DNA from: Candidatus Korobacteraceae bacterium
GTDB taxonomy: Bacteria > Acidobacteriota > Terriglobia > Terriglobales > Acidobacteriaceae
Assembly (NCBI GenBank): GCA_049516475.1
Contig: JBEKTC010000004.1
Coordinates: 1-48,005 of the forward strand
Length of the DNA stretch: 48,005 bases
Direction: 5' to 3'
Both the position numbers and the translations under genes were made by a program. The notes under the pieces are model-generated. The model was not told the DNA's origin and did not search any database. It worked only from the letters and a program-made list of their open reading frames with translations. Positions 1 through 48,005 of the stretch are shown piece after piece. Every line of letters starts with the position of its first letter. Position 1 is the first letter of the stretch.

Positions 1-8266: not shown

Positions 8267-9358
8267 TTGCAAAAACGAAAACTGCTTGCGCTGGATGGCG
8301 GCGGGATTCGGGGCGTACTGAGCCTGGGGATCCTGGCCAAGGTTGAGAAGATTGTAGGGAAGCCGCTGGGCGATTACTTCGACTACATTGGGGGCACCAG
8401 CACGGGAGCCATTATCGCGACCGGATTGGCGCTCGGGTTTAGCGTGTCGAAACTCCGGCAGTTTTACGATGACTGCGGGCCGATGATGTTCGAGCCGCGG
8501 TTTCTTCTGCAACGTTACAAGAGTCAATATGCGAGCGACCCGCTAAGGAAGAAATTGATGGACACCTTCGGGCCGGAACGAACGCTTGGCTCGGCGGATT
8601 TGAAGCCCAAGCTATTGATCATGACGCGAAACTGGACTACCGATTCGCCATGGCCGGTCAGCAATAATCCTGCTGCGAAATATAATGATCGCAACCGGCC
8701 AGACTGTAATTTAAACATTCCGCTTTGGCAATTGGTGCGGGCGAGCACGGCTGCTCCAACTTATTTTCCGCCGGAGGTTTTGAACTGGGACAAGGCAGAT
8801 TCCAGCAAGAGCTTCGCCTTTGTGGATGGCGGCATCACGCCGTATAACAACCCGGCATTTCAGCTGTTTCGAATGGCAACGCTCCCGGAGTACCGCCTGG
8901 GGTGGGAAACGGGCGAAGACAACATGCTGATTATTTCAGTCGGAACCGGGTCGGCGCCCTCGGCGGGACCCAGTTACGAGAATCCGGACAAGTCGATTCT
9001 CTCTCAAATTCCGGGATTGATTTCGGCGTTGATGTACGCAGCGGAAGTGGACCAGGATCTTAGCTGCCGCACGGTCGGAAGATGTGTTTACGGCCACGCG
9101 ATCGATCGCGAACTAGGAAATATGATTCCGGGTGCCGATCCGATACCGCAGAAAGCTTTTCGGTACGCACGCTACAACGCGGAGCTGACCGAAAAAGGAT
9201 TAGACGATGTTAAACTCGGCGAATTGAAGCCTAAGCTCGACGAACTCCTGAAAATGGACCTTGCCACACCGGAGAACATGAAGCGATTGAGGGTGGTGGG
9301 CGACGCCGTGGGGAGCGAAGTAAAACCGGAGCATTTCGGCGATTTCCTGGGCGCATAG
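8267..9358 (+). CDS. Patatin-like phospholipase (CapV-like size and motifs)
   Basis: TTG at 8267 with GAGAGAGGG upstream; the ORF track's start at 8063 adds 68 non-family residues. Oxyanion motif LALDGGGIRG. Nucleophile motif GGTSTGA, with Ser codon at 8399-8401. Catalytic Asp in FVDGGITPYNNP, codon at 8825-8827. Confidence 0.85.
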   Translation: MQKRKLLALDGGGIRGVLSLGILAKVEKIVGKPLGDYFDYIGGTSTGAIIATGLALGFSVSKLRQFYDDCGPMMFEPRFLLQRYKSQYASDPLRKKLMDTFGPERTLGSADLKPKLLIMTRNWTTDSPWPVSNNPAAKYNDRNRPDCNLNIPLWQLVRASTAAPTYFPPEVLNWDKADSSKSFAFVDGGITPYNNPAFQLFRMATLPEYRLGWETGEDNMLIISVGTGSAPSAGPSYENPDKSILSQIPGLISALMYAAEVDQDLSCRTVGRCVYGHAIDRELGNMIPGADPIPQKAFRYARYNAELTEKGLDDVKLGELKPKLDELLKMDLATPENMKRLRVVGDAVGSEVKPEHFGDFLGA

Positions 9359-9370
9359 GAGACGGGAAGG

Positions 9371-11371
9371 ATGCAGGCATTTATTGTTCGGCCATTCGGA
9401 ACCAAGGGTGGGATCGACTTCGAAGCGGTTGATGAGAAGTTGATCCAACCGGCATTGAAAGAGGCGGAGATCACAGGAGGCACCACCGGGTCGATCCTGG
9501 AAGCCGGCAACATTCGGGAGGACATGTTTCAGTTGCTGCTGGTGGCGGACCTGGTGATTGCGGACATATCGATTCACAACGCAAATGTTTTTTATGAGTT
9601 GGGAATCCGGCATGCAGTTCGCGCGCGGCAAACGTTCATGATCCGGGCCAAGGGACAGAAGCCGCGAGTGCAGCGCGGGCCGGAGGATGAGGTTCCATTC
9701 GATCTGAAGACGGACCGGTATCTGGAATACGACGCGGCTAACCCCGGCGCGTCGCTGGCAGTGCTGGTGAGGGCGCTCAAGGAAACGAAGGCTTCGAGCC
9801 GGGTGGATAGCCCGGTGTTCCGATCGCTGCCGGGGCTGAAAGAGACGGAACGGTCGAAGTTGAGCGCGGTGCCGGCGGATTTCGCAGACGAGGTGAACCT
9901 GGCGGCGAGCAAGGCGCAGGGCGGAAAGCTGGGGCTGCTGGCCCGAGAGGCTGGGCGCTTCTTATGGGAACAAGAGGGCCGACGGCTGGTGGGGCGCCGT
10001 CAATTCAAGGGTAAGTTCTTGGTCTCCGGGCGCGAAACCTGGGAATCCGTAACCAGGCAGGAGCCACTCGATCCAGAAGCGAACCTGATCCTGGGGACGA
10101 TACACCAACGTCTGGGCGATCTCACGCAATCCGACCAATGCTTGCAACGAGTGCTCGAAAACCCGGCGGTCCGCAAGGAAGATCGGGCTGAGGCGCTAGC
10201 CTTGCGAGGCCGCAATCAAAAGGCGATGGGGCGGGCGCTGTGGGGAGACAAGGACCAGGCGGCGAAGCGTGCGAGCGTGATCGGGAAAGGGTTGTTCGTA
10301 CTAGCGAGAGATCTCTATGCGGAGGGATTCAAGTGCAACCTGGACCACTTCTACTCGGGACTAAACGCGCTCGCACTTTCGGTGTTGCTGATCGAGCTCA
10401 TCGGCCAGGAACAGGAGGCGTGGAAGGAGACCTTCGATAGCGACGTCAAAGCGGCGCAGGCAGAGGAAGATCTGAAGACAAGCCGGGATCGATTGGCCGG
10501 AGCCGTGGGGATATCCCTGGAGGCGGCTGAAGAGGCGGACCTCAACTCCGGCAACCCCGATATCTGGTTAGCAGTTTCCAAAGCCGATTACCTATTTCTG
10601 ACCGCCAAGAGAGATGCGGCAGCCGCGGCGGCATACGAGCGCGTCGCGATCGGACTCCAGCCGTTCGAGCGTGGGGCCGTACGAGATCAACTCGAAATGT
10701 TTGCGGAAGTGAGTGTGCGCGCCGACCGGGCCCGGTTGTGCCTTGAAAAGTTAGGAGCAGCTGCCGAGTCGGCACCGGCGCTACGGCAAGTGATTCTGTT
10801 CACTGGACACATGATCGATAAGCCGGACCGAAAAGAGCCGCGCTTTCCGGCGAGCGCGGAGGCGCGGGCGCGAGCGGCCATCGAGAACGAGGTGCGGCAG
10901 TTGGTGGAGGCGCTTCCGGGACCCGCGCTGGGAGTTGCGGGCGGAGCGAATGGAGGAGACATTCTGTTCCATGAGATCTGCGCGTCACTGAAGATTCCGA
11001 CGCGCGTTCTGTTGACGCTGCCGGAGGGCCCGTTCATCGCAGAGTCCGTGGCGGGCGGAGGGCCGGGTTGGATTGGGCGCTTCAATTCACTGATGACCAG
11101 CCATCCCGGGAAAAATGAGGTGCAGGTGCTGAGCGGGTCGAAGGATCTGCCGTCGTGGATGCGTGCACCGGCGGGCTACGATGTGTGGCAGCGAACGAAT
11201 ATCTGGCTGCTCGAAGAAGCGCTGGCGAGCGGAGCGCCCAATCTGTCATTAATTGCGCTCTGGGACTGCAAGAGTGGCGATGGTCCGGGCGGCACGAAGG
11301 ATCTGGTGGAACAGGCGCGGAAACATGGCGTAAATACGATCCTTCTGGATACTACTGCGCTTTTTGCTTAA
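9371..11371 (+). CDS. Three-part protein: N-terminal nucleoside 2-deoxyribosyltransferase/TIR-like flavodoxin-fold domain, central TPR-like (DUF4071-like) helical region, C-terminal SLOG-like (LOG/YpsA/ThsA-C-like) domain
   Basis: Starts 12 nt after the patatin stop, with GGAGACGGGAAGG upstream. N-terminus: MQAFIVRPFG...ADLVIADISIHNANVFYELGIRHA (nt 9545-9616). Middle: helical repeats including DHFYSGLNALALSVLL. C-terminus (nt 10781-11368): VILFTGHMID..., the glycine loop GVAGGANGGD (nt 10940-10960) and GDGPGGTKDLV (nt 11276-11308), which resembles the LOG PGGxGT motif. Confidence 0.7.
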   Translation: MQAFIVRPFGTKGGIDFEAVDEKLIQPALKEAEITGGTTGSILEAGNIREDMFQLLLVADLVIADISIHNANVFYELGIRHAVRARQTFMIRAKGQKPRVQRGPEDEVPFDLKTDRYLEYDAANPGASLAVLVRALKETKASSRVDSPVFRSLPGLKETERSKLSAVPADFADEVNLAASKAQGGKLGLLAREAGRFLWEQEGRRLVGRRQFKGKFLVSGRETWESVTRQEPLDPEANLILGTIHQRLGDLTQSDQCLQRVLENPAVRKEDRAEALALRGRNQKAMGRALWGDKDQAAKRASVIGKGLFVLARDLYAEGFKCNLDHFYSGLNALALSVLLIELIGQEQEAWKETFDSDVKAAQAEEDLKTSRDRLAGAVGISLEAAEEADLNSGNPDIWLAVSKADYLFLTAKRDAAAAAAYERVAIGLQPFERGAVRDQLEMFAEVSVRADRARLCLEKLGAAAESAPALRQVILFTGHMIDKPDRKEPRFPASAEARARAAIENEVRQLVEALPGPALGVAGGANGGDILFHEICASLKIPTRVLLTLPEGPFIAESVAGGGPGWIGRFNSLMTSHPGKNEVQVLSGSKDLPSWMRAPAGYDVWQRTNIWLLEEALASGAPNLSLIALWDCKSGDGPGGTKDLVEQARKHGVNTILLDTTALFA

Positions 11372-11759
11372 GTAACCAGGCCGCGCCGTCTGCGCCGCCT
11401 GTGAACGTGTGCAGGAGGTGATGGTCTGCAACCCGGCGGGACGGCTAAGGGGAAAGGCAAATCGCAACGCCGGGTCCGTTACCTGATGCAAGAACCACCC
11501 AACCTCAATGTGCAACTCGCATGAAGCGAGGGCGGCTATTGGCAAGGAGCTGGACCGCTAAACTAGCAAAAGCAAACTCTCGACTAAAGCTCTCATCCAT
11601 CCAGACCTCACGACCTGCGCTAGTTTTTCAACAGTCTCGCTAGATTTCGGGCAGGCTCGGGATCCCGGCGACACGTGCGTCGGGGGCCGAGGCTGCATCA
11701 ATCCGCAAACGCGAACTCCTGAGGAAGGGATGGTTCCTGCGAAACTAATTGATTTAATT

Positions 11760-11836
<77 letters not shown>

Positions 11837-12021
11837 TTCAATGGCTTACGGATGCTGCTGTGTCGCGCGATGCGCATGATCGTGAAGGCATCGACTCCCG
11901 GCTCACCAAGCCTCGTCAGCATTGTATGGCACGCGGCATCGCAAGCCAACGTGCTGGTGGGCCTAAACGGAAGACGGGTTGATAGCCCACCGTCACGATC
12001 AAAATTTACCGCCGCCCGCAG

Positions 12022-12879
12022 CTACGCCCTATTGACATTCGAGGCCGAATCTACGTACTTGATGAGCAGCACCTCGTTGCCGATATCACTGTAAATCAAC
12101 TCATCCACGGTGCCACCGGCCAGAAGAAGGCCGTATCCCCCGGGGCGCATTCCTTCTGCTTCGCGCTGCGCAATGTGGGCCGCGGGATCGTCAGCCGGAT
12201 TTGCAATCGCCGCATGGCTGAGCGATTCGCGGCGGAAACCAGCACCGGGATCGCGTATGTAAAACACCATGGCTCTTGCAGTGCGAACGGCCGCGACTTC
12301 AACCACCTGCTCGGGATTGAACGCCGCTCCATGTTCCATGGCGTTCAGTAAAATCTCTCGCAACGCCTGCATCATTTCCTGCCGGGTGTCCTCAGGTAAT
12401 CGAGCACTCAACTCGTTCGCAAAAGTCATAAGGCGCTCGGCTGTAATGAGGCGGCAATTTACGCGGACTGACACCCAGCCAGGCTTGGCCGAGAGAATTT
12501 GTATGTCGTCCAGTCCTTGGCTGTCGGAGGCTGCGCTACAGGCCAGGTTCGCGATCTCGTCCGCATCGAATGGAGGAGTGAAACAGGCGAACACCCGTGC
12601 ACGCAGGGCAGCGATGACTTCGTCTGGAGTGCTTTGACGAGCCAGCAGGATGCTCTTCACCCCCGGCCGGATAGCGCGCATCTCCTCCAGCAGCGCCAGA
12701 TCCTCCTCGACTGTACTGTCGGGACTAGTGATGACGACCCCGAACGATCGCATCCGCAACCTCTGCAGGGCATCAGCGTGCCCTGCCGAGTATTCCATGG
12801 GGAAACCGGTGGCAGAGAGTGCACTCACTATCTCCCGGCTCACCTGGGTCTCACTTCCAATGACTAGAACCCGGCTCAT
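12022..12879 (-). CDS. Atypical (pseudo-)receiver domain fused to a GHKL/HATPase_c anti-sigma-factor-like kinase domain
   Basis: The N-terminus has a CheY-like layout but reads VLVIGSET and VVITSPDS where the acidic pocket is expected. The C-terminus has REILLNAMEHGA...FYIRDPGAGF...GGYGLLLAGGTVDEL, typical of the RsbW/SpoIIAB-type ATPase fold. Confidence 0.65.
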   Translation of the reverse strand: MSRVLVIGSETQVSREIVSALSATGFPMEYSAGHADALQRLRMRSFGVVITSPDSTVEEDLALLEEMRAIRPGVKSILLARQSTPDEVIAALRARVFACFTPPFDADEIANLACSAASDSQGLDDIQILSAKPGWVSVRVNCRLITAERLMTFANELSARLPEDTRQEMMQALREILLNAMEHGAAFNPEQVVEVAAVRTARAMVFYIRDPGAGFRRESLSHAAIANPADDPAAHIAQREAEGMRPGGYGLLLAGGTVDELIYSDIGNEVLLIKYVDSASNVNRA

Positions 12880-13347
12880 GTTGTGCTCCCGGCGATGAAC
12901 TCAGCAATCTTAAATGCAGCACTTGTGCAGACAGATCATAGATCAAGAGGAGTGGGAACAATTCCGACCGAGTGACGGGCTGCACGGAAGTAGTTCATTT
13001 GGCCGGCTAACGAACTGAACAGGGGCGGGCGATGGCTGCGGTAAACGGGCCATGTCGCAAGAATCTTTGCGGCACATCGCAGGCTGGCGGTCACATCAAT
13101 CGCCCCTGCTATATCGGCTGCGGCACGGTGTGGGAAATCACGCCGTAAGGTTTCAGTTTTTTGGGGGATTACGGTTGCGAACACCTCCATTCTTAAACAA
13201 CACTCTTACGCTCGCTCAGTTTTCCAGAAACGACTATTTTGAGGATTGCCCGTTGCGCGAAAGAGTGCCAATCGGTTTTAATCTCCTTACATCCGGCGGG
13301 GTTCATTCAATGGCTGTGAGAAACCCTGTCGTACAGGAGCTCTTCGA

Positions 13348-14622
13348 GTGAAACATGTTGTGATCGTGGGAGGCGGTTTTGCTGGGCTGAACTGCGCCAA
13401 GAAGCTGGCTAAGCACCCTGACGTTCGGGTCACGCTGATCGACAAGAACAATTATCAGCAATTTCAGCCGTTGCTCTACCAGGTGGCTGGTGCGGCCCTG
13501 TCGCCAAGCAACATCGCTTTTAATTTGCGCAGTCTTCTGCGGGACCATCCCAATGTAGATGTCAAGATGTCAGAGGTCGTCTCGGTCGATCTCAACACGC
13601 GCACCGTCCATACCGCCGAGGGCCAGGCATATCAAGGCGATTTTCTGGTGCTGGCCGCCGGATCGCAGGCGAATTTCTTTGGCACACCCGGAGCCGACAA
13701 GCACAGCTATCCCCTGTACTCGCTACGTGACGCCGAGGCCCTTCGCTCGCGAGTCATCGCCGTTTTGGAATGTGCGGATCGCGATTCCTCGCTGGTTGCC
13801 AAAGGGGCGCTGAACTTCGTAATCGTCGGAGGCGGTCCCACTGGCACGGAAATGGCGGGCGCTTTCGGAGACGTATTTCATCATGGGCTGAAGAGAACGT
13901 TTGCCGACCTGAAGCTGCGCGGAGGAGAGGTTGTGCTCGTGGATGCTGGCCCCACTCTCCTAGGACCCTTCTCTCCCAAAGCCCAGGCCTATGCCAAAAA
14001 GACGCTGGAGCAACGCGGCGTGCAGATTCGGCTGGACACGCATGTGAAGGAGGTACATCCGGGCCACGTGGTGCTCTCCGATGGGACTACGATCCCCACC
14101 CACACGGTGATCTGGGCCGGAGGTCTCAAGGCTTCATCTTTATCGGAGAACGTAGGAGTCAAGACTGGGCATGGCGGTCGCATTGATGTTCAGCCCGATC
14201 TCACCGTGCCTGGTTTCCCCAACGTCTACGCCTTGGGAGATTTCGCCAATATCGCCGGGAAAGACGGCAACCATTTGCCTCAGCTTGCCTCTGTTGCCGA
14301 ACAGTCTGGCAAGTGGTGCGCTAAGAATATCCTGGCTGACATTGCGGGAGAGCCAAAGGAACCATTCGACTATTTCGACAAAGGCATCATGGCGATGATC
14401 GGGCGTAACTCGGCCGTGGCTGAAGTCGGGGAGCATCGCCACGAACTTCAGGGGGTCGTTGCTTTTGCTGCCTGGGTAGGAGTACACGCTGCTCTGTTGT
14501 CTTCGACCCGTGCCAAGGTCGAAGCCTTTGTGGAATGGGCCTGGGACTATTGTGGCAGTAGCCGCGGCGATGCAATTCTCGATCGCCCGAAACAAAAGGA
14601 CATTGATTGGAACGATGACTGA
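13348..14622 (+). CDS. ndh: Type II NADH:quinone oxidoreductase (NDH-2)
   Basis: Two dinucleotide-binding motifs, VVIVGGGFAGL and FVIVGGGPTGTEMAG. ALGDFA motif. 424 aa. GTG start with CAGGAGC upstream. Confidence 0.85.
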   Translation: MKHVVIVGGGFAGLNCAKKLAKHPDVRVTLIDKNNYQQFQPLLYQVAGAALSPSNIAFNLRSLLRDHPNVDVKMSEVVSVDLNTRTVHTAEGQAYQGDFLVLAAGSQANFFGTPGADKHSYPLYSLRDAEALRSRVIAVLECADRDSSLVAKGALNFVIVGGGPTGTEMAGAFGDVFHHGLKRTFADLKLRGGEVVLVDAGPTLLGPFSPKAQAYAKKTLEQRGVQIRLDTHVKEVHPGHVVLSDGTTIPTHTVIWAGGLKASSLSENVGVKTGHGGRIDVQPDLTVPGFPNVYALGDFANIAGKDGNHLPQLASVAEQSGKWCAKNILADIAGEPKEPFDYFDKGIMAMIGRNSAVAEVGEHRHELQGVVAFAAWVGVHAALLSSTRAKVEAFVEWAWDYCGSSRGDAILDRPKQKDIDWNDD

Positions 14623-14672
14623 CGGCGCGGATATGAAGAAAAAAACCGGCGCCACCGCTTAGTAACACCTGG

Positions 14673-14721
14673 CCGCGCTGTACCTCGGTCGCAGATCGTT
14701 CGCGACAAAAGTACAGCGCGG
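14673..14721. terminator. Nested inverted repeat between convergent ndh and htrA (possible bidirectional terminator)
   Basis: ccgcgctgtac (14673-14683) pairs with gtacagcgcgg (14711-14721). The loop contains a second hairpin, gtcgc..gcgac. No clear U-tract. Confidence 0.3.
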
Positions 14722-14735
14722 TCCCGGTCCTGGAG

Positions 14736-16262
14736 TCAGGCTCCGTTGGTAGCGTGCAGAACGCGGAAAGTATTGCCGCCGTTCGCCCAGATGAGCACCA
14801 GAGCATCCTGTCCCTTGGGAACGCTGGCCAGCGCCTTCTGAACATCGGAAGCGCTCCTAGTCTCGTGACGATTGACGCCGACGATGACCTGTCCAGGCTG
14901 CAAGCCGGCGTCGTCCGAGGGACTGCCCGGCTGCACCTGCTGGATCACCGCTCCGTGCAACTCGTCAGGCGCGCCGATTTGCTGGCGCACGTCGGGAGTC
15001 ATGTCGGTGATACCCAGGCCCCAGCGCGGCTTGTCGTTCGCGTTGTCGGCAACTTTGGTTTCGCCTTTGTCGCCGTCCATGCTTTCCAGCGTGATCGGCA
15101 CGGAGATCGACTTGCCATCGCGCACCAACTGCAAGGCAATCTTCGTTCCCGGAGTCATCTCCCCGACTTCCATCTGGAGTTGTCCGGCGTCGCTGACCTT
15201 CTTGCCGTTGATTTCGGTGATCACATCGCCGACCTTCAGCCCAGCCTTGGCTCCCGGTGAATCCGGTTCCACCTGCGTAACCACTGCTCCATTGTTGTCG
15301 CGGACGTCGAAGAATTTCGCATTCTCCGGGGTAACGTCGGTGATGCCGACGCCCATCCGCCCGTGGCTGACCTTGCCGTCGCGCACCAGCGACTGGACCA
15401 CCGGACTGACAATCTGGGTGGGGATGGCAAAGCCCATTCCGGAGAACGATCCGGAGGTCGAGAACAGAAACGTGTTGATACCGACCACCTCGCCACGAGC
15501 ATTCACCAGCGGGCCACCCGAGTTGCCGGGATTAATGGCGGCGTCGGTTTGGATGAACTGCCCCGGCTTGCGGGGATCGTCACGGTAAGGATTGGGGCGA
15601 TTCAGCGCGCTGACGATACCGCGAGTCACGGTAAAGCGGAAGCCGTAGGGATTGCCGAAGGCGAGCACGGTCTGTCCTGGGTGTAACGCGGACGAGTCGC
15701 CGATCGGAATGTTGGGAAGGTTCGTAGCATCGACCTTGATGACCGCCAGATCGGTCAGCGGATCGGTGCCGACGACTTTCGCCGTCAGGATTCGCCGGTC
15801 GCTAAGCGTCACCTTGATCTCGGTTGCGCCATCGACCACGTGATTGTTGGTAACAATGTAGCCGTCAGGCGAGATGATGACGCCGCTGCCGATGCCATGC
15901 TCGATGCGGGGCTGCGGCTGCATTCCCTGACCGCCGAATTGCTTGCCCCCAAATTGCTGGAAGAAGCGCTGCATTTCGTCAGGCATGCCTTCAGCAGCAG
16001 TCTGTTGCTTCTCGCGCGAGGTAACAGCGACGTTGACGATGGCCGGCGTCACGCGGGCGGCGACGGCTTCCATGGCCTGATCGAGCGAAAGCAATGCGCC
16101 GACCTGGCTGTTGTCCAGCGGTGCGGTGTTGGACGAGACTCCGGCTCGCGCCGGAGCGAACGAGCTGTAAACCACGACGGCGGCAACGAGCGCAAGTGTC
16201 AGCACTACGGCCGCGGGTTGCTTACGGCAAGCTTTCCATCCACGGTTGATCCAAGCTTTCAT
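14736..16262 (-). CDS. Do/HtrA-family periplasmic serine endopeptidase with two PDZ domains
   Basis: Catalytic His (TNNHVV), Asp (DLAVIKV) and Ser (GNSGGPLVN). Two PDZ-like segments. Start placed at the ATG at 16262 because AGGAGA lies 9 nt upstream; the ATG at 16283 contains that SD. Confidence 0.88.
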   Translation of the reverse strand: MKAWINRGWKACRKQPAAVVLTLALVAAVVVYSSFAPARAGVSSNTAPLDNSQVGALLSLDQAMEAVAARVTPAIVNVAVTSREKQQTAAEGMPDEMQRFFQQFGGKQFGGQGMQPQPRIEHGIGSGVIISPDGYIVTNNHVVDGATEIKVTLSDRRILTAKVVGTDPLTDLAVIKVDATNLPNIPIGDSSALHPGQTVLAFGNPYGFRFTVTRGIVSALNRPNPYRDDPRKPGQFIQTDAAINPGNSGGPLVNARGEVVGINTFLFSTSGSFSGMGFAIPTQIVSPVVQSLVRDGKVSHGRMGVGITDVTPENAKFFDVRDNNGAVVTQVEPDSPGAKAGLKVGDVITEINGKKVSDAGQLQMEVGEMTPGTKIALQLVRDGKSISVPITLESMDGDKGETKVADNANDKPRWGLGITDMTPDVRQQIGAPDELHGAVIQQVQPGSPSDDAGLQPGQVIVGVNRHETRSASDVQKALASVPKGQDALVLIWANGGNTFRVLHATNGA

Positions 16263-16637
16263 GTTTCTTTTTTCTCCTGCCAATCAAAAGATTGCGTGAA
16301 CCGACACCTCCGCGCTCTTCCGGCGACGATGTACCGAAAATGCCGAAAGGCACTGATTTTTATGAACCGGACGGGCCGGACAAACGACGATGAATTACCA
16401 GCCGCGCTCCGATGTTCTCACTGGGGAGGTCCAACATGGAATTGGACGACGCCTCTGTCAAAACGTAAGCAGACGGGATTAACCGATGTTCGGACGGGTC
16501 TGGAAATGCCTCGGCACACTGATCCGGCGATCCTCCAGAAACTCGCGGGCGGCTGGATTCCCAGCGCGGGCGGCTAGTTGATTGACTGGCGAATACCGTA
16601 TCCCTAAGATGAAGTGGCCCAAAGGTCACAAACCCTA

Positions 16638-19514
16638 ATGATTGACAAGGTGATCTCGCACTACCGCATCGTCGAGGAAATCGGCGGCGGTGGAATGGGA
16701 GTGGTGTACAAGGCCGAGGACGCCCGCCTGGGCCGGTTTGTCGCTCTTAAGTTTCTTCCCGACGACGTCGCCCGCGACCCTCAGGCGCTCGAACGCTTCC
16801 GCCGCGAAGCCCGCGCCGCTTCGGCCCTGAACCACCCCAACATCTGCACGATCTACGACATCGGCGAGCAGGACGGCCGCGTCTTCATGGTCATGGAGTT
16901 CCTCGACGGCGTAACTCTCAAGCATCGCATCGCCGGGCATCCGCTGGAGATGGAAGATCTGCTCCGAATCGCCATCGACATTGCCGATGCGCTGGACGCC
17001 GCGCACAGCGAAGGGATCCTGCACCGCGACATCAAGCCCGCCAACATCTTCGTCACCAAACGCGGCCACGCCAAGGTCCTTGATTTCGGCCTGGCCAAGG
17101 TCACCCCAACCGCCAGTTCGTCCAGCAAGCACACGTCGGCCACAGAGCTCTCTGCCACCATAACCCTCGAACAACATCTCACCAGCCCAGGGTTTGCCGT
17201 CGGTACGGTAGCGTATATGTCGCCCGAACAGGTCCGCACCAAAGAACTGGATAACCGCAGCGACTTGTTCTCGTTCGGCGTGGTCCTGTACGAAATGGCC
17301 ACTGGTATTGCTCCATTCCGGGGAGAAAGTTCGGGAGTCATCTCCAAAGCTATCCTGGACGCCTTGCCCGCCGCACCCATCCGATTTAATCCCGATGTGC
17401 CGGCGGAACTGGAACGGATCATCAACAAGGCACTAGAGAAGGACCGCGATTTGCGCTATCAGCACGCGGCGGAAATGCGGTCAGACCTGCAACGACTGAA
17501 ACGGGATATGGATGGCGGTCACACCTCCGCAGTGACGGCGGTTACAACGTCCTTGCCACAACCGCCGGCGACTTACCGCAGCAGGCTTTGGAAGATCGCG
17601 CTTCCCGCTCTCCTGGTAGCGCTGCTGGTCGCGGGCTGGTTTTACTATCGGCCACATCAAACCAGGCCGCTTACCGACAAAGACAGCATTGTCCTCTCCG
17701 ATTTCGTCAACACCACGGGCGACAGCGTCTTCGACGACACTTTGAAGCAGGGTCTATCCGTGCAACTTGAGCAGTCACCTTTTCTCGACCTGGTTTCCGA
17801 GCGCAAGGTGAACGAGACGTTGAAAATGATGGGCCGTTCCACCCCCGATCGTCTTACGCCGGAGATCACACGCGAAATCTGCCAGCGCACCGGAAGCAGG
17901 GCCATGCTGAGCGGCTCGATTGCCGCCCTCGGCAGCCAGTATGTAATCGGCCTGAAAGCGCTGGACTGCAACACCGGGGACGTGCTGGCGGAGGCGCAGG
18001 AGCAGGCAGCGAGCAAGGAAGCGGTGCTGAAGGCTTTGGACCGCGCTGCGGTCAGCTTGCGCGGCAAGCTGGGCGAGTCGCTCAGTTCGGTGCAGAAGTA
18101 TGCGACGCCGGTGGAGGAAGCGACTACGCCATCTTTGCAAGCCCTGCAGGCCTACAGTCTGGGAAATAAGACGCGGGCTGCGAAAGGTGATGCTGCCGCC
18201 CTGCCGTTCTACAAGCAGGCGGTGGAACTAGACCCGAATTTTGCCATTGCCTACCGGTCCCTGTCGGTGGTGTACGGCAACCTCGGCGAGTTGGGCCGGG
18301 CAGGTGACAATTCACGCAAGGCTTACGAACTTCGGGCTAAGGTGAGTGAGAGGGAGCGCTTTTCCATCGAAGCGATGTATTACACCTACACTACTGGGGA
18401 GTTGGAGAAGGCAATTGAGATCTACCGGCTCTGGCAGCAGACCTACCCGCGAGACTATTTGCCTTGTACGAATCTGGGCGATGTCTACGGCAGCCTGGGA
18501 AGCTGGGAGAACGCCTTGCAGGAATCACAGGACGCGCTGCGCCTGGAGCCGAACGATGAGAACAACTATCTCAACCTCGGCAGCGATTACGCCAGCCTCA
18601 ATCGGCTGAACGATGCGGAGACGGTGTACAGGCAGGCCGAAGAGCGCAAGCTGGAAAGTGAGTACCTTATAGCAAATCGCTACCAGTTGGCCTTCCTCAA
18701 AGATGACAAGGCCCAGATGGCGCAGCTGGCAGCAGCCGCTATTGACAAGCCCGGCGCGGAAGACCTGGTTCTGGCCTATCAGGCGGACACTGCGGGCTGG
18801 TATGGAAAGATGAAAAACGCGCGCGCGCTGTCGCAGCGGGCGATGGAGGTAGCCCAGCACAACGATGCTAAAGAGCAGGCTGCACTGTACCAGGCGACGG
18901 CGGCGCTTCGCGAGGTAGAAGCCGGCGACCGGGAGCAGGCCCGTAGCGACGCCACGGCCGCGGTGAAGCAGGCGCCAAACCGTGACGTGCGGGCGATTGC
19001 GGCCCTGGCCCTGGCGCGGGCAGGCGATGAGGCAGGCGCGGACAAACTGGCGGCGGAGCTCGACAAGGCGTTCCCGCTGGATACGCTGATCCAGCGCTAT
19101 TGGCTGCCGACCATTCGAGCCGCCAATGCACTGCAGCGCAAAGACCCCAACCGGGCCATCGATACATTGCAGGTAGCAGCCGCCGTCGAACTCGGCGAAA
19201 TCGCGCAAGTAACGGTGTTTCTATGCCCCGCGTATGTGCGGGGAGAAGCCTATCTCATGCTCCACGACGGCAAGGCCGCAGCCGCGGAATTCCAGAAATT
19301 CATTGACCACTCGGGACTGGTGGTCAACTTTCCATGGGCGGCCCTGGCTCGCCTCGGTCTGGCGCGCGCTTACGCCCTCGACGCTGCCAAAGACCCCGCA
19401 GCCCGCGACAAGGCACGCACCGCCTATCGTGATTTCCTCACGCTATGGAAGGACGCAGACCCCGACGCTTCAATCCTGAAGCAAGCCCAGGCGGAGTATG
19501 CAAAGCTGGGTTAA
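16638..19514 (+). CDS. Hanks-type Ser/Thr protein kinase - TM helix - extracytoplasmic/TPR repeat region
   Basis: Kinase motifs [31 protein letters not shown] and SPEQ. TM helix [21 protein letters not shown]-like repeats in the C-terminal half. Start set at [11 protein letters not shown]. Confidence 0.88.
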
Positions 19515-19628
19515 TTCCGGCGCGGCAATGTAACGACACTCGGATGAAATGACTCTTACTGAATCTGATGACATAGCGATTTTGAATTGTCATCACGAGC
19601 GCAGCGGCGTTAGGAACGCGAACCGCGG

Positions 19629-21635
19629 CTACTCGTACACCGAGCACCCGCATCCAGGCGACGGCACATGCACCTTCAGGAAATCCGACACCCGCTGATA
19701 CGCGTCGATCTGATTTTCTACTCGCGCGAAGCCGTGGCCTTCATCGCCATAGATTTTCAGCTGCGCGACACCGCCGCGCTTCTTGACGGCGTCGGCCACC
19801 TGCTGCGCTTCTGAGGACGGACAGCGCGGGTCATTCGCGCCTGCTAACAGCAGCAGCGGCGCCTTGATCTGGTCGACGAAGTTGATCGGCGAGCGATCTT
19901 CGTACAGCGCCTTGTTCTTCACCGGGTCGCCCATGGTCGCCAGATCATATTCGCGCAGGCTGGGATCTTCGTTGGCGATCTCGGTGAACCAGTTCACGAA
20001 CGGCACGATCGGCACTGCCGCGGCCCACATATCCGTAGCCTTGGTCACCGCCATCATGCTGAGATAGCCACCGTAGCTGCCGCCCATCACGATCAGCTTC
20101 TTGGGATCGACAAACCCGCTCTTCTTGATCCACTCGGCCGCGTCCAGCACGTCGTTCAGTTCCTGGCCGCCGGCATCGCCCATGTTGGCATCGACAAACT
20201 GCTTGCCGTATCCGGTCGAGCCGCGATAGTTCGGCGCAATCACCAGGTATCCCTGGTTCACGATGTACTGAATGAAGCGATTGAACGAGTCCACCGACTG
20301 CACCGCCGGACCGCCGTGAATGTAGACAATCGCCGGAAACTTGCCGTTGCGTTGAATGTTGTTTGGAACATAAGCGAACGCCGAGATCGTCCACTTGCCA
20401 TCGCGGCTGGGATAGTGCACCAGGTACGGCTGAACCATGTCGGCGCTGCGCAGCCCGCCGACCAGCGAGTGCGTAATCTGCTGCGATTGCTTGGACGCGA
20501 CGTCATACACCCACAGATCGCTCGGCGCGTTGGCGCCGTTGTGGTAGTACAGCAGGCGCGATCCGTCTCGCGTGTAAGCGGTCGGATGGCCCCCGAGCGA
20601 ATTGACGCCCGGCTGGATGGGCAACTCCGCGGCGCGGTGCTCGGCAATGTCGTAGGAACAAATATTCGTTGTGCCATCAACGTTCGCGGTCCACGTCAAC
20701 GACTTGCCATCGGGAGAAAAACCGCCCGCACCGAGCTCCCATTTCTCATCGGTCAGCCAGTCGATCTTCTTCGTCGCGATACCCACGAGTCCCACATTCT
20801 CGTAGCCGTTGTGCGCGTCGGAAGTGATGAGCACAGTCTTGCCATCGGGCGAGACATCAGCAGCGATGTAGTTGTGCCGGTCCTCGTGCGGCGTCAGGTT
20901 CGTGCTCTGGCCGCTGGCCAAATCGAGCACGAAGACGTTGGCGTCTTTCCCGGTGGCGTGCGACTGTGTGTAGACGATGAACTTGCCATCGCGCGAGAAG
21001 GTGGGGTGGTGGTTGCTCAGTTCCTTGGGCGTGTTCTTCGTCAGATGGCGAATGTGCCGCGTGGTCACATCCATCAAGTCGATCTCGTAGCTCGATCCTG
21101 TCTTCGGCTTGGTGGTGTAGGCGAGTTTGCTGCCGTCAGGCGACCACGCGGGCTCGACTTCGGCCGACTCCGGCGAGATGGTCAGGTTCACCACGTCGCC
21201 GGTCTTGGGCGAAACCAGGAAGATGTCCCACTGCTCGTCGCCGTCGTGGTCGGAGGTGTATGCGATCCAGGTACCGTCGGGCGACCAGACTGGCTGTGCT
21301 TGCCGCTGGTCGCTGATGGTCAACTGCGTCGGCCAGCCGCCAGTTGCCGGCACCAGCCACAGGTTGTTGCGCCCGCTGATGTTGGAGATGAAGGCGACCT
21401 GCTTGCCGTCGGGCGACCACGTCGAGCTGCCCATCTGGCGCGTCATGTAGAGCTTCTCGATGGAGAACGTCTGCATGTCGGCAACGGTCTTGCTCTCGAG
21501 GTTGGTGGGGTCGGTGATGGCTTGTGGCGCGGTAAGCGCTTGCTGGGCGAATGCAGTTATCGTCATAACGAGAATGAATGCGTGATTAATGAGTTTCAAG
21601 TTTCGAGTTTCCAGTTTCGTCGAAGCTGGGATCAC
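19629..21635 (-). CDS. S9-family serine peptidase with an N-terminal PD40/TolB-like beta-propeller
   Basis: Repeated WSPDG / FSPDG propeller motifs. GGSYGGY nucleophile elbow. C-terminal D and H (GDEGHGF). The start is uncertain: GTG at 21635, or TTG at 21599, which gives a clean signal peptide MKLINHAFILVMTITAFA. Confidence 0.85.
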   Translation of the reverse strand: MIPASTKLETRNLKLINHAFILVMTITAFAQQALTAPQAITDPTNLESKTVADMQTFSIEKLYMTRQMGSSTWSPDGKQVAFISNISGRNNLWLVPATGGWPTQLTISDQRQAQPVWSPDGTWIAYTSDHDGDEQWDIFLVSPKTGDVVNLTISPESAEVEPAWSPDGSKLAYTTKPKTGSSYEIDLMDVTTRHIRHLTKNTPKELSNHHPTFSRDGKFIVYTQSHATGKDANVFVLDLASGQSTNLTPHEDRHNYIAADVSPDGKTVLITSDAHNGYENVGLVGIATKKIDWLTDEKWELGAGGFSPDGKSLTWTANVDGTTNICSYDIAEHRAAELPIQPGVNSLGGHPTAYTRDGSRLLYYHNGANAPSDLWVYDVASKQSQQITHSLVGGLRSADMVQPYLVHYPSRDGKWTISAFAYVPNNIQRNGKFPAIVYIHGGPAVQSVDSFNRFIQYIVNQGYLVIAPNYRGSTGYGKQFVDANMGDAGGQELNDVLDAAEWIKKSGFVDPKKLIVMGGSYGGYLSMMAVTKATDMWAAAVPIVPFVNWFTEIANEDPSLREYDLATMGDPVKNKALYEDRSPINFVDQIKAPLLLLAGANDPRCPSSEAQQVADAVKKRGGVAQLKIYGDEGHGFARVENQIDAYQRVSDFLKVHVPSPGCGCSVYE
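21592..21619. repeat. Imperfect heptanucleotide array (AGTTTCN)x4
   Basis: agtttca agtttcg agtttcc agtttcg. It lies within codons 6-15 of the long S9 ORF, or just upstream of the alternative TTG start. Confidence 0.85.
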
Positions 21636-21811
21636 AGGTTTCTATTGTAAAGGTGACGGGCCGCGGGGATTAGGTGTGTGCTGCTTGCCACGTCATTGCT
21701 CGCCACCTGCTCCGGAGTTTATAGTCAAGAGTTTGGTTACCCGTCCGGAGCTCCCTGTGCCGGACATACTATCATCCAACTGGCGCGGATTCTCCGCTCC
21801 CCGGAGTCCTC

Positions 21812-23950
21812 ATGTTGAAAAGAACTGCCCTTCTGATCTCTCTTCTTGTGCTCTTTCTCGGCAACTCAATTTACGCCGATGAAGGCATGTGGCTGTTCAA
21901 TGCATTTCCCAAGGATAAAGTACAGGCCAAGTACGGATTCACGCCAGATCAGGCGTGGCTCGATCATGTTCGGCTTTCCTCTGCCCGCGCCCCGAATGGC
22001 TCGTCGTCATTTGTCTCGCCGGACGGACTCATCTTTACCAATCATCACATCGCGCAAGAGTGCATTCACGACCTTTCCACCAGTGGTAAGGACTACATGA
22101 AGATGGGTTACTACGCGCCCACCCGCGCCGATGAAGCCAAGTGCCCGGGCATGGAGTTCGTGGTGCTGGAAGATATCTCAGACGTCACCGCGAAGGTGAA
22201 CGGCGCGGTGAAGCCGGGAATGGCCGCTGCCGATGCCGGCAAGGCGCAGCGCCAGGAGATAGCGGCGCTGGAGAAGCAATGCTCCGGTGGCGATATCCGC
22301 TGCGACGTCGTCACGTTCTATTCCGGCGCGATGTACAACTTGTACAAGTACAAGAAGTACGATGACATCCGGCTGGTCTTCGCACCGGAGTTCGACATCG
22401 CTTTCTTCGGCGGCGATCCCGATAACTTCGAGTATCCCCGCTATGACCTCGACATCTCGTTCTTCCGCGCGTACGAAAACGGCGCGCCGGCTAAGATCCA
22501 GAACTACCTGAAGTGGTCGCCCAATGGTGCGAGTGACGGCGAACTGGTTTTTGTCTCAGGACATCCTGGCCGCACCGGACGCTTGCTCACCATGGACCAG
22601 CTCGGGTTCCTGCGCGACTACCAGTACCCGCTCCAGCTCAAATCCCTCAGCCGCCGCGTCGATGTACTGCAGAAGTTCAGCGCGCAATCGGCGGAAAACG
22701 ATCGCGAAGCGCAGAGCGACGTATTCGGACTGCAGAATTCCTTCAAGGCCGTCACCGGTTACGAAGATGGATTGAAGGACAAGGATGTGATGGCCACCAA
22801 GGCCACCGACGAAAAGAGCCTGCAGGAGTTCGTCGAATCCAATCCGCAACGCAAGCAGGAGTTCGGCGATCCCTGGGCGCAGATTGCCAAGGCGGTCGAT
22901 GTACAGAAGGAGATTTACAAGCAATTGTTGTATATCGACAGTATGGGCGGTTTCCGCGGCGATCTGGCGCGCTACGCTCGGTACATCGTCCGCGCTGCGT
23001 ATGAAAAGCAGATGCCCAGCAATCAACGCATGCACGACTATCAGGATTCGCAACTGCCAACCCTGGAGCAGCAGCTCTTCTCCACCGCACCGGTCTACAA
23101 GTCCTTGGAGCAGGTCTTGCTGGGCGAGAGCCTGGCGGAAATGCGCGATGAACTCGGCGCCGACAATCCTGACGTCCGGAAAGCGCTGGCCGGCAAGAAC
23201 CCCGACGAGCGTGCCAAACAACTAATCGACGGCACTAAGCTGCAGGATGTTGCCGTGCGCAAGCAGCTCTATGAAGGTGGCGTGACAGCGGTGAATGCCA
23301 GCACCGATCCGCTGATCGTGATGATGCGGGAAGTTGAGCCGGACGCCGCCGCCATCCACAATCGCGATGAGAACCAGGTGCAGGCGGTGCTGCGGCAAAG
23401 TGGTGGCAACATCGGTAAGGCATTGTTCGCGCAGAAAGGCTTGAGTGTGCCGCCGGATGCAACCTTCACGCTGAGACTGAGCTATGGCTCGGTCGAAGGC
23501 TACAAGCTCGACGGCAAGGATGTATCGTGGTTCACCACCATGGGCGGAGCCTACGAGCATGCCGCCGAGCATGGCAGCAAGCCGCCGTATCAGCTGCCGG
23601 ACAGCTGGATCAAGTACAAGTCAGCCATCAACCTGCAAACGGTCTACGATACGGTTTCCACGCCCGACATTATCGGCGGCAACTCCGGCAGTCCCGTGAT
23701 CAATAAGGCGGGCGAAGTTGTCGGCATTATCTTCGACGGCAACATTGAATCGCTGGTCTGGAACTTCGCCTATAGCGACAAGGTAGCGCGCGCCGTGGAA
23801 GTGGACAGCCGCGCGATTACGGAGGCGCTGCGCAATATCTATCACGCCGATGGGCTGATCAATGAGCTCATGCCGGCGCAGACGGGCGCGCTGAAGCCGA
23901 ACCCCACAACCAAAATGAGGAGGCCGGTCGCCCGGCCGCAACAGCAATAG
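21812..23950 (+). CDS. S46-family dipeptidyl-peptidase (DPP7/DPP11-like)
   Basis: A signal peptide is followed by the hallmark ADEGMWLFN. His in FTNHHI. Ser in GGNSGSPVIN. 712 aa. Confidence 0.85.
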   Translation: MLKRTALLISLLVLFLGNSIYADEGMWLFNAFPKDKVQAKYGFTPDQAWLDHVRLSSARAPNGSSSFVSPDGLIFTNHHIAQECIHDLSTSGKDYMKMGYYAPTRADEAKCPGMEFVVLEDISDVTAKVNGAVKPGMAAADAGKAQRQEIAALEKQCSGGDIRCDVVTFYSGAMYNLYKYKKYDDIRLVFAPEFDIAFFGGDPDNFEYPRYDLDISFFRAYENGAPAKIQNYLKWSPNGASDGELVFVSGHPGRTGRLLTMDQLGFLRDYQYPLQLKSLSRRVDVLQKFSAQSAENDREAQSDVFGLQNSFKAVTGYEDGLKDKDVMATKATDEKSLQEFVESNPQRKQEFGDPWAQIAKAVDVQKEIYKQLLYIDSMGGFRGDLARYARYIVRAAYEKQMPSNQRMHDYQDSQLPTLEQQLFSTAPVYKSLEQVLLGESLAEMRDELGADNPDVRKALAGKNPDERAKQLIDGTKLQDVAVRKQLYEGGVTAVNASTDPLIVMMREVEPDAAAIHNRDENQVQAVLRQSGGNIGKALFAQKGLSVPPDATFTLRLSYGSVEGYKLDGKDVSWFTTMGGAYEHAAEHGSKPPYQLPDSWIKYKSAINLQTVYDTVSTPDIIGGNSGSPVINKAGEVVGIIFDGNIESLVWNFAYSDKVARAVEVDSRAITEALRNIYHADGLINELMPAQTGALKPNPTTKMRRPVARPQQQ

Positions 23951-23977
23951 TTCCTCGCCTCAAGCGGCCACAAGAAA

Positions 23978-24003
23978 ACCGGCGCGACTTTGGTCGCGCC
24001 GGT
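23978..24003. terminator. Rho-independent-type hairpin between convergent genes
   Basis: accggcgcgac-tttg-gtcgcgccggt is a perfect 11-bp GC-rich stem. It is followed by gttatt on the + strand and preceded by gaaaa, which supplies the T-run for the - strand. Confidence 0.65.
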
Positions 24004-24029
24004 GTTATTAGGATGCGATTGTAATTGCC

Positions 24030-24842
24030 TTACGCCGCCGTCGCCTTCCGCTCGTCAGACTGTTGTTGCTCCTGCGATGGGACGGAAACCAGCGGGCTCG
24101 CCTGATGCATCTCCCGATAACGCTTGGGGGTCGCGCCTACCAGGCGGCGAAACACGCTGGTGAAGTGGCTTTGCGTTTCGAATCCGACCTGGGTGGCAAT
24201 TTCGGCCAGTGCCATTCGGCTCTCGCGCAGGTGTTCCTGAGCACGCTCCACTCTTTGCCGCATTACATATTGATGGGGAGTTATGCCAGTGCTCATCTTG
24301 AACAGCTTGGAGAAGTAATACTGACTCATACCCACCACTTGCGCCAGGTCGTTCACCGATAAGCCGCGGGCTACATTCTCCCGGATGTGGGCAAATACAC
24401 GCTGCAGGCGACGAGGAGGCAAACCGCCTATCACTTCAATGGGGGCAAGCGTGGCATTCAGGTAGGCCTCGACCACTTCTCGTGCGTGATCGTCCTGCAA
24501 CGAATGCAACGCCAGCACCAAGACGTTCATGCCCTCGATCTTGGCGCCCACGTGAGCGGAATGCGCGTCGCCGCAAAGCGCAGCCCGAACTCCGGGCACG
24601 CGATTGGCGGCAACCGACGCGCCAACTGCTCGGCTGCTGATGATGATGCCGCGCTCGGTGTCGTGCCGCAGCACTGACAGCGCGACTTGCTCGGCGTAAT
24701 CGGTGCGGCCCTGACTCTGCACGGGCGGAGCAGCATCCGTCACCTCGTGTCCCGCGGCAATCAGTTTCGCGGCGAGCCGCTGTTTAGCTTCATGCCCTGC
24801 TTCATCGGAAGCGATCGCGATCTGCACTTTGTTATCCTCCAT
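24030..24842 (-). CDS. RpiB/LacAB-like sugar-phosphate isomerase domain fused to an AraC-family HTH DNA-binding domain
   Basis: The N-terminus VQIAIASDEAGHEAKQRL...GIIISSRAVGASVAANRVPGVRAAL aligns to the RpiB core. The C-terminus LSVNDLAQVVGMSQYYFSKLFK...TPHQYVMRQRVERAQEHL...FETQSHFTSVFRRLVGATPKRYR is an AraC HTH pair. Start taken at the second Met. Confidence 0.7.
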   Translation of the reverse strand: MEDNKVQIAIASDEAGHEAKQRLAAKLIAAGHEVTDAAPPVQSQGRTDYAEQVALSVLRHDTERGIIISSRAVGASVAANRVPGVRAALCGDAHSAHVGAKIEGMNVLVLALHSLQDDHAREVVEAYLNATLAPIEVIGGLPPRRLQRVFAHIRENVARGLSVNDLAQVVGMSQYYFSKLFKMSTGITPHQYVMRQRVERAQEHLRESRMALAEIATQVGFETQSHFTSVFRRLVGATPKRYREMHQASPLVSVPSQEQQQSDERKATAA

Positions 24843-25370
24843 TTCCTTTCTAAACGTGGTCCGCCGCAACAGCTCAAATGCCGTTGCGTCCTACCGGCGC
24901 ACTTCGTTCAGGAACCTGAAGTATTGCGCCACTTGCGTCGTCGGCCGCAGATCCCGGAATCAGCGCCGGGTGCTGGCAACGACTTCACTCGTCATGACGA
25001 CTTGGCGCACAAAGGAAAAGGCCCCACGAGCCTATGGCGGTTCGTGATGGGAGAGTATGACTCCTGGCCAATACCCACACAGGCAAGTTGGAAGCACTTT
25101 CTTGCCACATCCTGCTTGTGTTTCATGATACCAGAGGTGAAAGTTCCCGATTTTTTCCACAGCCCGGCATGACATCAGGTTTTTTCCCTGCCTGCCAGCC
25201 AAATTTCACCTGCCCTTGACGCTCGCGGTACACTTCCAACGCCCCTGTAAATGACTTCACCAGCCGATGCTGACTCGGGTTAGGAATCGAGAGTGCGCTG
25301 GACGCGGATATTCAGCTTTGCCTTAAGCAGGCTTTAGGCATCGCAGCCTAACACTAGGAGAACATTCATC

Positions 25371-27821
25371 TTGACCGGTAGCAATCCAGCCCCGGGCGGA
25401 CCCGGCATCGAACCCCGTTGGACCGGCGGCGCCAAGGATGCTGTTGGCACCGCATACGCTGTTTCCAGCCGCATCTGGTACACGCTGTGCAACGGTGTCA
25501 ACACGGAGATCTACTATCCGACCATTGATTCCCCTCAGATCCGGGATTTGCAGTACATGGTTAGCGACGGGGAAACATTTTTCCACGACGAACGCCGCAA
25601 CACCATCAGCACGATTGAACTTATCGATCCTGGCGCCCTGGGCTTCAAGATCACCAACACTGATCCTGACGGACGTTACACCATCGAGAAGCAGATCATC
25701 AGCGACCCCCACCTCAACTGTCTCCTCATTCATACCAAGTTCAACCCTGCGCCCGAGTGGCAGGGACGCCTGCACCTCTATGTGCTTTGCGCGCCCCATC
25801 TGAACATCGGCGGTTGGCACAACAATGCAGAAGTATTGGAAGCGAAGGGCCGGCATTTCCTGATTGCCTATCGCGACAATGTACACATGGCGATCGGAAC
25901 CAAGGTAGGGTTCAGCAAACTTTCCTGCGGCTACGTTGGTATCAGTGACGGTTGGACCGACCTGGCCCACAACCTGAAGATGGATTGGGAATACGACAGC
26001 GCGATGGACGGAAATGTCGCCCTGACGGGAGAGATCGACCTGGCGCACGGCAACGAATTCACTCTCGGCCTGGCTTTCGGCCGCACCCCCCACGCCGCCG
26101 GCGCCACCCTCTTCCAGTCCCTGTGTGTGCCATTTCAAACCAATGTGAACAGTTTTATCGAGCAGTGGCACCGGACGCGCAAGCGGCTGGCCGTCATTGA
26201 CATGAACCATGACAAGGTCTCCGACGCAGCCTCCTGTTTATTCGCTCGCAGCATCAATCTGCTGCTGGCGCACGAGGACAAGCTTTATCCCGGAGCCATG
26301 ATCGCCAGCTTGAGCATTCCCTGGGGCGAAGACAAAAGCGATGACGAACTGGGCGGCTATCACCTGGTCTGGACCCGGGATATGGTGCACTCCGCCGGCG
26401 CCCTTTTAGCTGCGGGCGACACCGCCACGCCCTTGCGCGCCATGATCTATCTGGCAATAGCCCAGCGCGAAGACGGCGGCTTCTACCAGAACTTCTGGAT
26501 CGATGGCAGCCCCTATTGGACGGGCGTGCAACTGGACGAGGTTTCGTTTCCCATCGTCCTGGCATGGCGCCTGTGGAAGGCCAACGCGCTCGCCGAGTTC
26601 GATCCCTACATTACGGTTTGCCGGGCCTGCGCCTATCTGATCCGCGAAGGTCCGGCCACGCCAGAGGACCGTTGGGAAGAAGCGGGAGGCTACTCGCCCT
26701 CCACGCTCGCCGTCAATATCGCCGCCCTGATCTGCGCCGCCGAAATGATCGAGTCCCGTGGTGACAAGCATACCGCGGACTTCGTGCGTACCTACGCCGA
26801 CTTCCTGGAGTCGCACATTGAGAAGTGGACAGTCACGAACCAGGGCACGCTGCTGCCGGCAATCAAGCGGCATTACATCCGCATCAATCCCGCCGTCAGC
26901 CGCGACGGCGCGGTGGGCGACGAGGATCCCGACAAAGGCGAACTGATTCTGGCGAATCAGAAGCCTGGCGACCAGTATGAGTATCCCGCAAACCAGATCG
27001 TGGATCACGGCTTCCTGGAACTGGTCCGCTTTGGCGTTCGCAAGCCCGGCGACCCGCTCATCGAGGACTCCTTGAAGGTGATCGACGCGGTCCTGAAGGT
27101 CGATACTCCCATCGGACCGTGTTGGAAACGGTACAACCACGACGGCTATGGTCAGCGCGACGACGGCACGTCCTTCAAGACGTGGGGAGTCGGCCACGCC
27201 TGGCCCTTGCTCATGCTGGAACGTGCAACGTACGAACTGGCCGCCGGTCGCGATATCGACATCTATATCCGTGCGGCCGAGGCGTTTGCTACTGGCGTGG
27301 GGTTGTTCCCTGAGCAGATCTGGGACCTGCCGGATATTCCGCAAGAGCACATGTTTTTCGGCAAGGCAACGGGAGCGGCGATTCCTCTGCTGTGGGCGCA
27401 CGCCGAGTATGTGACGCTGCTGCGCTCGATGTTGGACAAGAGGATCTTTGATCGAATCGATCCGGTTGCGGCGCGTTATTGCAACGATAATCCGCGCCCG
27501 GTAATCGAAGTATGGAAGATGAATCGCCAGGTCCAAAAAGTGCCGGCGGGAGCTTTACTCCGGATCCAGGCGTCGTCGCCCTTTGTGCTGCATTGGAGCG
27601 ACGATGAGTGGAAAACGCCACGCGATACTGCGTCCACTCCGACTGCTCTAGGTGTCGAGTATGCCGACATCCACATCGATCCCGGGCAGAAAACGCCGCT
27701 GCGATTCACTTTCAACTGGCCCACAGACCACCAGTGGCAAGGCACCAATTATGCGGTCGAAGTTGAACAACCGACGCAAACTGAGGCGGAAAGGGCCCTT
27801 GCGAAATCAAGCTCCGGATAG
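25371..27821 (+). CDS. GH15 glycoside hydrolase (bacterial glucoamylase/glucodextranase type)
   Basis: TTG start with AGGAGA upstream. Family blocks GGYHLVWTRDMVHSAGALLAAGD, RWEEAGGYSPSTLAVNIAAL and WPLLMLERATYELAAG. 816 aa with an N-terminal beta-sandwich region. Confidence 0.85.
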   Translation: MTGSNPAPGGPGIEPRWTGGAKDAVGTAYAVSSRIWYTLCNGVNTEIYYPTIDSPQIRDLQYMVSDGETFFHDERRNTISTIELIDPGALGFKITNTDPDGRYTIEKQIISDPHLNCLLIHTKFNPAPEWQGRLHLYVLCAPHLNIGGWHNNAEVLEAKGRHFLIAYRDNVHMAIGTKVGFSKLSCGYVGISDGWTDLAHNLKMDWEYDSAMDGNVALTGEIDLAHGNEFTLGLAFGRTPHAAGATLFQSLCVPFQTNVNSFIEQWHRTRKRLAVIDMNHDKVSDAASCLFARSINLLLAHEDKLYPGAMIASLSIPWGEDKSDDELGGYHLVWTRDMVHSAGALLAAGDTATPLRAMIYLAIAQREDGGFYQNFWIDGSPYWTGVQLDEVSFPIVLAWRLWKANALAEFDPYITVCRACAYLIREGPATPEDRWEEAGGYSPSTLAVNIAALICAAEMIESRGDKHTADFVRTYADFLESHIEKWTVTNQGTLLPAIKRHYIRINPAVSRDGAVGDEDPDKGELILANQKPGDQYEYPANQIVDHGFLELVRFGVRKPGDPLIEDSLKVIDAVLKVDTPIGPCWKRYNHDGYGQRDDGTSFKTWGVGHAWPLLMLERATYELAAGRDIDIYIRAAEAFATGVGLFPEQIWDLPDIPQEHMFFGKATGAAIPLLWAHAEYVTLLRSMLDKRIFDRIDPVAARYCNDNPRPVIEVWKMNRQVQKVPAGALLRIQASSPFVLHWSDDEWKTPRDTASTPTALGVEYADIHIDPGQKTPLRFTFNWPTDHQWQGTNYAVEVEQPTQTEAERALAKSSSG

Positions 27822-27904
27822 CGCTGGTTCTTTGAATCTGCATTGCGTGGAAATTAGATTTTGGATCTCGATTTTCGAAGTTGCGGTGAGAAGATAGTCA
27901 AGCC

Positions 27905-28180
27905 TCGCTGCAAGTCCAGCCCGAAGGGCGGAACATTGTTAGCCCGGGGCGTAACAGTCTGTATGAGAACTAGGTTTGGTCTTCGGCGGTGGAGTATGAC
28001 ATACGAAAATAGAACCCCGAAGGGGTGGAACTGCAGTTAGCCCAGGACGGAGCGAAGCGGAGTCCAGGGTAGAGTGGAAAAAATAGCTGAGTCCCGTAGG
28101 GACGGCACGGTTCACACACACACAGAAGCGCTGGGTATGGGCTCATATAAAATCCGAGTCCCATAGGGACGGCACACATC
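27905..28180. repeat. Cluster of short GC-rich hairpin (REP-like) units
   Basis: gcccgaagggc, ccccgaagggg, gtcccgtagggac and gtcccatagggac hairpins. The unit ...cgaagggNggaac..ttagccc.gg occurs twice. An (ac)5 run lies at 28114-28123. Confidence 0.7.
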
Positions 28181-28212
28181 GGTTTTCCTTACTTGGAGAA
28201 AGGCGGCAACGG

Positions 28213-30270
28213 GTGAGTAGTCAAGCAGACATGTCTGTTCAAGGTAAAGAGCACGCGACAGCCCAGCAGCAACTCGAAAATCTTTGCATTAACACGATTC
28301 GTACGCTGGCGATGGATGCGGTGCAGAAAGCCAACAGCGGTCATCCCGGCACTCCCATGGCGCTGGCGCCGCTGGCTTTCGTGTTATGGGACCGTTTCCT
28401 CAGACACAATCCTCACGATTCGCATTGGCCGGGCCGCGATCGCTTCATTCTTTCCAACGGGCACGCCTGCATGCTGCTGTATGCCATGCTTCACCTCACC
28501 GGCTATGACCTCTCGCTCGACGACATCAAGCAATTTCGGCAGTGGGGATCGAAGACGCCGGGGCATCCTGAGTATCGCCATGTGCCGGGACTGGAAGTCA
28601 CAACCGGCCCGCTCGGACAGGGCGTGGCCAACTCGGTGGGAATGGCGATTGCCCAGCGCTGGCTGGCCGCGAAGTTCCACAAGGACGACTACACTCCCTT
28701 CGACTACCGCATCTACGCGTTCTGCGGCGATGGCGACCTGATGGAAGGCGTCAGCAACGAGGCAGCTTCGGTCGCCGGACATCTCGGGCTGTCGAACCTG
28801 ATCTGGTTCTACGACAACAACCACATCACCATCGAAGGCCACACCTCGCTGGCATTCACCGACGATGTCGCCACGCGCTTCCTTGGCTGGCACTGGAATA
28901 TCCTGCACGTCACGGATGTCAACGATCTCGGACTGGTCGATGTCGCCATCAAGGCCGCACAGAGAGAGCCGGATCGACCATCGCTCATCATCTGCGATTC
29001 GCATATTGGGTGGGGTTCTCCCGATCGTCAAGACACCAAGGAAGCCCACGGCGAGGCACTGGGGGTAGAAGAAGTTCGCCTGACGAAAATTGTCTACGGC
29101 TGGCCGCCCGATGCGCAGTTCCTCGTTCCCGATGAAGTGCAGGCCTACATGAGCAAGGCGGTCGAGCGCGGCGCAAAGTGGGAGCAGGAGTGGGACGGAA
29201 AATATCAAACATGGGCAGCCCAGAATCCCGATCCCGCCAGGATGTGGCAGCAGATGTCCAACCAGGAGCTACCCGCCGGCTGGGACAAAGACATTCCGAC
29301 GTTTCCCGCTGACGCGAAGGGTATCGCCACGCGTGACTCGAGTGCAAAAGTAGAGAACGCCGTCGCTGCAAGAGTCCCCTGGCTTATCGGCGGCGCAGCC
29401 GATCTCTATCCCTCGACCAAGACCCTCATCAAGGACGGCGGCGACTTCGAGAAGGACGACCACTCCGGCCGTAACTTCCACTTCGGCATCCGCGAGCACG
29501 CCATGGGCTCAATCCTGAGTGGCATGGCGCTCTCCTGTGTGCGGCCCTTTGGAGCGACGTTCTTCATCTTCTCCGATTACATGCGGCCAGCGATTCGCCT
29601 TGCTGCGATGATGGAGCTGCCGGTCATTTACATCTACACTCACGACTCCATCGGTCTCGGCGAGGACGGTCCCACTCACCAGCCAATTGAGCAACTCATG
29701 TCGTTGCGGGCCATGCCCCGAATGATGACTATCCGTCCCGCCGACGCAAACGAGGTTGCCGAAACCTGGCGCGTCATCATGCCGATGAAGGACCAGCCAG
29801 TGGCGCTCGTTCTCACTCGCCAGGGTGTGCCGACCTTCGATCGGACTAAGTACGCCTCGGCCGCGGGAGTGGCGAAAGGCGCCTACATTCTGGCTGACTC
29901 TGGCGGCACGCCGGACATCATCCTGATGGGAACTGGCTCCGAGGTACAGCTTTGCGTGGGAGCATACGAGCAGCTCACCGCCGAAGGCGTGAAGGCACGC
30001 GTCGTCTCCATGCCGTGTTGGGAGCTGTTCGAAAAGCAGCCCGCCGAATACAAGGCCCAAGTTTTTCCTGCTGCGGTAAAGGCACGGGTGTCGGTGGAAG
30101 CCGGCGCCAGTCTTGGCTGGAGCAAATACGTTGGCCTCAGTGGTTATAGTGTCGCCCATGACGACTTCGGAGCGTCAGCCCCGTACAAGGTGATCATGGA
30201 GCACTTTGGCTTCACCGTTGAGAACGTCGTCGCCAAGGCTCGCGAAGTGCTAAAGAAAACAAAACCGTAA
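28213..30270 (+). CDS. tkt: Transketolase
   Basis: SGHPGTPMALAP, the GDGDLMEG ThDP motif and a FGIREHAMG block. 685 aa. The start is either 28213 (GTG) or 28231 (ATG). Confidence 0.92.
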   Translation: MSSQADMSVQGKEHATAQQQLENLCINTIRTLAMDAVQKANSGHPGTPMALAPLAFVLWDRFLRHNPHDSHWPGRDRFILSNGHACMLLYAMLHLTGYDLSLDDIKQFRQWGSKTPGHPEYRHVPGLEVTTGPLGQGVANSVGMAIAQRWLAAKFHKDDYTPFDYRIYAFCGDGDLMEGVSNEAASVAGHLGLSNLIWFYDNNHITIEGHTSLAFTDDVATRFLGWHWNILHVTDVNDLGLVDVAIKAAQREPDRPSLIICDSHIGWGSPDRQDTKEAHGEALGVEEVRLTKIVYGWPPDAQFLVPDEVQAYMSKAVERGAKWEQEWDGKYQTWAAQNPDPARMWQQMSNQELPAGWDKDIPTFPADAKGIATRDSSAKVENAVAARVPWLIGGAADLYPSTKTLIKDGGDFEKDDHSGRNFHFGIREHAMGSILSGMALSCVRPFGATFFIFSDYMRPAIRLAAMMELPVIYIYTHDSIGLGEDGPTHQPIEQLMSLRAMPRMMTIRPADANEVAETWRVIMPMKDQPVALVLTRQGVPTFDRTKYASAAGVAKGAYILADSGGTPDIILMGTGSEVQLCVGAYEQLTAEGVKARVVSMPCWELFEKQPAEYKAQVFPAAVKARVSVEAGASLGWSKYVGLSGYSVAHDDFGASAPYKVIMEHFGFTVENVVAKAREVLKKTKP

Positions 30271-30377
30271 CCATTCAGGCTTACAATTGAGGAGGTTCCC
30301 TGGCGCCGGCACTGCGTGTCGGCGCTGTGCTATCTGAGAAGAACAAAGCGCCCGCGCGGGGGCGCGGGGAGGTACTC

Positions 30378-32171
30378 ATGGGCAGCATTCCTTTGTCAGA
30401 GACCCGGCCGAATGAAGTCACGAACAGCATTCTTGCGCGACATACAGTGTCACTCGGCAACTACGAGGTTGACTTTCGCAACGCACTGGAGCGCCTTGAG
30501 CGAGATCAATCTGTATCGCGACTATGGAAGAAGGATTTCACTCTCTGGAAGAGCGAGCCGGAGCGCGAGGCGAGTATCGCCAACTCCCTCGGCTGGTTGA
30601 CTATTGCCGAAGCCATGCAGCCCCACCTCGCGGAACTTGATACCTTCACCCAGGAAGTCAAGAATGCCGGATTCGAATTCGCTGTGGTCCTGGGCATGGG
30701 CGGCCCCAGTTTGTGTCCGGAGATACTGACCCGCGCCTTCGGCAAGCAGGAAGGTTATCCGCAGCTCTACGTTCTCGACTCCACTGTACCGACGGCGATT
30801 CGTCACCTTGAGCAGAAGATTAACATCGGCAATACGCTCTTCATCGTTTCATCGAAATCGAGCACGACCACCGAGCCGCAAATGTTTCACCGCTATTTCC
30901 GGGATCGCGTGAAGCGCGTCAAGGGTGATGCCTCCGGAGAAAACTTCGTCGCCATCACTGATCCCGGAAGCCAGCTTGCCAAGGACGCCGTTCACGGTCA
31001 CTTTCGCCGCATTTTTCTCGACCTGCCGAACATTGGCGGGCGCTACTCGGCGCTCTCGTACTTCGGGCTGGTGCCTTTCGCCTTGATGGGCGGTGACGTG
31101 AAGGCGCTGCTTGACACGGCGAGACAAGCGGCCCAGGCCTGCGCCGATTCAGTGCCGGCAAATGACAACCCCGGCGCGCGGCTGGGAGCATTACTGGGCG
31201 CGCTCGCCGGCGCTGGACGCAATAAGCTGACACTCATCACGCCTCCGCCATTGGCCGCGCTTGGCCTGTGGATCGAACATTTGGTTGCCGAGAGCACCGG
31301 CAAGGAAGGCAAGGGCATCATCCCAGTCGTTGGCGAGCCGCTAGGCGCGCCCACGGTTTACGGCGACGATCGTGTTTTTGCCTACATCCATACACCGGCG
31401 GCAAACAACGCGGACATGGAATCGAAGCTCGCCGCTCTCCAAGCCGCCGGACATCCCGTACTGCTCCACACGCTTCGCAACCCGCTCGATCTTGGTGAGG
31501 AGTTTTTCCTGTGGGAGTTCGCGACCGCCGTTGCCGGATCCCTGCTCGGTGTCGATCCCTTCGACCAGCCGGACGTTCAGGAGTCCAAAGACTACATCGT
31601 GCGTGTCCTGGCGGAGTACGCGCAGAATGGGGCTCTGCCGCAGCAAAAGCTGGTCGTCGCGGAAACCTCGCTGCGTGTCTTTGGCGACGCCGAAAACTGT
31701 GAGGTCCTGCGCCGCGGCGGCTCATCGCTACAGGCAATGCTGATGACCCATCTCGCCCGGCTGAATCCCGGAGACTATCTCGCCGTCACGCCATTCATCG
31801 AGGAACTGAACAACTACGAAGCTCTCTTGCAGGAGATTCGCCTTGCCATCCGCGATCACAAGAAGGTCGCGATCACCACGGGCTACGGCCCACGGTTTTC
31901 GCATTCTACCGGACAGATGCACAAAGGCGGCCCGGATAGTTGCGTCTTCCTGCAACTGACCTCGGAAGACATCAACGACATCGAAGTGCCTGGCGAAAAG
32001 TTCAGCTTTGGCGTATTGAAGCAGGCACAGGCGCTGGGCGATTTCGAGTCCTGGACGAACCATCATCGCCGCGCCATCCGCGTTGACTTGGGACGTGACA
32101 TCGAGAAAGGGTTGCGCCGCCTGCTCGCATTGGTGAAGGAATCCGTCGCACAGCCGCCGCGGTCCCTGTGA
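30378..32171 (+). CDS. pgi: Glucose-6-phosphate isomerase
   Basis: SKSSTTTEP (the SKSGTT.E motif) and GGRYS. ATG at 30378 with GGAGG 6 nt upstream. No transaldolase domain is attached. Confidence 0.8.
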   Translation: MGSIPLSETRPNEVTNSILARHTVSLGNYEVDFRNALERLERDQSVSRLWKKDFTLWKSEPEREASIANSLGWLTIAEAMQPHLAELDTFTQEVKNAGFEFAVVLGMGGPSLCPEILTRAFGKQEGYPQLYVLDSTVPTAIRHLEQKINIGNTLFIVSSKSSTTTEPQMFHRYFRDRVKRVKGDASGENFVAITDPGSQLAKDAVHGHFRRIFLDLPNIGGRYSALSYFGLVPFALMGGDVKALLDTARQAAQACADSVPANDNPGARLGALLGALAGAGRNKLTLITPPPLAALGLWIEHLVAESTGKEGKGIIPVVGEPLGAPTVYGDDRVFAYIHTPAANNADMESKLAALQAAGHPVLLHTLRNPLDLGEEFFLWEFATAVAGSLLGVDPFDQPDVQESKDYIVRVLAEYAQNGALPQQKLVVAETSLRVFGDAENCEVLRRGGSSLQAMLMTHLARLNPGDYLAVTPFIEELNNYEALLQEIRLAIRDHKKVAITTGYGPRFSHSTGQMHKGGPDSCVFLQLTSEDINDIEVPGEKFSFGVLKQAQALGDFESWTNHHRRAIRVDLGRDIEKGLRRLLALVKESVAQPPRSL

Positions 32172-32248
32172 ACAAGTGACACCGCCGGCGAATCCTTTCA
32201 CCCCTGCCGGCATCTGCCAATGAGCGAACCCGCGTTGGAGCCGATCGC

Positions 32249-33805
32249 ATGACCACTCTTGTACAGCCCACGCCGCTTAAAGTCGAAACTCCTCATCTGC
32301 CGCAAGGCGATTCCTGTCTGGTCGTAATCTTCGGAGGCTCGGGCGATCTTACCCGGCGCAAATTGATTCCAGCTCTGTACGATCTGGCGTGCGTCGGCTG
32401 CACCAGCCGCAATTTCGAAGTTCTCGGCATCGGCCGCTCAAAATTTGACGACGAAGAGTATCGCTCACGCCTGCGCGAAGGCGCCGCCAACTCCAAAGAC
32501 GCTCGCAATTTCACCGACCAGGGCTGGGACGACTTTGCTCAGCGCCTGCATTATCTCGTCGGTGACGCCAACCGCCGCGACTTCTATCCCCTCTTGAAGG
32601 CGAAGATCGAGGAGATGCAGAAGAACGGCGCCAGCAAAAACGTGATGTTCTACGTTTCGACGCCCGCCTCGCTCGCGCCGCCAATTGTTGAAGGCCTCGG
32701 CGAAGCCGGACTGGCCCGCAACCGTGAAGGCTGGACGCGCGTCATCCTGGAAAAGCCCTTTGGCCGCGACCTTAAGAGCGCGCAAGAGCTGAACGAAATT
32801 GTCTCGCACGTCTTCGACGAGCGCTCGGTGTACCGCATCGACCATTATCTGGGCAAAGAGACGGTGCAGAACATCATGATGTTCCGCTTCGGCAACTCCA
32901 TGTTTGAGCCAGTGTGGAACCGCAATTACATCGAGTACATCGAGATCACGGCAGCGGAAACGCTGGGCGTGGAAGGCCGCGGCGCGTTCTACGAAGAGAC
33001 CGGAGCGCTGCGCGACATGGTCGCCAACCACATGCTCCAGTTGCTGATGCTGACTGCGATGGAGCCGCCGGTCAGTTTCGACGCCGACGCCGTGCGGGGT
33101 CACAAAGTGGATGTGCTAAGCGCCATCGCTCCCATGTCCAAAGAACAAGTGGCGAAGCGTACCGCTCGCGGCCAGTACGGCCCGGGCCAGATCGACGGTA
33201 AACCTGTTCCGGGATATCGCCAAGAACCGGGCGTCAATCCCAACTCACAAACTGAAACTTACGCTGCGGTAGAATTCCATATCGACAACTGGCGCTGGGC
33301 GGGAGTTCCCTTCTACATTCGCGCCGGCAAGCGGCTGGCCAAGCCGGTGACCGAGATTGCGGTGCATTTCAAGCGCACGCCGCAGGCATTGTTTTCGCGC
33401 AATCCTGACGATGTGCATCACAACGTCATCACTCTGCGCATTCAGCCCAACGAGGGCATCGCGCTCAGCTTCGGCGTCAAGCAGCCGGGCCAGGAGATGC
33501 GCGCCATTCGCGTGGACATGGACTTCTCCTACCGTGAGGCCTTTGGGACGGAAACGCCCGCTGCTTACGAGACACTGCTGCTGGACGCGATGCGCGGCGA
33601 CCCAACGTTGTTCACCCGCCGCGATGAGGTGGAAGCGGAGTGGCGCATCATCACGCCCATTGAAGAAGCCTGGGCCCAGCTTCCGCCGCCGCAATTTCCC
33701 AACTACCCTGCCGGTAGCGAAGGACCGGAAGCCGCCAACAGCCTCATCCAGTACGATCACCTGCGCTGGCGCTCTTTGCAGGGCCAGGATGGACATGGTT
33801 CGTAG
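32249..33805 (+). CDS. zwf: Glucose-6-phosphate 1-dehydrogenase
   Basis: NADP motif VIFGGSGDLTRRKL. Active-site block RIDHYLGKE. EKPFG. 518 aa. Confidence 0.93.
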   Translation: MTTLVQPTPLKVETPHLPQGDSCLVVIFGGSGDLTRRKLIPALYDLACVGCTSRNFEVLGIGRSKFDDEEYRSRLREGAANSKDARNFTDQGWDDFAQRLHYLVGDANRRDFYPLLKAKIEEMQKNGASKNVMFYVSTPASLAPPIVEGLGEAGLARNREGWTRVILEKPFGRDLKSAQELNEIVSHVFDERSVYRIDHYLGKETVQNIMMFRFGNSMFEPVWNRNYIEYIEITAAETLGVEGRGAFYEETGALRDMVANHMLQLLMLTAMEPPVSFDADAVRGHKVDVLSAIAPMSKEQVAKRTARGQYGPGQIDGKPVPGYRQEPGVNPNSQTETYAAVEFHIDNWRWAGVPFYIRAGKRLAKPVTEIAVHFKRTPQALFSRNPDDVHHNVITLRIQPNEGIALSFGVKQPGQEMRAIRVDMDFSYREAFGTETPAAYETLLLDAMRGDPTLFTRRDEVEAEWRIITPIEEAWAQLPPPQFPNYPAGSEGPEAANSLIQYDHLRWRSLQGQDGHGS

Positions 33806-33833
33806 TTTTATTTTTCGTTTGAGGTAGTGGACC

Positions 33834-33853
33834 CTGTGCAGAAAACTGCACAG
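33834..33853. terminator. Perfect 8-bp hairpin between convergent zwf and the downstream minus-strand gene
   Basis: ctgtgcag-aaaa-ctgcacag. A T-rich stretch lies upstream, but there is no clean U-tract immediately after the stem. Confidence 0.3.
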
Positions 33854-33900
33854 CGTGCATAGACGGAAACATCGTGCGTGCGATAACGCGTCCCGCCGTC

Positions 33901-34803
33901 TCAAGATCTACCTAACACCTTCGCCAAACTCCTGCGGTTCCTGACCGGCAGCAGCTTCAAAGCTGCGCTGGCCAGCGCGACGTACACGGCCTTCGCCTCC
34001 GGCAACTTCTTGAGTTCGGCCAGATGCTTGCGTACGGTCTCCACGTCCCCGCGGACGAGCGGCCCACTGAAAGCGGAAGCCGCATCGTGCTTCAGGTGGT
34101 TGCGCAGCGTCTGCCACAGCAGCGGCGCCATCATCCGCTTGATGTCCGTTTTGCGGATACCTGCCGCCAGCGCTACCTGCTCCAGCGAGGCCATCATCGC
34201 GATCACCAGCGGCGAGGCGAAACTTCCAAAGACGTGGTACAAGACCTTGTTCTGTTTCTTGATAACGAAGGCGTCTCCGCCCAGATTCTTAACGATGGAT
34301 CTGGCAGCCCGCACCGCCGCCGCATCTCCTTCAACCGCGAAAGCCACGCCCGCCATCTCCGGCACGGCGCCGCGAACGAAGGTCATCATGGGATGCACGG
34401 ATGCAACGCGCGCGCCCTTGTCTCGCAAGGAAGCAAGCTCGTCACTGGTGAGAGCTCCGCTGGAGTGAAATACAATCTTGCCCTTCCAATCCTGAGATTG
34501 TGCGAGTACGCGGGCCACCCCTGCAATTGCATCGTCGGGGACTGTAATCCAAACGATCTCGGTATCGAGCGGTTGCTTTCCTATCTCGACCATGCGCGCC
34601 TTAATTCGGCGTGCCAGCGCCCTCGTTTGACGCGCTCCACTTCTCTTCTCTCGTACAGCAAGGAATCGCACGTCGAAGCCTGCCGGGGGCAGAGTCAGGG
34701 CCAGTGCGCTGCCCAGACTTCCCGGGCCGACAATGCTGATCGCGGGACGGCTATTCGAAGACAGTGATTTGGACACGGCGGGCAGAATAGCAGATTTCGC
34801 CAT
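33901..34803 (-). CDS. Rossmann-fold NAD(P)-binding protein, DUF2520/ProC-like family
   Basis: N-terminal ISIVGPGSLGSALALTL dinucleotide-binding motif. 300 aa. The C-terminal helical domain resembles DUF2520 proteins, from memory. Confidence 0.55.
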   Translation of the reverse strand: MAKSAILPAVSKSLSSNSRPAISIVGPGSLGSALALTLPPAGFDVRFLAVREKRSGARQTRALARRIKARMVEIGKQPLDTEIVWITVPDDAIAGVARVLAQSQDWKGKIVFHSSGALTSDELASLRDKGARVASVHPMMTFVRGAVPEMAGVAFAVEGDAAAVRAARSIVKNLGGDAFVIKKQNKVLYHVFGSFASPLVIAMMASLEQVALAAGIRKTDIKRMMAPLLWQTLRNHLKHDAASAFSGPLVRGDVETVRKHLAELKKLPEAKAVYVALASAALKLLPVRNRRSLAKVLGRS

Positions 34804-34908
34804 TCCAGATGCAGCGGTATATCGACCAGAAGGAAAGGGGATGCAACTTGGGCTCGGGTCAAAGAGCTCGTGGCCGACCCTCGCATGCCATTTACAATAC
34901 CGTCTAAC

Positions 34909-35922
34909 ATGACGTCGAGGCTCCGCCTATACTCCGCCCCCATTCTCGCGCTGCTTCTGATCGCTGCTTTCAGTGCTGGTTGCAGTCAACAGCAGCAAAA
35001 GCCCTCCGAAGCCATAGGTACGGACAAGCCGTCGTCCGAGACCAGCAGATCAGCGGCGACTCAACCCGCCGCTTCACCGGCGAATCGCGCGGACCTAGGC
35101 TCGCAGCCAAACATTAACGGCAATCAGGTCATGCAGTGTGTGAAGGAAGTGGTCGCATTCGGCCCACGTCCGCCGGGGAGTGCTGGACACGAGAAGCTGG
35201 AGCAGTACATCGTCTCCAAGCTGAAGGGTGTGGATGTGGAGCAGGACAAGTTCACGGCGCAGACGCCCGCCGGTCAGTTTCCCATCAACAACATCATCGC
35301 GAAATTTTCCGGCAAGAAGGACGGCATCATTGTCGTCGCGGGACACTACGACACCAACTATCCATTGCCAAAGACCTACGTCGGCGCGAATGACGGCGGT
35401 TCCACGACCGCCCTGCTCCTCGCTTTGGCCGATCACTTTCGCGGCAAACAGCTTGATGGCTACAGCGTATGGCTGGTGTGGACCGACGGTGAAGAGGCGT
35501 TCGTGAAGTGGACCGACACGGACAGCCTCTACGGTACGCGACAGCTCGCGCACCAGTGGCAGCAGGATGGCACGGCGAAGAAGGTGAGAGCCTTCATCCT
35601 GGTTGACATGATTGGCGACGACGATCTCGATATCCAGCGCGATACCAACTCCACGCCCTGGCTGACCGACGTGGTATCCCAGGCGGCTACCGATCTGGGC
35701 TACCAGTCACACTTTTTTCAGCAGACCATTGCCATCGAGGACGACCATATTCCATTTGCCAAGATCGGCGTGCCCGTGGTGGACCTGATCGACTTTGACT
35801 ACGGCTACAACAATGTCTTCCATCACACGCCCGAAGATACGATCGATAAGCTCAGTCCACAATCGCTGGCAATCACCGGCGACGTGGTGCTGCGAACGAT
35901 ACAGCTGCTGAATGCAAGGTAG
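34909..35922 (+). CDS. M28-family metallopeptidase lipoprotein (aminopeptidase/glutaminyl-cyclase-like)
   Basis: Lipobox LLLIAAFSAGC. Metal-ligand blocks VVAGHYDT, GANDGGSTTALLLALA, VWTDGEE, VDMIGD and FHHTPEDT. Confidence 0.8.
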   Translation: MTSRLRLYSAPILALLLIAAFSAGCSQQQQKPSEAIGTDKPSSETSRSAATQPAASPANRADLGSQPNINGNQVMQCVKEVVAFGPRPPGSAGHEKLEQYIVSKLKGVDVEQDKFTAQTPAGQFPINNIIAKFSGKKDGIIVVAGHYDTNYPLPKTYVGANDGGSTTALLLALADHFRGKQLDGYSVWLVWTDGEEAFVKWTDTDSLYGTRQLAHQWQQDGTAKKVRAFILVDMIGDDDLDIQRDTNSTPWLTDVVSQAATDLGYQSHFFQQTIAIEDDHIPFAKIGVPVVDLIDFDYGYNNVFHHTPEDTIDKLSPQSLAITGDVVLRTIQLLNAR

Positions 35923-36105
35923 ATTCGCACGAAGGATGTTCCGCCGTTGCAGCCTCCTCCAGCTTGCTCGCAATTCGGTTTGGGTGGAGCACCGCTTCAG
36001 CTTTGCATTTAGGGTCTTACAATCAGACGGCCGCTGAGGTAACAAACCTTACCTCAGGCGCTAAAGCGCACCTGATCATCTCACTCGTCGATGCACGCCT
36101 GGAAG

Positions 36106-36295
36106 AGGCTGCGGAAAAAGTCGAAGCAGGGCCCGGTGCCGCCGGCTAAAGCCGGCTCGGGAAGAAAAATAAAAATGGTGTATCGGCACGACTGAAGTCG
36201 TGCCCTGACACAAAGCACTCCAAAAGCGACTTTTTCAGGGCCTGTAAAGTCGTGCCCTGTTACAAAGCGTTCAAAGCGGACTTTTTCAGCGGCCT
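36106..36295. repeat. MITE-like element with terminal inverted repeats, upstream of fur
   Basis: The left end aggctgcggaaaaagtcgaag is an inverted match to the right end gcggactttttcagcggcct. An internal hairpin ggcacgac-tgaa-gtcgtgcc is followed by ctgacacaaagc. Confidence 0.65.
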
Positions 36296-36426
36296 GTGAA
36301 AGGCGTGCTCCACCCCGCCGCACTGAGAGCCCTTATTAATCCAAAACCCCGGCCCGTCGGCCAGTGTTATGCTGGTAACAACTAGCTTGCAACAGCGAAC
36401 GAGGGCTCCATTCGGAGCACTTGCCT

Positions 36427-36918
36427 ATGCTCCAGAAACGAATCGACGATCAGCCGACAATCTCGCGCCAGATGGGGCGCGAGGCTGAAGCCGTGTTTCA
36501 CGACCATCTGAAAAAAGTGGGCTTGAAACGCACCGGACAGCGGGATACCATCCTGCGGGCGTTTCTCGATACCCGCGACCATCTTTCCACCGACGAGCTC
36601 TACCGGCTGGTGAAGAAAAAGGACGAGGGCATCGGGTTCACCACGGTCTACCGCACGCTGAAGCTGCTGGCGGAGTGCGGCCTGGCAAGCGAAGTAGCGT
36701 TCAACGACGGGGTCGCGCGGTACGAGCACCAGTACCAGCGGCGAAATCACCATCACATGGTGTGCACCGAGTGTGGCAGTTCGGTGGAGTTCTTCTCTGC
36801 CGATATCGAACGTATCGAGCAGGCAGTAGGCCGCAAGAACAAGTATCTCCCCACGCGCCATACTTTCCAGATCTATGGCATCTGCGAGAAGTGCCAGAAG
36901 AAGCCGAAGCGAGCGTAG
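36427..36918 (+). CDS. fur: Fur-family metal-responsive transcriptional regulator
   Basis: Winged-helix N-terminus (TGQRDTILRAFL...). HHHMVCTECG and CEKC metal-site motifs. About 163 aa. Confidence 0.85.
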   Translation: MLQKRIDDQPTISRQMGREAEAVFHDHLKKVGLKRTGQRDTILRAFLDTRDHLSTDELYRLVKKKDEGIGFTTVYRTLKLLAECGLASEVAFNDGVARYEHQYQRRNHHHMVCTECGSSVEFFSADIERIEQAVGRKNKYLPTRHTFQIYGICEKCQKKPKRA

Positions 36919-36960
36919 TAACCATTTCACTGATCGCCCTGGTACAGGGCATGGCCCCAC

Positions 36961-37100
36961 AGGCTGCTGAAAAAGTCGGAATAGCAGATCTCTCGCGGGC
37001 TGAAGCCCGCTCGTGAATCACAAATAAACTGCTTATCGGCACGACTAAAAGTCGTGCCCTGACACAAAGCGATCAAAGCGGACTTTTTTCCGCAGCCCTG
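36961..37100. repeat. Second copy of the MITE-like element, downstream of fur
   Basis: Left end aggctgctgaaaaagtcggaa. Internal tatcggcacgactaaaagtcgtgccctgacacaaagc, near-identical to 36181-36216. Right end gcggacttttttccgcagccctg. Confidence 0.65.
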
Positions 37101-37149
37101 TTCAGCTGTGCCCTGATACAACCCAGGCCTGATTCGTCAAACGGCTCGA

Positions 37150-38404
37150 GTGCTACCATTCTCTGCGATGCTCACCCTCACCGAAGCAGCGGAACAGATT
37201 CGTGCCCGCCGTCTGTCTCCCGTGGAACTGACGCGTGAGTGCCTGGCGCGCATCGATCGGCTCAATCCTCTTCTTAATGCGTTTATCGCCGTCACTGCCG
37301 ATCTCGCGCTGGAGCAGGCTCACCAGGCCGAATCCGAAATAAGCGCGGGAAATTATCGCGGACCGCTCCACGGCATCCCCATCGGACTGAAAGACCTCTT
37401 CGACACCGCGGGCGTGCGGACCACGGCAGCCAGCAACCAGTATCGCGACCGAATACCAACGGAAGACGCCGAGGTCGTTCGGCGATTGAAGCAAGCCGGG
37501 GCCGTCATCGTCGGCAAGCTTAATCTGCATGAGTTCGCCTTCGGCATCAGCGGCGTTGTAAGCGCCTTTGGGCCGACGAAAAATCCCTGGAACCTGGAGC
37601 GGATCTCGGGCGGGACATCGCCCCAGCGCCGGTTTGATCAGCATCAAGGGAGTGGTGCCGCTGTCGACTTCGTTCGATACGGCCGGTCCCTTGGCGGCCA
37701 CGGTGCGCGACGCAGCCACTTTGATTGATGTTCTCTCTGATCAGTCCGTTTATGCACGGTCTCTGGAGGAGGATGTTTCCGATCTGAAGGTCGGTATTCC
37801 CCGCAAGGCTCTGTTCGACGATCTTCATCCCGATGTAACTTCGTGCCTTGAAGCCGCGATACAGGTAGTCGGGAAGCTGACCTCGCGGGTTCGCGAGGTG
37901 GACATCGCAGTCGATGGCTTCCGCACCATCTTTGACGCGGAGATTTATGAGTATCACGAAGCGATGGTGAGCAACAGTCCGCAGCTCTACGATCCGAGGA
38001 CTTTGTACCGTATCCAGAGATGCGCGGGAATCACTGCCAGCCAATATATTCGCGAGCGGCAGCGACTGGCTGAGTTTCGCCGCGCCGCTGAGCGAATCTT
38101 CGAACAGGTGGATGTGGTCATCTCGCCGACCATCCCGGTTCCGGCGCCGAAGATCGCCGAGGTGGAGGCGCTGGCGGTGCCAGATGTGCGGCCCTTCGAG
38201 GTGAAGAATCTACTGCGTAACACGTCGCCGTTTAGCGTGATGTTTTGGCCCACCACGTCAGTTCCCTGCGGCTTCACACGCGACGGGCTGCCAGTCGGAA
38301 TGCAGATTTCCAGTCGCCCGGGAGGGGATGGGATTTGCTTGCGACTGGCTCATGCGTACGAGCAGGCAATGGAGTGGCGTAAGAAACCAGCAATTAGCAA
38401 TTAG
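37150..38404 (+). pseudogene. Amidase-signature family amidase (GatA-like), disrupted by a frameshift and internal deletion
   Basis: ORF 37150..37728 carries GIPIGLKDLF...GKLNLHEFAFG...NPWNLERISGG and then leaves the family. ORF 37568..38404, in the +1 frame, resumes at ...RPSAGLISIKGVVPLSTSFDTAGPLAATVRDAA. The canonical GGSSGGS...GTDTGGSIR segment between them is missing. Confidence 0.75.
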
Positions 38405-38481
38405 CAACTAGCGATTAGCAAGACAGCATCGACGGATCTATCATCCGGCGAATGGCGAAAAGCGAGCGGCGAAAAGCGTCC
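38390..38481. repeat. Two imperfect heptanucleotide arrays between convergent amidase pseudogene and murB
   Basis: gcaatta gcaatta gcaacta gcgatta gcaag (38390-38422) contains the amidase stop. ggcgaat ggcgaaa agcgagc ggcgaaa agcgtcc (38447-38481). Confidence 0.8.
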
Positions 38482-38483
38482 TC

Positions 38484-39530
38484 TCAAAAGCCCACGAACA
38501 CCGGCTCGAGATCGAGCTTGATCCCGAAAGTGTCCATCACGCGCGCTTGAATTTCATCCTTCAATGCGATGATCTCAGCCGCGGTCGCTCCGCCGCGGTT
38601 GATGATCGCTAACGCGTGCCTTTGAGAGATGCCCACACGGCCCTTGCGATAGCCCTTGGCGAAGCCCGCGTGTTCCACCAGCCAGGCTGCCGGCAATTTG
38701 CGTCCGTCTGCCGAGGGGTAACTCGGCAATTGCAGACCGCGAGACGCGAGCCTCGCCGACAGCTCCTCGAAGACTGCCCGCGGCACAATCGGGTTCTTGA
38801 AGAACGATCCCACACTGTGGGAGTCCTCATCGCCAGGAACAATCAGCATTGCCTTGCGCTGACGGATTTCGCGAACTGCTTCTCTAACGTCGGAGAGGGT
38901 TGGCGCATTCGCCCGGCCCGCGAAGAACTGTTCGAGGTCGGCATAACGAACGCTTGGCTCGCCATTCTGCCGCAGAGCAAAGGAGACGCGCAGGATCACA
39001 TAGCGCCCGCGCTCGGCTGTGTTGAAGATACTGCTGCGATAGGCAAACCCGCACTGCACATTCGAGAGCGTGGTGATCTCCCGCGACCGCAGGTCAAGCA
39101 CACGCACTTCCTGGATAGTCCCGGAAACTTCCTGACCGTAGGCACCGACATTCTGCACCGGCGTGCCGCCCACGGTGCCGGGTATTCCGCTGAGGCACTC
39201 CAGCCCGGCGCAACCGGCTTCGACGGTTTGCGCCACCAGGGTGTCCCAGTCGTACCCCGCACCTGCGATAAATGTCACTTGACCGTGTGACGCCGTAGAT
39301 TGCGCGAGGTCCGTGATGCCGACCTTAAGTACCAGCCCAGCGAATCCTGCGTCGTTGATGACGAGATTGCTTCCGCCTCCGAGCACGAACAGCGGCAGCC
39401 CGCGCGAGCGGGCAAACTCGGCGGCTTCCAACACATCGGCTTCATTCCGGGCTTCGGCGAAATAACGCGCTGGTCCGCCGACTGCAAGCGTCGTCAAGGG
39501 AGCAAGAGGTACATTCTCGCGGATCAGCAT
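38484..39530 (-). CDS. murB: UDP-N-acetylenolpyruvoylglucosamine reductase
   Basis: Start trimmed to MLIRENVPLAPLTTLAVGGPARYF (ATG at 39530). FAD-binding PCMH domain. GGGSNL and the C-terminal MurB domain are present. The upstream 66 codons of the ORF run through REP repeats. Confidence 0.88.
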   Translation of the reverse strand: MLIRENVPLAPLTTLAVGGPARYFAEARNEADVLEAAEFARSRGLPLFVLGGGSNLVINDAGFAGLVLKVGITDLAQSTASHGQVTFIAGAGYDWDTLVAQTVEAGCAGLECLSGIPGTVGGTPVQNVGAYGQEVSGTIQEVRVLDLRSREITTLSNVQCGFAYRSSIFNTAERGRYVILRVSFALRQNGEPSVRYADLEQFFAGRANAPTLSDVREAVREIRQRKAMLIVPGDEDSHSVGSFFKNPIVPRAVFEELSARLASRGLQLPSYPSADGRKLPAAWLVEHAGFAKGYRKGRVGISQRHALAIINRGGATAAEIIALKDEIQARVMDTFGIKLDLEPVFVGF

Positions 39531-39620
39531 GGGGATGAAGACACTATAAATGTTGTGAACGTTTCTGCTGATCGGATCCTTACGCGGGCCCGGTCTTGAC
39601 AGGCAGCCAAGAACTTCAAA

Positions 39621-39830
39621 AGCAGGTCCCTCCACTCGGGCTGAAGCCCTCGGTCGGGATGACACATTTTCGGGGTGAAGCCCCGGTGGGGATGACAAAC
39701 TTGAAGGACTTGTGACGGCGCACTCCATCGGCAGGCTCAGGGCAAGCTCAGGCAGGCTCTAAAGGTGCGCCCCTGCAAAACTCGCCGCAATCGACTTTTT
39801 CAGCAGCCTGCTAAATCATGCGGGCCTGTG
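39621..39830. repeat. REP-like hairpin cluster upstream of murB
   Basis: ctcgggctgaagccctcggtcgggatgaca (39635-39664) recurs perfectly at 42877-42906. A second unit is cggggtgaagccccggtggggatgaca. cgactttttcagcagcctg matches the ends of the fur-flanking elements. Confidence 0.75.
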
Positions 39831-40019
39831 ACGCACGTCACAGGCTGTTGGCCCGTCCAAAAGCTATTCTGAGTCTCGCTTATCCGCCGGAGCCGGGCCC
39901 ACCTCAGGCGGTTCGTCAAGCGCGAGTTGAACAACGGCAGGTTTCTTGACTTGCGTTCTTGGCGAACTCGATAATAAAGAGTTTGCTCATACGCTCCGCG
40001 TTCATAAGGAGTTTGCTTC

Positions 40020-40748
40020 GTGGCTTCCTCGGCCAGTTCTGTTGAAACCAGTGTCACACGGATTGGAAAGGGAGTAGCTCCGCTGCGTGCAGGCCAGGGC
40101 TATTCTTTTGTATTGCGCCGGCTGCATTCGCTGTCCGGCATCGTGCCCATCGGCGCGTTTCTGATCGAACACTTCATCTCCAATTCCGAATCGGCCAACG
40201 GCGTTCAGGCCTACAACGATCAGGTAAAGTTCCTCACCAGCTTGCCTTTCGTGCACGTGCTGGAGTGGGTCTTCATCTTCATTCCGCTGCTGTATCACGC
40301 ACTCTACGGAATCTGGATCTGGTATCGCGGCGACTCGAACGTCAGCGAGTATCCGTGGAGCGGCAACTGGCTCTATACCTCGCAGCGCTGGACTGGAATC
40401 ATCGCCTTCGCCTACATCCTGTATCACGTCATCGACATGCGCTTTATGGGTGTGCATTTGATGGGCGGCGGCTATAACAACTCGTTCTCGAAGGTGTGGT
40501 TCGACTTTCAGAACCCGTGGACGGTGGCCATCTATGTAATCGGAATTGTGGCTGCGTCATGGCACTTCTCCTACGGCGTTTGGCTGTTCGCCGCCAAGTG
40601 GGGGCTGACGGTGGGCGACAAGGCGCGTCGCAAGTTCGGTTTTGTGTGCTTAGGGCTGGCGATTGCTCTAGTCGGCATTGGGCTGTGGAGCGTAACCGGT
40701 TTCGTGCGGACGCCGGCGGACCAGGTTCCCTGGGTGGAACACGACTAG
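40020..40748 (+). CDS. sdhC: Succinate dehydrogenase/fumarate reductase cytochrome b subunit (b558 type)
   Basis: About 5 predicted TM helices with conserved His (LIEHF, LYHALYG, ILYHVID, SWHFSYG). It sits directly upstream of sdhA. The start is uncertain. Confidence 0.75.
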   Translation: MASSASSVETSVTRIGKGVAPLRAGQGYSFVLRRLHSLSGIVPIGAFLIEHFISNSESANGVQAYNDQVKFLTSLPFVHVLEWVFIFIPLLYHALYGIWIWYRGDSNVSEYPWSGNWLYTSQRWTGIIAFAYILYHVIDMRFMGVHLMGGGYNNSFSKVWFDFQNPWTVAIYVIGIVAASWHFSYGVWLFAAKWGLTVGDKARRKFGFVCLGLAIALVGIGLWSVTGFVRTPADQVPWVEHD

Positions 40749-40854
40749 TGTCTGCGGGAACGCAGTCCCTCGGCGGCTGAAGCCGCCTCGGGGTGACGAT
40801 AAAATATGAGGCTTGGACGCGGGCCTGAAGGCCCGCTCTACCCTAGAACTTCTT

Positions 40855-42642
40855 ATGGCACATCCTAATATTATCGTTGTTGGTGGCGGACTGGCGGGAC
40901 TCGCCGCGACCATCAAGATTGCCGAGATGGGAGGTCACGTCGACCTCTTCTCCATCGTTCCGGTGAAGCGGTCTCACTCGGTGTGCGCCCAGGGCGGCAT
41001 CAACGCCGCTAAGAACCTGAAGGGTGAAGGCGACTCCACCTGGATCCACTTTGACGACACCGTTTATGGCGGTGACTTCCTGGCGAACCAGCCGCCGGTG
41101 AAGGCCATGTGCGATTCGGCGCCCGGCGTCATCGACCTTCTCGATCGCATGGGCGTTCCCTTTAATCGCACTCCGGAAGGGCTGCTGGACTTCCGCCGTT
41201 TCGGCGGCACGCTCTACAACCGCACCGCGTTCGCTGGGGCGACTACCGGCCAGCAACTGCTCTACGCTCTCGATGAGCAGGTGCGACGCTACGAAGCCGA
41301 AGGCAAGGTCACGAAGTACGAAGCGTGGGAATTTCTCTCCGCGGTAATCGATGAAAATCGCGTCTGCCACGGTATTTGCGCGCTGGACCTGCGCGGCATG
41401 GGTGTACATACCTTCCCGGCGGAAGCTGTCATCATGGCGACCGGCGGTAACGGCGCGATCTTCGGCAAGTCGACAAATTCGGTCGTGTGCACCGGCTCGG
41501 CGCAATCGGCGCTTTACCAGCAGGGAGCGTTTTACGCCAACGGCGAATTCATCCAGGTGCATCCGACGTGCATTCCCGGCGAAGACAAGCTGCGCCTGAT
41601 GTCGGAGTCGGCGCGCGGAGAAGGCGGGCGCGTGTGGGTACCGAAGCAACCGGGCGACAAGCGCGATCCCAAGAGCATTCCCGAGGGCGAGCGCTGGTAC
41701 TTTCTGGAGGAGTGGTATCCCAAGTACGGCAATCTGGTGCCGCGCGACATTGCCACCCGCGCCATTCACAAGGTGGTTTACGAGCACAACCTTGGTATCG
41801 ACGGCCAGCCGATGGTCTATCTCGACCTGACGCATATCGACCGCAAGATCCTCGACCGCAAGCTGGAAGGCATCCTGGAAATCTACGAGAAGTTTGTCGG
41901 CGACGATCCGCGCGACGTCCCGATGAAGATTTTCCCCGGCATGCACTACACCATGGGCGGCCTGTGGGTCGACTTCGATCAGCGGACCAACATCGAAGGC
42001 CTATACGCCGCCGGCGAGTGCGACTACTCGATTCACGGCGCCAACCGGCTGGGCGCGAATTCCCTGCTGTCGTGCATCTATGGCGGATTCGTTGCCGGGC
42101 CACATTCGGTCAAGTACGCGCATGGCGTGATCAAGAGCGGAAAACATCCCGGGCAAAACGTCTTCGACTCGGAGCGGAAGCGGCAGGAAGAAATCAACGC
42201 TCGCCTGATGAAGAACGAGGGTACCGAGAATCCGTTCCTGCTGTGGCGCGAACTGGGCGAAACCATGACCAAGAATGTCACGGTGATTCGCTACAACAAG
42301 AACATTCGGGAGACCGACGAGAAGCTGGTGGAGTTGCTGGAGCGCTATCGCCATGTCAACCTGAGCGACAAGTCGATGTGGGCGAACACGTCGTTCGTCT
42401 TTGCGCGGCAGCTTTACAACATGCTGCAACTGGCGCGGGTGATTGCCCAGGGCGCGGGGATGCGCGACGAGTCGCGCGGGGCGCACTACAAGCCGGACTT
42501 CCCCGAGCGCGACGATGCCAATTGGTTGAAGACGACGAAAGCGTACTTTGCCGCCGATGCCGACGAGCCGCGCTTCGAGTTCGAGCCGGTAGATACGTCG
42601 CTGATTAAGCCGCGGCCGAGAAGGTACGACGCGGCGACGTAG
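40855..42642 (+). CDS. sdhA: Succinate dehydrogenase/fumarate reductase flavoprotein subunit
   Basis: IIVVGGGLAGLAA FAD motif. RSHSVCAQGG (covalent-FAD His). HYTMGG and RLGANSL blocks. Start at MAHPNII. Confidence 0.92.
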   Translation: MAHPNIIVVGGGLAGLAATIKIAEMGGHVDLFSIVPVKRSHSVCAQGGINAAKNLKGEGDSTWIHFDDTVYGGDFLANQPPVKAMCDSAPGVIDLLDRMGVPFNRTPEGLLDFRRFGGTLYNRTAFAGATTGQQLLYALDEQVRRYEAEGKVTKYEAWEFLSAVIDENRVCHGICALDLRGMGVHTFPAEAVIMATGGNGAIFGKSTNSVVCTGSAQSALYQQGAFYANGEFIQVHPTCIPGEDKLRLMSESARGEGGRVWVPKQPGDKRDPKSIPEGERWYFLEEWYPKYGNLVPRDIATRAIHKVVYEHNLGIDGQPMVYLDLTHIDRKILDRKLEGILEIYEKFVGDDPRDVPMKIFPGMHYTMGGLWVDFDQRTNIEGLYAAGECDYSIHGANRLGANSLLSCIYGGFVAGPHSVKYAHGVIKSGKHPGQNVFDSERKRQEEINARLMKNEGTENPFLLWRELGETMTKNVTVIRYNKNIRETDEKLVELLERYRHVNLSDKSMWANTSFVFARQLYNMLQLARVIAQGAGMRDESRGAHYKPDFPERDDANWLKTTKAYFAADADEPRFEFEPVDTSLIKPRPRRYDAAT

Positions 42643-42660
42643 AGCGGGGAATAGGGGCTT

Positions 42661-42740
42661 GGGATTAGGGATTAGTTTCAAGTTTCAAGTTTCAAGTTTC
42701 AAGTTTCAAGTTTCAAGTTTCAAGTTTCAAGTTTCAAGTT
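42661..42740. repeat. Heptanucleotide microsatellites: (GGGATTA)x2 followed by (GTTTCAA)x9 perfect units
   Basis: Read directly: gggatta gggatta (42661-42674), then nine perfect gtttcaa units (42675-42737) plus a partial gtt. Confidence 0.95.
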
Positions 42741-42983
42741 CAGAAGAACCTGAGTCCTGGCAGGACGGTGGAAAGCAGGTCCTTCGACTCCGGCGCGCAA
42801 AAGAAGCGCGCCTCCGCTCAGGATGAGACGTCGTTATTTGCGATTCTGGCGAAGAGACGAACAGCAGATCCCTCCGCTCGGGCTGAAGCCCTCGGTCGGG
42901 ATGACACTCCTAAGGCGGGATGGCACTTTAATTGGATTAATTTGCTGACAGCCCATAGCTGAAAGCTGACGGCTTCTAACAAC

Positions 42984-43736
42984 ATGGCAAACTCTAAAAC
43001 CGTACTCATAAAGATCAAACGGCAAGACACTCCCGAGTCGAAGCCGTACTGGGAAGAATTCGAACTACAGTTCCGCCCGGGCATGAACGTGACCTCGGCG
43101 CTGATGGACATTGCCGCCAATCCGGTGACGCGCCAAGGCAAGGCCACCACGCCGGTAACCTACGATTCCAATTGCTTGGAAGAAGTCTGCGGCTCGTGCG
43201 CCATGATCATCAACGGTACTGCGAAGATGGCTTGCTCGGCGCTGATCCATCAACTGAAGCAGCCGATAACGCTGGAACCGTTCTCCAAATTCCCCATCAT
43301 CCGCGACCTTGCGGTCGATCGCAGCGTGCTCTTCGAGAACCTGAAGAAAGTGAAGGCTTGGGTGCCGATGGATGGCACGTACGACCTCGGCTCCGGCCTA
43401 CGCCAATCGGCGCTGGAACAAGAGGAGGCTTATCCGCTGTCGCGTTGCATCTCGTGCTGCTGCTGCATGGAAGCGTGCCCGCAGTTCAACGAGAAGACCG
43501 GCTTTGTGGGCGCGGCCACCATCTCGCAAGTGCGTCTCTTCAACTCCCATCCCACGGGAAAGGGCCTAAAGATCGAGCGACTGCAAGCGCTGATGGGCGA
43601 CGGCGGCATCCAGGAATGCGGCTATGCGCAGAACTGCGTCGAAGTGTGCCCCAAGGACATTCCGTTGACCAAGTCCATCGCCGACGTGGGTGGGCAGGTA
43701 ATGTGGCAGGCGGTCAAGGATTTCTTCCGGACGTAG
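42984..43736 (+). CDS. sdhB: Succinate dehydrogenase/fumarate reductase iron-sulfur subunit
   Basis: 2Fe-2S motif CLEEVCGSC. Cys clusters CISCCCCMEACP and CVEVCP. 250 aa. Confidence 0.9.
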   Translation: MANSKTVLIKIKRQDTPESKPYWEEFELQFRPGMNVTSALMDIAANPVTRQGKATTPVTYDSNCLEEVCGSCAMIINGTAKMACSALIHQLKQPITLEPFSKFPIIRDLAVDRSVLFENLKKVKAWVPMDGTYDLGSGLRQSALEQEEAYPLSRCISCCCCMEACPQFNEKTGFVGAATISQVRLFNSHPTGKGLKIERLQALMGDGGIQECGYAQNCVEVCPKDIPLTKSIADVGGQVMWQAVKDFFRT

Positions 43737-43742
43737 GAATCA

Positions 43743-43970
43743 ATGTCGCCGCTACGCGGCTCCGGTTTTATTGAAACGCCGGACAACCGGGGCTTGCGCC
43801 CCGGTCTGTAGCAGCATAGACGCCGCTGCGCGGCTGGATGTCCTTTAGTGTCCTGACGGAATCTGGATTTCCGGTAGTGTCCTGATGGAATGCGGACAGT
43901 ACCGGGTTTCCCGGCAAGAAACGGCCAAGATACGCCACACTCAAGATACGCCGCACTGAGGTGCTAAGGA
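43743..43970. repeat. REP cluster (left copy) flanking the IS200-like/RAYT gene
   Basis: atgtcgccgctacgcggctccggttt...ccggggcttgcgccccgg...gccgctgcgcggc...acgccgcactgagg is repeated at 44609-44796. This copy has an extra internal duplication of about 29 nt. Confidence 0.85.
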
Positions 43971-44171
43971 GTACAGTGGCCGAGGCGCATGCGTGTAGCT
44001 AGCGGCACACAATGGATAGCCGGTGCGAATCGAAAGAAGCCGTGCAGGAAGTCGCTTTTCTATCGCGCACGACTCGAGCTGCGTAGCAGCAGCTTCGATG
44101 TGAGCCCGGGGCGCAAGCCCCGGGTGAACATGCGAAAAAAGTTTTCGGAGCCGCGTAGCGGCGACACATCC

Positions 44172-44609
44172 ATGGCACACACTTACACAATCAACCTGGC
44201 GCATTGCGTCTTCAGCACCAAGGGACGCCTGCCGCTCATCCGCGAGCCAGAAAAGGTGTGGAGCGTTCTTCGTGCCGTCGCACGCAACTCGCAAGTCAAT
44301 ATTCACGCGATCGGTGGTACGACAAACCACGTGCATCTGTTATTGGAGATACCTAAGACACGAGCCATCGCAGACGTGATCCGCGAATTGAAGGCGAATT
44401 CGTCGCTTCGCCTGCGGAAGGAGTCCTCAGCGTTCGCATGGCAAGATGGATATGGAGCCATCAGCGTGAGCCCGTCCGCGGTTGGCGCCGTTACAAGATA
44501 CATCGAGCACCAACCGGAACATCACCGCACCGCCGCCTTCGACGAGGAATATGTTTCAATACTCAACCGTGCGGGCGTGAAATACGATCCACAATACGTT
44601 TTGGATTGA
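44172..44609 (+). CDS. tnpA: IS200/IS605-family Y1 (HUH) transposase, REP-associated tyrosine transposase (RAYT)-like
   Basis: MAHTYTINLAHCVFSTKGR...NHVHLLLEIP (HUH)...GYGAISVS...VTRYIEHQ (catalytic Tyr helix). 145 aa. Start trimmed to the ATG at 44172. The inverted REP hairpin cccggggc-gcaa-gccccggg lies at 44105-44124, upstream. Confidence 0.85.
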   Translation: MAHTYTINLAHCVFSTKGRLPLIREPEKVWSVLRAVARNSQVNIHAIGGTTNHVHLLLEIPKTRAIADVIRELKANSSLRLRKESSAFAWQDGYGAISVSPSAVGAVTRYIEHQPEHHRTAAFDEEYVSILNRAGVKYDPQYVLD

Positions 44610-44796
44610 TGTCGCCGCTACGCGGCTCCGGTTTCATTGGAACACCGGACAACCGGGGCTTGCGCCCCGGTCTGTAGCAGCATAGCCGCCGCTGCGCGGC
44701 TGGATTTCCGGTTGTGTCCCGATGGAATGCGGACGGGGCTCGACTTCCCGGAAACACAAGAAACGGCAAAGGTACGCCGCACTGAGGCGCTACGGA
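44609..44796. repeat. REP cluster (right copy) flanking the RAYT gene
   Basis: Begins at the last base of the tnpA stop. It shares about 190 nt with 43743-43970 with scattered mismatches, and includes the hairpin ccggggcttgcgccccgg at 44653-44670. Confidence 0.85.
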
Positions 44797-44941
44797 GCCC
44801 CGGACTGTAACGGCGTAGCCGGCGCTCCGCGCCTTGATTCCTTCGTCGAAAAAACTGCTTAAGCCATTGGGCCCCAGTTCCGTTCAGTTCATTTACAATC
44901 CAAGCGCACCTATATTCTTCCGGGAGCGATCCATCAGCCTG

Positions 44942-46207
44942 ATGCGAAGTTCATCTCGACTTAGTCTCCTCATATTTCTATCTGCCACAATTGCTTTTTC
45001 ACAAACTACGCAATCGCCGACGGCTTCCGCCGCAACGCCGCAAGCCACCCAGAGGTGGCAGACGATTCACAACTCCGCCATCATCATCGACACGCACGCT
45101 GACACGCCGGGCCGCCTGGTTGACGAGAATTTCGATCTGGCGCAGGACGCGGGCACCGGCTATCTGGATTTCAATGAGATCAAGGCCGGCAACCTGGGTG
45201 CGGAGTTCTTCTCCATCTGGGTTGAACCTAAGGGCAACAAAGGCCATGAAGCCAAGCGCGCGCTGGACATGATCGATTCGGTATACGAGCAGGCGCGCCG
45301 ACATCCCGACAAGATGATGATGGCCTATGGCACACAGGACATTCTTACGGCGCATCGTGAGCACAAGCTGGCTGCGTTGCTCGGCGTCGAAGGCGGCCAC
45401 GCGATCGAGGGCGACATCCGCATTCTGCGTGACTATTACCGGCTGGGCGTGCGCTACATGACGCTGACCTGGTCGAACACCAACGACATTGGCGACTCCA
45501 GCGGCGACATGAACGACAAGAGCGTTCAGCATCACGGCGGTCTGACTCCTTTTGGGCGAGAGGTTGTAACCGAGATGAACCGGATGGGCATGATGGTCGA
45601 CATCTCGCATGTGGCCGACTCGACGTTCTATCAGGCTCTGGAGTTGAGCAAGGCGCCGGTGATTGCGTCGCATTCGTCTTCACGCGCGTTGACCAGTGCG
45701 CCGCGTAATATGACCGACGACATGTTACGCGCACTCGCGGGGAAAAACGGGGTTGCGCAGGTGAATTTCTATTGCGCGTTCGTTTCCCAGAAGTATCTGG
45801 ATACCGCGAAGCAACTGGGAGCTCAGCACGATGCTGATTACGAGAAAGTGCAGGCGCTGTTCATCAAGCCGCAGACGCCCGAGGTGGTGAAGGAGTTAGC
45901 CGACGCCAAGGCACGGCTTGGGCCCAAATTGCCTCGCCCGCCCTTGAGCGACTTGATCGACCACATCGACCACATGGTGAAAGTCGCGGGAGTGGACCAT
46001 GTCGGCCTCGGCTCCGACTTCGACGGCATCGATTGCTCGCCGCAAGGCCTTGACTCCGCAGCCGACTTGCCGAAAATTACTGAGGCGCTCTACCAGCGCG
46101 GATACAAAGCCGAGGATCTTGATAAGATTCTTGGTGGCAATCTGCTGCGGGTGTTTGGCGACGTGGAGAAGGTTTCGCAACAGATGCAGAAAGGGATTAG
46201 GGATTAG
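44942..46207 (+). CDS. M19-family membrane dipeptidase (renal-dipeptidase-like), secreted
   Basis: Signal peptide MRSSSRLSLLIFLSATIAFS. IIDTHADTP, VDISH, ASHSSSRAL and GLGSDFDG blocks. The stop TAG lies inside the (GGGATTA) array. Confidence 0.85.
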   Translation: MRSSSRLSLLIFLSATIAFSQTTQSPTASAATPQATQRWQTIHNSAIIIDTHADTPGRLVDENFDLAQDAGTGYLDFNEIKAGNLGAEFFSIWVEPKGNKGHEAKRALDMIDSVYEQARRHPDKMMMAYGTQDILTAHREHKLAALLGVEGGHAIEGDIRILRDYYRLGVRYMTLTWSNTNDIGDSSGDMNDKSVQHHGGLTPFGREVVTEMNRMGMMVDISHVADSTFYQALELSKAPVIASHSSSRALTSAPRNMTDDMLRALAGKNGVAQVNFYCAFVSQKYLDTAKQLGAQHDADYEKVQALFIKPQTPEVVKELADAKARLGPKLPRPPLSDLIDHIDHMVKVAGVDHVGLGSDFDGIDCSPQGLDSAADLPKITEALYQRGYKAEDLDKILGGNLLRVFGDVEKVSQQMQKGIRD

Positions 46208-46375
46208 GGATTAGGGGCTAGCAGTCCGGGGTCGCTGGTTCGTTGCCGGAATCCGAGCAATGGTTTCGACCTCGGAACCGCAGGTCGCTCCGCTTCGCTG
46301 CGGTCGGGATGACAAGAAGACATTTTGGGAGTCGACAGCGCCCACTAGTCCCAAGCCCCTAATCCCTAACCCCTA
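46193..46375. repeat. MITE-like unit: (GGGATTA)x3-GGGGCTA and an inverted CCCCTAATCCCTAACCCC bracketing a REP core
   Basis: gggattagggattagggattaggggcta (46193-46220) is matched by the reverse complement of 46351-46375, ggggttagggattaggggcttgg. The core contains gctccgcttcgctgcggtcgggatgaca. Confidence 0.75.
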
Positions 46376-46387
46376 CTTGGAGGAATC

Positions 46388-47035
46388 ATGAATAAGCTAT
46401 TGATCGCGGTCCTATGTCTCGCCAGTTTCGCACTCGCGCAGACCGGCAGCACAACCTCACAGCAGAAAACATCTGAGCCAACGGCGGTCATCGAGACCAG
46501 CGCAGGCAGCATTCACTGCACGCTTTTTCCGGAGAAGGCGCCCATTGGCGTCGCCAACTTTATTGGCTTGGCCACCGGCACCAAGGAGTGGAAAGATCCG
46601 AAGACCGGACAGATGATGAAGGGCGTGCCTCTCTATAACGGCACCGTCTTCCATCGTGTGATTCCCAACTTCATGATCCAAGGTGGAGATCCGATCGGCA
46701 CCGGCACCGGCGATCCGGGATATAAATTCAAGAACGAGGTCAGTCCCGGTCTAACGTTCGATCAGGCGGGGCGCCTGGCGTATGCGAACGCCGGACCTGA
46801 CACGAATGGCTCGCAATTCTTTGTCACCGAAGTACCGACGCAGTATCTGGATGGCAAATACACTATCTTCGGACAGTGCCAGGACATCGACTTGGTGAAG
46901 AAGATCGCGCGCCTGGCAGCCGACCCCCGAACCGATCGTCCTTACGATCCGCCGAAGATCATCCGAATCAAGATCACCGACCCGCGTCATCCGGCGGCAG
47001 CGGCAGGAGCAGGTAAGAGCACCCCAAGTCAGTAG
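46388..47035 (+). CDS. Cyclophilin-type peptidyl-prolyl cis-trans isomerase, secreted
   Basis: Signal peptide MNKLLIAVLCLASFALA. FHRVIPNFMIQGGDP and GSQFFV motifs. GGAGGA SD upstream. Confidence 0.9.
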   Translation: MNKLLIAVLCLASFALAQTGSTTSQQKTSEPTAVIETSAGSIHCTLFPEKAPIGVANFIGLATGTKEWKDPKTGQMMKGVPLYNGTVFHRVIPNFMIQGGDPIGTGTGDPGYKFKNEVSPGLTFDQAGRLAYANAGPDTNGSQFFVTEVPTQYLDGKYTIFGQCQDIDLVKKIARLAADPRTDRPYDPPKIIRIKITDPRHPAAAAGAGKSTPSQ

Positions 47036-47196
47036 GTAAATTCTGCCTAGGGGGGTGGGAATTTCTTACACTATGCCCTGCGGCGGACACGGATCACGCA
47101 TGGACGTGAGGTACGTCACAGCCGGACGGTGCAACCTCGGACACAATGGCAGCAGGGATGGGTGCCGAAGGCGTACCTGCCGTGGGAGAGTCGAGT

Positions 47197-47589
47197 ATGT
47201 CCGAAGACAAGCGCGATGTGCTGGAAGTATTGCGTTACGAGCTGAATTTCCTGGAACAAGGGGGCTATGGAAATTGGTATAGCACGCCCTGGGGACCGGC
47301 CTCCGTCTTTCAGGACTCCTTGAGCTGCCCTAACCATGGGGACCCAACGCGTCCGCACGCCTGCCACGAATGCCTGCTCTACGATTTTGTGCCTGAGGAG
47401 TACCGCACCGACGACGTGCCGTGCCATCACATTCCGCTGAATCGCCATGGCATAACCGTGGCCACCCCTGGTCAGACGGAAGAGGAGTTGCGCGAAAACG
47501 TCAAACACTGGTTGAAGCGCACCATTGCCAGGATAGAAGCGGAGCGCGCGCAGCAAGCCAACGCCAAGCCGGTCGAGCAACCAGCCTGA
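47197..47589 (+). CDS. Small Cys/His-rich hypothetical protein
   Basis: ATG at 47197 with GGGAGAG upstream. SCPNHGDPTRPHACHECLLYDFVPEEYRTDDVPCHH suggests a metal site. No family recognised. Confidence 0.5.
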   Translation: MSEDKRDVLEVLRYELNFLEQGGYGNWYSTPWGPASVFQDSLSCPNHGDPTRPHACHECLLYDFVPEEYRTDDVPCHHIPLNRHGITVATPGQTEEELRENVKHWLKRTIARIEAERAQQANAKPVEQPA

Positions 47590-47736
47590 TCGGGTTGTAT
47601 CAGATCAGCGCGCGCTTTCTGTTCTGGCATCTTCCCGTTTTGAAACCAGCCAGCAACTTCTGCGGCTGACTGGAGCCCAGACGCCCCTGTTTGCATATAG
47701 AATTCCCGGTACCCTACACCCCGCGGAGAGTTCGTC

Positions 47737-48005
47737 ATGAAACGAAGTTTTGCCTCGCTGAGCCCTCAGCAGGCCCTGGATGTCGCCATTTCCATCGAGA
47801 AACGAAATGCCGAGATCTACCACCGCTTTGCGGAAATGTTCACCGAGTTTGGTGACGAGGTATCGCTGGAGATCGGCGCCATCTTCTGGGAGATGGCGAT
47901 TGAGGAGAGAGACCACCAGGCCCTTCTGCAACAGAAGTCCGTCGAGCAGTACGGAGGGTCGAGCAGCACCTTGACTGAGGACGATTTGGTTGAGCTGATT
48001 GAAGT
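47737..48005 (+). CDS. Ferritin-like (rubrerythrin/diiron four-helix-bundle type) protein, 3' end outside the window
   Basis: Not in the ORF track because no stop occurs before the window end. ATG at 47737 with GGAGAG 6 nt upstream. It translates MKRSFASLSPQQALDVAISIEKRNAEIYHRFAEMF...FWEMAIEERDHQALL, with E..H-type pairs as in ferritin-like domains. Confidence 0.55.
   Translation, partial: MKRSFASLSPQQALDVAISIEKRNAEIYHRFAEMFTEFGDEVSLEIGAIFWEMAIEERDHQALLQQKSVEQYGGSSSTLTEDDLVELIE

Follow-up and report, generated by a model that had tools for sequence, protein, structure and literature searches.

The window, a 48,005-nucleotide stretch of DNA from a Candidatus Korobacteraceae bacterium, is ordinary chromosome outside 3.4–11.4 kb (transketolase, PGI, peptidases, a Ser/Thr kinase). 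Within that region lie a TIR-like gene and a cassette in which a patatin-like phospholipase gene is followed by the gene for a 666-aa three-domain protein (the core gene):

3432..6410, + strand: 992-aa TIR-like/TM/coiled-coil/WD40 protein, a candidate signal-producing sensor, outside the cassette
8117..11372, + strand: two-gene cassette of patatin and core gene, 3.26 kb, 95.4% DNA identity to the homologous loci L087/L088
8267..9358, + strand: CapV-like patatin-like phospholipase, 363 aa, TTG start at 8267, presumed executioner
9371..11371, + strand: core gene, with a DrHyd/CMP-hydrolase-like head, a TPR-S solenoid and a SLOG-like tail
9371..9865, + strand: N-terminal alpha/beta head, residues 1-165, DrHyd/nucleoside-deoxyribosyltransferase/CMP-hydrolase-like and a predicted N-glycosidase, from invariant residues, fold match and homology
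9866..10753, + strand: TPR alpha-solenoid, residues ~166-461, from helices in the model, with TPR-S inside
10034-10378, + strand: Pfam TPR-S (PF20308), residues 222-336, E 5.5e-10
10778..11368, + strand: C-terminal Rossmannoid tail, residues ~470-666, divergent SLOG-like (YpsA/DprA-like), from the domain model and fold matches

The lipase that the original prediction placed beside the core gene is a patatin (Pfam Patatin, E 7e-27) with intact DGGGIRG, GTSTG and DGG motifs, and its TAG stop (9356-9358) lies 12 nt upstream of the core-gene start. The longest patatin ORF starts at 8063; the start was placed at the TTG at 8267 because a ribosome-binding site is found there and the protein is called at 363 aa in L087. 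The protein matches the PADLOC CBASS phospholipase model PDLC00758 at E 2e-46 and the NCBIfam CBASS_lipase model at E 2e-37 and 129 bits, below the 200-bit equivalog cut-off, and no CD-NTase or cyclase gene was found in the locus. Identity to L087/L088 spans exactly the cassette, with flanks lacking similarity on either side, and a tRNA gene adjoins it. Promoter and terminator scans of the cassette gave no more hits than shuffled sequence.

The 992-aa protein matches Pfam TIR_2 at E 1.6e-5 and 25.8 bits, just under the cut-off of 28, and an independent TIR HMM at 24 bits, and it carries a Glu at the catalytic position as well as WD40 repeats. The same TIR-WD40 architecture is encoded directly upstream of the core gene in four homologous loci (L066, L075, L076, L080) and two genes upstream in a fifth (L078). 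In the window, a 490-aa orphan ORF (6516-7988) separates the TIR-WD40 gene from the cassette. This ORF was considered as a part of the system and rejected, as it never recurs beside core homologues, lies outside the cassette and is a stand-alone orphan elsewhere.

The core gene is an ATG-initiated ORF at exactly the position and length first proposed, preceded by a Shine-Dalgarno-like GGAGACGGGAAGG. An AlphaFold2 model of its product (pLDDT 88.5, pTM 0.80) divides into an alpha/beta domain up to residue ~165, a helical solenoid (~169-461) and a second alpha/beta domain (~473-666). At E<=1e-3 the protein has more than 3,694 homologues, the best 120 of them all full length, and 572 relatives come from species-representative genomes. 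The family is spread patchily over at least ten phyla, including Acidobacteriota, Proteobacteria, Bacteroidota, Cyanobacteria, Chloroflexota, Nitrospirota and Actinomycetota. All motifs that the original prediction quoted were found, and they occupy some of the best-conserved columns of the family; this conservation, taken with the size of the family, goes far beyond chance. Full-length Foldseek searches of the PDB are dominated by TPR proteins (OGT, SPY) and are uninformative for the terminal domains. Matches of the whole-protein and C-domain sequence profiles to a xylanase inhibitor and to TTK kinase in the PDB were set aside as noise from a short WxxR stretch, and the remainder were generic TPR matches.

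In a 40-sequence full-length alignment, the head is invariant at F4, R7-P8-F9, G46-N47-I48-R49, D60, D65, N70, N72, Y75-E76-L77-G78 and R80, and D65, N70, N72, E76, R80 and H81 are still invariant in a 42-sequence alignment that reaches down to ~44% identity. The invariant stretch N70-A-N72-V-F-Y-E76 forms an N-x-N-x3-E motif, and in the model it falls across the loop (ISIHNAN) that follows strand 61-65 and the helix (71-83) that opens with VFYELG. In the model, the head has the flavodoxin-like fold of DrHyd proteins, in which the catalytic Glu opens the helix that follows strand 3; this Glu position is a TDS hallmark (PMC9503650, section 3.3.3). Among the 42 members, Nuc_deoxyrib_tr is the most frequent sub-threshold Pfam match (9/42, best E 0.067), followed by TIR_2 and CAP12 TIR, with the TIR/TIR_2 models touching only 2/42 members below threshold. 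The head of the window protein itself reaches no Pfam model, PF05014 and related HMMs included, while the PADLOC TIR effector model matches the 666-aa protein at E 0.002 over residues 43-96. The family profile places ADxxxxNANVFYELG on the catalytic GYELG of DNPH1 (E 0.2-0.5), and when the full model is compared with viral folds (BFVD), a CMP/hydroxymethyl-CMP hydrolase ranks first (E 6.8e-5). These matches support the head proposed originally, described as deoxyribosyltransferase- or TIR-like; with TIR models reached only below threshold, it is better described as DrHyd-like, DrHyd being the sister superfamily of TIR.

Homology to known immune proteins covers the head and TPR-S. Residues 3-336 align to Rhizobium WP_012489397 at E 2e-28 (BLASTP), a protein that matches PF13281 at E 8e-39 in addition to TPR-S, and a Citrobacter homologue matches residues 15-156 at E 4e-19. 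Homologues of residues 1-460 found on plasmids are ~400 aa long, carry the annotation TRAFs-binding/DUF4071, match PF13281 and TPR-S, and are encoded beside TIR and DUF4231/SLATT genes. The proposal that this N-terminus typifies DUF4071/MAP3K TRAF-binding proteins therefore holds for the family, but the window protein reaches only TPR-S and stays under the PF13281 threshold. Kinship to ThsI and BcTpr was measured on these plasmid proteins, which share the annotation and context of the validated pair.

The tail was originally proposed to begin at nt 10781, or residue 471, which fits the first model strand (473-479). Its conserved motifs are FTGHxxD, RFP, AGGAxGGDxxFHE, WQRxNxW and DGPGGT, with F477, G479-H480, D483, R491-F492-P493, G528, D530, W606, R608, N610 and G640-G641-T642 invariant in family alignments. 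LOG proteins (PF03641) carry a GGxxGxD/M loop after strand 2 and a late PGGxGT before a helix. The placement in the tail matches this SLOG pattern, with the AGGAxGGD loop after strand 519-523 and GDGPGGT after strand 624-631 and before helix 642-651; the glutamate of the LOG-type PGGxGTxxE is not conserved in the family, the position two residues after T642 being D or H. Modelled alone, the tail is a three-layer alpha/beta Rossmannoid domain (pLDDT 92.4), and its best Foldseek matches in the PDB are Helicobacter pylori DprA, the ADPR-bound TRPM2 N-domain (MHR), ShosA and TM1055, with Streptococcus pneumoniae DprA near, at probabilities of 0.97-1.0 but with E ~1e-3 and TM 0.37-0.49. Viral (BFVD) fold matches include YspA/cpYpsA SLOG and DprA-like proteins. 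At the sequence level, curated SLOG HMMs (PF03641, PF06908, PF10686, PF02481, LSDAT and others) do not match the window protein at E<=1, and the tail profile finds no real match in the PDB; PF10686 YAcAr is touched below threshold by 5/41 members (best E 7.9e-4) and PF02481 (DprA) by one of the 41 (E 0.027). The domain is represented by 4,474 cluster representatives. Modest fold scores and sub-threshold HMMs thus point to a SLOG-like tail, as proposed, and both terminal domains find relatives of the expected kinds. The further likeness to the ThsA C-terminus is not specifically supported, because the top PDB fold matches of the tail do not include ThsA.

Gene context was read from 80 homologous loci, of which 57 are well flanked (>=4 kb on both sides). 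A patatin gene adjoins the homologue in 51/80 loci and is present in 38/57 well-flanked ones, and 26/80 have a TIR gene no more than 7 kb away (21/57 well-flanked, ~37%), all 32 TIR candidates near homologues being confirmed by Pfam. In L066 (Candidatus Binatia) and several cyanobacterial loci, the TIR gene immediately precedes the core gene, and in one Chloroflexi locus it is found nearby. SLATT genes are present in 4/57 well-flanked loci, and DUF4231/SLATT genes are adjacent in 7 loci (neighbour cluster 2). Twenty-two of the 57 have a patatin with neither TIR nor SLATT nearby, and 12/57 have none of the three. Neighbours where the patatin is absent include SLATT, a Tle1-like lipase, a calcineurin-like phosphoesterase, LSDAT and nSTAND1. 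Because only ~37% of the well-flanked loci are TIR-linked, and because a relative at 64% identity has no TIR gene within 8 kb, a TIR signal cannot be obligatory in cis. Whole-protein fusions join the family to TIR_2 (P0146), DUF4231 and SLATT_1 (P0264), and SIR2 with AAA (P0226), and in P0256 a PNP_UDP_1 domain stands in place of the head. The tail motifs are intact in all fusions; P0226 (SIR2) and P0162 (NB-ARC) have lost the head Glu. Linkage of the homologues to effectors is therefore strong, through patatin, TIR and SLATT neighbours and through fusions. A further cluster of neighbouring ORFs (cluster 1) was discarded as a high-GC artefact of antisense ORFs over patatin genes.

The cassette is most likely an abortive-infection module. 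From the homology of the head and TPR-S, the folds of the terminal domains, gene context and fusions, we infer a ThsI/BcTpr-type protein that has gained an extra SLOG-like nucleotide-binding domain and works with a CapV-like patatin in abortive infection triggered by an NAD-derived signal, a reading that we hold to be somewhat probable on balance. Under this model, infection would lead to an NAD+-derived nucleotide (cADPR or a relative), whose likely source, where one is encoded, would be a TIR-sensor protein (in the window, the TIR-TM-WD40 protein at 3432-6410). Binding of this signal to the TPR-S/SLOG-like part of the core protein would free the head for N-glycosidic cleavage of NAD+ or nucleotides via Glu76, and the patatin would be switched on to degrade membrane phospholipid, so that the infected cell dies or arrests. 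Computation supports the domain identities, the homology to the ThsI-like core, the cassette, the conserved linkage and the fusions; the ligand, sensing domain, head substrate, lipase switch and defense phenotype are all predictions of this model. The original interpretation is upheld in each of its elements. To call the core protein the regulatory core of the system, as was done originally, is reasonable, although the head probably works as an effector or enzyme and not purely as a regulator.

Several observations weigh against the ThsI-like reading. First, most well-flanked loci lack a TIR gene within 7 kb, and the TIR-WD40 gene of the window stands outside the cassette behind an unrelated orphan gene. 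Second, the SLOG call comes from E ~1e-3, TM < 0.5 and sub-threshold HMMs, with ThsA outside the top matches. Third, Yirmiya et al. saw no defense in E. coli from the two "SLOG Patatin" systems that they tested (10.64898/2025.12.03.692087). Finally, preprints conflict on which protein makes the signal, attributing it to the TIR protein (Yirmiya et al., 10.64898/2025.12.03.692087) or to the Tpr head (Liu et al., 10.1101/2023.05.26.542521), and a PADLOC search found no dedicated model for the 666-aa protein.

One alternative is a TIR-independent two-gene system, in which TPR-S would sense a phage cue, the head would make a messenger from NAD+, the patatin would be its receptor and effector, and the tail would provide feedback (for example, autocrine amplification or threshold setting). 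Patatin and core gene are the sole constant unit and move as a cassette, over a third of well-flanked loci have the patatin without TIR or SLATT, the 64%-identical relative has no TIR gene, and the patatin is closest to the cGAMP-activated lipases of CBASS, which bind their signal directly. The BcTpr head is moreover reported to produce a cADPR isomer (10.1101/2023.05.26.542521), and the nucleoside phosphorylase that replaces the head in P0256 is another base-releasing enzyme. We nevertheless regard this alternative as rather unlikely, given that TIR genes are strongly enriched nearby and even fused (P0146), that ThsI-type proteins respond to externally added cADPR (10.64898/2025.12.03.692087), and that the patatin falls under the CBASS_lipase cut-off; a TIR partner could also sit elsewhere in the genome. 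A related and similarly doubtful possibility is a distinct, widespread NAD-signal immunity that is two-tiered or self-priming, in which the head would make or amplify the messenger, the tail and TPR-S would read two inputs (for example, TIR-made cADPR and a phage cue), the patatin would execute and the TIR would be optional. If true, a TIR-optional system would be unlike every Thoeris type defined to date.

Two other alternatives reassign the tail. It could act enzymatically on the signal nucleotide, degrading or modifying it to set a threshold or to shut the response off, with TPR-S as the real receptor. Its many invariant polar residues are reminiscent of an active site (H480, D483, R491, D530, H534-E535, S559, R608, N610, T642), SLOG members include N-glycosidases, with viral ones proposed to degrade cADPR-type signals (PMC9503650, section 3.4.4), and in ThsI the TPR is presumed to be the cADPR receptor (10.64898/2025.12.03.692087). 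We consider this unlikely, since the LOG glutamate is not conserved, the best folds (DprA and the TRPM2 N-domain) are non-catalytic binders, and all effector fusions keep an intact tail, as a sensor would require. The tail could instead be a DprA-like domain that senses phage single-stranded DNA and drives the effector directly, with no small-molecule messenger. The DprA motif is GxAxGIDxxAH. AGGAxGGDxxFHE resembles it, H. pylori DprA leads the PDB matches, S. pneumoniae DprA and the DprA-like defense protein ShosA follow closely, and one family member touches PF02481. Such a direct sensor is nonetheless very improbable, for nucleotide-signaling partners dominate the context (TIR, SLATT, SIR2, LSDAT, calcineurin-like phosphoesterase), the ADPR-binding domain of TRPM2 scores equally well, and YAcAr is matched more often than DprA. 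Least credible is a housekeeping or stress-signaling pair for lipid or NAD metabolism in soil bacteria, which the ordinary chromosome around the region and the 12/57 loci without any of the three marker partners would allow, but against which stand the patchy distribution over many phyla, the cassette-like mobility beside a tRNA gene, the swapping of effectors, the fusions to TIR, SLATT, SIR2 and STAND modules, and homology to a validated anti-phage effector class.

The ThsI-like reading also places the family among known systems. In type VIII Thoeris, ThsI is a "CMP hydrolase and TPR" effector that is switched on by canonical cADPR from a TIR protein (10.64898/2025.12.03.692087), and BcTpr binds cADPR with a Kd of 1.9 uM and loses function upon N82A or E86A substitution (10.1101/2023.05.26.542521). 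The 666-aa protein resembles both in an N-x-N-x3-E head followed by TPR-S, with N70/N72/E76 spaced as N80-P81-N82...E86 of BcTpr, and in the frequent TIR and DUF4231/SLATT genes nearby, a layout of types VIII and VII Thoeris. Unlike ThsI and BcTpr, which stop after the TPR at ~400-450 aa, the family adds, clade-wide, a ~200-aa SLOG-like domain. The patatin paired with the window protein is not a component of types VII and VIII, and whereas Thoeris is defined by TIR-containing operons, the family is TIR-adjacent in about a third of loci. The head and TPR-S architecture has a prior description: as the two preprints cite it, it is the "core Tpr" of Burroughs & Aravind 2020, likely the first account of these assemblies, and comparative genomics had already noted the core architecture and its patatin/YpsA associations. 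The original prediction lacked this description, the connection with TIR genes and with ThsI of type VIII Thoeris, the cassette, and the SLATT, TIR and SIR2 fusions.

The tail and its lipase partner invite other comparisons. ThsA of type I Thoeris (SIR2-SLOG) likewise couples a SLOG-type sensor to a killing enzyme beside TIR genes, one fusion of the family (P0226) carries SIR2, and "SLOG Patatin" single-protein effectors, catalogued with "SLOG and 4TM" candidates beside TIR genes (10.64898/2025.12.03.692087), follow the same SLOG-to-patatin logic. In the window, by contrast, two genes encode the patatin and the SLOG-like domain separately, and the SLOG-bearer has an enzymatic head of its own. 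The patatin is most similar to CBASS lipases such as the cGAMP-activated CapV, but its partner is a DrHyd-TPR-S-SLOG protein rather than a CD-NTase. With the SLOG superfamily (YpsA/YAcAr, DprA, TRPM LSDAT, LOG), the tail shares the Rossmannoid fold with GGxxGxD after strand 2 and PGGxGT after strand 4, linkage and fusion to SLATT ("SMODS and SLOG-associating 2TM") and adjacency and fusion to TIR; it differs in its sub-threshold sequence similarity, the absent LOG catalytic Glu and motifs of its own (FTGHxxD, RFP, WQRxNxW).

If the ThsI-like model is right, the cassette would represent a further Thoeris-like configuration, in which one protein with an enzymatic head and two candidate sensing modules drives a separate effector. 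It would allow the domain that perceives cADPR-type signals to be sought in a natural system, and would bear on whether DrHyd heads are signal makers or mere nucleotide depleters, the point on which the preprints disagree. Members of the family abound in soil and freshwater phyla that defense-system screens cover poorly. We rate the significance as moderate, as the core architecture was known earlier and the functional claims made here are computational. The MAP3K_TRAF_bd and TPR-S families that describe bacterial homologues also describe the N-terminus of metazoan ASK1/MAP3K5; unlike ASK1, the 666-aa protein has no kinase, and its sequence profile matched no ASK1 chain in the PDB. According to Aravind and colleagues, parts of the ASK signalosome descend from bacterial conflict systems (PMC8195603), and the head and TPR-S part of the family has Pfam families in common with the N-terminal region of the animal kinase.

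The 666-aa open reading frame proposed at 9371-11371 has exactly these coordinates, and every motif quoted in the original prediction was found, in columns that rank with the most strongly conserved ones of a very large family. The lipase said to adjoin it is a patatin-like phospholipase, encoded by the preceding ORF, whose stop codon precedes the core-gene ATG by 12 nt, with a ribosome-binding stretch, GGAGACGGGAAGG, in between. An AlphaFold2 model of the core protein, computed from an alignment of 40 homologues, is confident (pLDDT 88.5, pTM 0.80) and divides it as follows.

Core ORF and its modelled domains
9371..11371, plus strand: core ORF, ATG start, 666 aa
Residues 1-~165: alpha/beta domain (the head)
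Residues ~169-461: all-helical solenoid
Residues ~473-666: second alpha/beta domain (the tail)

More than 3,694 database proteins are homologous to the core protein at E<=1e-3, and the best 120 of them are all ~650-700 aa long and aligned with full coverage. The 572 relatives confirmed in species-representative genomes come from, among others, Acidobacteriota, Alpha-, Beta-, Gamma- and Deltaproteobacteria, Bacteroidota, Cyanobacteria, Chloroflexota, Nitrospirota, Actinomycetota, Verrucomicrobiota, and Planctomycetota. Invariant positions in the family alignments lie in both terminal domains: R7-P8-F9, G46-N47-I48-R49, D65, N70, N72, Y75-E76-L77-G78, and R80 in the N-terminal one, and G479-H480, D483, R491-F492-P493, G528, D530, R608, N610, and G640-G641-T642 in the C-terminal one.

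Pfam recognizes TPR-S alone in the window protein (PF20308, 'Tetratricopeptide Repeats-Sensor'; residues 222-336, E 5.5e-10). A tblastn search of annotated plasmids with core residues 1-460 retrieved 75 records, annotated as 'TRAFs-binding domain-containing protein', 'DUF4071 domain-containing protein' or 'tetratricopeptide repeat protein', in agreement with the DUF4071/TRAF-binding resemblance named in the original prediction. These plasmid homologues are 400-450 aa long and match PF13281 MAP3K_TRAF_bd plus TPR-S. A Rhizobium plasmid protein aligns with core residues 3-336 (E 2e-28) and carries a motif, ADLTTANANVFYELGVRHA, near-identical to its counterpart in the window protein; a Citrobacter homologue aligns with E 4e-19. 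The plasmid genes neighbor one or two TIR-domain genes and often also a DUF4231 gene, the same layout as in type VIII Thoeris, whose effector ThsI, labelled 'CMP hydrolase and TPR', is sometimes encoded in one operon with the type VII SLATT effector ThsH; types VII and VIII both respond to canonical cADPR, made by TIR proteins on infection (Yirmiya et al., 10.64898/2025.12.03.692087). A protein of the same kind, BcTpr, has an N-terminal domain that resembles the CMP N-glycosidase MilB, loses NAD+ depletion and defence when mutated at N82A or E86A, and binds cADPR with a Kd of 1.9 uM (10.1101/2023.05.26.542521).

The invariant N70-x-N72-x3-E76 of the core head has the same spacing as N82 and E86 of BcTpr, and several comparisons independently support a head of nucleoside-deoxyribosyltransferase/hydrolase (DrHyd) type. 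The family profile aligns its active-site stretch with the GYELG catalytic motif of human DNPH1 at sub-threshold E (0.2-0.5), and Nuc_deoxyrib_tr is the commonest sub-threshold Pfam match among 42 diverse heads (9 members), followed by TIR_2 and CAP12-PCTIR_TIR. In a viral fold library the full model matches a 'CMP/hydroxymethyl CMP hydrolase' best (E 6.8e-5), with a Cap12/Pycsar TIR protein among its other matches. In the model E76 opens the helix that follows strand 3, a placement regarded as a hallmark of the TIR-DrHyd-SLOG class (PMC9503650). The sub-threshold alignments, the CMP-hydrolase fold match and the placement of the Glu support the NDT/TIR-like head originally proposed. The head and TPR-S together are of an already known type, that of ThsI, BcTpr, and the 'core Tpr' of Burroughs and Aravind (2020).

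The tail is divergent. By sequence, the window protein and the family profile matched no Pfam SLOG model and no PDB chain, and the core protein falls outside curated SLOG-HMM membership. Residues 462-666 modelled alone (pLDDT 92.4, pTM 0.90) gave Helicobacter pylori DprA as best PDB match (E 8.4e-4), followed by three TRPM2 chanzyme structures with ADP-ribose (E 0.9-1.2e-3, TM 0.47-0.49); the search table lists targets without coordinates, and the part matched is presumably their N-terminal SLOG-type (LSDAT) domain. ShosA completes the top five. All members of this best-scoring group belong to the SLOG superfamily in the definition of Aravind and co-workers. Scores are modest, and from rank 6 on unrelated Rossmann-type folds are mixed with Streptococcus pneumoniae DprA, TRPM8, and the LOG-like TM1055; ThsA is absent from the match list. 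The full model also found 'YspA cpYpsA-related SLOG domain' and DprA-like proteins and a Marseillevirus Rossmann-fold nucleotide-binding protein in the viral library. Among 41 C-domains searched at a permissive threshold, the commonest Pfam match was PF10686 YAcAr, the 'YspA, cpYpsA-related SLOG family' (5 members, best E 7.9e-4), with DprA found in 1 member. The two glycine motifs of the tail sit where LOG-type proteins would lead one to expect them: AGGAxGGD follows strand 2, and GDGPGGT lies between the fourth core strand and a helix. Because of these fold matches, sub-threshold YAcAr and DprA hits and motif positions, we file the tail as a probable divergent SLOG-like domain of YpsA/DprA type, without a current curated model, which bears out the tail assignment of the original prediction. 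The LOG catalytic Glu (PGGxGTxxE) is not conserved in the tail family, which points to a domain that binds, or at the least to non-LOG chemistry. An exhaustive profile search found the tail in 4,474 representatives of 50%-identity clusters (2,359 at E<=1e-10), almost always as the last domain of a head-TPR-S-tail architecture.

Natural fusions bear on how these parts relate.

Fusion variants among homologous proteins
P0146: whole core protein with TIR_2
P0264: whole core protein with DUF4231 and SLATT_1
P0226: whole core protein with SIR2_2 and an ABC-type ATPase
P0162 and P0204: STAND NTPase ahead of the core protein
P0256: PNP_UDP_1 (nucleoside phosphorylase) in place of the head

Each of these variants has kept its tail motifs intact; Glu76 is replaced by Gln (YQLG) in the SIR2 fusion P0226 and by Leu (YLLG) in the NB-ARC fusion P0162. 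Loss of the head Glu in these two anecdotal cases, together with the intact tails, fits a swappable and dispensable enzymatic head on a constant sensor unit of TPR-S and SLOG-like tail.

Patatin homologues flank the core gene at 51 of 80 genome loci; most of them share its strand and adjoin it directly, upstream at 33 loci and downstream at 8. Where at least 4 kb were available on each side (57 loci), a patatin gene was present at 38, a TIR gene at 21, a DUF4231/SLATT gene at 4, and none of the three at 12. All 32 TIR candidates near core homologues proved to match Pfam TIR_2. WD40 propellers are present in nine of them and an FGE-sulfatase domain in the one that was inspected individually, so these look like TIR-plus-sensor proteins. 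A TIR-TM-WD40 gene lies directly upstream of the core gene and on its strand in Candidatus Binatia (L066) and at three cyanobacterial loci (L075, L076, and L080), and L078, a Chloroflexi locus, has one two genes upstream; L075 and L080 also have a SLATT gene directly downstream. Loci without patatin adjoin SLATT_1/DUF4231, TIR_2, Tle1-like phospholipase, calcineurin-like phosphoesterase, LSDAT_prok, nSTAND1, and EEP nuclease genes.

Two further kinds of protein are repeatedly encoded near core homologues, CHAT proteases and a TPR-S-patatin fusion. CHAT-protease proteins of 900-1,900 aa, some with alpha/beta-hydrolase/DUF7379 domains, are encoded no more than two to three genes away at four loci (L008, 11150-15992; L042; L047; L064). 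Proteins of ~940 aa at L005 (286-3093), L007 (1654-4506), and L063 (1801-4623) combine TPR-S, patatin and a hydrophobic C-terminus; another patatin, of the ordinary kind, and the core gene lie two genes downstream of them. TPR-S is therefore directly fused to patatin within core loci.

The best-supported reading is that the patatin and core genes form an abortive-infection module related to type VIII Thoeris. The overall interpretation first offered is supported. Domain identities, homology, linkage, fusions and cassette are computed results; we infer the ligand, the receptor domain, the head substrate, the way the lipase is activated and the phenotype. An NAD+-derived nucleotide would be made, likely by the TIR-sensor partner where present, and perceived by the TPR-S/SLOG-like part; the DrHyd head would then be released onto NAD+ or nucleotides, and the patatin would destroy membrane lipid. 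The head and TPR-S core is common to BcTpr and ThsI, as compared through plasmid proteins of the same annotation and context. Unlike ThsI, members of this very large clade carry a fused SLOG-like tail, the extra domain that places them outside a strict definition of ThsI, and are paired with patatin in a mobile cassette; unlike in Thoeris, an adjacent TIR gene is only facultative. These features and its size distinguish the clade. The core protein may work like ThsI combined with a 'SLOG-patatin' effector. According to Liu et al. (10.1101/2023.05.26.542521), Burroughs and Aravind (2020) had already catalogued assemblies termed 'Patatin-Tpr' and 'YspA-Tpr', as well as proteins in which domains of this sort are fused.

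The main rival to the Thoeris-related reading needs no TIR protein: the head would produce the messenger, an activity claimed for BcTpr, and the CapV-like patatin would read it. With no TIR gene near ~60% of loci, this circuit retains some probability. We consider it less probable that the tail is a signal-degrading enzyme or a DprA-like DNA sensor, or that the pair has a non-immune function.

The window itself shows how the pair is arranged.

Features of the window around the cassette
3432-6410, plus strand: TIR-like/TM/WD40 protein, 992 aa
6516-7988, plus strand: orphan gene, 490 aa, between the TIR-like gene and the cassette
8267 (likely TTG start), plus strand: patatin, 363 aa as called in a relative, with a GAGAGAGGGA run upstream
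11760-11836, minus strand: tRNA-Met (CAT), ~390 nt downstream of the right end of the cassette (11372)

DNA identity of 95.4% to two contigs encoding a 94%-identical protein covers exactly 8117-11372 and stops sharply on both sides; patatin and core gene thus form a discrete 3.26-kb cassette. TTG 8267 is the most likely patatin start. The patatin (Pfam E 7e-27) has intact DGGGIRG, GTSTG, and DGG motifs, and its nearest kin are CBASS lipases, with a score under the equivalog cut-off. A 94-95% identical relative, L087, has the same cassette in a different setting, with a Terminase_6C fragment, HNH_2 and DUF429 genes upstream (1-2400) and a different TIR_2 gene (531 aa) followed by a 1,110-aa nSTAND1-WD40 gene downstream (11233-16147), suggesting that the cassette is shuffled among TIR/STAND-rich islets. 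No TIR gene lies within 8 kb of a 64%-identical relative.

The 992-aa window protein comprises a divergent TIR-like N-terminus, a TM helix, a charged coiled-coil and ~14 WD40 repeats; its TIR_2 match (E 1.6e-5, 25.8 bits) is just under the cut-off of 28, and an independent TIR HMM gives 24 bits with a Glu present at the catalytic position. The tRNA-Met gene is a possible integration landmark.

The 490-aa orphan was rejected as a system component: it lies outside the cassette and did not turn up beside core homologues at other loci. It has no Pfam, PADLOC or NCBIfam match and belongs to a real, conserved family of 95 homologues of ~480 aa, scattered among Acidobacteria, Methylomonas, Thauera, Solirubrobacteraceae, and the archaeon Methanothrix. 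The family stands alone in varied contexts and adjoins AbiEi/AbiEii and a Y1 transposase in Methylomonas; its patchy distribution and islet position suggest a mobile or defence-related single gene. Downstream of the islet, no link to the patatin and core system was seen for a protein of 285 aa that carries a HATPase_c_2 (anti-sigma-factor kinase-like) domain (12022-12879, minus strand) or a 966-aa Ser/Thr protein kinase with C-terminal TPRs (16614-19514, plus strand), and the rest of the window is ordinary chromosome.
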